The notes under the pieces were generated by a model that was not told where the DNA came from, made no database searches, and saw only the letters and a list, made by a program, of their open reading frames with translations. Shown here one piece after another: positions 1 to 64,000 of a DNA stretch of 64,000 nt; position 1 is the stretch's first letter, and each line of letters opens with the position of its first letter. This stretch comes from Malacoraja senta (taxonomy: Eukaryota): assembly GCA_038087875.1 (NCBI GenBank), contig CM075988.1, forward strand, positions 19,222,001-19,286,000. The letters run 5' to 3'. The translations under genes were made by a program, and so were the position numbers.

Positions 1-50
1 TATTCCCCTCATGGTTTAATACATCTCAAGATACAAGAGTGTTTTACTGT

Positions 51-135
51 AGGCAGATAAAAATGGTGGAGAAACTCAGCGGGTGAGGCAGCATCTACCT
101 TCGATTTTTCCAGCATCTGCAGTTCCTTCTTAAAC
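51..135. mobile_element. Short Penelope-like terminal-repeat insertion with inverted 5' part
   Basis: Inverted piece (aggcagataaaaatggtggagaaactcagcgggtgaggcagcatct) joined to the 3' tail accttcgatttttccagcatctgcagttccttcttaaac; flanked by 15-bp direct repeat agagtgttttactgt at 36-50 and 136-150. Confidence 0.75.
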
Positions 136-1189
136 AGAGTGTTTTACTGTCAAATGTCCAAATAAGAACAATGAAATTCTTACTTGCAGCAGAATATTTA
201 AACATAGTAGAATCATGGAGGGTCATTGAGTCTTAAAGCATGGAAACAGGCCCTTCATCCCAACTTGCCCAAACCGGCCAAGATGCCCCATCTACACTAG
301 CCCCACCCTGTGCTTGGCCTATATCTGCCTAAAAATGTCCTATCCATGTTCCTGTCTAAGTGCTCCTCACCAGGATCTGAAATAGCTGACACTCGATCCT
401 GAGTCAGATAGAATTTGTTCAGTCTCCTGGCAAGTTGCATGCACTCCGAGAAGGAGGAACAAATTAGTGATCTACACATTCCTCCTACTCTCAAGGGTTC
501 AGAGTTAGCAATCTCTGAGTACTTGGTAAATTAGCAACATCAGAATTCTCGGATGAAGTTCACACCTTGAATGTCACCCTGACTTACAGGAATCTGCTAA
601 TCGATTGCGCATCCATTTTCTTTCTTTGTTTTCTTCCTTACTGATTGCCCACGTTTGCAGTTATTATTTTTGCCGTGGAGATTTTTGTGGTTGGCCAGCT
701 GTCTCCCAGGACCTCAGTGAAATGGATGATTCTGCCAGGTTTGCAGGGCAGTGCATTAGTCACGTCCCCCATTCGGGTGGACGCGGTACATTGTCTACTG
801 CCAGCGATATCACCTCCTGCGCCGACAACAACCCTGCAGCAAGGAAACGTATGGTTGCTGTCAACTGAACAGCCACAGGCGAAACACTGAATGTCACTGG
901 GGGCCTCCAAATCAGCTGCGATTAATTGGCAGAGTTCAGTCATGATTTCCCAGCTGAGCTTGAGTCTCTTTAGGCTGTGCTTCTTTGAGACGCTCGTACA
1001 ATTTATCTCGGATCAGTGAACTTTTCTAACGACCATGTGCTGGGTCTTTACCTCCTCCCTCTCCCTCCTTCACCAGATCAATATTTCCCTTCTCACCTCC
1101 CGCTCCATCCAATCAATGGTAAAGAGAATCTTAAACTAATACCAGTAATAACACGGGGAAAAATTGCTGCTTAACTTTTGTTGGCCTGT

Positions 1190-1495
1190 TTAATTCAGTT
1201 TGGAGATACAGCAAGGAAACAGGCCCTTCGGCCCACCGAGTCCACGCTGACCATCAATCACCCCATCACTAGATCTATCTTCTCATCCACTCCCTACACA
1301 CAAGGGACACATATACAGAGGGCCAATTAACCTACAAACCAACACGCCTTTGGGATGTTGGAGGAAACCGGAGCACCTGGAAGAAACCCACGTGGTCACA
1401 GGGAGAATTTGCAAACTCCACACAGACAGTATTTGTAGTTAGAATCGAACCCAGGTCTTTTTCACTGTAAATACCAGCTGTGCCACTGTGTCCTC
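1190..1495 (-). mobile_element. HE1/V-type tRNA-derived SINE (diverged)
   Basis: Reverse complement of SINE body (gaaacccacgtggtcacagggaga, caaactccacacagacag) and CR1-like tail ggaaacaggcccttcggcccaccgagtcc. Confidence 0.85.
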
Positions 1496-1609
1496 CTGTT
1501 ATAAAAATGAATAACAAATACAACTGGGTCTTAGAACTCTAAAGTCCCTATCTGCACAAAAAACCCGAGCGATATTGCTAATAAAAATATTGATACAGTA
1601 TCTTATTGA

Positions 1610-2070
1610 AGACACAAGAAACTGCAGATGCTGGAATCTTGAGCTCAATGCAAAGTCCTGAGGAACTCAGCGGGTCAGGCACCATCTGAGGAGAGATTGA
1701 ACAGATGACATTTTGGGTCGGGACCCAATCCTTTCGATTGATTGGAATCGGGGTGGGGGGGGGGGGGGGAGAAAGTTGTAAATGAGAGGTGGAGCAAAGC
1801 CTGGCAAGTGGTAGGTGAATGTAGGTGAGAGTTGGGAGTGACTGTCAGATGGGTGGAGTAAGTGACAAAGGCCAGATGTGAAAGGGAGACAAAAGGGTGT
1901 CAGATAAGGAAGGAATAGGACATGTGAAACTAATTGCTCTGTGTGTGTCTGAAGAAAGGTCCCGACTTAAAACCTCACCTACCCGTGTTCGCCAGAGATT
2001 GGGGCCTGACCCGCTGGGTTACTCCAGCACTTTGTGTCTTTTCGTTGTAAACCAGCACCTGCAGTCCCTT
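1610..2070. mobile_element. Penelope-like terminal repeats in inverted arrangement
   Basis: Minus-strand copy from aactgcagatgctggaatc (about 1620) and plus-strand copy from tctgaagaaaggtcccgac (about 1948) to gcacctgcagtccctt. Confidence 0.65.
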
Positions 2071-2980
2071 GAGTCTGCTGTGTGTGTGTGAACTTGCTGT
2101 GTGCAAACCTAAATGCCACACTCACGCACTCTTTCCCTGCTCCCTTTGCCAGCTGTGACAGAGAGGAGGCTTGCATCTGAATTGTCACACATTGTTGCTG
2201 TCCACATATTCTGCCCAATTTGCTGATTGTTTCCAACACTTTCCAGTATCAATGTTTTTCATGTTAATTCACTCAGCATTATATCAGGCATCTGAACGAT
2301 CCCTCCATAAGCTGGAGTACTGTCCAATTCACCTCAACCCCATACTGGACATTAGACGTTGTCTATGGAACTGATGCGCTACAATGCTGAGATCTATATT
2401 CTGCACTCTGTATCTTTTTCTCCTTTGCTCTATCTATTGTACTTGAGTTCGGCATGGGTGGGTGACGTTTTGGATCGGGACCCTTCTTCAGACACACACA
2501 GAGCAGTTAGTTGCACATGTCCTATTCTTTCCTTATCTGACACCCTTTTGTCTCACCTTCACCTCTAGTTTTGTCACTTACACTGCCCATTGCATAAATT
2601 TATAGTATTATCTGATCTGTTTGCATACAATGCAAAACAAAGCTTTTCACTGTACCTCGGTGCATGATAAACCTAAACCTATCTTGCAGACCTGAAATCG
2701 TGAAAGGCGTAATATTACTTCGCTTTCAGTTCTTTTATTCATCCCTACTGGAGCTTTGTAAACCGTTGAACCATCTAAAGGTAAATTAAACAGAAACACA
2801 GTTAATTATAAGTTTAATGATTTAATAATTATTAACTATTATATAATTATTAACTATTAAACTGGTAATAATTCTGTTTAATTTATTAACTATTAACCAG
2901 TAAAGAAATGGTTAACTGGAAACAAGGAGCTAACATTAAGGTCAATGATCTATCTAAACTGCTTTAACAAAGTGCTTTAA

Positions 2981-3310
2981 AAGCCCTGTCCCACGGTACG
3001 AGTTCATTCCAAGAGCCCTCCCGAGTTTTTAAAAAATCAAACTCGTGGTAAGCACGGAGAATGAACGTAGCGGGTACGTTGGAGCTCAGGGACATCTCTT
3101 AGCGGCTCGTAACGCTAACGGCAGGTACTCGGGAAGACTCGCTAACGGCAGGTAAGCACGGGAAGACTCGTGAAGATTTTTCAACATGTTGAAAAATGTC
3201 CACGAGAGCCCCGAGTACCGATGAGTGGCCATTACCGTAAATCTCCGAGTTCGAATCAGGGCAAACTCAGGAGAGCTCTTGGAATTAACTCGTACTGTGG
3301 GACAGGGCTT
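2981..3310. mobile_element. PIF/Harbinger-type MITE
   Basis: TIRs aagccctgtcccacggtacgagttcattccaagag / ctcttggaattaactcgtactgtgggacagggctt; TAA duplicated at 2978-2980 and 3311-3313; no coding capacity. Confidence 0.85.
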
Positions 3311-3334
3311 TAAATGTAGAGAAGATATTTTACC

Positions 3335-3645
3335 GGCATGGTGGCGCAGCGGTAGAGTTGAGGCCTTACAGTGCCGGCGTGCTGTAAGGCCTCAACTCCG
3401 TACAAACACCTGGGTGCTGTTTGTACGGAGTTTGTACGTTCTCCTCGTGACCTCGTGGGTTTTGTCCGGGTGCTCCGGTTTCCGCCCACACTCCAAAGAA
3501 GTACGGCTTTATAGGCTAATTGGCTTGGTAAATTTGTAAATTATCCCTAGTGTGTGTAGGATAGTGTTAGTGCGTGGGGATCGTTGGTCAGCACGGCCTC
3601 GAAGGGCTGAAGGGCCTGTTTCCGTACTGTATCACTTAACTAAAC
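3335..3645 (+). mobile_element. HE1/V-type SINE with rearranged head
   Basis: A-box ggtggcgcagcggtagag, central gtttgtacgttctcctcgtgacc, tail gggctgaagggcctgtttcc...taactaaact. Confidence 0.85.
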
Positions 3646-4619
3646 TACACAAAATATTGATCAATAGTTCAATAGTCCTTTATTGTCACGTGTGACCTGC
3701 GGTACAGTGACATTTGATTCTACCATAGTCATATCATAAACAGCAGGTAGGAGCCTGCAGGAACTGTAGGTGCTGATTTGCAACAAAAAAAACATCACAA
3801 AGTGCTGGAGTAACTCAGCAGGTCAGGAAGCATCTGTGAAGAACATGGATAGGGGACTTTTCGGGTGGAGACCCCCTTCTCCAAACAGTAGGTAACATGC
3901 CGCGCGAGGTAAACTAACCTTTGTATGATGCTCTTGCCTATTTGATGGCTCCCTCAAGCCAAAACTCTCCTGAGAATTGCTGCCTTTCCCCATCACACTC
4001 TCTTAGCGTCGCCTGCTGAGAGACGAGTCAGTCGCAGTGAGTGATTTCCAGAACCTTACGGGGGCATTTGTATCTGGAATGTGAGGGTAGATTACGTTTT
4101 CTCCCTCACTGAGCAAGGCAATAGTGTTCAGGCTGATTCATTTCACTATCAAGGTAATGGCACAATGGTTAATTCTTGCCTTCAGTAAATGCTATTAAGT
4201 AACAGAAAGTCAGTAGCTCAAATTACAGTGATGAGTGGAAAAGTAAATAAATTATGCCTTATGGGAGAAAAGTGAAATATACTTGGATTGTCAGCGTAAT
4301 GGTTATTAACCTTGTTTTCTGATTTATAAAAATATTGTTTCATGCTGATTCAATATTACCTCCCAGCAGAGAATGTGCTAAGAAATTATGATCTATCATC
4401 TGACTGTGGTCTATCAACCTATTACCACATATCCTGGCAGCTTCAGCATCAGTAATAATGATTGAAGAAGCTCGTGGGAAGAAGCAAATAGGGAAGGCTG
4501 CCTTAAATATGATCTCTCAATGTTCTGCTAGACTGCACTGGTAGTCTAGAAGTGTTCAAAGGCTCTGGAGAAGAACCATTGAAAAATATGCCAGGGCTTT
4601 GAGATTATAGATCATTCGT

Positions 4620-5040
4620 GAGTTCATAAGTTCATGGGCCAGAATTTGGCCATTCGGCCCATCAAGCCTACTCCGCTATTCAATCATGGCTGATCTATCT
4701 TTCCCTCTCAACCCCATTCACTCCATAACCCCTGACGCCCATACTAATCAAGAATCTAATAATCTCCATCTTAATAATATACATTGACTTGGCCTCCACG
4801 GCTTTCTGTGGCAATGAATTCCACAGATTCACCACCCTCTGACCAAATAAATTCCACTTCATCTCCTTTCTAGAAGGAACGTCCTTTTATTCTGAGGCTA
4901 TGGCCCCTGGCCCTAGACTCTCCCACTAGTGGAAATGCCCTCTCCACATCCACTCTATCCAGGACTTTCACTATTAAATACATTTCAATGTGGTTCCCCC
5001 TCATCCTTCTAAACTCCAGCGAGTACAGGCTCATCATATG
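4620..5040 (-). mobile_element. CR1 LINE 3' fragment
   Basis: Reverse complement of the CR1 RT C-terminus and 3' UTR (ggccattcggcccatc, gaattccacagattcaccaccctct, catccttctaaactccag). Confidence 0.8.
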
Positions 5041-5221
5041 TTAACCCACTCATCCCAGGCATAGAGCAATACAGCACATGAACAGGTCCTTGAACCCACA
5101 ATGTCTGTGCCGAACATGATGCCAAGACCATCAATTATCTACCTGCACATAACCCATATCTCTCCATGTCCATATGGGAAAAGAGAAATGAAGAGGGTTA
5201 CTAACCTCTTGAAAAGGAATA

Positions 5222-5625
5222 GTTTAGTTTAGTCATAGAGCACTGAAAGGCCGTTCGGCCCAGCTCACTCATGCCAACCAATAAGCCAATCTACACTAGT
5301 CCTACCTGCCTGTGTTTGGCCCGTATCCCCCTAAACCTTTCCTATATATGTACATGTCCAAATGTCTTTTAGATAGAGCTCTAAATAGCAGTCAGGGGAT
5401 ATGGGGAGAAGGCAGGAACGGGGTACTGATTGTGGATGATCAGCCATGATCACAGTGAATGGCGGTGCTGGCTCGAAGGGCCAAATGGCCTACTCCTGCA
5501 CCTATTGTCCATTGTCTATTGTCTATTGTCTAAATGTTATTATAGATTCCATACACCCACCACCCTCTGTGTGAAAAAGATGCCGCTCAGACTACTGTTA
5601 AATCTTTCCCCGCTCACCTTAAAGT
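5222..5625. mobile_element. Nested CR1 3' fragments (plus-strand copy about 5372-5530 inside a minus-strand copy)
   Basis: Inner copy ends gcctactcctgcacctattgtccattgtctattgtctattg; outer copy resumes with catacacccaccaccctctgtgtg. Confidence 0.7.
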
Positions 5626-6529
5626 TCTGATTGAAAGGTTCGGACTGTCTATGCATGGTCCTTGTTTGGGTTGCAAGCAGACCAGAAGATACTGTGCGAT
5701 CTGCTTCCTGCTGTGATGGTGGTCCCAGTCATTGTAGCAGAGTCCCTGTTGACCAAGAGCCTGATGGTTCTCCAGCGATGCTGCCTGACCCACTGAGAAC
5801 TCCAGCACCTTGTGTCTATCCCTGTTGAACATCTTGGGCCTTCACTGACCCCCCCCCCCCCCCCCCCATTTGTAAGACCAAAATTGTCCTAATAGACAGA
5901 TGAATGGTATTGATTGAGTAGGCAGAGAGAAAATGTTTCCATTTCATTCCTCATTCCAATCAATATTAATTTTGGCTTTATATGAAATCACTTTCATTAT
6001 ATGGGAAGAAAATAAATGACATTAAAAATATCTTTAATTACATCAGTACAGGAAAATTTTGTATTCTACAGGAGATAAAATCAGAGTTATTGAAGCAAAA
6101 AATAACATGTTTACAATTTAACTTCTGTGCCACAGACATTAAAACTAAAGTTCATTAGAAACTGCAGCAATTTCTGCCTCCAATTGTGCATTTAATCTTG
6201 ACTTCATTTATAAGAAAGTTTAATTAGAAAGTACTGTTAAAGTCTCATTTTTATGCAGCCTCAAGGGAGAATGATTTGGGACCACATAACTAATAGGCAC
6301 TTCATCCTCATTCAGTGCACTGATTAGAACAGGGACAGATTCAGACACTCAATTCAAGGGAGAAAAATAACTTTGTTTGCAAATTCTCTTTGCTTGTGAA
6401 ATGGGGAAAGAGATTTTCTTCCTCCATGTCAGAGCAACCTGCTGCACAAAGTCTTCTGCCATTAACACCAGCACCTGGAATTGCACCAGGATAGAAGAGT
6501 GAAAAGCCAGGATATCTCCCGATCGGTTG

Positions 6530-7030
6530 GATGTTGAGATTGGAAAGGTTCAGAGGGATATGGGCCAAGCACAAGCAAATTGGACTGGCTTGGATGGGGC
6601 ATTGAGAGTCATAGAGTCATACAGCGTGGAAACTGGCCCTTCGGCCCAACTTGCCCATGCCGACCAACATGTCACATCCACACCAGTCCCACCTGCCTGC
6701 CTTTGGCCCATATGCTTCCAAACCTGGCCTATCCATGTACCTGTCTAATTGTTTCTTAAACATTGCAATAGTCCCTGTCTCAACTACCTCCTCTGGAAGC
6801 TCGTTCCATGCAACCGCCACCCTTGTTTGGGGGTAGACACAAAATGCTGGAGTAACTCAGCGGGACAGGCAGCATCTCTGGAGCATTCCTTCTCTCCAGA
6901 GTTACTCCAGCTTTTTGTGTCTATCTTTGGTTTAAACCAGCATCTGCAGTTCCTTCCTACTCCCTTGTTTTGGGGGGGGGGGGGCAGCTTGGTCATCATG
7001 GACAAGTCGGGCTGAGGGGCCTGTTTACAT
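6530..7030. mobile_element. Cluster of CR1 3' ends plus a Penelope-like fold-back insertion (about 6834-6961)
   Basis: ORF 6617-6820(-) WNELPEEVVETGTIAMFKKQLDRYM is a CR1 C-terminus; fold-back flanked by ccttgttt(t)ggggg direct repeats. Confidence 0.75.
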
Positions 7031-7179
7031 GTTGTATGTCTATTTTACCGTAAATGATGATGTGTTTATATATTTTTCCATTCTTGGTCACTTGTAATGT
7101 GTGAAACTAGAGGCCAGTATTCGTCCATGTCAATAATGGTGGCTGGCATTTCACTCTGGGTAATGGAAGATAACACACC

Positions 7180-7583
7180 AATAACACGAGATAAATAACC
7201 AAAAATACAATCAATTAATAACCGTAATAATAGGAAACCACGATAGTGTAAAAACAGAAGTCCATAGTGCGACCAAAGACACAGTCCATAGGAGATCATA
7301 GTTGATGAGGTTAGTGTTGTGCAGTGTCCAAGAGCCTGATGGCTGGGAAGAAGCTGTTCCTGAAACTGGGGATCATGGTTTTCAGGCTCCTTGACATTCC
7401 TCCTAATGGTAGCAGTGAGATGAGAGCATGGCCAAGGTGGCATGAGACTGATGATATTGGCCGACTTTTTGAGGCAGCACCTCCTGTAGATCCCTTTGAT
7501 GGTGGGGAGGTCAGTACCTTTGATGGACCTGACCCATCTACCATTCTTTGTTGTCTCCCTCGATCCTGGGCATTCGAGTTGCT
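7180..7583 (-). mobile_element. Rex1-clade LINE 3' fragment (degenerate)
   Basis: Minus-strand frames give GTDLPTIKGIYRRCCLKKSANII and GHALISLLPLG...SFRNSFFPAIRLL, typical of the Rex1 C-terminus. Confidence 0.75.
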
Positions 7584-7722
7584 TCTTCTTCTTGTGTACG
7601 GCGTGCACAGCCCAAAGTTGTAGGACAACTTGTTCTATTTGATCTTATTTGATTGTGCACACCGGGTTGATTGCATTTGTCGAAACAGGGCAGAACACGT
7701 GAAGGTTGCAATCTCCCACCCC
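7584..7722 (-). mobile_element. 139-bp non-autonomous retroelement: 5' HDV-like ribozyme, 3' stem-loop, (AAG)n tail
   Basis: 12-bp TSD attcgagttgct (7572-7583) / atttgagttgct (7723-7734); minus strand starts GGGGUGG and ends ...GUACACAAGAAGAAGA. Confidence 0.85.
7669..7722 (-). ncRNA. Minimal HDV/CPEB3-like ribozyme (predicted fold)
   Basis: GGGGUGG-GA-GAUUGCA-ACC-UUCACGU-GUU-CUGCCCU-GUUUCGA-CAAA-UGCAAUC: P1 7 bp with G1-U wobble, P2 perfect 7 bp, L3 UUCACGU, C in J4/2; one mismatch in P3. Confidence 0.8.
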
Positions 7723-8726
7723 ATTTGAGTTGCTGAGGGAGTTGATGTTAATCATGAAAACCAATAATTTTGGACGAGCAGGTCAATCAGCCTCTCAAGC
7801 CTCGTCTACCACTCCATGAGAATTTCACAACAAGCTGGAGACTTTGAAATGATTTGATTTGATTTGACTGGATAGCACGCAAACAAAAACGTTTCATTGT
7901 AAATCGGTACATGTCACAATATGAAACCAATACCCAGATTCCAATATATGACAATAAACTATGTGAATCTGAATATAAATGTGAATCTTAACCTGAATCA
8001 GGCAGAGAATCATTGAGTCACACAGCAGGGAAGTAGGCCCTTCGGTCCAATTCGTCCATGCTGACCAAGATGACCTATCCAAGCATCACCTTGAGTGCAA
8101 CGTGGGATGGGTAGCAAACACCAAGTCTGTTCCACTTCCCGTGAATTATTAACACAGAACGCATGGACAGGGTCAGGAGTAGAACCTTACACAAGGAGGG
8201 AGAAGCACTGATGGGAAATGGCATGCTTACTAGTCAGTTGGCAACATCTCGAGCTTCCTTCAGTATCACTGATTTGCCACAGCTTTCATGCCTGAGGTTT
8301 GTAAACAGAATGAGCTTTGTAAGCAGATGGAGCTGAAGCCATTTGTTATAAAGACTAATGAGAATCAAGGCCCAAAAATTGCTGAACATCTATTCTTGCT
8401 CCCAGTCTTCACCACGTCACAAACTATCGGAGCTGATGTGCTTCACCAGATGTTCCGTTCCCCTCTTGGAGATCCCGCGGAGAACATGGAGGAAAGGTAT
8501 CTGCAGCCTTCAGGTGACGTCTGTGCACAACTAAGGCAGATGGGCAGGACAAAGATGCTTGCAGGCGATCAGATCTTGCAAGCGGGAGGAGAAACACAAC
8601 AAACAAAATGTCACGCCGCCAAACTGGCAGGAAAATGATGCACAAGATGTCATCCATTCCTCAAAAACTGAACAATGCACAACACTAAACTATGAACTAA
8701 GGAATGTGTAGGAAGGAACTGCAGAT

Positions 8727-8819
8727 CTGAAGAAGGGTTTCGGCCCGAAACGTTGCCTATTTCCTTTGCTCCATAGATGCTGCTGCACCCGCTGAGTTTC
8801 TCCAGCACTTTTGTCTACC
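8727..8819 (+). mobile_element. Short Penelope-like terminal repeat with hammerhead core, inserted into an oppositely oriented related repeat (about 8705-8910)
   Basis: Starts CTGAAGA-agggtttcggccc-GAAACGTT; 14-bp TSD aaggaactgcagat at 8713-8726 and 8820-8833. Confidence 0.8.
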
Positions 8820-9389
8820 AAGGAACTGCAGATGCTGGTTTACACCGAAGATAGACACAAAATGCTGGAGTAACTCAGCGGGACAGGCAGCATCTCCGGA
8901 GAGAAGAAATGTTTTTGGTTGCATGAAGGATTTCAGGCTTTTTCTACACTTGTGTTGTTTTATTGAATATTTGTTTATTTTGATTATCTGGTTATTGTGT
9001 TGACAGGCATGTTATGTTGCTGCAAGTAAAAATGTCATTATTCCAATATTGGTACGTATGACAATTAAACACTCTTGACTCTTGACCTGGTGCATTTATA
9101 AAATTGCTGTATGTTTCTGATTCTCTCTCCACAGATGCTGTCTGAACTGCCAAGTTTCACCGGCAATATTTCATTTCTCTTTTGATCGGCAGAAACTTAT
9201 TGCCAGAGATTTGAGAAAGAAAGTTTAAAGGAGATGTGCGGAGCATGTTTTTTACACAGAGGTTGGTGGGTGCCTGGAATGCACTGCCATGTGTGGTGGT
9301 GGAGGCAGAGTACATATGTAATGTTTCTCATATCACCTGGTTTCCTTGTCAACTCCTTATGGTCTTAATTGTGTGAGTCATAGAGCATG

Positions 9390-9880
9390 TCATAAGTTCA
9401 TAAGTTATACGAGCAGAATTAGGCCATTTGGCCTATTGTCTACTCCGCCATTCAATCATGGCTGATCTATCCTTCCCTCTAAACCCCATTCTGCCTTCTC
9501 CCTGTAACCCCTGATGCTCTTACTAAACATGAACCTGCCAATCTCTGCCTTAAAAAACCCATTGACTTGGCTTTTACTGTCGTCTGTGGCAATGAATTCC
9601 ATGATGACTAAGATGTCCCATTGACACTAGTCCCACATGCCTGCGTTTGACCCATTATCCCTCTAAACCTTTCCTATCCATGTACCTGTCCAAATGTCTT
9701 TTAAATGTTGTTGTACCTGCTTCAACTATCTCCTCTGGCAGATAGTTTCATATACCATCCTCTGAGGGAAAATTTGCCCCTCAGATTCCAATTAAATCTT
9801 GCCCCTCACACCTTAAACCTATGTCCTCTGGTTTTTGATTCCAATACTCTTATTAAAGGACTGTGCATTCACCCTATCTA
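9390..9880 (-). mobile_element. CR1 LINE 3' fragments (two subfamilies)
   Basis: cataagttcataagt tail, ggccatttggcctattgtctactccgcc, aaacctttcctatccatgtacctgtccaaatgtc. Confidence 0.75.
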
Positions 9881-10599
9881 TGGATAGGTGACATTTCGAG
9901 TTGGGACCCTGAAGAAGGGTCCTGACCTGAAATTTCACCTATTCATTTCCCCCAGAGATGTTGCCTGACCTTCTGAGTTGTTTGGTTATGAGCCGGTATC
10001 TGGAGTTCCTTCTTACTACCCCTTTTTCAGACTAATATTTGAAGTCAGAAGAAGGGGCTCGACCCAAATCGTCGTTTGTCCCTCTCTCTCTCCAAGGATG
10101 CCACCTGGCCCGTTGAGTTCCTCCTGACAGCACCTCCGTTTTTGGAGTACACCCTCAGCAGTGTGTTGGAATATGTGTGTGGGAGTGAGACAAGGAAAGG
10201 CACTTGAATCCATAACTCTCTGACTCAACCTCTCTGTTATGCCAGCCCGCATCTCTGCAGAAAACCTTACTTCTATTTTCCAATATTCAGCACAAAATCC
10301 ATAAAAGTAATTTAACATATCCTACATTATAATCTATTTTATTAATAGATGAGTGCAGAGCTTACTGTTTTGCAAGCAAGAAATCAGAGTCGCTCGCATG
10401 ATACTTATTAATGAGGAGATTTTTTTTTTGTGCTCCAGAATTTTAAATCCATCGGGAGAATTTTGCTGATGCACAGTCAGTTGTGGAGATAGTGGCCAAG
10501 GATCATCGATGGTGGGGACAGGGCTAACGCAGGGTCAAGTTCAGCTTGGAAGAAGTGACATTATTAACAAATTAGGGGGGAATTCAGTGTAAATGGTTA

Positions 10600-10950
10600 G
10601 TGTTTGGACAGTTAAGAGAGCCTCGGACAGCCTATAACTATAGTTGAAAAACAAAATGGAATGGCACTAATCTGAAGAAGGCCGCAGGTATCCAGGCCAA
10701 TGTTGATCCCTTAACAAATATCAGAAGGAAATGTAGTAGTTTGATCATTATGCTTTTATTATGGGAACCTACGATGCACAGTTTGGCAAGTGAGTAGAAG
10801 AAGATTTTGAAGGATGAGTTGATTCTGGAAAAATTACCCTGAATGAAAGGAAACACTGCAAATTTCTTGGAAGAGGAAGGAAATCATTTTATTGGTCGGA
10901 AAATATCATATTTTCTGGTCAATAAGTATGGAGTGGATGTAAAATGTGTG
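10600..10950 (+). mobile_element. Possible ancient RTE-clade LINE endonuclease relic
   Basis: attatgggaacctacgatgcacagtttggcaag translates IMGTYDAQFGK, resembling the APE motif IMGDFNAKVG; same strand as the RT relic downstream. Confidence 0.35.
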
Positions 10951-11049
10951 AAGCAAAATGGACGAATGTGGTCAGACAGCCAGGGAAGATGTGCCATTAT
11001 AGGACTAGTTGTATCAGGGCCTACTTCAGAAACCCAAATACTCAAGTAC

Positions 11050-11547
11050 AAAGGAGTGGTAGACTTTGCCCAGTCTATCACGGGTACTGACCAGCCCACC
11101 TTCCAAAGTAGTTACTGGAAACGAATGCAGCCAATATCATCAAAAGCCCACACTCTGCCCATTGCTATCATCTGGAAGAGAAGATGCAGGGAACCTCAGA
11201 ACCGTGATCACTAGGTTCAAGAACAGCTTCTTCCCATCAACCATTAGGTTCTTAAACCATCCTGTACTACATTAATCACAACCTTACCTCAGCACCAAAC
11301 CCCTTTGGATTTTGAACTACTATGGTTGTTCTACATTCCAAGGTTTTTGCACTATCATGGACTAGTTTACTCCGAACTAGCCTGAAAACTGCAACGTCCA
11401 GGTTCAGGAACAGCTTCTTCCCTACAGCCATTCGGTTATTAAACTCTACAACCTCAAATAAACTCTGAACTACAAAGACTATTATTGTTATTATTGCACT
11501 ATTATTGTATGTTTTTTGTGTGTACAAATGTATGTGTGCGTGTGTTC

Positions 11548-11583
<36 letters not shown>

Positions 11584-11850
11584 ATTTGTGACTCTGTGTA
11601 TATATACACACACTGAACCTTTTTTCTCTCTTGATTATTATATTGTTTACAATGTACAATGTTTATATATTCTGTTTTGCTGCAAATAAGAATTTCATTG
11701 TTCTATCAGGGACATATGACAATAAAATGCTCTTGGCTCTCTTGAATAACTGCTTATTGTTGCTGTTGCCTCAGTCTGCCTGTTAAGCTGCAGCAAGTAA
11801 GGAATTATTTGCTACAGTTCAGATCCCATGCATATTACAAATAAACACAC
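11050..11850 (+). mobile_element. Stacked Rex1-type 3' ends with a TA/TG microsatellite
   Basis: Repeated aggttca(a/g)gaacagcttcttccc motif (RFKNSFFP) and 3' tail aagaatttcattgttc...gacaataaa. Confidence 0.65.
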
Positions 11851-11869
11851 TTGACTTCAGAAGGTGCGA

Positions 11870-12660
11870 GGGCGAGATCAATGTCTTCCTTCAAGAATAT
11901 CAGCTTACTGAATGCACCCAGGCAAGTAAATATAAAACACTGCAGTGGAAAACAGAACACTTCACAGCGTGAAGTTTGTCTGAAGAGCAGTTGGGTTTCG
12001 ACCAGGGCAGAGTGCAATAGATCAAATGCTTGAGATAAGTCACATTGTGGAGAAATTTATAGAACACCGCATTCATTGTTTCAACAGCTTCATAGATTGT
12101 AAGCAGCATTGGGTCAGAAGGGATACGGCATGTCTTCACGATGTATGGCATTGCTGAGAAGCTCATCACACTGATAGAGAACATCTGTAACCCGTCCCCG
12201 AGCGCTGTCAGAGTGGAGAGGAAACTGGTGGAATGGTTTATATCAACAGTTGGAGTGAGACAAGGGTGTACATTGATTTATTTTCCTTCCAGCAAGAAGC
12301 AATAATAAACCTAGCTCCAAAGAAAATGACAGTGTGGGAGTTTCCATGTGCGGCAGGTCATCAAACCATCCCACACACGTAACTGCCACTAATCTCTGAG
12401 GAATATTAAGTTGATGGCTTGTACACTGACAGAAGAACTCTCGGGTTACAGATTATCACAAGAGGTCACACCTCATGTAATTGGAGGGAACGCGATGAAC
12501 TGTAGTTCAAAAGGAAGTAATGTTTTCCTCTCTGGTCAATTTAGAACAGGGACTGTAAAGATGAGACTACAGGAAGGATTGTTCAGCTGCTTTTGAAAGA
12601 CTAAGCACAATGGAGAGCAAGGTATTTGGGATAAATGAGCTTGCAGAGTGATGCCTATCC
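11870..12660 (+). mobile_element. Ancient RTE-clade LINE reverse transcriptase relic (frameshifted)
   Basis: Manual translation across frameshifts: KNISLLNAP, GFRPGQSAIDQMLEISHIVEKFIEHRIHCFNSFIDCKQ, MYGIAEKLITLIENICNPSPSAVRVERKLVEWFISTVGVRQGCTL, AAFERLST. Confidence 0.8.
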
Positions 12661-12667
12661 CCCACAG

Positions 12668-12940
12668 GGTGGCACAGTGGCGCAGCGGTAGAGTTGCAGC
12701 CTTACAGCACCAGACAATGGATGCTGTCTGTACATTCTCCCTGTGACCACGTGTGTTTTCTCCGGGTGCACCGGTTTCCTCCCAAACTTCAAAGGCATGC
12801 AGATTTGTCGGTCAATTGACATCTGAAAATTGTAAATTGTCCTTTATGTGTAGGATAGTGCTAGTGTACACAGTGATTGCTGGTTGGTGCAGACTTGGTG
12901 GGCCGAAGGGCCTGTTTCCACGCAGTATAAAGTCTAAAAT
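12668..12940 (+). mobile_element. HE1/V-type SINE (internal deletions)
   Basis: gtggcacagtggcgcagcggtagagttg head; ggtgggccgaagggcctgtttcc tail. Confidence 0.85.
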
Positions 12941-13063
12941 GGACTCTTCTTTCCCTTCTTACTCCACCTTCACCTTCAGATCAGACCTCACACCAGTGTG
13001 ATTAAGATTAGCTCCATCAGATTAAATCTAAATGCACAAGGAAAATGCCAGACACAATCTTCT

Positions 13064-13281
13064 GTAGAAACAAGGAACTGCAGAAGCTGGTTAATACACA
13101 AAAGGACACAAAGGTGCTGGAGTAATAGCGCATCAGGCAGCATCTCTGGAGAAAGTGGATCGGTGACGTTTTGGGTCGGGACCCCCCTGAAGGGTCTACG
13201 ATGGGTCTATTCGGAAGGGTCTACCAAAACGTCACCTATACATTTTCTCCAGAGATGCTGCCTGATCTGCTAAGTTACTCC
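13064..13281. mobile_element. Penelope-like fold-back terminal repeat
   Basis: aaggaactgcagaagctgg...caggcagcatctctggaga followed by its reverse complement tctccagagatgctgcctga. Confidence 0.7.
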
Positions 13282-13949
13282 TTGTGGCGCTTTGTGAAGC
13301 AACAACCTTCTGCTTTGTACCCATTTGGAGTCCGCTCACACTCCCCCAACCAGGAATCACAAATACACACACTCAGGATCGAGCCAGCATCATTTTTGGA
13401 TTCTTCACATATTTTCTTCCTCCCAAGGCCCATTACCAGCGCTTCTCCTGTATGCTTGTGGTTGGATTTATGATCTTGAACAATGATATGACTTGTTCTA
13501 ATGCCCCAGGAACTGGCAGGAGCCTAAAAATATATATTTGAATGGCCTAGATCCAAAGTGACATTGGCAGGAAGATGTACATCTGGGCTATTATTTCCTT
13601 AATGAGGTATCTGGCAGTCTGCATCGACTTTTAACCTCGCCAGATAATAGGTTTCTTTATATAATGTGTGGATACAGTGAAGATAGTGATGAGGAGGTAT
13701 TGGCAACAGTGAGTGATAACATATCCCTGGGGAAGGAGATAATGTGGAGCAGAGGCAGCCAAAGATAGAGCAAGAGCACAACTTTGTACCGTTCCCAATA
13801 TGTTCCTGGCAAGGCATCTTGCCACCAACAACTATTCTAACAAAAGGGAGGTAGCGATTTCTACACAGGAAGATCCCGCAAGTTCACATGGTGCAGCTCA
13901 ATCTCACTGTTTCTGCAGAGCTGCTTGAGAGATAAACACTGGGCAGTAG

Positions 13950-14275
13950 GGTGGCCACAGTGGCACAGCGGTAGAGTTGCTGCCTTACAGTGAATGCGGC
14001 GTCGGAGGCCCGGGTTCGATCCCGACTACGGGTGCTGTCTGTACGGCGTGCGTACATTCTCCCCGTGACCTGCGTGGGTTTTCTCTGAGATCTTCGGTTT
14101 CCTCCCGCACTCCAAAGACGTACAGGTTTGTAGGTTAATTGGCTTGGTAAATATAAAAATTGCCACTAGGGTGTGTAGGATAGTGTTAATTTGCAGGGAT
14201 CGCTGGTCGGCGCGGATCCAGTGGGCCGAAGGGCCTGTTTCCGGGCTGTAACTCCAAACTAAACTAAAACTAAAG
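13950..14275 (+). mobile_element. HE1/V-type SINE (full length)
   Basis: A-box, B-box gggttcgatccc, central domain and (aaact)n tail. Confidence 0.9.
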
Positions 14276-14280
14276 AACTG

Positions 14281-14565
14281 GGGCGGCACAGTGGAGCAGC
14301 AGTAGAGTTGCTGCCATAAAGCGCCAGAGACCTAGATTCGATCCTGACCATGGGAGCTGTCTGTACGAAATTTGTACATTCTCCCCATGACCATGTGGGT
14401 TTTCTGTGGGTGCCCCGGTATCCTCCCACACTCCAAAGATATACAGGTTTATAGGTTAATTTGGCTTTGGTAAAAATTATAAATTGTTCCTCATGTGTCG
14501 GATAGTGTTGGTGTATGGGGATTGCAGGTTGGCGTGGACCCGATGGACCTTTATCTCTCAACTAA
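14281..14565 (+). mobile_element. HE1/V-type SINE (older copy, head-to-tail with the previous one)
   Basis: ggcacagtggagcagcagtagagttgctgcc...gattcgatcctgacc...tatctctcaactaaac. Confidence 0.85.
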
Positions 14566-14569
14566 ACAC

Positions 14570-14870
14570 ATGCCTCCAAATTCAGGGACAGTTTCTTCCC
14601 AGCTGGTTCTTCCGCAACTGAACCATCCTATCACCAACTCGAGAGCAGTCCTGATCTACCATCTACCTCAGTGGAGACCTTTGGACTATCTTTAATCGGA
14701 CTTTACCTTGCACCAAATGTTATCCCCTTTATCCTGTATCTGTACATTCTGGACGTCTGGATTGTAACCACGTATAGCCTTTCCGCTGACTGGATAGCAT
14801 GTAACAAACAAAAACCTTTCACTGTACCTTGGTACATGTGACAATAAAATATACTAAGCTAAAACTAAAA
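14570..14870 (+). mobile_element. Rex1-type 3' fragment
   Basis: ttcagggacagtttcttcccagct and terminal stem-loop tttcactgtaccttggtacatgtgacaataaa. Confidence 0.65.
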
Positions 14871-15689
14871 AAAGTAAGATATTATTGTTCCATTTCGGGA
14901 CATAAAACAATAAAACACTTTTGACTCTCTCTTGATTTACTGGCAATGGATTAAAAAACAACACATAAAATAACAAGAAAATAATGAACATATTTATTTT
15001 ATTCCTTCCGGTTGTAATATTCTTTCTAAATTCTGATAAACCATTTGTCTGGCTGCTCAGAGTTTTAATGCTCGCTCTACAATGTCAAAGGAGAATTGAT
15101 TGGAATATTTTTATATGAAGGTAATTATATCAAACAATATAACTTCTCCATTGCTCAAGAAATTAGCAGAGGTGCCAGCACTCAACAGATCTGGGACATC
15201 AATTCTGCCCAGTGTAATTTAAATAAAAATGAAAGATGAACTAGATATTAACTACTTGCATGGATTTTCGTGAATGAATCTATAACGGGCCTAATAGTAA
15301 ATTATTCCCATGCACTCAACCTATCAAGATCTTATTTTTTATTAGTTACTTAAGACAAAAAAGGTCTTTGCTAGTGTATAATACAAAAGCAAGGGCAAGG
15401 TTGTGGCCACACACCACACACACTGAGTTGAGTTATGAAGTTATGAAGTGGTGTAGCATGGAAACAGGCCCTTCGGCCCACCTTGTCCAGGTCGACCGAG
15501 TTGGGATTCTAGCGAGCAAAACACGAAGTGCTGGAGGAATTCTGCGGTCAGGCAGCTTCTGAATAGTGGGGGGGGAAATTGGAAGTATAAAGATGGAGTT
15601 AAAGGGAAATGGGATGGAAAGTTCAAGAAGGGATGAGAGAGTTAGGTCAGGTGAAATAGGAACCGGTGTGAGAGGGGAGGTGAATACCG

Positions 15690-16165
15690 AATTAAAAGTG
15701 TTATATATGAATGCGCAAAGTATAAGAAATAAAGTGGATTAGCTTGAGGCTCAGAGATTGGTAGGTATGATGTTGTGGGAATTACAGAGACATGGCTGAA
15801 AGAGGATCAGAGCTGGGAACTGAATATTCAGGGTTATATCGTCCTATCGAAAAGTCAGACGGGTGGGCAGAAGGGGTAGGGTAGCTCTGTTGATAAGGAA
15901 TGAAATTCAGTCCTTTGCGAGGGGCGACATAGAATCAGAAGATGTAGAGTCATTGTGGATAGAACTGAGAATTTGTAAGGGCAAAAAGACCGTAATGGGA
16001 GTTATCTACAGGCCCCCAAACAGTAGCCTGGATATAGGGTGCAAGTTGCATCAGGAGTTAAAATTGGCATGTCACAGAAGTATTGCTACAGTGGTTATGG
16101 GAGATTTCAATATGCAGGTAGACTGGGAAAATCAGGTTGGTACTGGACCCCAAAAAAGGGAATTT
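15690..16165 (+). mobile_element. CR1 LINE ORF2 apurinic-type endonuclease fragment (pseudogenised)
   Basis: LYMNAQSIRNK, VVGITETWL, GVIYRPPNS and VMGDFN motifs (ORF 15863-16204). Confidence 0.9.
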
Positions 16166-16260
16166 GTGCACATGACATACTATGTGTTCATTTGGCAAAC
16201 ATGACATACTAAGTGTTAATATGGATATAATTGCAGAATTGATATCAATAATGCATCAAA

Positions 16261-16467
16261 CAACTGCAGATCTCAGTTTAAACCAAAGATAGACACAAAA
16301 GATGGAGCAACTCAGCGGGTCAGACAGCATCTCTGGAGAAAAGGAATAGGTGACGTTTCAGGTCGAGACGGGTCTGAAGAAGAGTCTCGACCCGAAACGT
16401 CACCAATTCCTTCTCTTCAGAGATGCTGCCTGTCCCGCTGAGTTACTCCAGCATTTTGTGTCTATCT
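16261..16467. mobile_element. Penelope-like fold-back terminal repeat with hammerhead core
   Basis: About 90-bp arms agatagacacaaaa...gtgacgtttc / gaaacgtcac...ttttgtgtctatct; ggt-CTGAAGA-agagtctcgaccc-GAAACGTC-acc at 16371-16404. Confidence 0.8.
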
Positions 16468-16599
16468 ACTGATAAATCTGCATTGTACTCTTGACATAAA
16501 AAGAAGTCACAACAATGCTCCCTAGCAAATAAACTGCTTGCCTCCTTCTGCGCTCTTTCTGATGGTGTAGTTGGTCTGATACCTGCACACTTACATAGA

Positions 16600-17541
16600 A
16601 AGTACACAAAAATGCTGGAGAAACTCAGCGGGTGCAGCAGCATCTATGGAGCGAAGGAAATAGGCAACGTTTCGGGCCGAAACCCTTCTTCAGACTGATA
16701 GGGGGTGGGGAGAAGAAAGGAAAAAAGGGAAAAAGGCGGAGGAGGAGCCCGAGGGCTGGGGGAGGGGAGGAGACAACCAGAGGGCTGATGAAGGGGAGGG
16801 GACAGCAAGGGCTAGCAGAATTGGGAGAATTCAATGTTCAAGCCCCCAGGATGTAGACTGCCCAATGAGGTGCATTTCCTCCAATTTCCGGTGTTGCTCG
16901 CTGTGGCCATGGAGGAGACCCAGGACAGAGAGGTCAGATATGGAATGGGAGGGGGAGTTGAAGTGCTGAGCCACCGGGAGGTCAGGTTGGTTATTGCGGA
17001 CCGACCGGAGGTGTTCGGTGAAACGGTCGCCAAGCCTCCGCTTGGTCTCACCGATGTAGATCAGCTGGCATCTAGAGCAGCGGATGCAATAGATGAGGTT
17101 GGAGGAGATGCAGGTGAACCTCTGTCGCACCTGGAATGACTGCTTAGGTCCTTGAATGGAGTCGAGGGGGGAGGTGAAGGGACAAGTGTTGCATCTCTTG
17201 CGGTTGCAAGGGAAAGTACCTGGGAGGGGGTGGTACGGGAGGGAAGGGAAGAATTGACAAGGGAGTTACGGAGGGAGCGGTCTTTGCGGAAGGCAGACAT
17301 GGGGGAGATGGGAAGATGTGGCGAGTGGTGGGGTCACGTTGGAGGTGGCGAAACTGACGGAGGATCACTTGTTGTACGTGACGGCTGGTGGGGTGAAAGG
17401 TGAACACTAGGGGGACTCTGCCCTTGTTGTGAGTGGGGGGGGATGGGGAGAGAGAGCAGTGTTGCGGGGTATGGCAGAGACCCTGGTGCGAGCCTCATCT
17501 ATACCTTCGATTTTCCAGCATCTGCAGTTCCTTCTTTAACA
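16600..17541 (-). mobile_element. Penelope-like element 3' part encoding a GIY-YIG endonuclease, with terminal repeat
   Basis: ORF 16831-17130: SSNLIYCIRCSRCQLIYIGETKRRLGDRFTEHLRSVR...VAQHFN; upstream LTFHPTS/AFRKDRSLRNSLV linker; hammerhead core at about 16665-16693; inverted tail at about 17501-17541. Confidence 0.9.
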
Positions 17542-18274
17542 CTTACATAGAAAACCTGATCAGATGATAGAAAAGAATAAGAAGATTTTAGAGACATTTG
17601 GATGGGTACATGAATCAGAAAACTCCAGAGAGAGATGGGCCAAACATGGGCAAAGGGGATTAGATTAGATGGAGCATCTTGGTGCAAGGACATGAAGCAG
17701 GGACTGTTTCTGTGCTGTGTGACTCCATGACTCTATGGCCATTGGCCACGACTCTCTACAAATGTTTTGCCGTCTGTTTCATCTGCAGTGGAACCTTCCC
17801 ATCAATGTCCTGGTTCTGAAATGAAATTATGTTGATTTGCTGCTGAATATGTCACTCATATTAAATTGATCTGAACTACAGTTCAGAACAAACTAGAAAC
17901 AAAGCCCAAAAGCGACAAATGTGACTGAAATAAAAAAAGAAAATGATGACAAAATGTGAAAACACAAAGAGGTACGATGGCCCTGATGTTTCAATCTCTG
18001 ACAGCTGGGAAATATGCCCAATGAGTGACTTTGCTGTAATATTGATTTATTATTCCCGGCACAAGAAAGAGTGTCATTTTTTAAAGCAGACAGCTTTCTT
18101 TTTAATCCTGCCAAGATGAAATAGGATGACCCAGAAAGCCCAGGTAAAAATGAATTGAATCTGAGAAGAATTTGACTTCAAGCAGTCAAAGTTTTATTGA
18201 ATATCATTTCTTCATACATCAGTTTAGCACTTGTTTAAATAGTTTGTCAACTAAGACAATAACTGTGATACTGA

Positions 18275-18610
18275 TGTGGAGAGAACATTTTCACTAGTGG
18301 GAGAGTCTGGAACCAGAGGCCACAGCTACAGTTTAAAAGAAGATACCTTTAGGAAGGAGATGAGAAGGAATTTTGTTAATCAGAGGGTAGTGAATCTGTG
18401 GATTTCATTGCCACGGACGGCTGTGGAGAACAAGTCAATGGATATTTTTAAGGGAGGGATTGATAGATTCTTGATTAGTATGGGTGTCAGGCATAATAGG
18501 GAGAAGGCAGGAGAATTGAGAGGGAAAGAGAGATCATCCATGATTGAATGGTGAATAGACTTGATGGGCCGAATGGCCTATTTCTGTTCCAATCTCCAAT
18601 GAACTTACTG
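18275..18610 (+). mobile_element. CR1 LINE 3' fragment
   Basis: ORF: LVGESGTRGHS...FRKEMRRNFVNQRVVNLWISLP. Confidence 0.85.
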
Positions 18611-18829
18611 AGGATTCAGAGCTTTGTAGATGGAGTGAGTTGGGAACATTCATTCCCTCCACCGCCAGTACAGAGTCCGCATTATGTGTCACAGACACTG
18701 CCTTACGCCATTACTACACCTTCCAAATCCATGACCTCTACAACCAAGGACAAGGGCACCAACCTCTTGGGGACGCCACCACTTGCAGATTGCCCTCCAT
18801 GTCACACACGTTACAAATTTGAAACACCA

Positions 18830-19125
18830 AGGTGTGGCGCAGCGGTAGAGTTGCTGCCTTACACCACCAATGAATCAGCTTTGATCTTGACTACGGCTAC
18901 TGTCTGTCCAGAGTTAGAACGTTCTCCCCGTGACCAGCGTGGATTTTCTCCGGGAGCTCCGGTTTCGTCCCACACTCCAAAGACATACAGGTTTGTAGGT
19001 TAATTGGCTTGGTATAATTGTAATTATAGGATAGTGTTAGTGTGCGGGGATTGCTGGTCGGCAGGGACTCGGTGGGCCGAAGGGCCTGTTTCGGGTGCTG
19101 TATCTCTAAACTAACCTGAACTAAA
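18830..19125 (+). mobile_element. HE1/V-type SINE inserted in an older LINE 3' end (about 18690-19510)
   Basis: gtggcgcagcggtagagttgctgccttac head; gggccgaagggcctgtttc tail. Confidence 0.85.
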
Positions 19126-20119
19126 CCTCCCAATTCTTCATTGTTACTTGAACTCTCTCCCCAACATCGCTGTAGGAGCAGAACCCAAAATGCTGGAGTA
19201 ACTCAGCGGGTCAGGCACAATCTCTGGAGAAAGAGATTGGGTGATGTTTTGGGTCAGACTGAAAGATAAGGAAGGCCAGAACAAAACTGGGCCAGCAACA
19301 GATTACCTCCTGAAGGGTGGAGTCCATCATGGCCCATTGTTGGCTGTGGATGATGTGTAAACCAGCATCTGGAGTTCCTTCCTACTCATTATTGTAGGAG
19401 TACGCTCATTGGAAGGACTGTGGTGGGACAAAAAGGTGGCTCATCAACATTTTCTCAAGCAGTTCGGGTTGGTCTATGAATGCCAGCTGTTCCCACATCC
19501 TGTAAATAGACAGGAACACATTCCACCAGAGAAGACAGGAATAGTATAGGAAGGAACCGCAGATGCTGGTTTACATCAAAATAGACACAAAATGCTGGAG
19601 TAACTCAGCGGGTCTGGCAGCATCTCTGGAGAAAAGGAATAGGTGACGTTGTGGGTCAACACACTTCTTCAGACTTCGATGGTGACGGATGGGTGTTATG
19701 TTAAGCGTGCGAGGAAAGTGCCATTGCCAGCTATTTTAGCAACCAATCTATTCTGAGCACTTATATACGAACTGTGTCAAGAGCAAAAGACAAAGTGTTG
19801 GAGAAGCCTGTATGAAGAAGGGTCCCCACCTGAAGCATGGTCTGTCCTTTTCCCTCCATCGGGGCTGCCTGGCTCAACAAATTAATTTGGAAACAGTGCT
19901 TCACGACCACAAAGGGTTGTGAAGGGTGCTCTTTAAATGCAAGGCCCTTTATTAGGTTAATTGTCAATTTTATTTTACGCAGGTGGCTGGCAGACAAATC
20001 TGTGGGGATGTGATGTGCATGTGAGGTAGATGATCTGGACTGATGCGATTGTTCTGAGAGGCAGCATGGACTCAATGGGCCAAATGGTCTCCATCTGTGT
20101 TGTAAGAAATTATAAGGAG

Positions 20120-20720
20120 AGGCTGGTAAGGCTGGGACGTTGCAGTGGAGCACAGGAGGCTGAGGGGTGACCTTATTGAGGTATACAAGATCACAATGGG
20201 TGAGAAGGAACTGCAGATGCTGGTTCAAACCAAAGATAGACACAAAAAGCTGGAGTAACTCAGCGGGACAGCCAGGCAACATCTCTGGAGAGAAGGAATG
20301 GGTGATGTTTCGGGTCGAGACCATTCCTTCTCTCCAGACATGCTGCCTCTCCAGAGATGCTGAGTCGCTCCAGCTTTTTGTGTCTAAGATCACAATGGGC
20401 ATGGATGAAGTGAACGCTCACTGTTTTTCCCCGGATAATGAAACTAGAGGGCGCAGGCTTAAAGTGAGAGTGGAGAAATTGAAGAGGGACCTCAGGGGAA
20501 ACCTTTACACTCTGAGGGTAGTCCGTATCTGGAATGAGCTGCTCGAGGAAACCATAGAAGCGTGAACAATTAGGACTTTTAAAAGCCATTTGGTCAGATA
20601 TATCATGGATAGGGAGGGTGCGAGAGCGATGGGTCAAATGCAGGCAAATGGGACTGACCCCTTATTCCAACTTGGTCAGCGTGGACAAGGTGGTCCGAAG
20701 GGCCTGTTTCCGTGCTGTAA
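20120..20720 (+). mobile_element. CR1 3' fragment interrupted by a Penelope-like fold-back (20201-20385)
   Basis: TRGRRLKVRVEKLKRDLRGN...WNELLEE; 14-bp TSD aagatcacaatggg at 20187-20200 and 20386-20399. Confidence 0.85.
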
Positions 20721-21299
20721 CAGGTCTGTGGCTGTCATGATATATGCTAAATAAAAAATAAATTTCTTGATGTTGTTGATTTAATTGTCCCTGCAGACTG
20801 CACGGTTACAGAAAACCAAGGTAAAAAAAAACATATTAATTATTAATGCCTGCTGTCTTAATGTTTCTTTTTCTCACCCCTTGACTTTGCACGTTCCAGC
20901 CCTGTCTCGCTGCCACCCTTGGGCTCGCCACCCTTTAATATTAATCTACCCTGCTCAAAACCAAGGCAATCAACAGGAGAAAAAACTCACCTAGTTACAG
21001 TCACTTTACCCTTCATCTCCCACTGGACTTTACACAGAGCCGTGACCTCTTTCCTTCAGACGTGTTTCCAAACCAGGTATTATCTGGAGAGAGACCTGAT
21101 GTCTCATTCATCACTGTCAACCTCCCGATCGCTCTGTGCAAAATGCTGTCCCTTGGTATTCCCACAGTAGCGATAGTTCATGATGCCAAAATGTTAGCAC
21201 AAACATTTCGGGACCAGACTGGCACAGTTGAAGCCTAATGCTGATGGTTAATTTACGTGGATGAGTCGGCCCTATGACTTGTCAATAAATACATGCATA

Positions 21300-21640
21300 T
21301 AACATAGAACATGGTAAAGTACAACACAGCAACAGGCCATTCAGCCCACAATGTCTGTGCTGAACATTATGCCAAGATAAAACTAACCTCGTGCCTGCAC
21401 ATGATCCATATCCCCTAAATCCTGCATATCCATGTGCTTATCTAAAACCCTCTTAAGCTCCACTATTGTATCTGCCCCTAACACCATCCCTGGCCCATCA
21501 CTTTCTGTGTAAAAACTTGCCTCGAACATTTCCTTTAAACTTTGCCCTTCCCATCTTAAAGCTACGCCCTCTAGTCTGACCGTCCCACCTCTAGGAAAAG
21601 GTTCAGACTGTCTATCCTATCTCTGCCGGTCATCATTTTC
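21300..21640 (-). mobile_element. CR1 LINE 3' fragment
   Basis: aacaggccattcagcccacaatgtctgtg and tttcctttaaactttgccc. Confidence 0.7.
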
Positions 21641-21837
21641 TTTCCTTCATACATGTGAAAAAGAATTTCCAACATTCTTTGTTTGCTTAATTATTAAAAA
21701 TAAAGAACTCTCATCTTATTGCTTTGACGTGAGAGGGCTAGGTTTAAAGGAGATGTGCGGGGCAAGTGTTTTTACACACAGAGTGGTGAGTGCCTTATAA
21801 TGCACTACCAAGGGTGGTGGTGGAGGCAGATACGTTA

Positions 21838-22394
21838 AGGGGCTGTCCCACTTGGGCGACCTAATTGGCCAGTTTAGAAGAGTTTTTAAAAAATGACATG
21901 TTGAAGACCTCCTTCGACTATGTAGAAGACCTCCTTCGACCTCCTTCGACCTCGTTGAAGACTAGCTATGACTAGCTACGACTAACTTCGTGAAAATTGG
22001 ACACCGAATAGTGGAGGGTGAAGACGATCTCCTTCGATCTCCTTCGACCTCCCGTCGTCCTCCTTTCGTCCTCCCTTCGACTATGATGAAGACTATCTAC
22101 GACTACCTTTAATTACCCTCGATTACCTATGACTAACATGCCGACCTACTACGACCTACTCGACTAAACCTACGATTTTTTCCATGGCGACCTTTTTTAC
22201 TCGCGGGCATTTTTTAACATATTGAAAACAACGGCGCGACCTAGCTGAGGCCTCGAATACACGGGGACTACTCTCGAGCATGAAGGAGAGTTACAAAGAC
22301 CTCCTATGACCTCGTGTCGACCATGCTGCGAGTATGAGTCAAGGGCAAACTCGCCAGAACTCGCGGATTAGGTCGCCCAAGTGGGACAGCCCCT
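21838..22394. mobile_element. PIF/Harbinger-type MITE inserted in a CR1 3' fragment (about 21735-22555)
   Basis: Perfect TIR aggggctgtcccacttgggcgacctaat / attaggtcgcccaagtgggacagcccct; TTA TSD at 21835-21837 and 22395-22397; internal ctccttcgac/ctacgac repeats. Confidence 0.9.
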
Positions 22395-22561
22395 TTAGTG
22401 GCATTTATGAGACTTTTGGATAGGCACATGGATATGCAGGGAATGGATGGATACTGATTGTGTGCAGGCAGGTAAAAGGGTTGGTCTGGGCATCATGTTG
22501 GGTCTGGACACTGTGGGCCCAAAGGCCTGTTCTTGTGCTGCACTGTTCTATTTTCTAAGTC

Positions 22562-22641
22562 AAGTAATAAATATAGACAGTTTTAAGACATCTTAGACAA
22601 AAGTAATAATTGTAGACAGTTTTAAGACATCTTAGACAAAA
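22562..22641. repeat. 39-bp tandem duplication
   Basis: aagtaataa..tagacagttttaagacatcttagacaa twice. Confidence 0.85.
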
Positions 22642-22734
22642 TTATCGATTAGCACCTTCAGGTTCAAGGATTTTTTCATACTTGCATGTTGATTAGACAC
22701 TCATTTATATTTGGTTTGGTTTGGTTTGGTTTGT

Positions 22735-23006
22735 GCCGGAGACCCGGGTTCGATCCCGACTACGGGTGCTGCCTGTACGGAGTTTGTACCTTCTCCCCGT
22801 CACCGCGTAGGTTTTCTCCAAGATCTTCTGTTTCCTCCCACACTCCAAAGACGTACAGGTATGTAGGTTAATTAGTTTTGTGTATGTATAAAATTGTCCC
22901 TAGTGTGTGTAGGGTTAATGTGCGGGGATCGCTGGTCAGTGTGGACTCGGTGGGCCGAGGGGCCTGTTTCCGCCCTGTATCTCTAAACCTAAGCACTAAA
23001 ACTAAA
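22735..23006 (+). mobile_element. HE1/V-type SINE, 5'-truncated
   Basis: B-box gggttcgatccc through tatctctaaacctaagcactaaa. Confidence 0.85.
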
Positions 23007-23421
23007 GTATGTTTAGGTGGACTGTCCTTTTATTTGACTGGTGATATAATTGAATCAAATCAGTATTGATAAAGTTTGATAGAACGGATGCTCTTTCCAA
23101 TGTTTAGAAGGTCCAGAAGCCGAGGTGATAGTGGGAACTGAGGAGAAGTTTCTTTGCTCAGGTGTGGGAATTCGTTCTTTGCTCAGGTGTGGGAACTTGA
23201 ACCCTGAGTGATTCCCGGCAGAGAATGTACAATTAGAAAACTGCAGACACATGGAGCTGCAGTTGGAATCGTAAACGAAACACCAAGTGCTGGAGGAACT
23301 CTAAGGATCAGGCAGCACCTGTGATAGGAATGGGCAGATGATGCTTTAAGCCGGGACCTTTCTTCGCACTTTCAGGAATCTGTTTCTGCAATACGTGACT
23401 AATTTTTGAAGACACCAAATT

Positions 23422-23720
23422 CATCGGGAGCTTCGACCGCCCCAACGTGGGGACATCAATTGCCGGCTGCGGGAGCTTCGATCGCCCCGACTGCAGATGG
23501 TTCGACTGCCCCGATGGCGGGAGAATAAAGAGGAAAGAAGATTCGACTTTATTGCCTTCCATCACAGTGTGGAATATGGAATCTGCTGTGGTGGGTGTTT
23601 ATGTTAACTTTTATGTAGTTGTGTGTCTTGTTGCTTTTTTCAGTATGGATGTATGGTAAATTGAATTTCACCGTACCTTAATTGGTACACGTGACAATAA
23701 AATACCTTTGAACCATTGAA
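23422..23720 (+). mobile_element. SINE-like element with GC-rich internal repeats and Rex1-type tail
   Basis: Three to four copies of (cgggagc)ttcga(c/t)cgcccc, then tail tttcaccgtaccttaattggtacacgtgacaataaa. Confidence 0.55.
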
Positions 23721-24404
23721 ATATTGCAAATGAACATGTCACGTATTCCACACGCATGGCTGACCCGCTGAGCTACTCCAGCACTTTGTGTCCAATTTTG
23801 TGAACCAGCATCTGCGGTACCTTGTTTCTCCTTTTCCTGTGATGTTTACCGTGGATTGACTTCGGTAGTGAGGATTTTTAGACAGTTTTGAGTTTTTCTA
23901 GATTTGAGACAATATTTGTTAACAAACAGCCATTTTAGACAAGGTTCTGTATCCCAATTTCAATAAATAGATAGCTTCTGACTGCTTAACCTAGCCATGC
24001 CTCATAAATTTATATACTTTCATCAGGTCTCCCTTCTCGACCTCTTGAGACAGGCATTGAAAGAATACTCTGATATAAACTACATTATTTATGATGTTTT
24101 CATTATAACAGACTCCAAGTGGAATAATATCTGGCCAAGCTTGCAATAAGATTTCTCCCTGGCACCGGTTAATGGTCGACCATATAAACCACATATCCCT
24201 CAGAGTCTTCAACAATAGATAACATCCCAACACAGTATCATCTGATGAGGACCAGCAATGCAGTGTGAACTTCTTATCAGAAGCTTATCTCTGCAACCCA
24301 GTCAGAGATTTGGTTTGTGAGCTGAAAGGTCATATATCATAAGACCTCCCAGAAGTGTTATACTAGTATGTGATGTGTATGTTGGAAAGAACATGTACTA
24401 AGCT

Positions 24405-24715
24405 GGGCAGCACGGTGGCGCAGCGGTAGAGTTGCTGCCTTACAGTGCCAGAGACCCAGGTTTCTATCCAGGCTACGGGTGCTCTCTGTACGGAGTTTGA
24501 ACGTTCTTCCCGTGACCTACGTGGGTTTTCCCCAGGTGCTTCGGTTTCCTTCCACACTCCAAAGACGTTCAGGTTTATAGGTTAATTGGCTTTGGTAAAA
24601 TTGTAAATTGACCCTAGTGTGTAGGAGAGTGTTAGTGTGCGGGGATTGCTGTTCGGCACGAACTCGGTGGGCCGAAGGGCCTGTTTCTTAAACTAAAGCC
24701 TCTATCTCTAAAACT
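24405..24715 (+). mobile_element. HE1/V-type SINE
   Basis: gcacggtggcgcagcggtagagttgctgcc head to gggccgaagggcctgtttc tail. Confidence 0.9.
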
Positions 24716-25857
24716 GAAACTCAAAGCTGCAAATACATGCCATATGTCTTTCATGTTTAAGGAATGAAGGATGGGTTGATCAAACTACACTTGAAGCATT
24801 TACTGCAGAACAGTGAGCGATGATCGATGATGGAATTGGTTTGTTTGTCTGTCAGAATCAGTTCCTGGCTCAGAATATTAATGGTGGAACCCAGCCAGTG
24901 GAATCGAACTATCACCACGTGGGTTTCAAATACAGGAAGGCAGATTAGTGCAAGAAAACAAAATCAAATCACTCGAAAACCTGTATGCAACGTACCTGAC
25001 AGGTGCGGGAAGGTGGGATGCACAGAATCAGATCAAAGGAATTGAGACGTACAGCACAGAAACAGGCCATTCAGCCCATCATGTCCACGTGAATGTATTT
25101 GCCTATCTACACTTATCCCACTTGCATGTATTAGTACTATTGATGCCTATACAACTGCCTGTCTTTATTGTCCTTATGTTTGGGTTGATTGTATTCATAT
25201 ATAGTATTATCTGCTATGACTGGATAGCAGGCAAACAGAAGCTTTTTACTGTATCTCTTATTGCAGTATTGTACAGTATTATTTTACTGTATGTCACATG
25301 ACATTAATAAACCTACACATAAACTTAAATGTCTAAGTGATTCCAACTTATTCCACCACCATCTCTGGCAGTGCATTCCAGATATCATCCACTCTCTGTA
25401 CAAAAATCCTACCCCTCAGATTCACTTGAAAACTCCTTCTTACCTTAAACTCATGCCTTCTTAATTTTGAAACCTCTACCATGGGAAAAGATTCTGACTC
25501 TCCATGCCTCTTATAATTTTATGTATCGCCACAAATATTTGGGCATATTTCACCCGATATAACTTTAAGGATTTAACATTCTCAATATATTCGGAATTGG
25601 GGAAACGATCATTAAAAACACAATTATTTATAATCAGTGCTTGATTTGTGACAGTACACATTAATACAGTGTGCCAGCCCTTCTACACAAATTAAAACCT
25701 AGATTTTCAGATTTTTAGATTTTTTTAGTGTGTGATTATATTTTAGTTTAATAATATGTTTAATGTTTAACACAAGTTAATTTTATACTTTTACATAGGG
25801 GGTTATATTGAAGATAAGAAAATCTGTTGATAAATGTGGCTTAATTTTTAATTAGTA

Positions 25858-26920
25858 CTAGACTAAGTGGGACCCGTGGGGTCCCAGCATCACACAGGAG
25901 GGCTGGTCACCAACGCAATATTCCACCTCTCCACCAATTCCAATATTGCTCGCCAGTGGGGGGGGGGCTTCCTGTTGCGCTAGTATGGGTGTTGCGGGCC
26001 GAAGGTACTGGTTTCCAGAGGGCTAGTATAGACATGTGGGCCGAATGGATTCTTGGGCTGGCAGCCAACTGTTGCAAACGATTTTAAAAGCCAAGCCAAG
26101 GCAAACAATTTGGCTGCAGCCACTCAACAACCAAAATCCATTTTGTGAACACAAACTTTTTAAAAGGCGAGGCAAACAATTTGGCTACAGCCACCTGACA
26201 ACCAAAATTCATTTTGTCAACACAAACTTTTTAAAAAGGCAAGGCAAACAATTGGGCAGCAGCCACCTGACAACCAAAATTCATTTTGTGAACACAAACT
26301 TTTTAAAAAGGCGAGGCAAACAATTGGGCAGCAGCCACCTGACAACCAAAATTCATTTTGTGAACACAAACTTTTTAAAAAGGCGAGGCAAACAATTGGG
26401 CAGCAGCCACCTGACAACCAAAATTCATTTTGTGAACACAAACTTTTTAAAAAGGTGAGGCAAACAATTGGGCAGCAGCCACCTGACAACCAAAATTCAT
26501 TTTGTGAACACAAACTTTTTTAAAAGGCGAGGCAAACAATTGGGCAGCAGCCACTTTACAGCCGCATCGAGGGGACTCACCGTGGAGTAGACGTGCGTTA
26601 AGTGTTATTTGCAGCTCAGAGAGCTGTGACCCTCTCGCTTCCTGGGTCTGGCAGAGACTGAGTGAGGCACTACACTTCCGGGTTTTATAGTCCCTCCCCC
26701 CTGCCGCCAGCGGGGGCAGCAGAGAGAATGACGAATTTTTTAAAGATTAATATCTCTCTGATTTTTCATCGATGGGAAAAATCCTCCGGTCACGGAAGGC
26801 GGAGGGGGGCTCTGAGCGAGGTGGCCAAAGATGACGGCCATAGGTGGCGGCGTTCTCTCGGAAATCGCAGCACACTGGGCCAAAAGCGGTCAAGATCAGA
26901 CTTTTGGTAATATAGATAGA
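25858..26920 (-). mobile_element. Non-autonomous Helitron
   Basis: Minus strand: host A then 5' TCTATCTATATT; 3' hairpin TGGGACCC-cac-GGGTCCCA followed by cttagtCTAG then host T; no TSD. Confidence 0.85.
26100..26554. repeat. 72-bp minisatellite, about 6.3 copies, inside the Helitron
   Basis: Unit ggcaaacaattgggcagcagccacctgacaaccaaaattcattttgtgaacacaaactttttaaaaaggcga starts at 26100, 26171, 26243, 26315, 26387, 26459, 26531. Confidence 0.95.
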
Positions 26921-27019
26921 TGTATACTGGAATAAATTAGTATACAATAAAAAGAGCTGGTCATGAATAAAGATTGCATAGACCTGGGTTGTTTTCTGTT
27001 CAAGAGAGCTGAGGGAAGA

Positions 27020-27348
27020 TGGCTTCCCTCTCTCTCCTTGCCACCCCATTCCTAGTTCTCCGACCAGTCTGACCGTTCCCCTGATTAAATGTTATCTCCG
27101 TATGCTTCTTGTCACCTTCTTGTAGCTAGCAATGATCTACATTTTCCTTGAACTCGTACCCTTTGATGTCTCGTTTTCACACCTTACACTTCCTTATCTC
27201 TGTGTCTCACTCTCCCCTGACTCTCAGCCTGAAGAACGGTCTCGACCCGAAACGTTCCCTCCAGAGATGCTGCCTCTCCCGCTGACTTACTCCAGCATTT
27301 TGTGTCTATCTTCGGTGTAAACCAGCATCTGCAGTTCCTTCCTACACA
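27020..27348 (+). mobile_element. Penelope-like 3' end with hammerhead core
   Basis: CTGAAGA-acggtctcgaccc-GAAACGTT at about 27229-27256; ends aaccagcatctgcagttccttcctacaca. Confidence 0.75.
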
Positions 27349-27712
27349 TGAAATTAACTGTTGAGTATATGACCATACGAACTGTTTAAAACAATGCCTT
27401 CAGCCAAGATTCTGCAGATTGAAAGATCCCATTGAATCCTCTGGATTTATCCATGCAAGAATAGGCTTTAAAAGCTCTTGTGCAATGTTGCTAAAGGCCC
27501 AGGTGTAGTGAGAGCAGAGAGATGGCAAGATGTGAGACTGATTGTTGAACCAGCACCTTCGCTCAATGAGATGAAAAGATTGGGAAATGGTTGATTGGGA
27601 GCGTATATGATTTCAACCTCAAATCGTGCACATGGAAATAAATCAAAAGAATGGAAAGTAAAGTATAAATAATGAGGGAGCAAGAAAAAAAAGATATATT
27701 CATTTGGACAGG

Positions 27713-27885
27713 TGAATGAATGAATGAATGAATGAATGAATGAATGAATAAGTTTATTGGCCAAGTATATTCACATACAAGGAATTTGCCTTGGTGCTCT
27801 GCCCACAAGTGACAACATGACATACAGTGACAGTTAGGAATGACACATAAAACATTAAACATTAATAATAAAACATTAATAATAA
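27713..27885 (-). mobile_element. Rex1 LINE 3' UTR with (CATT)n tail
   Basis: Reverse complement closely matches 53640-53775; (gaat)n at 27713-27749. Confidence 0.8.
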
Positions 27886-28891
27886 ATGCATGGATAGGAA
27901 AGGTTTATAGGAATATGGACCAAATGCAGGCATGAGTGGTCATTGCGGAGAAGAGGGGAGTGGAGAGATCAGTTAGAGGTTATCTAAAATTGGAGAATTC
28001 AATGTTCATACCATTGGGTTAAAAGCTCCAGCACTTTCTGTTTTGCTCAAGATTCCACCATCTGCAATTCCTTGTTTCTCCGACCTGACGGAAGAGTAGC
28101 ACAATGAGTCCTGTCCACAGGACCTTATTACAACTTGTACTCCCAACCTTCACTCACCGCGGTGCCTCAATATTCCTAAGCAGCTTCTCTCCACAGCAAA
28201 ATCTGGGCCATAATTGCCTTTCATTGCCACTTGGTCTTAATGAACTCCCTCCCTTCACCACACTGACTGCAGCAATCAAGACGGCAACTCCTCAAGACCA
28301 ATTAAAGATGGGCAACGAACACTGGCCCTGGCACCAATGCCCACAGACCGTGCAACTAATTTAGAAATATACGGAGCCACAGCTTGCTGAGCAGCAAGTT
28401 TTAATGAAAGGTCACTGACCTGAGACGCTAACTCTGTTTCTCCTTCCAATTAGATGTCACACTGACTTTTTCATTTTGAATGTGATTGTTAAGGTCAATT
28501 GGAGGCTGCTGGCATTCTGATCTTTTTCACTGCACATTTACAGTTGCAGGAAGATAGAACTTGCTGCAGGTTGCAAATAATTAGGTTTCTTTCTTTGTTA
28601 TTAATTATTTTTAAAGTTTCAGTCCAAGTCTCTGCTCGCGGGGCAGCAATGAGAGAGAACGTGGTGATTCTGTTGATCAGAGTTGACTCCACATGACTTT
28701 GGCTTTACTAAGTGCAGTCTTTCCTAGGAAGGAGATATCTGCATTTCAGTCAGTTCCGCTCCAGTCCCTGAATCAGGCAGCTCTCTGCCGCAGTCCCACT
28801 TCACTAGGCCAAGGACAAAATGGGGACACAGAAAAAGTTCCTCATGGATAAGTATTATGTATTTGTACACTGTGGATGGCTCGGTTGTAAT

Positions 28892-30310
28892 GTGTAGGAA
28901 GGAACTGCAGATAGATTCAAAATGCTGGAGTAATTCAGCGGAACAGGCAGCATCTCTGGATAGCAGGAATGTGTGATGTTTTGGGTCGAGACCCTTCTTC
29001 AGACTGAGTCAGGGGAGAGGGAGACACAGAGATAAGGACGTCAGGTGTGAGAATGGGACATCAAAGGGGATGAGGCTCAAGGAGATTGTCAAGTCAAGTC
29101 AAGTCACATTTATTTATATAGCACATTTAAAAAACAACTCTCGTTGGCCAAAGTGCTTTACATTTGTTATAAGAATAGCACAAACAAAACAAACTACATA
29201 CATATATACATGTAGCCCTCACTCAGAGGACGTCAGGAAACGCTTGGGAGTATAGATAAGTCTTTAGTCTTGACTTAAAAGAGTCGATGGAGGGGGCAAT
29301 TCTGATGGGAAAGGCGATGCTGTTCCACAGTCTAGGAGCTGCAACCGCAAAGGCGCGGTCGCCCCTGAGCTTATGCCTAGACCGTGGGATATTCAGCAAC
29401 CCCAAGTCGGCCGATCTGAGGGGCCTGGAGGTGGAGTGGTGGGTGAGAAGACTTTTTATGTAGGTGGGGGCAAGCTCATTGAGGGCTTTGTAGACATGGA
29501 GGAGGATCTTGAAGTTTATACGGAACCGCACAGGGAGCCAGTGGAGAGAGGCCAGGATCGGGGTGATGTGGTCCCTTTTTCAGGTGCCCGTCAGGAGTCT
29601 CGCTGCGGCGTTTTGGACCAGTTGCAGGCGGGACAAGGAAGATTGGCTGATGCCAGTGTAAAGGGAGTTGCAGTAATCTAGGCAGGAGAAGATGAATGTG
29701 TGGATGATCTTTTCGAGGTCATCAAACTGGAGGAATTGTTTTATTTTAGCTATCGTCCGAAGCTGAAAGAAGCTAGCTTTTACCACGGCATTGACTTGTT
29801 TGTCAAATTTCAATGCTGAGTCAAATATCACGCCAAGGTTGTTGACGTGAGGTTTGAGTAGTGGGGTAAGGCTTCCAAGGCTGCCTGCTATCATTTTGAT
29901 TGAGTCCGAGGGGCTGAGAAGGATGACCTCAGACTTACTCTCGTTTAGTTGGAGGAAGTTCTGGGCCATCCAACACTTTATATCATCGAGGCAGTGGGTA
30001 CGGTTAAGCAGATTTGATTGGTTTTGGGGCTTCAGGGGGAGAGAGAATAGCTCATCGTTAGCTCGGAGAATTGTAGAATAGCTCATCGTTAGCTCGGAGA
30101 AGGTCATGCTGGTTTACACCAAAGATAGACACAAAATGCTGGAGTAACTCAGCGGAACAGGCAGCATCTCTGAGAGAAGGAGTGGGTGATGTTTCGGGTC
30201 GACACCAAAAACGACCGAGACTGAACAAGGGTCTCGACCCAAAATGTCACGCATTCCTTCTCTCCAGAGATGCTGCCTGTCCCGCTGAGATACTCCAGCA
30301 TTTTGTGTCT
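28892..30310. mobile_element. Penelope-like terminal repeat split by the L2 insertion, followed by a fold-back copy (about 30107-30310)
   Basis: gtaggaaggaactgcagat...gagacccttcttcagact before the L2; atagacacaaaatgctggagt / actccagcattttgtgtctat arms after it. Confidence 0.7.
29088..30043 (-). mobile_element. L2-clade LINE, 5'-truncated, well preserved
   Basis: ORFs 29580-30107 and 29223-29531 in one frame separated by a single stop: WMAQNFLQLNESKSE, NLGVIFDS, LDYCNSL, LQLVQNAAARLLTG, GDRAFAVAAPRLWNS, FKSRLKTYLY; aataaa plus (ttgac)n tail. Confidence 0.92.
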
Positions 30311-30549
30311 ATGCTAGTTTGCAATCATCTATTGCTTTCAGCTGACTGATTGGCACGCAAACAAAAGCTTTTCACGGTACCTCAGTATACATGACAATGA
30401 ACTAAACTCAAACTTAAAGGGCTGGCCCACAAATTAAAATTATGAATTTTGCAGGCCAACATAGATGGTAGCAGACAGGAACTTGCTAAAGTTGATTGGA
30501 GAAGGTTGTTTGCAGCCAAAAGACTGTCTGGAATTTTTTTTTTTTTTTA

Positions 30550-31120
30550 AGTGTGATGACAAGAGTTCAGGCCAAGTATGGTCCTGTTAGAATGAAGGGT
30601 GGGGCAGGTGGGAGTAAAGAAGCTTGTAGGATGAGAGAAAATGAGGCTCTGGTCAGGAAAAAGAAGGAGGCATGGGACAGATATAGGTAGCTGGGATGAG
30701 TGTATCCCTGGAGCAATATCAGGAACCAAGGAGCATACTTGTCAGGAGGGCAAAAAGGGGACAGGAGATAGCTCGAGTAACTAATATTAAGGAAAGTTCA
30801 AAGAGATTTTATGTACATTGAGAGAGGATAACTCGAGGGCTTCTCACAAGCTACAGTGGTCAACTCAGTGTAAAACCTCAGGAGATGGGCAAAGTCTTCA
30901 CTGAGTATGTCTTCTCTGTCCACTCCACAAGGTGGTGAATCTATGGAATTCATCACCACAGAAGGCTGTGGAGGCAAAGTCAATGGATATTTTTAAGGCA
31001 GAGGTAGATAGATTCTTGATTAGTACGGGTGGCAGGGGTTATGGGGAGAAGGCAGGAGAATGGGGTTAGGAGGCAGAGATTGATTGGCAGAGTAAACTTG
31101 ATGGGCCGAATGGCTTCTAT
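30550..31120 (+). mobile_element. CR1 LINE internal and 3' fragments
   Basis: EALVRKKKEAWDRYR inter-domain region; ggtggtgaatctatggaattc and gggccgaatggc 3' end. Confidence 0.7.
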
Positions 31121-31189
31121 CACTTATGTTCCTCCAGTGCCCTGTTGTTGTGCGCTACAGTCAAAATCCAGGTTGACTATCTGGTGCAG

Positions 31190-31520
31190 TTCTGGGCAAG
31201 GATTGCACTCTGATATGATGACTTTCACATGAGATGTTAAACCAAGGCCTTCTCTACGTTCTCCGAGGGATGTGAAAGATTGTACAGTACTATTGTGTTG
31301 AAAAGCAAGAGAACTCTCCCTCACCTCCTGATCAATAGGCAATCGATGTTTCCAAATCGAACATCCACCACCATCCGTTGCCATCTGTGGGTCCTGGATG
31401 TCCACTGATTGGCTTCACTGTTTCCTAAATGATAAGAGTGACTGCACTGCAGAAGTTCTTGATTAGATGGGCAACACGTTAGTATTCCTGAAAGAGATGT
31501 GGGTGTTGCTATGGAGCTGC
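31190..31520 (+). mobile_element. Old Deu-domain SINE (SacSINE1/AmnSINE-like)
   Basis: atgagatgttaaaccaaggcc, gatgtgaaagat..cagtactat, aagcaagagaactctccc, gtgactgcactgcagaagt resemble the Deu-SINE consensus as I recall it. Confidence 0.6.
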
Positions 31521-31589
31521 ACGTCCTTCCCTTTCACCAGCTAACGGGACTAATCATGCAGACTCTCCTTGAAAGAACTGGCTGTTTCT

Positions 31590-31789
31590 NNNNNNNNNNN
31601 NNNNNNNNNNNNNNNNNNNNNNNNNNNNNNNNNNNNNNNNNNNNNNNNNNNNNNNNNNNNNNNNNNNNNNNNNNNNNNNNNNNNNNNNNNNNNNNNNNNN
31701 NNNNNNNNNNNNNNNNNNNNNNNNNNNNNNNNNNNNNNNNNNNNNNNNNNNNNNNNNNNNNNNNNNNNNNNNNNNNNNNNNNNNNNNNN
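31590..31789. other. Assembly gap (200 N)
   Basis: Run of N. Confidence 1.
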
Positions 31790-32259
31790 ACATTGTCACT
31801 TCAGTCCATTGCTCTGCAGATTACCTGGTGACCGGGCAAGTGAGATGGAGGTACTGCGATACCAATTAAATCACAGCGTCGTAATCAGGCAGACGAGAAA
31901 ATCTCATCAAGCCAAACATTTCTTCAAGACCAGATTAATTGCAGGAGCTTTACACAGAATTACCTCCACTTTCTCTCAATGTAATTTGGAGGCACTGAGC
32001 CAGATAGAGATTTAATCAAAGCCACATTTGGATCTGATAAAACAAAGCCTTAAATGGAGTCACCCATTTACCCATCTTAACAATGCTAATCTTGTCGATA
32101 GCCCTCACAACGTCCAACAGCCCACACGTTCCAGTCTAAATGGAAATCAATTGAATCCTAAATATATTTGACTCATTCTGTTCTCCAGCAATGTTGTAAA
32201 GCAAGCCAACAAAGGGTTTACAAATTCTGACCCCTTACGTCAGTTTTCTTTCTTGGATG

Positions 32260-32602
32260 AAATAGATAGGGTGATTCACAGAGTCTCTTACCAGGTTAAA
32301 GGAATCAAGGGGGACTCGAGGACACAGGTTTAAGGTGAGAGGAGAAAGATTTAATAGGAACCTGAGGGGCAACTTTTTCACACAAAGGCTGGTGGGTGTA
32401 TGGAACGAGCTGCCAGAGGAGGTAGTTGAGGCTGGTTCAATAATAACAGTTTAAAAGACATTTGGGTAATTGCATGGGTAGGAATGTTTTGAAGGGATAT
32501 GGGCCCGACGAAGGCAAATGGGATAAGCATAGATGGGACATTTTGGTTGTCATGGATGAGATGGGCCGAAGGGCCTGTTTCCCATGCTTTATATCTCTAT
32601 GA
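32260..32602 (+). mobile_element. CR1 LINE 3' fragment
   Basis: tttaaggtgagaggagaaagatttaataggaacctgaggggcaac...gggccgaagggcctgtttcc. Confidence 0.85.
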
Positions 32603-33099
32603 AATGACCAGTTCAGTCTAATCACCAATCATTCTACATCTTCACTTGCAACAACCTTGAAAGTAAACATAACTGAACAGAAAATGATAAAATCACTGGT
32701 GAGTCATCCAGACAAATTGCAAGTGCTCTTGGTAACTCATTAATAACATTGCAAGGAGGATAGTGGATGACTTGAAATAATGATTGAAAACTGGAAATTC
32801 TGAAATAAATCCATATGGTAGGCAGAACTGCCCAAAAGAATTTATGCAACAAAGTACTTAAAAGCAAAGGACTTAATCAAAGTTTGTGGGATTAATAAAA
32901 TCAAAAGGAAATGTAAGTCAACGAATGTTAAACCACAGAATCAATTTGTTTTGTTTTAGTATTGATGGATTTGGCTTTTCTTTAAATTGCAGAACAAAAG
33001 AGATGGATGCAGCATCGGAGTTTCTGATGCACTAACAAAGCGTGGAGCAGTGGGAAAGATGAGATGAATGCAGATCACTGGAGCATCAGCCTGCACATC

Positions 33100-33745
33100 T
33101 GATTTCATAACAAGAGGAGTTGAGTCTGGGAGCAAAGAAAGTCCTTCTGCAGTTGTACAGAGCCCTAATGAGGCCACACCTTGGAGTATTGTGTGCAGTT
33201 TTGGTCTCCAAATCTGAGGAAGGACATTCTTGCTATTGAGGGAGTGCAGCGTAGGTTTACAAGGTTAATTCCCGGGATGGCGGGACTGTCATGTGCTGAG
33301 AGAATGGAGCGGCTTGGCTTGTATACTCTGGAATTTAGAAGGATGAGAGTGGATCTTATTAAAACATATAAGATTATTAAGGGTTTGGACACGCTAGAGG
33401 CAGGAAACATGTTCCCGATGTTGGGGGAGTCCAGAACCAGGGGCCACAGTTTAAGAATAAGGGGGTAAGCCATTTAGAACAGAGATGAGGAAACACTTTT
33501 TCACACAGAGAGTTGTGAGTTTGTGGAATTCTCTGCTTCGGCAGTGGAGGCCGGTTCTCTGGATACTTTCAAGAGAGAGCTAAATAGGGCTCTTAAGAAA
33601 GCGGAGTCAGGGGAAATGGGGAGAAGGCAGGAACGGGGGTACTGATTGTGGATGATCGGCCATGATCACATTGAATGGCGGTGCTGGCTTGAAGGGCCGA
33701 ATGGCCTACTCCTGCACCTTTTGAATATTGTCTGTTGTCTATTGA
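33100..33745 (+). mobile_element. CR1 LINE 3' end (RT C-terminus and UTR)
   Basis: ORF 33181-33468 EYCVQFWSPNLRKDILAIEGVQRRFTRLIPGM...RTRGHSLRIRG; ctattg-type tail. Confidence 0.95.
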
Positions 33746-33859
33746 TCTGGAGAGGATAAGTGCGTTGCTTCCAATTTCTCATCCGTCAAGTCAGCAGCTA
33801 GCTCTCGGGGCCGAGATTTAGGGAACTTACACCCAGCGGCATGAACTGCTCTCTGTGTA

Positions 33860-34150
33860 ACAAAATGGCCCCACACATCTCCTCTAATCTCCTCTAAAAT
33901 TTGCACCTCTCATCTTAAAACAATGCCCTCTAGTCTTTGACATTTCCACCCTGGGAAAAGGAGTCTGACAGTCTAATCTCTCATGATTTTATAAACTGCT
34001 ATCATCTCCCCTCTCAGCCTCTGACTCTCACAGAGAAAACAATCCATGTTTGTCCAACCTCTCCTTTTAGCTAATACCCACTAATCGAGGAAGCATTCTG
34101 GTGAACCTCTTCTGCACCCTCTCCAAAGCCTCCACATCCTTTGGGTGATA
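33860..34150 (-). mobile_element. CR1 LINE fragment
   Basis: gcattctggtgaacctcttctgcaccctctccaaagcc (reverse of ALERVQKRFTRML). Confidence 0.75.
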
Positions 34151-34451
34151 CAACTGCAAGCATACACTGACAGACGTCATGCCAATTGTAAAATGGCATC
34201 TCTAGTGTGAAACCCTCGTTAGTAATGGGCCAGACTACCAGCCCGTCTTAAATACTTCAAGCTGTGGTGCGGAAAGTGAACCCACAGCAGCCTGACTCAG
34301 GCACAGCTGTTATTGAGCCACACTTAAATCACAATTAATCATTCAGGCAGCAATGTTAATCTTGTGAAAACCTAGGGATCTATAAATAGAACTTGGGTAC
34401 AAGAGACAGGAACAGCTATAATGATCTTGGCAGAAGAACTGATATTGAGCC

Positions 34452-34631
34452 AAAAAAAAGAAACAAAATGCTTGAGGAACTCAGTGGGTCAGGCAGCATC
34501 TCTGGAGAACATGATAGGTGATGTTTCGGGTCTGGACCCTTCTTCAGACTGATGCCGCCTGACACGCTGAGTTACTCCAGTACTTTGTACCTTATTTCAT
34601 AAACCAGCATTTGCAGTTCCTTGTGTCTACA
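34452..34631. mobile_element. Penelope-like fold-back insertion
   Basis: 12-bp TSD tgatattgagcc at 34440-34451 and 34632-34643; inverted arms. Confidence 0.8.
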
Positions 34632-34904
34632 TGATATTGAGCCGCACTTTTTTTGCAGTAGGGCATCAAACCAGAATCGACATTTGTTACACTTGGTCAG
34701 GCTTATTTTGCTCTGTAATGTCTTGGAATCAGTATCAAGGTAATTCTCTGTTCTGGTCTCCAAGTGGGGGTGGAATTTCACACTGGGACATCAAGGATCT
34801 TGTTAACTGTCCTCGATCCTCTACTTGTCCAGACCAGATACTTCCATTTAATTTGGAAAGGATCAAAGGGGTATGTAAAGCATGCTTATGGAATGTCCCA
34901 TCTT

Positions 34905-35216
34905 TTAGTTTAGTTTTAGTTTAGAGATACAGCGCTGAAACAGGCCCTTCGGCCCACCGAGTTCGTGCTCACCAGCGATCCCCGCACACACTTAATACTA
35001 TCCTACACACAGAGACAATGACCATTTTTTTAACCCAAGCCAATTAACCTAAAAGCCCATATGTCTTTGGTGTGTGAGAGGAAACCGAGCACCTGGAGAA
35101 AACCCACGCAGGTCATGGGGTGAACGTACAAACTCCGTTATGACAGCACCCATAGTCAGAATCGAACCCGGGTATCTGTAATACATCAACTCTATCGCTG
35201 CGCCACCATGCCACCC
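34905..35216 (-). mobile_element. HE1/V-type SINE
   Basis: (tttag)n tail, aacaggcccttcggcccaccgag, caactctatcgctgcgccacc. Confidence 0.9.
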
Positions 35217-35560
35217 CACATATCTCCAGGGGATAAGTGTTGATTAAGTTGATTAGTTAATTAAAATCATTCTGGTAACTACTATATTTCCAGGAAGACA
35301 AATTAAACACTCATAGTTTGCTACCCCTGAGAGTTCTAATCAGGAGAATAAGCAAAATAATTTAAAATAAGTAGAGGTATTGACTGGTCTCTCATCTACA
35401 ATCCAGGTACCTGCATGTTTGCTGTTAGTCTTGTTTAGTTGGTAGAACCTTCCCGGAGTATTTTTTTTCATCGGACATGGTTGTGATGCCAGAAGAAATG
35501 GTTGATATGCCTGAGGATGACAAAATAACAGCATTGTACATCTTAGGATGTCTTGGTTAG

Positions 35561-36573
35561 TTTATGCATGAGTTATTTATCCTGGTGGGTCCTATCAGTC
35601 TTCACCTTTCTGCACACACATGGGCAACATTTTGTTCCTAAATGATTACCATCAACCTTTCCTTTCAAAACAGATATAGTCAACTTGGTTTGGTGTTGAG
35701 GAGTAGGGCCCAAGGACCCGTTTCCATGTTGTAAGACTCTATGAATCCATGACTGGAGAGGTTGACCAGGCTGGGACTCTATTCCTTGGAGCGCAGGAGG
35801 AAGAGGGATGACCTTATTGAGGTGCATAAAATCATGAGAGGAATAGATCGGGTAGACGCACATAATCTCTTGCCGAGAGTGGGGAATCGAGAACCAGAGG
35901 ATTTAGGTTTAGGGTGAAGGGGGAAAGATTTATTATGAATCTGAGAGATACCTTTCCACACGAAGGATGGTGGGTGTATGGAACGAGCTGCCGGAGGAGA
36001 TAGTTGAGGCAGGGACTTTGCAATGTTTAAGCAATAATTAGAGAGATAAATGGACTGGACAGGTTTAGAGGGATATGGGCCAATGCAGGCAGGTGGGACT
36101 AATGCAGATGGGACATGTTGGTCGGTGTGGGCAAGTTGGGCCGAAGGACTTGTTTCAACTGTATGACTCTATGATTGTGTGACTCTATGACTGTGTGATT
36201 GTGTGACTCTACGACACTATGACTCTATGCCCATTATAGGTCAAGGACCTAGGAGATTCTATTGAAATATATAAACAAGTTTTTGCAATTCACTTTAGAT
36301 GTTGTTACCGTATCGGAGCTATGGTGGAAGGAAGGGATAGTTGGGTTGAACAAGCTAATAGGTTAGCTCCTGCGGATACGAACCCACCTCTTTCTCCTGT
36401 GTGTTCGTTCAAAGCGACTGCAGTAGATATTCAGGCCAGCATCTCAGCGTTGAGTATATTTGTTTTGACAGGAAAGGTTAACAGCAAACATTTAGAAGCA
36501 ACATGTTACACATGTGTGTGCAGAAAGGTCAAGGCTGAAAGGGGTCCGCCAGGAGAAATAAATCATACATAAA
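35561..36573. repeat. About 125-bp diverged inverted repeat pair (35561-35684 / 36449-36573) enclosing CR1 insertions
   Basis: acctttctgcacacacatg / catgtgtgtgcagaaaggt and aacctttcct.tcaaaaca / tgttttgacaggaaaggtt align in inverted orientation along the whole arms. Confidence 0.8.
35755..36230 (+). mobile_element. CR1 LINE 3' end with ctatga/ctgtgtga-type tail
   Basis: gaccttattgaggtgcataaaatcatgagagg...tggaacgagctgccggagg...gactctatga repeats. Confidence 0.85.
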
Positions 36574-37019
36574 TTCATATACAAACAAAGCTTTCAGATG
36601 TTCACATAAATCTGGCCATCTGGTTACTTGTACCACCTGTTCTCCGCTCCTCTCCTCCAGAAACCTTGAATTGGGTTTTAAACCACACAAAAACACCACA
36701 AAGTGTGCGCTCTTAATATGCAGTGAGTGGAACTGGTTTTAAATGGCAATTACTGCCACTGATTATTGCCATTGCGATAAGTCCTTAGCCGTCAATAATG
36801 GTGCGTTTGGCCAATTATGTGGGAGGGAGAGAAACAACTTGACACCACACTGGAGCAGTTACTTCTCACCGCTCGCAATCCGGTCCCAGTGACACACTAA
36901 CTCAATCCCACTCATTAGAAGCAGTCAAGACCTGACCGTGTCACCACACTATAATACACAATTTAAGTGGGTGACCAGTGGTTGCCATCTCACAACAAGC
37001 AGAAACCCATCGCTGCATT

Positions 37020-37862
37020 TTAAGGATGTCATTAAGTTGGAAAGGTTGCAGAAGAGATTCACCAGGATGTTGCCTGGGCTTGCTGGCTTGAGTTATAGGG
37101 AGCGGTTGCATAGGCTAGGACTTTTTTCTTTCGGAGCGCAGGGTGCTGAGGGGTGACCTTATTGAGGTGTACAAGATCAAGAGGGGCAAGAATAAAATGA
37201 ACACTCACAGTCTTTTTCCCAGGGTTGTCGATTCTAAAACTAGAGGGTACAGGCTTAAGGTGAGAGTGGAGAGATTTAAGAGGGACCTCAGGGGCAACTT
37301 TTTCACTCAGAGGGTAGTCTGTATCTGGAATGAGCTGCCAGAGGAAGCTGCAGAAGTGGATAACAATTACAACTTTAAAAGGTATTTGGACAGAAATATG
37401 GATTTAGTTTAAGTTTTTAGTTTTAGAGATACAGCGCGGAAACAGGCCCTTCGGCCCACCGGGTCCGCGCCGACCAGCGATCTCCGCACATTAACACCAT
37501 CCTACACCCACTAGGGACAATTTTTCAATTTACCAAGCCAATTAACCTACAAACCTGTACGTCTTGGGAGTGTGGGACGAAACCAAAGATCTCGGAGAAA
37601 ACCCACGCAGGTCACGGGGATAATGTACAAATTCCGTATAGGCAGCACCCGTAGTCGGGATCGAACCCGGGTCTCCGGCGATGCATTAGCTGTAAGGCAG
37701 CAACTCTACCGCTGCATCACCTTGACCACCCGATAGAAAGGGTTTGGAGGCTATGGACCAAATGCAGGCAACTGGGACCTGCACAGTATGTCAACTTGGC
37801 ATGGTCAAGGTGGGCTGAAGGCTTGTTTCTGTGCTGTACACCTCTATGACTTTATGACTCTA
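37020..37862 (+). mobile_element. CR1 LINE 3' fragment split by a SINE
   Basis: KDVIKLERLQKRFTRMLPGL, LRGDLIEVYKI, TRGYRLKVR, WNELPEE. Confidence 0.9.
37403..37731 (-). mobile_element. HE1/V-type SINE (young, CpG-rich)
   Basis: gggatcgaacccgggtctcc B-box and caactctaccgctgc A-box on the reverse strand. Confidence 0.9.
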
Positions 37863-38139
37863 AATACCCTTCTGTTTGTGTAAATCTGATCCATTTTGTA
37901 GTTGAGGAGATTAATGTTAAAGCAACTTTGTTAACCATTGTACAATGATGCTGGGACAGGTGAGGTTCTTAATTGAAGTCCCTCCACTGGTTTGGAACAA
38001 TAGTCAGTGAACCAAATAGAAACGGGGGAAACCAGACACCTGTCAGAGGTCACAGGACTTGCCTCACAGCTCCGCTCTGCAAACCGCAACAACCTATACA
38101 CCAGGGAAAAGGGTATTGTTTTATTACTACAGTGAAAAT

Positions 38140-38510
38140 ACAGTTAAAAGCTTTTGTTTGCATGCTGCCCAAACTGTACATGAATGCAATCTAGCCGTAC
38201 ACATGTGGAACAGAAGAGAAAAGTACCAGAGTGCAGAGTGTTACAGCGTAATAACATTACACTTACGGAGGATAAACTGCAAGGTCCACAATGAGGTAGG
38301 TTGGAAGATCGGGACTACACCTTAGTTTATGGGAGGATTGTTTGGTATTCTGATAACAGAGGGGAGACATCTGATCCTGAATCTGGTGGTATATACGTAC
38401 AAGCTTCTGTCGACGGGAGAGGGGAGAAGAGGGAATGGCGGGGGAGCGAGTTGTCCTTGGTTATGTTGGCAGCTTTCCCAAGGCAGCGTGAAGTATAGAT
38501 GGGGTCCATG
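38140..38510 (-). mobile_element. Rex1-type 3' fragment
   Basis: ORF 38327-38509 IYTSRCLGKAANITKDNSLPRHSLFSPLPS. Confidence 0.7.
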
Positions 38511-38724
38511 GTGGGGATGCAGGTCTGTGTGATAACAATTTAATGATGTATAGATAAAAATAAAATTCCAAGTATTTCAACATATGACCAAAATAATTTA
38601 CTAAAGTTGAAAGTTTGACAGTTGGGACATCTGCCTGCAACCAATATATACTTATTTGTTGTATTTTGTTTACAGGCCTGTTAAGCTGCAACAAGGAAGA
38701 ATTTTGCTCGCTGTGACTTACCAG

Positions 38725-38905
38725 GCTTTGTCCCACCCCTACCTCTTTTCCAGCTTATATCCACCACTGCAAACAGTCTGAAGATGGGTCCCGATCTGAA
38801 ACGTCACTTATCCATGTTCTCTAAGGATGCTGCCTAACTTGCTGAGTTACTCCAGGACTTTGTGCTCTCTGCAAGATTCCTGCATCTGCAGTTGCTTGTG
38901 TCTGC
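38725..38905 (+). mobile_element. Penelope-like terminal repeat with hammerhead core
   Basis: agt-CTGAAGA-tgggtcccgatct-GAAACGTC-act at about 38775-38808. Confidence 0.7.
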
Positions 38906-39037
38906 AAGTCAGATTTTAATTGTTCTGATGACAATGCATGTCACAATTAAACACTCTTGACTTTTGATCTGAATTCGAAGTGGAGATAGATAAAGAGATT
39001 ATAGAATTGACAGCTGTGGGAAAAATGAGAAAGTCAG

Positions 39038-39342
39038 GGGCATCACGGTGGCGCAGCGGTGGAGTTGCTGCCTTACAGCGCCAGAGACCCGGGTTCGATC
39101 CTGACTGCGGGTGCTGTCTGTACCGAGTTTGTACGTTCTCCCCGTGACCTGCGTGGGTTTTCTCCGGGTGCTCTGGTTTCCTTCAACACTCCGAAGATGC
39201 ATAGGATTTTAGGTTAATTGTAAAATTATAAGAATTGTCCCTAGTGTGTGCAGGATAGTGTTAGTGTATGGGGAAAGCTGGTCGGCGTGGACTCGGTGGG
39301 CCGAAAAGCCTGTTTCCACGCTGTATCTCTGAACTAAACTAA
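39038..39342 (+). mobile_element. HE1/V-type SINE
   Basis: Full head with A- and B-boxes, central domain and tail. Confidence 0.9.
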
Positions 39343-41049
39343 GATGAGAAGTTGAGGACTGTGGTTGATCGGCCATGATTATGAATGGCGGAGCAGGCTG
39401 GAGGGGCCGAGTGGCCTCCTCCTGTTAGTCCCTTGCATTTTTGTGCTCTTGTTTGTGAAAAATGTTTGATATGACAAAGTACTGCCTGCTCCGAACTCAT
39501 TAAAGCAGTCAGCATTGTGAACTGCACAACCCAATAATGTCTGCACTGAGCAATGCCTTATCTAAAGTTTCATTTATATTTTCACAACAGAGGAAAGTAT
39601 TTTTCTGATGGATGAGAAACAAAGCACATCAAATATAATGCAACTCTATTTAAAGAGGAAAATGTCCTTTCTCCCGAATACGAAACTGAATCGAAGTACT
39701 GAGCATAAAGCATGCTGAATGCTTTATAAATGTGAGCTTCAAAACGTAAAATAATTCAAATGGCTTCCATCTTTCTGAAACATCCAGATGCTGCGCCCAT
39801 CTGATCCTTGTTATTTGATCGTGATTAACATTGACATTATGGGGGTCTTTCTGATTATATTTTAGGGTGTCTCTGATTACATTTATGGGGATCTCTCGGC
39901 TTTGTGCCATATTTAGTCTTTAGACTTTAGAAATACCGGGTCCTCAGCGATCAGCAATCACCTCCTACTCTAACGCTATTCTACACACACTAAAAGCAAT
40001 GTTGCCCCTCAGGTTCTTATTACATCTTTTCCTTCTCACCTTAAATGTCTTCACTTGATCTTGGTTCCCATACCAAAGACACTTTGTGCATTCACCCTAT
40101 CTATTCCCCTCATGGTTTTATGCACACATGGTAAAATGACACCTCAACCTCCTGCCCTCCATGGAATAAAGTCTGAGCCTGCCCAATCTCTCCCCAATCC
40201 CACACTAATGCCATATCTTGTAATGCCCAAGTTCCCATCAAACTCCCCAGATTCTGTCACTCGCCCACACACTAGGGGCAAGTTGCAAAGGACAACTAAT
40301 CTACTACCCACCGCAGGTGGTAACCGGAACCCCAAGAAGAAGCCCACAGGGAGAACGTGCATACTCCACACTAACAGCCCGAGGTCAGGATTGAACATGA
40401 TTTCTGGCGCTGTGAGGCAGCAGCTCTACTTGCTGTTCCACTGTGCTGCCTGCATCCGTACAATGCGGCAGCTTCTATTGAATCACCAACCATCTGACCA
40501 TGCTTTTAACAAATATACAATTGCTCAAAACATTAATTACTATTAATCTGTCATCTTTCATTATTTAACTGAAAACATCAAACTCCTTGGCTTACACCAC
40601 ACATTGCCTGGGCTTTACTGACAACAGAAATCAATACTTTTTAAAAATGTTTTAAACTTTGACAGAATTTGCAATATGAATTTATGTTCAGAGCCTGGCA
40701 GGACTCTCCACTCATCAGGAAGCGGTACTAATATTTTGGTCTTTACTGTGCAGTCGATAGGTGTGACAAACCTATTAGCATCACTTTGTACAGCGGCTTT
40801 GGTGAGAACAGGCACAAGGGAAATATATTGCAAGCGCAAGAAGTTTGAAGAGAAAATGATGGACGCATTTCATCTATCTGAAGCCAAACAACCTTCCAGG
40901 TGAATACAAATGAAAACACGGCTCAAAATGTAGAGGGATACCTGGTAGATAATGCTTTCAATTAAAGTTGGTCATAAGAATTGGCTTCTCATTGGAACGT
41001 GATCATGATATTGCTTCAACTATATCTCCATTCAACAACTTAATATACA

Positions 41050-41438
41050 AGTAGATCAACACAAAAAGCTGGTGTAACTCAATGGGTCAGACAGCATCTC
41101 TGGAAAAAAGTAATAGGTGACGTTTTGGGTAGAGAATGAGAATAAGAGTCAGGGGAAAGGGAAACGAGAGAAATGGGTTATAAGCTGCGCAAGCGAAATA
41201 TGAGATGCTGTTCATCCAATTTGCAGTTGGCCTCAATCTGACAATGGAGGAGGCCTAGGACAGAAAGGTTGTGTGGGAATGGGAAGGGGAATTAAAGTGT
41301 TTGGCAACCGGGAGATTAGGTAGGTCCAGGCGGACTGGGCGAAGGTATTCAGCGAAACGATGGCCCAGTCTACGTTTGGTCTCGCCGATGCATAAGAGTC
41401 CACACCTTGAACAACGGATACAGTAGATGAGGTTGGAG
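41050..41438 (-). mobile_element. Penelope-like element fragment (GIY-YIG region and terminal repeat)
   Basis: Reverse translation SNLIYCIRCSRCGLLCIGETKRRLGHRFAEYLR...VAKHFNSPSH. Confidence 0.85.
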
Positions 41439-41774
41439 TAAAAGTACGTGTAATTATGCGGAAGAGTTAAAAGTGTGTGAAACGGGGAAGTGCACGGATT
41501 ACATATATGTGTCAGGCATATTACATATATGTGTCAGGCACATTACAGACCCTCATTATTTGTTGCATCTCACACTATTATTAGGTTAAAAAAATTGCTG
41601 GTGGATGCTGAAGTGAATTCATATTGAACAATCAATTAAACCGAGGCTAGAACTTTTTAAATATCGACACTTCTAAAAATAAAAAAAACAAAAAAAAACT
41701 GGAGAGTCAAATGCAACGAAATTTCGTTCTAGGTGCACTGTGTATAGGTGTATATCTGAATGACAATAAAGTTT

Positions 41775-41817
41775 TCATTCATTCATTCATTCATTCATTC
41801 ATTCATTCATTCATTCA
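41775..41817. repeat. (TTCA)n microsatellite tail of a Rex1-type 3' end
   Basis: Follows gaaatttcgttc...gaatgacaataaag. Confidence 0.8.
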
Positions 41818-42608
41818 TAATTGTTTGGAATTATAACAAATGTTATTGTAATTGGTTTGCTCAATTCATGTATATAAATAGCTTAATTAATTTTGGGATT
41901 CATTTATTTTCGGAAGGGTAACGCGGTGCTACATGACTGTTTGCAAATATGTAAGTGTTGCACGTGTGTCTGTAAATCTATGCATCCTTATTGGGAAGAA
42001 GCTACAGAAGCCTCCGAACCGTGACCTCCAGGTTCAAGAACAACTTCTTCCCAACAGCTATCAGGCTGTTGAACACTGCACAACACTAACCTCAGCAACT
42101 GTGTCTTCAGTTGCACGACCGACTTCAGCGCTGTTATGGTTACGTAATATTATGGTTATTGTGTTTTTGATTATTTATCTGGTGTTCTGGTGTGTTACGG
42201 ACCTGTTCATCTGCAGCCAATAAGAATTTCACGGTTCCGTTACCGGTACATGTGATAATTAAACACTCTTGACTTGACTCTCTGACCTGCAAGTACACCA
42301 AATGCTTCCATAGCCCACACTGATATTGTGCAGTGTGTTCCATGGATTATCCTGCTGCTTTTTTAATTCTTCTTCCCAGGTTTACCTTCCGTTACCTGCT
42401 GGAGACATCCAGGTTCAATCTGAGCATCTTCCCAACAATCATCGAGCTCTTGAACATTGCACTACACCAACCTCAGCAACTGCGGTCTTCCATGGTTATC
42501 TAGTATTATTAATTTATTGTACCACTGATTATTATATATTTATTTGTTGCATTATTGCATTCATGTACCTGTTAAGCTGCAGCAAGTAAGAATGTAATTA
42601 GAATGTCT

Positions 42609-42915
42609 GGGGCCTGTCTCACTGTACGAGGTAATTCAAGAGCTCTCCCGAGTTTAAAAAAAAATCAAACTCATGGTAAGTATGTAGAATGTACGTAGCG
42701 GCTATGTTGGAGCTCATGGATGTCTCGTAGCGGCTCGTAATACTAACGGCAGGTACTCGGGAAACGCGGTTACTCGTGAAGTTTTTTCAGCACTGTGAAA
42801 AATGTCCACGAGAGCCCCGAGGACCTACGAACGTCTATTACCGTAATTCTCCGAGGTCGAATCAGGGGAAACTCGGGAGAACTCTTGAATTATCTCGTAC
42901 AGTGGGACAGGCACT
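42609..42915. mobile_element. PIF/Harbinger-type MITE related to 2981-3310
   Basis: TIRs gcctgtctcactgtacgaggtaattcaagag / ctcttgaattatctcgtacagtgggacaggc; interior similar to the 2981-3310 copy. Confidence 0.85.
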
Positions 42916-42917
42916 AA

Positions 42918-43127
42918 AAGCCCTGTCCCACGGTACGAGTTCATTCCAAGAGCTCTCACGAGTTTAAAAAAAATCAGACTCATGGTAAGCACAGTGAATG
43001 AACGTAGCGGGCATGTCCCCGAGCTCCGACATACCCGATACGTTCATTCTCTGTGTTTACCATGAGTTCGATTTTTTAAAAACTCGTGAGAGCTCTTGGA
43101 ATGAACTCGTACCGTGGGACAGGGCTA
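42918..43127. mobile_element. Fully palindromic derivative of the same MITE family
   Basis: Left about 100 bp of the 2981-type element followed by its own reverse complement; centre gagctc at about 43021-43026. Confidence 0.85.
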
Positions 43128-43330
43128 ATAAGACTATGAAGAATGATCTCGACCCGAAACATCACCCATTTCTTCTCTCCAGAGATACTGCCTGTCCCGC
43201 TGAGTTACTCCAGCATTTTGTGTCAATCTTCAATTTAAACCAGCACCTGCAGTTCCTTCCTGCACATGAGAAAGTGGTTGTTCCATTGCCGGTACTTGAC
43301 AATTAAACATCCTTGCCTCTCTCTTGGGTC

Positions 43331-43618
43331 TTGTGTGTGTGTGTGAGAGTGTGTATCTATGCGTGTGAATGTAAAAATATATGTTTGTGTGTGTGTGTGT
43401 GTGTGTATGTGTGTGTAAAAGTGTATGTGTTCATATGCAGTGTGTGCATGTTTGTACGCACATGTGTGCATTTGTTTGTGTGCATGTATGCGTGTGTGTG
43501 CACGTGTATATGTGCACATTTGTGTATTTGTGTCTGCATGTGTGTATGTGTGTGTGTGTGTACATATGTGCATGGTGTTTGTGGGCGCACACATGTGTGT
43601 TTGTGTGTGCATGTGTGA
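43331..43618. repeat. Degenerate (TG)n microsatellite
   Basis: Long alternating purine-pyrimidine tract. Confidence 0.95.
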
Positions 43619-45440
43619 AATCTTGTCAGCTTGTATGGTGTGTTATGGCTGTTGCAACATAGTCGAGTCTAGCTGTGTCTTCAATAAAGCATGGTCTTTA
43701 ATGGCTCTACCACTGCTTATGTGTTTATGCAAACAGCAGCACAGAGAAACCCAGAGACACTGCACACAGGTTTTGAGATGCAGTATCCTGAGTGAAGCTG
43801 AAGGCAATTAATACAGAGCCATCTCGTCCAATTCAACAACCATGGATCAAAACCAGTCAGTGAAATAATGGTGAGCTCTGGATCAGAGCACAGATTACTG
43901 AACAAATCAGTAAAATCAAACAGGACTCTTGTGTCTGAAGCTGATGATGATTCCACCTGGCATTAACCTATTTCCAAATGTTGTCCATTGCTGGGGCTGG
44001 GAGTCAAATTCCCCAGTCTGAAGAAGGGTCCCGACCCGAAGCATCACCTATCCATGTTCTCCAGAGATGCTGCCCGACCTACTGAGTCACTCCAGCACTT
44101 GGTGTCTTTTTTGTAAACTAGCATCTGCAGTTCCTTGTGCCTGCAGAATTAAAAAAATTGCTGAGCTTTCTCAATGGACACTTGCGAGATGTTCAAGTGC
44201 AAAATCAACAGCAGGAATGGAGATCGGTATCGAATACATTGCCTTGCTGAAGAGAGATGGAGCAGGAACAAAGAACATTAACAGAGAAGGATAACTTTAT
44301 GAGCATATAGACTTTTTTCGCTGTGTAGTTTCAAACCTTGATTACCTTTGCTCTTTGAAAAGACTGACAGTAACACAGTGTCGTATTAATAGTGACCAGG
44401 AAACTACCAGAGTTTTGTTGTAAAGAAGGATAGTTTTACTAAAGCTCTTCTGAAGAGGAAATCCCCTGTGGTGAAGGTTTTTGGCACACTACCTTTCATT
44501 GTGAAGGATACAAAAATTGAGTACAAATGTTGCTACATCATTGATGCAGCTGTACAAACCATTGGTGAGACCACACTCTGAAGGACTGTGTGCAGTTCTG
44601 GTCACCTAGCTAGAAGAAGAATGGCATTAAGTTGGAAAAGGTGCAGTGGTGATTCACCAGGATCTTACCTGGACTCAAAAGAACACAAAGAACTGGAGTA
44701 ACTCAGCGAGTCAAGCAGCACCAAGCAGGAACGATTTAGAGGGATATGGGCCAAACGTGGGCAGGAAGGATTAGCTTAGATAGGGTATTTGGTGGGCATG
44801 GACAAGTTGGACCCAAGGGCCTATTTATTTTGCTGCGTGACTCTATGAATCTGTGACTCCAGCTTCACCAATATGATTGACTTTTAACTGCAATTCTGCA
44901 ATGGCAGGAAGTTAAGGCTGGACAACGTATGGCTTTGTGAACAAAACTCACATTCCATGGAAGAATCTTTTTAGAAAGCCCAGGTGAAACTTTGTATTAA
45001 ATCCCATTATTTGGACTACAGCCATTAAATTGCATGAAGTTCTTCACTGTCACATTTGAGAAGGTTTTCTTGCGGTCATTTCTCTTCTGTTTCTTCGTGT
45101 TGTTTTTCTCCCAATTTATCCCATTTGCAGTAAATGAAAGACGTGAGCAATTGAGCAAGCTGCTCAATGACCTGGCTTCCCTCGTCAATGTGCTTCAGCA
45201 CTTTTGTTGCTACTGCTGCTTTTCTCACTTGATTAAATATAATTTCCAACCGGGAAGCACAAAAGCTTCTCTCCCTCGGGACCTGGTTACAAATCAGACA
45301 CTCCAAACAGAAATGAGGACGTTTATTCTTTTCCACCAGTTATTGGACTTGGGTATGCTGAGTAGAAGTTGCGCAAAGCAGCCCTTCAGTGGACGGCGAG
45401 ATCCCTCAGATCAATCCCTAATTTGATAGACATAATCCTA

Positions 45441-45568
45441 TCTGAAGAAGGGTCTCGACCCGAAACGTCACCCATTACTTCTCTCCAGAGATGCTGCCTG
45501 TCCCGCTGAGTTACTCCAGCATTTTGTGTCCATCTTCGATTTAAAAAAGCATCTGCAGTTACTTCATA
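45441..45568 (+). mobile_element. Short Penelope-like terminal repeat with intact hammerhead core
   Basis: CTGAAGA(45442-45448)-agggtctcgaccc-GAAACGTC(45462-45469); flanked by acataatc(a)cta direct repeats. Confidence 0.8.
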
Positions 45569-45865
45569 CACATAATCACTAATTGGATATGATTTAGTTG
45601 ATTCGGAAGTTCAGTAAAAAACAGGAGTAAGGAAATTGACACATTCTCCTGTGATTATACATAAAACTGAAGGATGTGTTAACATCAGAAACCTTTCAAT
45701 TATATCCCACTGTTCTCTCCAGAGCTGGTTGTTGGTGTACATTAAGAACAATAAATAAATGTCATTTAACACCCATGTTCATACTTCTTCTTATCGAGTC
45801 CACATCACAAGATTAGAAATTGTTCAGCCAGAGCTGAACACATTATCTCGGCATCTGCATACAAT

Positions 45866-45964
45866 TGCTTCTTGCGCTTCTTGTGGTTCTTGTGCTTCTT
45901 GTGCGTAGTGGTGGAACGATTGGTGGAAACAGGGCCGCGACGTGAACGCTCTTTCCTTGACCCT
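45866..45964 (-). mobile_element. About 100-bp element: 5' HDV-like ribozyme plus (CACAAGAAG)n-type tail
   Basis: Ribozyme fold followed by accactacg-cacaagaag-cacaagaac-cacaagaag-cgcaagaag; no convincing TSD. Confidence 0.7.
45913..45964 (-). ncRNA. Minimal HDV/CPEB3-like ribozyme (predicted fold)
   Basis: AGGGUC-AA-GGAAAGA-GCG-UUCACGU-CGC-GGCCCU-GUUUCCA-CCAA-UCGUUCC: P1 6 bp, P2 6/7 bp, P3 perfect, same L3 as the 7669-7722 copy. Confidence 0.75.
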
Positions 45965-46014
45965 ACGTTCATACTAAGGTAGAACAACTTCCACCACCAT
46001 GGGAGTGGGGCAAT

Positions 46015-47150
46015 GCAGTTTGACTCATTTAGAACCTTTGATAAGGTTCCTCGTGGTAGGCTGCTGTGAAAGGTTAGATTGCAGGGGATACAGGGAGAGC
46101 TGGTTAATTGGCAACATCATTCACTTGATGGTAGGAAGCAGAGGGTGAAGGTGGAACGTTGACGGCCTGTGACTAGTGGCGTGCCTCAGAGATCAGTGCT
46201 GAGCCTATTGCTGTTAGTCACCTATATCAATGATTTAAATGACAGGGTACAAGGCATGGCTAGTAAGTCTGCAGATGACACTGAAATAGGTAGTAACGTT
46301 GGCAGTGAAGAAATATCAAGTATTGTAGTGGGATCTTAGGATATGCAAGGAGGATAGGGGGCTGAGGAGTGACAAATGATATTTAATTCGAGGTGTTGGA
46401 TTTTGGGAAGTTAAAACCGGGCAGGACCCCTACAGTGTGTGGTCTAGTGCGGCGGAGTGTTGCAGTGCAGAGGGATCGAGGAGTACAAGTACAGGTAGAT
46501 AGGGGATAAAGATGGCTTTTGGCTCGCTGGCCATTATTAGTCAAGGAATTTAGTACAGAAGCTGATACCGAAGATAGACACAAAAAGCTAGTGTAACTCA
46601 GCGGGTCAAACAGCATCTGTGGAGAAAAGGAATTTGGTACTTTGGTTACAGTTGTATGATAATTATGCTGAATATTGTGTTCAGTTTGGGTCGGCCTACT
46701 TTGGGAAGAATTTGCGAGGATGTTGCCAGGCTTTGAGGGCCTGAGCAATCAGGAAAGGTTGGACAGGCTTGGATTTTATTCCTTGAAGCATAGGAAACTG
46801 AGGGGTGATCTTATAGAGGTGTATAAAATTATGAGGGATATAGATAGGGTGAGTGCTCATGGTTCATAAATCAGCGAACTAGAGGATATAGGTATAAAGT
46901 GAGAGGGGAAAGATATAATAGGAACCTGTGGGGCAAATTTTTGCACGGGGGGTGGTGGGTAGATGGAACGAGCTGGCAGAGGAACTAGTTGAGGCAGCTA
47001 CACTAACAACATTTAAAAGACGTTTGGACTGGTACATGGATAGAAAAGGTTTAGGGGACACATGGGGTTAATGCAGGCAAATGGGACTAGCTTAGATGAG
47101 CATCTAGGTTAGCATGGATGAGTTGGGCTGAAGGGTCTGTGTGACTGTAT
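46015..47150 (+). mobile_element. CR1 LINE RT fragment (degenerate), with small Penelope-like insertion at about 46565-46630
   Basis: FDKVPRGRLL, VTSGVPQRSVL, YINDL, ADDT and LRGDLIEVYKIMR motifs. Confidence 0.9.
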
Positions 47151-48559
47151 GAGTCCTTTGAGGCTAATATTCTGTATACTGACATCACACGTCGCTGTGA
47201 CCAACACCTAGCATGCATCCAGGTTAAGTGAGCACAGTAAACTGTAGATACAAGGAACTGCAGGTGCTGGTTTATTTTAAAAAAAAGACACAAAGTGCTG
47301 GAGTAACTTTCAGACTGAAGAAGGGTCCCAACCCAAAACATCACCAATCCATGTTCTCTGGAGATGCTGCCCGACCCACTGAGTTACCCCAACACTTTGT
47401 GTCTGAACAGCACACATTTGTTTTTGCAGACAAGGGTTATGCTTCCCCACACTTAACTACATTACGCAAATTTAGATTATGTGAAATGTCACCGTGCGTT
47501 CACATACTCAAATCATTTAATAAAGGACTGTATATATTCAGGGGAAATATCTAAATGTTTCTTTAAAATGGATGGTAAACTTCACTAACCCTGAATGCCA
47601 TTATGCTTGTAAAACTAAAAGCCACTTAAATTAAGAAACCAAACATTATACTCATTATCTTTGAAATCGCATCTTGATGATGCATAGAAACCTCACACAA
47701 ACGTAACTATGTTCAGTGAAACTAGGTCAGTATGTGTCAACTGTGGCACTTAAGCCAGTGGAACAATGGGGGTCCATTACTAATGTAGGACATGCTGAAA
47801 TATAGGCTTTGAATGCGGTGATGTAGATATCTACATTTTTCTCAGCCGAGTGTTTAACATTAGCCAGAGAGCCAAGCTGAGCTTTCTAAACAAAAGTAAT
47901 TTTTCACCTCACATTTACTCAATTTGATGGGTTTTAAGCTGTCACTTACACAATCCAATAAGCAGAGATTGGCAAATGGCTTTTCACCGACAAGATTTAT
48001 CAAGGCTTGAAAATCTCCGTTGAGGTTACACAATGGGAAACAGGATGTGTGTGACTGATAATTATTAATGTGGGTTAAAGTGTTTTACATCACAGAGCCT
48101 ACCTATGTAAATATACATGCATTTATTCAAGCTGATTCCGTTTACCCGTCACCTCCTGCACTGTCTGACCCACGCTTGTACGCGCTTAACCAATGTTTGT
48201 TTTGCAGTTTTCAAACCTGCTTTAAAATTCATCTGAAGTCGAGGTAATTTTCAACCAGCAAGGTACTTCTCCCATTTTAACCTCCCGAGCCATTCGCAAA
48301 ATTGCTCGCCCCATCATTTCCCACCTGGGCCCAGAGATCAGAATTTCCTCCATTAATCTGGCGGCCCCTTTGTGGGAAGGATGTGTAGGCTTTGGAGAGG
48401 GAGTTGTTTACCAGAATGTTTCCTTGTTCAGATTGTATTAGATATAAGGAAAGGTTGGATAGACTTGGACAGACACAAAAGGTTGGAGTAACTCAGCGGG
48501 TCAGGCAGCATCTCTGGAGAAAAGGAATAGGTGCTGTTTCGGATCGAGGATAGACACTA

Positions 48560-49608
48560 GACAATAGACAGTAAGTGCAGGAGTGGGCCATTCGGCCCTT
48601 CGAGCCAGCACCGCCATTCAATGTGATCATGGCTGATCATCCACAATCAGTATGTTTAAGAAGGAACTGCAGATGCTGGAAAATCGAAGGTAGACAAAAG
48701 TACTGGAGAAACTCAGCGGGTGAGGCAGCATCTATGGAACGACGGAAACAGGAAACGTTTCTGAAGAAAGGTTTCGGCCGGAAATGTTGCCTATTTCCTT
48801 CGCTCCATAGATGCTTCCTCATCCACAATCAGTACTCCGTTCCTGCCTTCTCCCCGTATCCCCTGACTCCACTATTTTTAAGAGCCCTATCAAGCTCTTT
48901 CTTGAAAGTATCCAGAGAACCGGCCTCCACCGCCCTGTGAGGCAGAGAATTCCACACACTCACAACTCTCTGTGTGAAAAACTGTTTCCTCATCTCCGTT
49001 CTAAATGCCTTACCCGTTATTCTTAAACTGTGGCCCCTGGTTCTGGACTCCTCCAACATCGGGAACACGTTTCCTGCCTCTAGCATGTCCAAACCCTTAA
49101 TAATCTTATATGTCTCAATAAGATCCCCTCTCATCCTTCTAAATTCCAGAGTATACAAGCCCAGCTGCTCCATTCTCTCAGCATATGACAGTCCCGCCAT
49201 CCCAGGAATTAACCATGTAAACCTACGCTGCACTGCCTCCATAGCAAGAATGTCCTTCCTCAAATTAGGGGACCAAAACTGCACACAATACTCCAGGTGT
49301 GGTCTCATTGGGGCCCTGTACAACTGCAGAAGGACCTCTTTGTTCCTATACTCAACTCCTCTTGTTATGAAGGCCAACATGCCATTCGCTTTCTTCACTG
49401 CCTGCTGTACCTGCATGCTTACTTTCATTGACTGATGAACAAAGGCCCCCGGAACCCGTTGTACTTCCCCTTTTCCCAACTTGACACCATTTAGATAATA
49501 ATCTGCCTTCCTGTTTTTGCAACCAAAGTGGATAACCTCACATTTATCCACATTAAACTGCATCTGCCATGCATCTGCCCACTCACCCAACCTGTCCAAG
49601 TCACCTTG
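48560..49608 (-). mobile_element. CR1 LINE 3' 1 kb with open RT C-terminal frame
   Basis: ORF 48829-49638: QGDLDRLGEWADAWQMQFNVDKC...RPHLEYCVQFWSP...WNSLP. Confidence 0.95.
48653..48818. mobile_element. Penelope-like fold-back inserted in the CR1 3' UTR
   Basis: 16-bp TSD tcatccacaatcagta at 48637-48652 and 48819-48834. Confidence 0.85.
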
Positions 49609-50339
49609 GATCACTTTCTCTGGAACACCAAAGGTCAAGGGGGGGGCCTAATAGAAGTATATAAAATCATGGAAGGCATGGATAAGGTAGGCAGTCAGAA
49701 CCTTTTTGCATAGCTTTAAATTGAGAGGGGCAAAGTTTAAAGGAGATGAACGAGGCAGGTATTTAACAGAGTGGGCGATGTCAGGTGTCAACATGCTGTG
49801 AGGGGTGGTGGTGGAGACAGATATGATAGGAGTGTTTAAGAGACTTTTGGATAGGCACATGGATATGCAGAGAATGAAATGTGCTGGTAGGTTAATTGCT
49901 ATTCCCATGGGTTATTGGGAATACGTTGCAGGGACACAGGTCATTAAGAGGGGGATTGAGAGTGAAGGATTACCTCACTACAAGCCAGCATGGGCTCATT
50001 GAACCAAATGTTCTCTACCTTGTAATGAGTAAGTAATAAATGCCTTAGATTATTATTATTTTTTGTGTGGGTGCTGCTGTTTCATTTGTAAAGCAAGTGA
50101 TTGAATATTTCAACATGAATTGGAGCACAACCCTTCCTCCCCTGCAGTGGATTCCCAGCAACTGGGCAATCGATGCCATACATCTCCCAGTGTCCTCATG
50201 GCTGCAATGCTGAGGCAATCAAATACCAACACTGAGGAAGGATCCATACCCAAAACCTCACATATCCATGTTCTTCAGAGATGCCGCCTGACCCACTGAG
50301 TTACTCCAGCACTTAGCATTTTTCTTGTATCTGCTACCA

Positions 50340-50529
50340 CTACCAATACCAATACCAATCTAATACCAGTACCAATACCAATACCAGTACAAATAACAAT
50401 ACCAATACCAATACCAATCCAATATCAATATCAATACCGATACCAATACCAATACCAATACCAATACCAATACCGATAACAATACTAATATCAGTACCCG
50501 TACCAATACCAATACAAATACCAATACAA
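50340..50529. repeat. (ATACCA)n hexanucleotide microsatellite
   Basis: About 30 imperfect units. Confidence 0.95.
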
Positions 50530-50627
50530 GGCAGAGAAGCAACGAGACACAAACTGTCACAAACAGATTTTCCTGACAACTTGTACAGTGAAACCATTCC
50601 ATTGTTTCCAAACATCTCTCAAGATCT

Positions 50628-50837
50628 CTGCCACAGAAGGTAGTTGAGGCCAGTTCATTGGCTATATTTAAGATGGTTAGATGTGGCCCTTGTGGCTAAA
50701 GGGATCAGGGGATATGGAGAGAAGGCAGGTACAGGATACTGAGTTGGATGATCAGCCATGATCATATTGAATGGCGGTGCAGCTCGAAGGGCCGAATGGC
50801 CTACTCCTGCACCTATTTTCTATGTTTCTATGTTTCT
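50628..50837 (+). mobile_element. CR1 3' end with (tttctatg)n tail
   Basis: gaagggccgaatggcctactcctgcacctattttctatgtttctatgtttct. Confidence 0.85.
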
Positions 50838-51769
50838 AAGATCTCTTGAAATTCATTTAAATAATTAAAAAATACTTTAAAAGAAACCATAATAAATGCA
50901 TTCTAAAGCATGTTGAATATGCTAAGTTAATTAGAATATTGATACGAGTTGAAATTAGGTCACTTTGTACAGGCACTAAATCCCCCTCTGTATCCTAGTT
51001 GTGTGTCCATGGGGTGCAGAAGGATGTCGGATGAGTTCATGCTGAATCTTCCAAATATAAATTGTGGAAGTTGGGAATGAGCTGACAGGCGCGTTGCAGC
51101 TGGCAATTCCCCAGGGAACAGCTGGCCAGCTGTTGGCAGCATCCAGCTAATTTTCTCCCAGTCTGAATATAACATCATGGCACAGGAAGACACAGAGTGC
51201 TGGAGTAGCACTGCACGTCAGGCAGCAGCTCTGGAGAAGCCTGATTCTCCTGAAATGCTGCCTGACACCCTGACTTACTCCGGCGCTCTGTGTCTTCTTT
51301 TGTAAACCAGCATCTGCAGTTCCTTATTTCTACATCATAACACATGTCAGTTGCTGCCTCTCACACCCCTTCTCCGAGGTATTTGCTGGCCGGGTAGTGA
51401 TGGCCAAACCTCCAGCCATCTCCGATAACCTGACAACTGGCAAAGCTGCCATTGATCTAGAAAGTCTCTGACGTTCAGGAAAACATAAAAAAAAATAATA
51501 AGATTGAAACAATATTTAAAAATAGCAAAGACATTAAAAAAAAAAAAGTTAACTGAAATATTGAATGATATTAAATAAAACACAGGATCATACATTTTAT
51601 AGTTGCATCTTACAGTACTTCCCCTTCTGTATTCTGTCTCTGGCTAAAGATTCCTGAAATCAATGGAGGATTTGGTGCTATGTTAGATTTGGGTCAGGAG
51701 CCCATAGTGGACATCTGTGTCTGAGTAAGTCCAGTCTGAAAAGTAGCTGAGAACAGAAGAATAAAGCGG

Positions 51770-52030
51770 ATGTAGAACGAAACTGTAGATGCTGGTTTAA
51801 ACTGAAGATTGACACAAAATGGTGGAGTAACTCAGTGGGACAGCAGCATCTCTGGATAGAAGGAATGGGTGATGTTTCGGGTTGAGACCCTTCTTCGGAC
51901 TGAAATAGTGTTAGAGTCATAGAATCATAGTCACACAGCATGAAAACAGGCATGGAAACGTCACCCATTCCTTCTATCCAGAGACGCTGCCTGTCCCGCT
52001 GAGTTACTCCAGCATTTTGCATCTATCTCA
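51770..52030. mobile_element. Penelope-like fold-back with a CR1-tail fragment in its loop
   Basis: Inverted arms around gttagagtcatagaatcatagtcacacagcatgaaaacaggc; flanked by agaataaag repeats. Confidence 0.7.
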
Positions 52031-52509
52031 GAGAATAAAGGACATAGCAGATGCGGCCCATTTGGCCCATTTTATTAACTCCTCACTTGTTAACCACTGC
52101 ATTAATTTCCCTGGATTCCCTTAAAATCAATCAGCCTCTTTCTAGAATCAATTCAATGTCCAAGCGTCTTAGAGTCATACATATGGAAACATGCTCTTCG
52201 CCCAAACTCATCCATGTCCCATCTAAGCTAGTCCCATTTGATCGCATTTGGCCCATATACCTCTAATCCTTTCCTATCCATGTACCAGTCCAAGTATCTT
52301 TTAAATGCTGTTTTGGTACTGGCCTCAACTTCCTCCACTGGCAGCTCCTTCCAACTCATTCCTGTTTGTGGGGAATAACAAACCTTCACCACCCTTTGGG
52401 AGAGGAACGTTCTTCTCATTGTTGTCCTGATTGCTGACTCATTTTGGAGACTGTTCCTTCTGGACACTACAGTCAACAAAAGCATCAACATAGGAACCCA
52501 GACATCATC

Positions 52510-52800
52510 CCAGAGGACACAGATTTAAGGTGAGGGAGGAGAGATTTAATAGGAACCTGAGGGGTAACTTTTTCACACAAAGGGTGGTAGGTGTATGGAA
52601 CAAGCTGCTGGAGGACGCAGCTCAGGCAGGTACTAATGCAATGGTTAAGAAATATTTAGAGGGGGTGCATGGATAGGACAGGTTTAGAGGGATATGGGCC
52701 AAATGCGGGTAGGTGGGACTAGTGCAGATAGGACATGTTGGCCAGTGTGGGCAAGTTGGGCTAAAGGGCCTGTTTCCTTGCAGTGTGACTCTATGACTCT
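52510..52800 (+). mobile_element. CR1 LINE 3' fragment
   Basis: tttaataggaacctgaggggtaac...gggcctgtttcc...gactctatgactct. Confidence 0.85.
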
Positions 52801-53177
52801 AACACTGCAGAACCTCATCAAGCCCCATAAGTATGTTTTATCTTTCAATGAGATAACCTCCCATTCTTGTTGTCTCTGGAGGGTTCCTATCCAAGGGACA
52901 GGATGATACCCTCCATCCCATGAGTCCACCCGGTAAATCTTTACTGTACTCTCATTTTTACAAGTATATCACTCTGCACAATACTCCATGCAGAACTGCT
53001 GGATAAAGCCAGACACTATTTGAATTATTTTCTAAACTACACAGCTCTATCTTTAAAAGAAAAAAAAATCAACAGTTTATTGATCCTGAAAAAAATCTGC
53101 AAAGTGAAATTTATCAAGTGCTTGTAGATAAATCTCAAACATTTTTCAATGCTTCCTTGCATTTTGAAGTCCATTAG

Positions 53178-53790
53178 TCCAAAAGGCACAACAGAGGATG
53201 TACTTCCTACGGCAGCTGAGGAAGCACAATCTGCCACAGGCAATGATGGTCCAATTCTACACGGCCATCGTAGAGTCTGTTCTCACCTTCTCCATCATGG
53301 TCTGGTTTGGCTCAGCCACCAAGCACAACACCTGGAGACTGCAGCGAATTGTCCGATCAGCAAGAAGGTTATTGGCTGCAACCTTCCCTCCATTGATGAA
53401 CTGTGCACTGCAAGGGCCAGGAAGCGAGCGGGCAAGATCATCTCTGACCCCTCTCACCCTGGCCACAAACTCTTTAAATCACTTCCCTCTGGAAGGCAAC
53501 TCAGGACTGTCAAAGCTGCCACAGCCAGACATAAAAACAGTTTTTATCCACGAGTAGTTGCTCTACCCAACAGCCAAAAATCTGTAGCCTCCCTTTGATC
53601 TGTTATTTTGTTGGTCCACATGCTTGATCAATTGTGTTTTATCATTAATGTTTTATTATTATTAATGTTTAGTGTTTTCTGAGTCATTCGTAACTGTCAC
53701 TGTATGTCATGTTGTTACTTGTGGGCGGAGCACCAAGGCAAATTCCTTGTATGTGAATACTTGGCCAATAAACTTACTTACTTACTTATT
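53178..53790 (+). mobile_element. Rex1-clade LINE, 5'-truncated, well preserved
   Basis: AQQRMYFLRQLRKHNLPQAMMVQFYTAIVESVLTFSIMVWFGS, then after one frameshift RKRAGKIISDPSHPGHKLFKSLPSGR...HKNSFYP; aataaa plus (ctta)n tail. Confidence 0.92.
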
Positions 53791-54007
53791 TTGTTATATT
53801 GTGTATTGTTAACAAAGGTTAACCTGTGATCTAAAGACCACATTTTCCTAACACAATTCTGTTCCATTAAGAATGAGAGAAAGGGGAAAATAGAGAAGGC
53901 GAAAACTCAGAGCAGGAGACGGACCTCTATCACCCCATGAAGCTGAGTAGAAACTCAACTTATACCTAGTCCTTCCAAATAAAACACCACTAAAGTTACT
54001 ACCGTTA

Positions 54008-54303
54008 CCACAGTAGCGCAGCGGTAGAGTTGCTGTTTTAAAGCGCTTGCAGCACTCCGGGTTCGGTTCCTGACAATGGGTCCGTATGGAGTTTGTACGT
54101 TCTCCCCGTGACCACGAAGGTTTTCTCCAAGATCTTCAGTTTCCTTCCACATTCCAAAGACGTACAGATGTGTAGGTTAATTGGTCTGGTATAAATTGTA
54201 AATTGTCCCTAGTGTATGTAGCATAGTGTTAATGTGCAGGGATCACTGGTCGGTGCGGACAGTGGGCCGAAGGGCCTGTATCCGCGCTGCATGTCTAAAC
54301 TAA
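54008..54303 (+). mobile_element. HE1/V-type SINE
   Basis: cacagtagcgcagcggtagagttgctg head; gggccgaagggcctgt tail. Confidence 0.85.
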
Positions 54304-54908
54304 ATGAAATTAGTGAGAGATAGACACAAAAATGCTGGAGTAACTCAACGGGACAGGCAGCAACTCTGGAGAGAAGGAATGGGTGACGTTTCGGGTCAAG
54401 ACCCTTCTTCAGACTGACACCTGACATCAAGATTTTAACTTTATCCCAATGGCAGAGTTTAAGCTAACGGGACTGTAGTTGTTTGCGTTTTATCTTGTTC
54501 CATGCTTGGTTCAATGCATCCATGCTGACCAAGATGTCCCATCTAAGATAGGCCTATTCCCAGCACTTGGCCCATATCCCTCTAAACCTTTCCATCCATG
54601 TACCTGTACATTGTTTTTTAAATGTTGTTATTGTACCTGCCTCAACTACTTCCTTTGTCAGTTCATTCCATTGACCCACCACCCTCTGTATGAAGAGCTT
54701 GCCCCTCGGGTTCACATCAAATCTTCCCCTATCACCTTAAAGCTACATCTAGGAGTGCAGATGCATGGTTCCTTGAAGGCCGAATCGCAGGTAGATAAGG
54801 TGGTCAAAACGGCTTTTGGCACTTTGGCCTTCATCAGTCAGAGTATTGAGTGTAGATGTTGGGAGGGTCATGTTGCAGTTGTATAAGACGTTGGTGAGAC
54901 CGCATCTA

Positions 54909-55108
54909 NNNNNNNNNNNNNNNNNNNNNNNNNNNNNNNNNNNNNNNNNNNNNNNNNNNNNNNNNNNNNNNNNNNNNNNNNNNNNNNNNNNNNNNNNNNN
55001 NNNNNNNNNNNNNNNNNNNNNNNNNNNNNNNNNNNNNNNNNNNNNNNNNNNNNNNNNNNNNNNNNNNNNNNNNNNNNNNNNNNNNNNNNNNNNNNNNNNN
55101 NNNNNNNN
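54909..55108. other. Assembly gap (200 N)
   Basis: Run of N joining a CR1 fragment on the left to the DIRS element on the right. Confidence 1.
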
Positions 55109-55960
55109 TGAAACACAAGTTCATTTTTCCAACCTGCGGCTTTTAATATATGGTCGATGGGAACGTCCATCGCCCTGGCCGCGGATGTTGCTACTGCGCT
55201 AGTGGAATGAGATGTAAACACATAAATGTTAATTCCTGCCTGAACCAACTCTTGCTTTAACCACCTTGAGATAGTCTGAACTGCCACTCTTTTATGTTGG
55301 TTTTTGTAACTGACAAATAATCCTGTTTCTTCTTGTCTTAAAGCCCTTGTGGCTTCAATGTAATGTAACAAATGTGTCCTTACACATAAACATGGAGCTG
55401 TAGGATATGCTGAGAACACAATCTTAAAACCTGTCACACCTGGCCTGCTTTGTTTGAGCAGGTCAGAAATATAAAACAGAACATTCTCTGTATTCACTTC
55501 CATTCTCTCGAACTGAAGTTTTTTGGAAAGTCTGCACTCTCTGTACTGACACCAATGCCATTAGCATAGCCAATTTCATGGTTAATTTTAACAAAGTTAT
55601 AGACGTGACAGGGACCCAATGACGAAGTATGTTACGAACAACACTTACCTCGCAGATTACCATATACCTAGGCTTAGGCGGTTTGGAATTAGATTCCTTT
55701 CATCAACCTAGATATGAGAGGGTGAGAACCTATACTTTGTGTCCGTGTACCTATTACAAGATATGCGGACAAAGCACTTCTAGCTGTATTGATAGCAGTA
55801 TAGCTAAGACCTTCATCATAATAAAGTGTAGATAAACTCTAACACATTTTCAATAACTACAGTATCATATTGAATATTCTTTTGAACACAATATTGTTCC
55901 TTTTTTTTTTTTTTTTTTTCATGTCATATACTGTTTTTGAGTACTCTTTCTCCAGACTGC
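55109..55960 (-). pseudogene. DIRS tyrosine recombinase
   Basis: LKLTMKLAMLMALVSVQRVQT, LCVRTHLLHYIEAT, QTISRWLK, FTSHSTSAVATSAA, ILKAAGW; frameshifts. Confidence 0.9.
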
Positions 55961-56129
55961 AGCGAGTATATACACCGTTAGCCTAGAAAGTCCTCGACCA
56001 ATGTAAGGCATTCTTGAAACCTGCAAACTAACAGATCCATACCATCACATAACGGATGAACTTAATGCGTTACTGGATGCTCCAGCAAATTCCTACTGTT
56101 TGGAATCAGCAAAATGAGGTTGGATCGCT

Positions 56130-56325
56130 ATCTGTAACATCAAAGGGAACCATGGTTGAATCAGGCAATTTGGTATCACCAAAACCCCTGAAGCGGCATC
56201 CTGCTTGATTTTCTCAAACACCGACCTATGAGGCAGAATGGTGGGAAAATGTACACAAACATATCATCCCAATTTAGTGAAAAAGCATCAATTGCCACTG
56301 CCCCTGGATCTGGTGCCTATGAAAC
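56130..56325 (-). pseudogene. DIRS Dam-like methyltransferase domain
   Basis: Manual translation PDPGAVAIDAFSLNWDDMFVYIFPPFCLIGRCL...KQDAASGVLVIPNCLIQPWFP. Confidence 0.8.
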
Positions 56326-56399
56326 ATATTTTGGCCTTCCATATAGAAGTACTATGTTCTTGAACACATCCTGGTTCCACATCCACTCTGTGTTATGAT

Positions 56400-57620
56400 G
56401 GAATTTTCGTGAGCTGCCATCTGGTACTACATTAAGTTTCCCTGGCAGATAGATAGCTCCAATCCAAATCTCTTTATCCCTACTCCAGGTCCAATTGTAT
56501 TTGCCAACCTGTCACATGATAACGATTTGATTCCACCCATGTGATTCATATCAGCAACTGCTGTAGTGTTGTCTATTTTGCACTGCACATGCAACTAGTT
56601 TAGTTAGTGCCATAAGCCTTGAGTCCATAAAATACTCTTGGTTAATTCCCCATGTATGCAGAAGCAATGTTCATCTGTCTCCACCGCTGGATCTTGTATC
56701 AGTAGCACCCTACCGAAGTGCTCTGACATCTGTCTGCAAATCATGGAAGCTTGGTCCAATAACACTTTGGAACTACTAGTGTACACATGCTGAATCCACC
56801 ATTGTACATCAGCAACAGCCTCTATTGATAGAAGCATAGGTCTATTATAATGACCCCAATGTATCCTCAATGCTTGTTCCTTTGACCTTTGTAATTGTCG
56901 ATAATAAAGTGGCCATATTGAACTGCTGGAAATGCTGCCAGCCATTACCACAGCAGTCTTGTCACCTGGCTAATTGAAGGCTGTGTGTTAGCAATTAACT
57001 TGATATAGCTCTTAATTAGCTGTACCCTTTTTTGCCTGGGCAAGGTCACAATGATGTTGATTAAGTCCATTGTGAACCCAACTAGTCAATTTGTGTCACA
57101 GGTATAAATTTAGATTCCTCAGAATAGCTTATAAAGCCCAATTAAAAATTGGTTTTTACCAACTGCCACTGATGCTTCAGCTGTTTCCTTTGATTGTCCT
57201 ATAAATCAAGATATTATCTAGCTGAACCATGATCACATGACCTTGACTTCTCTTCATGCCTAGAATAGGTTTTAACAACTTTGTAATCCCTCTAGGAGCT
57301 GAAGACAAACCATTAGGCAGTGGATTGTATTGGCATAATTCCCATCCAGCTGAATTTTAAATCTTCTATCCTGCAAATGAACAGACACTGAATCCGCATC
57401 TTTAAGATCTCCTTCACAAACGTTTCCATCTTAAAATGTCTATACTGTACAAAAGGGTTAAGCCTATTCAGGTCTGTATAATTCTGCTTCCCCCCATCCT
57501 TTTTTGGTCTGGGAAAGATATTGGACACAACCTGATGGCTTTGGTAAACTGCCTTAGCAATTACACCTTTATTACATAAGGTTGCAAGTTCCAGCTGAAC
57601 TTCCAATTATTCAGTGATAC
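56400..57620 (-). pseudogene. DIRS reverse transcriptase / RNase H
   Basis: VSNIFPRPKKDGG, LNPFVQYRHFKMET, CLPNGLSSAPR-like motif, HVQCKIDNTTAVADMNHMGG, IYLPGKLNVVPD. Confidence 0.85.
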
Positions 57621-58543
57621 TGGTCAAACTCCTTTTTTGGAACATGTTGCATGGGTAAATCAGAATTTGCATTTAAGCTTTATTCGATGCCCTTGAATAA
57701 CCTTCAGTATAAACATATCTGAGGTAAACATTTAATTGTATCACATTAGATCTGTCTACATGAGAACCAGACCCTCTTACCTCCTTACCACCTGGCATTC
57801 TTCCCCGGCCTTGAGATGGATATCTCACCTCCGTGGCGGTGCTACAGCCGAACGCCAACTGCGCTGCATCGTAGCTGGACTCGTCCCTTGCCCGGATCAG
57901 TCTGCTCCCTTATAGGGATACTTCCGCTTTGGTGAATATGTGGCTGCCGTCTTAGCCTCCTCCTCCAGCTCCTTCACCTGCTGTGCGAAATCTTCGCCAA
58001 ACAGCTGTGCTGGTTGCACTGTGCCAGGCTGGCAGAGTGAAGCATATTTATCATTGATGGTTGGTCTAATCGCATCTTGCGGAGGCAGTTGAACTCAAAG
58101 TGGGCACTCCACAATAGCGCCTTTTGTTGTAATTTGTCATGGCCTCTCCATCTACCATCCTGGCAAAGCTCGTTATACCAGATGCCAGCAACTTTAAAAT
58201 ATGCTGGAGCTTCACATGCTCCTGGGGTTTCATTAGTATGCCCATCTTGCCCCAATTCTTCCTGTTCCCAACAGGAACTTTTAACTGTCCTCAGTTGATT
58301 GGGGCTTCATACTTCGTTACTGTCTCATCCATTGTCAGCTCCTGTAGCTGATGTGAGACTTGGTAATTTATGCTGGTGGCAAGTTCCTCACCCAGAGGCT
58401 CACCAGCATCCGACGACATGGCAAACCGTGCTGCACACGGTGTCAGCTCTGGCAGCTGCCTGCCCTCCCTTTGGATGTCGTCGGACTCAGGGTCAGAGCG
58501 TATCTGCCCTTCTGCACTCACCTCTTGCAAAGAGGGTGCTTTC

Positions 58544-58785
58544 AAGCAGGCCTCTACTAGGCACTGCCAGCGGAGCCGTCCCCACGGCCTCCCGCCTGCA
58601 CAACTCGTCCTGGAGTATGGCTTTATGAAGCAGGCCTCTCCTAGGCACTGCCAGCGGAGCCTTCCCTAAGGCTTCCCGCCTGCACTACTCCTCCTGGAGT
58701 GTGGCTTTATGAAACAGAACCTCTCCTAGGCACTGCCAGTGGAGCCTTCTCTATGGCTTCCCACCTGCACTACTCCTCCTGGAGC
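58544..58785. repeat. 84-bp tandem repeat x3 in the DIRS gag-like region
   Basis: Units start at 58544, 58628, 58712 (aagcaggcctct.ctaggcactgccag...cctggagt.tggctttatg). Confidence 0.9.
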
Positions 58786-59576
58786 GTCTCTGTGGAGCAG
58801 CCCCTATATGAGCTGCACCTTTTGGATAACCGCTGGGGAATGGTATCCTGTCCCCGACGGGACTCTCGTGGCCCGACTCTACGGAGTCTATAGCCCTGAC
58901 AGACTTGGCGTATGCCGACCGCCCGACTTGCGTTGGCTGTGTACCCGGCTGGGCACTTTGCCAAGTCTGTCGCCGCACCGCTACCGGCTTGCGACTCTCC
59001 CGAGGTGACAGGCTGCGTTTCAGAGACTGCGTCCCGCAGCTCTCTCTCTCCTTGTCGGCAGCAGCCTGCACCTTTTACTTGTTCCTGTCTATGGGGGAAA
59101 AAAAACAGCAGAAACAATTTATTTACTTTTTCCTAACTCCTCCAAAGTCTCCCCGACTTTGGTGGAGCTGTATTTACTCACGTTGCAGAAGGAGCTCCGA
59201 GCTCCCGCTGCCATTGTCGCCAATGCGTCCGACGTAATGACGCGCATGCGCCCTGACGGGGTTCTTCACGTAGTCACTCACGTGACTCCGAAGTAAAATT
59301 ATATATAAAAAGCAAAAAAGTAAATAAATCTGTAGGTGTTTGCACTAATCACAGTACATCAGCTTCTCTCCTTATCCCCCTAAACACAAGATTGCCCATG
59401 TTGTCCATGTCCTCATCACCGAGTGTGGTTTACACTTGTGCTTTCTGTTCCACACTGCCCACCCCAAGTCCTACCAACCTCTGGGCCATTGACATTTCTC
59501 GAACAACAGGCTCTTCAAAGAATCCTCTCCGATCATCTATTGAGAAAGAATTCTAGACTCACTGCAGTTCGAAAGG

Positions 59577-59800
59577 TGTAGGAAGGAACTGGCTTACACC
59601 AAAGATAGACACAAAATGCTGGAGTACCTCAGCAGGCCAATTAGCATCTCTGCAGGAAAGAAATACGCAATGTTTCGCTACGAGACCCTTCATCAGATTT
59701 GTATGTGCCGCACCTGAAGAAGGTTCTCGATCCGAAATGTCACCTATTCCTTTTCTCCGGAGATGCTGCCTGACCTGCAGAGTTACTCCAGCATTTTCAG
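59577..59800. mobile_element. Penelope-like fold-back with a hammerhead-like core on each arm
   Basis: tgtttcgctacgagacccttcatcag (minus) and ctgaagaaggttctcgatccgaaatgtc (plus). Confidence 0.7.
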
Positions 59801-60174
59801 GCAGTCTGAGAGGTTTTGTTTGCCTCATCACTGCCTTAATTAGATATCCTTGTATATTCTGGATTGTACTATTTAGTCGAAACATTCTCTCCACATCCAT
59901 CCTGTCAGGATTTCTCAGGATGTTATATGTTTCTATCTTGTTACTTCTCTTCCTTCTAAACTCCAAAGGATACAAAACCTGTCCAAACTTTCCTTATAAG
60001 ATATGCAGATTTGTAGGTTAATTGGGTTCTGTAAATTGCCCCTACAGTGTAGGATAGAATTAGCGTGATAGGGTGATTGTTGGTCGGCACAGACTCGGTG
60101 GGCCGAAGGGCCTCTTCCCATGCTGTATCTCTAAACTAAATTAAACTGAACTATAAAACTGAACTCTCAATCTA

Positions 60175-60585
60175 CTAAAGATAGACACAAAAAGCTGGAG
60201 TGACTCAACGGGCCAGGCAGCATCTCTGGAGAGAAGGAATGGGTGACGTTTCAGGTCGAGACCCTTCTTCAGACTGGTTAGGGATAAGGGAAATGAGAGA
60301 TATAGACGGTGATGTGAAGAGATAAAGAACAATGAATGAAAGATATGCAAAATAGTAACGATGATAAAGGAAACAGGCCATTGTAAGCTGTTTGTAGGGT
60401 GAAAATGAAAAGCTCGTGTGACTTGGGTGGGGGAGGGATAGAGAGAGAGGGAATGCCGGAGATACTTGAAGTGAGATCAATACTCACACCACTGGACTGT
60501 AAGCTGCCCGAGCAAAATAAGACATGCTGTTCCTCCAATTTGCATTGGACAGGCTATGTTTCGGGTTGGGACCATTCTTCAGACC
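60175..60585 (-). mobile_element. Penelope-like 3' end
   Basis: ORF 60278-60538 EEQHVLFCSGSLQSSGVSID matches the GIY-YIG C-terminus; hammerhead core at about 60242-60275. Confidence 0.8.
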
Positions 60586-60599
60586 TCCTGCACCTTGAG

Positions 60600-61640
60600 A
60601 TTTTACTTCTCGTAGCGACTATCGTAACATTTAAGAAACATTTAGACAGGTACATGGATAGGGTAGGTTTAAATGGGTATGGGGCAAACGCAGGCAGGTG
60701 GCACTAGTGTAGATGGGACATGTTGGACGGTGTGGGCAAGATGGGCTGAAGGTCCAGTTTCCACACTGTATGACTATGACGTGAGACTTATTCAGAACAT
60801 TTTTGTTATATAATCATGGTAAAGATGAGGCAACAGCCAGCTCACTCACTGATACTGTTTCCAAGGGACTCTTGGTGATGGAGATTGAAGTTCCCACCCA
60901 GAGATATCGTTGGTGTTGTTTGAAACATAGAAACATAGAAAATAGGTGCAGGAATAGGCCATTCAGCCCTTCGAGCCTGCACCGCCATTCAATATGATCA
61001 TGGCTGATCATCCAAAATCAATACCACGTTCCTGCTTTCTCCCCATACCCCTTGATTCAGTTAGCCCTAAGAGCTACGGTATATCTAACTCTCTCTTGAA
61101 TACACCAGGTCCAGTCGAATGATCGATGAAAATACAGCGGATGTTTCCTGGCTGGTTAGTTCACTGAAGGATGATATCACCTTGCTTTCATTGATTGGCC
61201 GATCCTAAATTGCTCAGCCATACTTGAAGTTAAAGCATTGTTATTGATCCTAAACATTAAAGAGCCCGATGTACATTAGTTACAGGCGACAGCAACTTAC
61301 GTCATGAATGTCATAAAGTCAGACAGTCATTCAGTTCAGAAGCAGGCCCTTCGGCCCAACCAGCTCATGCCACCCAGATGCCCCATTGACACTAATCTAA
61401 CCTGTCCACATTTGGCCCATATCCCTCCAAAGTTAAACCTTTCACATCCATGCAGCTGTTCAAATGTATTTTAAATGTTGTTACAGTCCCTGCCTCAACT
61501 ATCTCCTCTGGCAGCTCGTTCCATATACCCAATACCTTCCATGTGAGATAGTTACCCCTTAGGTTCCTATTACATTTTTCCCCTCTCACCTTAAATGTAT
61601 GTCCTCTGGCTCTTGATACCCCTACTCTGGGTGAAAGAAT
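60600..61640. mobile_element. Several CR1 3' ends (about 60600-60780 +, 60925-61100 -, 61320-61640 -)
   Basis: FKKHLDRYM and WNELPEEIVEAGT motifs; catagaaa-type tails. Confidence 0.75.
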
Positions 61641-61670
61641 GTCCTAAATCAATGAGGCACTCACAACTGA

Positions 61671-61945
61671 GTTTTAGTTTAGAGATACAGCATAGAGACA
61701 AGCCCTTTGGCCCACCAAGTCCAAGCCAACCATCAATTACCTGTTCACACCATCTTGTCCCACTTTCTCATCCACTCCCGACACATTAGGGGCAAATTAC
61801 GGAGGCCATATAACCTACAAAACCAAATGTCTTTGGGTGTGGGAGGAACCGGACGGAGCACCCAAAGTAAACCTTCCAAGAGAACGTTCCAACTCCGCAC
61901 AGAAGGCACCTGAGGTCAGGATCGAACCCGGGTCTCTGGCATTGT
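61671..61945 (-). mobile_element. HE1/V-type SINE
   Basis: ttttagtttagagatacagc tail; ggtcaggatcgaacccgggtctctgg B-box. Confidence 0.8.
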
Positions 61946-62081
61946 GAGTGTGGAGTAAAGGTTAATGAAATGGAGAAAGGGCCTGTCCACCGGCATGATG
62001 TAGAAATGAGCAAAGTTGAGCAAATTTGACCTGAGGTCATCCCACCATATCCCACACATTATAAGAACGTATTACAGAAAT

Positions 62082-62305
62082 TAGGCAATAGGCAATAGGC
62101 AATAGGCAATAGACAATAGGTGCAGGAGTAGGCCATTCGGCCCTTTGGCCCTTGTGATCATGGCTGATCATCCCCAATCAGTACCCCGTTCCTGCCTTCT
62201 CCCCATATCACCTGACTCCGCTATCTTTAAGAGCCCTATCTAGCTCTCTCTTGAAAGTACCCAGATAACCGGCCTCTGCTGCCCTCTGAGGCAGAGAATT
62301 CCACA
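62082..62305 (-). mobile_element. CR1 3' end with (ctattgc)n tail
   Basis: (taggcaa)n then ggtgcaggagtaggccattcggccc. Confidence 0.85.
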
Positions 62306-62975
62306 AATTGACTGTGCATGGGCCTGTTCTTGAGACTATGTCTGTTTTTTCAATTGGAACTATTAGCTTTAATCAAATCACATTTCCCTTGATCCTTTCA
62401 TAAAATAAATAAAAATGTATACAGAAAGCAATTGTTTTCAGGAGAAAGTTGGGCAAACTTCCATTTTTTTTGTTTACATCATGAGAGTCTTGACCTCTGT
62501 AGGCTACTGTAAAAATGTTCTAAAAAACTTTCCTGTCTATTGAATGATATTTGTGGCTGAGCAATGGATCTAATTAACCTTCAATAACCTTGTCCACTGA
62601 ACCGTTGCATGAAATCCTCTCCCCTGGCTTCTCATAAAATGGGGAATCCTAAATATATATCTTCATGTTGCTAATTCACCAGAGATCTAATCTTCGCTGA
62701 AATTCTCTTTCAATCTTTTCCGCTCTTCTGGGCATAGCTTTAATGTTTCCAAGTGTCTCAGCATAACAGGATGGATTTTAATGTTTTTTTTGGTCTCTGA
62801 GGATCGTCTTCTTGTCAAACAGCTAGCTCTGACAAAATGGCTCAGAGACCTGCTTGTCAGCATCTGTGGTACCTTGACATGGAAATGGGCAAGGGCATGG
62901 GCCGAGTCAACAATTCGGAAGCAGAGCTGTGGCCCAACTCCACTTACATGCCTTTTCTCCATATTCGTTCATTCC

Positions 62976-63271
62976 TCGCACAGTGGCACATCAGTAGAGT
63001 TGCTGCCTTACGGCGCCAGGGACCCGGGATCGAACCAGAGTGCTGTCTGTGTGGAGTTTGTACGTTCTCCCCGTGACCGCGTGGGTTTTCTCCGAGTACT
63101 CAGGTTTCCTCCCACACTGCAAAGACGTGCAGGTTTGTTGGTTAATTTGGCTTCGGTAAAATTTGTTATAAATTGTCCCTAGTGGTAGTGTTAGGGTAGT
63201 GCTAATGTATGGGGATTGCTGGTCGGCCAAAGGCCCTTGTTTCCACACTCTATCTCTAAACTAAACTAAAC
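62976..63271 (+). mobile_element. HE1/V-type SINE
   Basis: gcacagtggcacatcagtagagttgctgcc head; tatctctaaactaaactaaac tail. Confidence 0.85.
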
Positions 63272-63329
63272 TCTGGATAAATCAGTTTCAAAACTCAAAT
63301 CAACAATTGATCCAGCACTGGTTGTTATT

Positions 63330-63630
63330 TAGAGTCATAGAGTGATACAGCATGGAAACATGTCCTTCAGCCCATCTTGCCCATGCCGACAAAACATGCA
63401 CCATTTACACTAGTCCCACCTGCCTGCATTTGGACAATCCTTCTAAACCTGTCCTATCCATGTATCTGTCCAAATGTATTTTAAATGTATGATATTACTT
63501 TCCTTAACTACCTCTTCTGACAGTTTGTTCCAAACACCCATCACTCTTTGTATTAAAAAGTTGCCCCTCAGGTTCATATTAAATCTTTCCCCTCTCACCT
63601 TAAACTTATGTTCTCTGTTACTCTGGGGAA
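63330..63630 (-). mobile_element. CR1 LINE 3' fragment
   Basis: ORF 63443-63700 FKVRGERFNMNLRGNFLIQRVMGVWNKL. Confidence 0.85.
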
Positions 63631-64000
63631 AATGTGATGGTGGAGTGATGAATCTGGAGATGCCCAGGAAGTCAGAATTGGAGGAGTACGGAGTTATCAA
63701 AGATACAAGGTGAAGATTAAAGGTGGGGAGGCATATGGCATAGCAGGATTTGAAAGGAACTTAGAATTAAGGTCAATGTATAACTAGAAGCCAATGTACA
63801 ATGAACCAAAAGAATTTCTAAACCATGATATTATTATTAGCTCCTTTAGACTGCCCATTCAGGGCTGAAGTTCGGTTTCTGGAGCCATTAACACTGTGCG
63901 ATGGTGACACATTTTCCTGGCCTCACTAACTGGAGCCAAGCTTTCAATCTGCTTACGCATTGTAAATCCAAATTAGACAAGGGTGTCAGAAGTGCCTTGT

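What the first reader, a model, noticed from the sequence alone, without database searches (positions are those of the whole stretch)
7584..7722. 139-bp retroelement whose 5' end is a minimal HDV/CPEB3-like ribozyme
Seen: the minus strand reads GGGGUGG GA GAUUGCA ACC UUCACGU GUU CUGCCCU GUUUCGA CAAA UGCAAUC. This gives the HDV double-pseudoknot order P1-P2-P3-L3-P3'-P1'-(very short P4)-J4/2-P2', with a G1-U wobble, a perfect 7-bp P2 and a C at the catalytic position. A 12-bp TSD (7572-7583 / 7723-7734, one mismatch) starts immediately beyond G1 at 7722, so the element's 5' end coincides with the predicted cleavage site. Known: HDV-like ribozymes process the 5' ends of R2, L1Tc/ingi and some RTE elements. 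Inference: this is a SINE-like family with no pol III promoter that cuts itself out of read-through transcripts. I am not aware of such a family being described in cartilaginous fish, but cannot search. This copy has a P3 mismatch and may be inactive.
Basis: partly seen in the sequence, partly recalled or inferred. Interest (0 to 1): 0.9.

Follow-up and report, generated by a model that had tools for sequence, protein, structure and literature searches.

The report
Short retroelement starting with HDV-like ribozyme
This 139-base stretch is one slightly damaged copy of a very abundant short mobile element whose first 54 bases have the shape of a small self-cutting RNA of the hepatitis-delta/CPEB3 type, which most likely trims the element's RNA to its exact start before it is copied back into the genome.

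Summary
Window 7722->7584 (minus strand) is a 139-nt element with a (AAG)n tail and a 12-bp target-site duplication flush with G1. At least 8,347 copies carry its 35-nt ribozyme core at 3 mismatches or fewer. All 30 fetched copies have unrelated sequence just upstream of G1.

The first 54 nt fit the HDV double pseudoknot without P4. Intact copies hit Rfam CPEB3_ribozyme in the correct register, but below its cut-off (20.7 bits against 35).

The same genome holds sister families with a full P4 that pass the cut-off: 39 of 60 scored loci, best 64.2 bits. One is a ~3.15-kb endonuclease/RT LINE that also ends in (AAG)n. Across families P1, P2, P3 and P4 covary while L3, G37-U38 and the J4/2 C stay fixed (90.6% of cells paired, against 38-47% for slid controls).

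The window copy carries a private P3 mutation and is probably dead.

- Self-cleavage is not shown. PolyA RNA reads gave no pile-up of starts at G1.
- No LINE shares the element's 3' sequence.
- Ribozyme-headed non-LTR elements are already known, so this is a new variant of a known kind.

The parts
7584..7722 (-). One copy of the 139-nt non-autonomous retroelement, here called SINE-A. It is about 4-5% diverged from the family majority.
   Evidence: Forty scored genome matches are 95-100% identical, and nearly all cover positions 1-139.
7669..7722 (-). Minimal, P4-less HDV/CPEB3-like ribozyme domain, element positions 1-54.
- P1: 7716-7722 with 7687-7693
- J1/2: 7714-7715
- P2: 7707-7713 with 7669-7675
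- P3: 7704-7706 with 7694-7696
- L3: 7697-7703
- G37-U38: 7685-7686
- 5-nt linker in place of P4: 7680-7684
- J4/2 (CAAA, with the putative catalytic C at 7679): 7676-7679
   Evidence: Sequence. Register of the Rfam hits on intact copies. Model R1, built from sister families only, hits intact copies exactly at positions 1-54 with 18.8-23.7 bits. Covariation.
7695..7695 (-). Private G-to-T change at element position 28. It breaks the middle pair of P3 (C18-G28).
   Evidence: 28 of 30 copies have G; 110 of 113 and 143 of 150 RNA reads, and nearly all the contig depth, carry the family letter.
7615..7631 (-). 7-bp inverted repeat AAGTTGT / ACAACTT with a 3-nt loop, element positions 92-108. It may be a 3' stem-loop for the reverse transcriptase; that is inference.
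   Evidence: Read from the sequence and conserved in 30 copies. Function not tested.
7584..7593 (-). (AAG)n microsatellite tail.
   Evidence: the tail length varies between copies from (AAG)2 to (AAG)7.
7723..7734 (.). Target-site duplication, 5' copy.
7572..7583 (.). Target-site duplication, 3' copy, with one mismatch.
   Evidence: A script found duplications of 10-15 bp flush with G1 in 24 of 30 copies.

Best explanation
SINE-A is a young, high-copy, non-autonomous non-LTR retroelement. It has three modules: a 54-nt 5' ribozyme, a variable middle, and a 3' hairpin followed by a (AAG)n tail.

The 5' module is a minimal HDV-like ribozyme of the CPEB3 sequence type, with P1, P2, P3, L3 and J4/2 but only a 5-nt linker where P4 would be.

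Proposed mechanism (inferred):
1. A source copy is transcribed as part of a longer host or read-through RNA.
2. The ribozyme cleaves immediately 5' of G1. The RNA template therefore begins exactly at the element's first base.
3. An endonuclease/RT LINE with the same kind of head and tail reverse-transcribes it by target-primed reverse transcription. This produces the tail and the 10-15-bp duplications. The ~3.15-kb LINE-A found in this genome is a candidate.

Shown here: family structure, exact 5' ends, duplications, tail, fold covariation, homology to sister ribozymes that pass Rfam's cut-off, and the existence of a ribozyme-headed LINE with a (AAG)n tail.

Inferred: catalysis, read-through transcription of source copies, and the identity of the mobilising LINE.

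The window copy itself is probably inactive because of the P3 mismatch, G45A in J4/2, and a third wobble in P1.
For: 1. Family and ends.
- The ribozyme core has 8,347 matches at 3 mismatches or fewer.
- All 30 of 30 copies have unrelated upstream flanks, 28 of 30 start with GGGG, and 24 of 30 have script-detected duplications flush with G1.
- Of 100 listed hits out of 2,656 anchored only on positions 8-27, I counted by eye 72 with exact GGGGTGG at positions 1-7. A further 24 differ by one base or a G-run length, and 4 differ at 3 or more bases. The upstream 8-mers are unrelated except for 5 duplicate pairs.
- 5'-truncated copies with duplications exist (L061, L067, L072), as expected for target-primed reverse transcription.

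2. Ribozyme.
- Rfam CPEB3_ribozyme scores 20.7 bits, E=0.0018, with the cleavage-site column on G1. HDV-F-prausnitzii scores 14.4 bits over positions 1-54.
- The minimum-energy fold of intact copy L021 is exactly P1 plus P3, with both P2 strands left free.
- Model R1 was built only from four sister families with a full P4. It finds 8 of 8 tested SINE-A loci exactly at the ribozyme: 7 at 18.8-23.7 bits (E 0.003-0.035 in 89 kb) and L079 at 13.5 bits.

3. Sister families.
- RF00622 finds 39 of 60 scored loci above its cut-off, best 64.2 bits. It passes the cut-off in 0 of 14 control genomes.
- These loci also begin at the model's cleavage position, with unrelated upstream flanks.
- On the 21-sequence alignment A1, 90.6% of cells pair, against 38-47% when partners are slid. 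Changes on both sides occur in 18 of 25 pairs, including 6 of 7 in the pseudoknot helix P2. The covariation score is 0.499 against 0.108 or less, reached by 0 of 500 shuffles.
- L3 (TTCNCNT), G37-T38 and A46 are invariant; the J4/2 C and A47 are at least 90% conserved.

4. Modularity. Older SINE-A subfamilies keep the ribozyme and the tail but have different middles. They carry U5-A32 in place of U5.G32.

5. Candidate partner. L101 has the ribozyme, then a 940-aa ORF with Exo_endo_phos and RVT_1 domains, then a (AAG)n tail and a duplication.

6. P4-less HDV-like ribozymes are a recognised class (PMC10879173, passage seen).
Against: - No cleavage assay was run.
- SINE-A scores below Rfam's gathering score (20.7 against 35).
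- The window copy is not significant by either model.
- The energy of the nested fold is no better than that of shuffled sequences (z = +0.92 for L021, +0.32 for the window copy). The pseudoknot is not modelled there.
- PolyA RNA raw reads came from a coded related organism. Of 445 reads laid, 372 were only 90-95% alike, and about 6% of the run was read. They show no place where molecules begin at G1. At positions 7722 and 7723, 67 and 62 reads run on into unrelated flanks. So many copies are transcribed inside longer RNAs, uncleaved or antisense.
- No autonomous element shares SINE-A's ribozyme helices (38 pattern hits, all SINE variants or broken copies).
- None shares its last 22-29 nt either (64 and 48 hits, all SINE variants, truncated copies or copies with insertions).
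- The only SINE-A/LINE-A similarity outside the core is a 13-nt tail match, E=1.4.
- Covariation is between families, so it reflects few independent events. Within the young SINE-A family only one-sided changes were seen.
Confidence: 0.75

Rival explanations
1. The 5' module is a ribozyme relic that no longer cleaves, because the loss of P4 killed it. It is kept for another role, such as binding the LINE protein or acting as an internal promoter at the DNA level. The Pr77/L1TcRz module of L1Tc and NARTc works as both promoter and ribozyme.
For: P4 is missing. The Rfam score is sub-threshold. RNA reads show no pile-up of starts at G1. A dual promoter/ribozyme module is documented for L1Tc and NARTc (PMC3383444, abstract seen).
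Against: All three retained helices and the catalytic-core letters are kept in more than 8,000 young copies and across subfamilies. A second P4-less family, SINE-B, keeps them independently. P4-less HDV-like ribozymes are a recognised class. Protein binding alone would not explain why the J4/2 C and the base-of-P1 G.U are kept.
Confidence: 0.12
2. SINE-A is an ordinary pol III SINE. Its exact 5' end is the transcription start set by an internal A/B-box promoter, and the ribozyme likeness is secondary.
For: A fixed transcription start would also give ends flush with the duplication. By eye there are weak box-like strings (TGGGAGATTGC at positions 5-15, GTTTCGACGAA at 37-47) when compared with consensus boxes that I recall from memory. 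The element has no run of four T.
Against: ARAGORN finds no tRNA in three loci. Rfam at E<=10 finds no tRNA, 5S or 7SL in the copy; the only relevant hits are two HDV-family models. The same 5' module, in the same position, heads a 3.15-kb protein-coding LINE, which is not a pol III unit. Helices covary as RNA pairs, which a DNA promoter would not require.
Confidence: 0.08
3. The resemblance is chance: a 5'-truncated LINE tail that happens to draw an HDV-like picture.
For: The window copy alone is not significant.
Against: It is a discrete 139-nt unit present in thousands of copies with the same start. Intact copies are found by two independent covariance models in the exact register.
Confidence: 0.02

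Closest known systems
R2 SIDEs (short internally deleted elements of R2)
   Same: Non-autonomous and without an ORF. They keep a 5' HDV-like ribozyme that sets the exact 5' end, plus the 3' end needed by the LINE's reverse transcriptase. Sources: PMC3414825, abstract; PMC6765202, passage.
   Different: SIDEs are recent internal deletions of R2 and insert site-specifically in 28S rDNA. SINE-A is dispersed with ordinary duplications. It shares no body sequence with the candidate LINE. Its ribozyme lacks P4.
NARTc / L1Tc of Trypanosoma cruzi (L1TcRz / Pr77)
   Same: A dispersed LINE and its non-autonomous partner share an HDV-like ribozyme in the first bases of the RNA (PMC3383444 and PMC3185411, abstracts).
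   Different: The 77-nt module of a trypanosomatid also acts as a promoter. Here the module is 54 nt, of the CPEB3 sequence type, in an animal genome of 1.94 Gb. A promoter role was not tested.
HDV-like ribozymes of RTE and baggins retrotransposons (Ruminski et al. 2011)
   Same: Promoter-less endonuclease/RT LINEs processed at the 5' end by an HDV-like ribozyme. [quoted passage not shown]
   Different: I could not read the primary paper; PMC3308841 is not held. I therefore cannot say whether a P4-less SINE of this kind, or this host group, is covered there. Calling LINE-A 'RTE-like' is inference from its size, single ORF and microsatellite tail.
Mammalian CPEB3 ribozyme (Rfam RF00622)
   Same: L3 (UUCACGU), the CCCUGU stretch and the CGAA of J4/2 are the same as in the Rfam consensus printed. 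Sister families pass the family's gathering score.
   Different: CPEB3 is a single conserved intronic locus with a full P4. SINE-A is a multicopy mobile element with different P1, P2 and P3 letters and no P4, and it scores 20.7 bits against a cut-off of 35.
Minimal HDV-like ribozymes and theta ribozymes
   Same: They lack the P4 domain (PMC10879173, passage).
   Different: Those were found in metagenomes and gut phages, next to tRNAs. Here the minimal form sits at the 5' end of a eukaryotic retroelement.
Schistosoma SINE-like elements with hammerhead ribozymes
   Same: A short non-autonomous retroelement that carries a self-cleaving ribozyme (PMC6765202).
   Different: A different ribozyme class. 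Those elements have a pol III promoter and a tandem arrangement.

Membership tests
HDV-like (drz) self-cleaving ribozymes | Nested double pseudoknot: P1, P2 and P3 in the order P1-P2-P3-L3-P3'-P1'-(P4)-J4/2-P2' | tested here: met
   The order and pairings are read from the sequence. Across 21 sequences, cells paired are P1 89%, P2 94.6% and P3 90.5%. Changes on both sides occur in 3 of 7, 6 of 7 and 2 of 3 pairs respectively.
HDV-like (drz) self-cleaving ribozymes | P4 helix | tested here: not met
   SINE-A has 5 nt (UUCGA) between G37-U38 and J4/2. P4-less minimal forms are an accepted subclass, so this does not exclude membership.
HDV-like (drz) self-cleaving ribozymes | G1 at the cleavage site, forming a G.U wobble at the base of P1 | tested here: met
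   G1 and U36 are present in the window copy. G1 is present in 28 of 30 copies. The G.U pair is present in 13 of 20 comparable rows of A1; the others are mostly copies with altered 5' ends and the SINE-B rows that start with T.
HDV-like (drz) self-cleaving ribozymes | Catalytic cytosine in J4/2 | tested here: met
   C44 is present in 29 of 30 copies and conserved in at least 90% of A1 rows. Its catalytic role is inferred.
HDV-like (drz) self-cleaving ribozymes | Site-specific self-cleavage 5' of G1, giving a 5'-OH product | not testable with these tools
   There is only indirect support, namely that element 5' ends coincide with G1. RNA reads gave no positive signal.
Rfam RF00622 CPEB3_ribozyme | Score at or above the gathering cut-off of 35 bits | tested here: not met
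   SINE-A copy L021 scores 20.7 bits. The window copy has no hit at E<=10. Sister families score 43.7-64.2 bits.
SINE in the strict sense | 5' head derived from tRNA, 7SL or 5S, with an internal pol III promoter | tested here: not met
   ARAGORN finds 0 genes in L021, L025 and L117. No tRNA, 5S or 7SL model matches at E<=10. I therefore call it 'SINE-like'.
Non-LTR retroelement copied by target-primed reverse transcription | Target-site duplications, a 3' simple-repeat tail of variable length, and 5'-truncated copies | tested here: met
   Duplications in 24 of 30 copies and (AAG)2-7 tails. Truncated copies with duplications: L061, L067 and L072.
Internally deleted derivative of its LINE (SIDE-type) | 5' and 3' parts collinear with, and similar to, the parent LINE | tested here: not met
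   No significant similarity to LINE-A (L101) beyond the ribozyme core letters and a 13-nt tail match, E=1.4. No element with SINE-A's helices or 3' end attached to other sequence was found.

The most novel reading that the evidence does not exclude
This genome carries a living radiation of CPEB3-type ribozymes at the heads of retroelements. It includes one LINE, a further unclassified family (LINE3), and at least three short ORF-less families, two of them P4-less.

One family (FamC: L103, L105) matches the Rfam consensus of the mammalian CPEB3 ribozyme letter for letter through most of P1, P2, P3, L3, P4 and J4/2. A P2 pair changes on both sides.

The boldest reading not excluded is that the single-copy mammalian CPEB3 intron ribozyme is a domesticated head of this retroelement lineage. 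On that reading, P4-less 'minimal' HDV-like ribozymes arise naturally as streamlined 5'-processing modules of SINE-like parasites.
Probability: 0.4. Interest if true: 0.8.

Novelty: new variant of a known kind. Interest (0 to 1): 0.62.

Why it matters
Ribozyme-headed LINEs and their deleted derivatives are known. This element would add three things.

1. It would be a very abundant short element (more than 8,000 copies) that takes its exact 5' end from a 54-nt P4-less HDV-like ribozyme rather than from a pol III promoter.
2. It would give a eukaryotic genomic context and a function for 'minimal' HDV-like ribozymes. PMC10879173 says the origin and role of these are undetermined.
3. It shows a set of retroelement ribozymes that Rfam's 'mammalian CPEB3' model accepts above its cut-off. 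That makes the origin of the CPEB3 ribozyme testable by comparative genomics.

No held paper uses the phrase 'CPEB3-like ribozyme'. Three held papers contain both 'HDV-like ribozyme' and 'Chondrichthyes'. In PMC8256844 the term only describes a pooled fish sample (passages). I saw PMC5035012 and PMC8310214 only as title and abstract start, and those do not describe such an element. I could not search Dfam or Repbase, and I could not read Ruminski et al. 2011.

Tried and rejected
- Rfam scan of the window region at E<=10 gave no HDV/CPEB3 hit for the window copy. The only hits were a hairpin at 6831-6926 and noise.
- Blast of the element against the window found no second SINE-A copy in the 64 kb.
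- Pattern searches for a LINE with SINE-A's ribozyme, requiring non-SINE letters after P2', found only deletion variants and broken copies.
- Pattern searches for SINE-A's 3' end preceded by non-SINE letters found only truncated copies, older subfamilies and copies with transposon insertions. No partner was found this way.
- Blast of SINE-A against LINE-A found nothing significant.
- Nested-fold energies are not better than those of shuffles.
- ESM Atlas on the LINE-A ORF returned only generic endonuclease/RT clusters, commonest phylum Chordata. It gave no clade assignment.
- Sequencing runs: no RNA holder is listed. I laid one 2026 polyA RNA run of a coded related organism and three contig runs. 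There was no pile-up of starts at G1 and there were no informative joints. Contig runs cannot show ends.
- The region downstream of the FamC copy L103 has no ORF of 120 aa or more on its strand, so that copy is not a LINE.
- The search of earlier findings held nothing for this genome.
- Ruminski et al. 2011 is not held.
- I considered and dropped the idea that the copies with long inserts (L064, L069, L074, L089) were longer parent elements. They are SINE-A copies interrupted by elements with terminal inverted repeats and a TTA duplication.

Full report
**Observation**

It is 139 nt and begins GGGGTGG GA GATTGCA ACC TTCACGT GTT CTGCCCT GTTTCGA CAAA TGCAATC. It ends in AAGAAGAAGA.

It is flanked by AGCAACTCAAAT and AGCAACTCGAAT, which are 12 bp with one mismatch. 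The next base on both sides is also G, so the boundary is uncertain by one base.

- P1 is 7 bp, with three G.U pairs.
- P2 is 7 perfect bp.
- P3 has a C/U mismatch.

Taken alone, this copy is not recognisable by a covariance model. It gives no HDV or CPEB3 hit at E<=10 over 6500-8800.

**The family**

The window lies in an unnamed 1.94-Gb assembly. A search with the 139 nt gave 3,162 first-look candidates. The 40 that were scored are 95-100% identical, and nearly all cover positions 1-139.

The 35-nt ribozyme core has 4,192 + 4,155 = 8,347 matches at 3 mismatches or fewer, against 0 for the reversed control.

In the 30 fetched copies:
- The sequence upstream of G1 is different in all 30.
- 28 begin with GGGG.
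- A script found duplications of 10-15 bp ending exactly before G1 in 24 of 30.
- Tails vary from (AAG)2 to (AAG)7.

That query did not include upstream sequence, so the sample is not biased against 5' extension.

A second sample was anchored only on positions 8-27. It had 2,656 matches, of which the first 100 were listed. Counted by eye:
- 72 have exact GGGGTGG at positions 1-7.
- 24 differ by one base or by the length of a G run.
- 4 differ at three or more bases.
- The upstream 8-mers show nothing in common apart from five duplicated loci.

Copies truncated at the 5' end, with their own duplications, also exist: L061, L067 and L072. So this is a discrete unit spread by target-primed reverse transcription, not a truncated LINE tail.

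**State of the window copy**

Most of the family has G at position 28, giving P3 ACC/GGT. It has C at position 31. At position 45 it has G, or A by CpG decay, so J4/2 reads CGAA or CAAA.

Reads and contigs from other runs agree. At plus-strand 7695, 110 of 113 and 143 of 150 RNA reads carry the family letter.

The window copy therefore carries a private break in P3, a G45A change and a third wobble in P1. Its nearest relative, L002, shares the first two.

**Is the head a ribozyme?**

A CpG-intact natural copy (L021:1501-1554) hits Rfam CPEB3_ribozyme at 20.7 bits, E=0.0018. The cut-off is 35. The model's first ribozyme position lies on G1. HDV-F-prausnitzii hits at 14.4 bits over exactly positions 1-54.

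The score lost is mainly due to the missing P4. P2 is a pseudoknot that these models do not score as pairs.

The minimum-energy nested fold of L021 is exactly P1 plus P3, with both P2 strands free. Its energy is no better than that of shuffles, z = +0.92.

ARAGORN finds no tRNA. No tRNA, 5S or 7SL model appears at E<=10.

**Sister families**

Searching the whole genome with RF00622 gave 60 scored matches out of roughly 102,000 first-look candidates. Of these, 39 are over the gathering score, the best at 64.2 bits. None of 14 control genomes passes the cut-off.

The fetched hits fall into several families:

- **LINE-A.** GGGGATC AA GGTAGAA GCG TTCACGT CGC GATCCCT GT, then an 8-bp P4, CGAA and TTCTACC, followed by an ORF.
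- **LINE3.** A related family with a longer P4 and CTAA in J4/2.
- **FamC.** It aligns to the Rfam consensus through most of P1, P2, P3, L3, P4 and J4/2.
- **FamD.**
- **SINE-B.** A second P4-less short element of about 180 nt with a (AAG)n tail and duplications.

In the LINE-A, LINE3 and SINE-B copies whose 5' end is intact, the unrelated flank starts at the model's cleavage position; several other fetched copies, including all three FamD rows of A1 (L104 is shifted by one column), have altered or truncated 5' ends.

**Covariation**

I aligned 21 sequences (alignment A1): six SINE-A including the window copy, three SINE-B, four LINE-A, two LINE3, three FamC and three FamD.

I left out copies that lacked several 5' bases (L105, L106, L108, L116, L118, L121), near-duplicates, and L113, whose P3/L3 region is disrupted. 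One row, L104, is shifted by one column in P1.

With P1, P2 (as a pseudoknot), P3 and P4 specified:
- 90.6% of 449 cells form standard pairs, against 38-47% when partners are slid by 1-3 columns.
- 18 of 25 pairs have changes on both sides: P1 3 of 7, P2 6 of 7, P3 2 of 3, P4 7 of 8.
- The covariation score is 0.499 against 0.108 or less for slid controls.
- 0 of 500 shuffles reach the observed value for cells paired, for cells with a change on both sides, or for the covariation score. For the number of pairs changed on both sides, 6 of 500 do. The count of further pair types (32) is below the shuffled mean (36.8), and 500 of 500 shuffles reach it.

L3 (TTCNCNT), G37-T38 and A46 are invariant; the J4/2 C and A47 are at least 90% conserved.

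These changes are between families, so they reflect few independent events. Within SINE-A I saw only one-sided changes: U5.G32 against U5-A32, and G6-C31 against G6.U31.

**Independent model test**

Model R1 was built from 13 sequences of LINE-A, LINE3, FamC and FamD only (A2). With filters off it finds every tested SINE-A copy:
- Seven copies are matched at or within three bases of positions 1-54, at 18.8-23.7 bits, E 0.003-0.035 in 89 kb; five of them span exactly 1-54.
- One older copy, L079, scores 13.5 bits; its match runs four bases past the 3' end.
- The window copy scores 11.4 bits, E=1.4, which is within noise.

**A candidate partner**

L101 holds one LINE-A copy of about 3.15 kb. It consists of the ribozyme, a 940-aa ORF, a tail reading ...ACGAAAAGAAGAAGAAG, and an 11-12-bp duplication.

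Pfam finds Exo_endo_phos, Exo_endo_phos_2 and RVT_1 in the ORF. This copy has an in-frame stop near the C-terminus, and the frame otherwise runs into the tail.

A single endonuclease/RT ORF, the small size and the microsatellite tail suggest an RTE-like element. That is inference, and the Atlas gave no clade.

SINE-A shares with it only the ribozyme core letters and the tail motif. The single match outside the core is 13 nt, E=1.4. Four pattern searches found no autonomous element carrying SINE-A's helices or its last 22-29 nt.

The partner assignment therefore rests on the shared (AAG)n tail and the shared class of head. It is not proven.

**RNA evidence**

No RNA holder is listed for the element, and that blank says nothing either way. 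I laid one polyA RNA run of a coded related organism, of which about 6% was read. It gave 445 reads, 372 of them only 90-95% alike.

- Both orientations are covered.
- No position qualifies as a place where many molecules begin.
- 67 and 62 reads continue past 7722 and 7723 into sequence with no consensus.

So many copies are transcribed within longer RNAs and are either uncleaved or antisense. This does not support in vivo cleavage. It is also a weak test, because most genomic copies are mutated, the library was polyA-selected, and strands are not separated in the loose-end table.

**Mechanism and rivals**

The best-supported account is that SINE-A is a promoter-less, ORF-less retroelement. 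Its source copies are transcribed within longer RNAs. They cut themselves free 5' of G1 with a minimal HDV-like ribozyme. They are then copied by a LINE that primes on (AAG)n.

| Explanation | Probability |
|---|---|
| Self-cleaving ribozyme that sets the 5' end | about 0.75 |
| Catalytically dead relic kept for protein binding or promoter function, as with Pr77 of L1Tc | 0.12 |
| Pol III SINE with an internal promoter | 0.08 |
| Chance resemblance | 0.02 |

The pol III rival is weakened by two points. The same module heads a protein-coding LINE, and its helices covary as RNA.

**Comparison with what is known**

The review PMC6765202 (passages) describes HDV-like ribozymes in R2, L1Tc, baggins and RTE elements. 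It describes SIDEs as non-autonomous R2 derivatives. [quoted passage not shown] NARTc shares L1Tc's ribozyme (abstracts).

PMC10879173 (passage) says minimal HDV-like ribozymes lack P4 and that their origin and function are undetermined.

The kind of element is therefore known. What differs here:
- the P4-less head on a 139-nt dispersed element with more than 8,000 copies;
- no collinearity with a parent LINE;
- a CPEB3-type core.

No held paper uses 'CPEB3-like ribozyme'. Three held papers contain both 'HDV-like ribozyme' and 'Chondrichthyes'. In PMC8256844 the term refers only to a pooled fish sample (passages). The other two, PMC5035012 and PMC8310214, I saw only as title and abstract start. 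I could not read Ruminski et al. 2011 or search Dfam or Repbase. I did not test which animal group the genome belongs to.

**Verdict**

- It is a new variant of a known kind.
- The window copy is a dead member of the family.
- The wider point is that the genome holds many retroelement ribozymes that Rfam's mammalian CPEB3 model accepts.

Noticed in passing
window 45784-45965 (minus strand); duplications at 45967-45973 and 45777-45783: A copy of a second short element (SINE-B, about 180 nt) with its own P4-less CPEB3-type ribozyme, a (AAG)n tail and a TATGAAC duplication. Model R1 scores it 36.1 bits, E=6e-6.
   Followed up: partly
G000 genome-wide; loci L091-L121: Rfam's 'mammalian CPEB3 ribozyme' model passes its cut-off at 39 of 60 scored loci (best 64.2 bits), out of roughly 102,000 rough candidates. 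These fall into at least five retroelement families. FamC (L103, L105) matches the Rfam consensus through P1, P2, P3, L3, P4 and J4/2, with one P2 pair changed on both sides.
   Followed up: partly
L103 / L122 (G000:C3:83735300-83740778): The FamC copy L103 is itself a short unit of about 270 nt with an A-rich tail and an ATAGTTGT duplication. There is no ORF of 120 aa or more downstream on its strand, so FamC is also non-autonomous, at least in this copy.
   Followed up: partly
L064, L066, L069, L074, L075, L089, L065 (about 1090-1545 in the oriented loci): SINE-A copies are repeatedly interrupted at the same site, CAACT|TTA|GGC, by elements with terminal inverted repeats AGGGCCTGTCCCAC and a TTA duplication. 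The inserts have several different bodies and lie in both orientations. At least 14 of the 64 hits are of this kind. This looks like a Harbinger-type insertion hot spot inside the SINE.
   Followed up: partly
window 6831-6926: A near-perfect palindromic hairpin hits mir-1756 on both strands at 34.4 and 32.6 bits, far below the cut-off of 100. A similar hairpin repeat is inserted in SINE-A copy L087. It is probably a hairpin-forming repeat, not a microRNA gene.
   Followed up: no
L109, L111, L115, L117, L119, L120: SINE-B copies begin with T (once with A) at the model's position 1, where HDV-like ribozymes have G. The duplications still end just before that base. It is unexplained whether this ribozyme tolerates U1 or whether the base is added during integration.
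   Followed up: no
L101 141-3203: The LINE-A reading frame continues into the (AAG)n tail, which reads as lysines, leaving almost no 3' untranslated region. This copy has one in-frame stop at 2961-2963.
   Followed up: no
L037, L043-L047, L049-L052, L054, L055, L057-L059: A 122-nt SINE-A subfamily lacks 17 nt between two CAATC repeats just after P2'. The ribozyme and tail are intact.
   Followed up: no
L081-L085 (G000:C1:229.13-229.23 Mb): The same older SINE-A copy, with identical flanks, recurs five times within 100 kb. This indicates a tandem or segmental duplication of the host region.
   Followed up: no
window, whole: The window contains 400 N.
   Followed up: no
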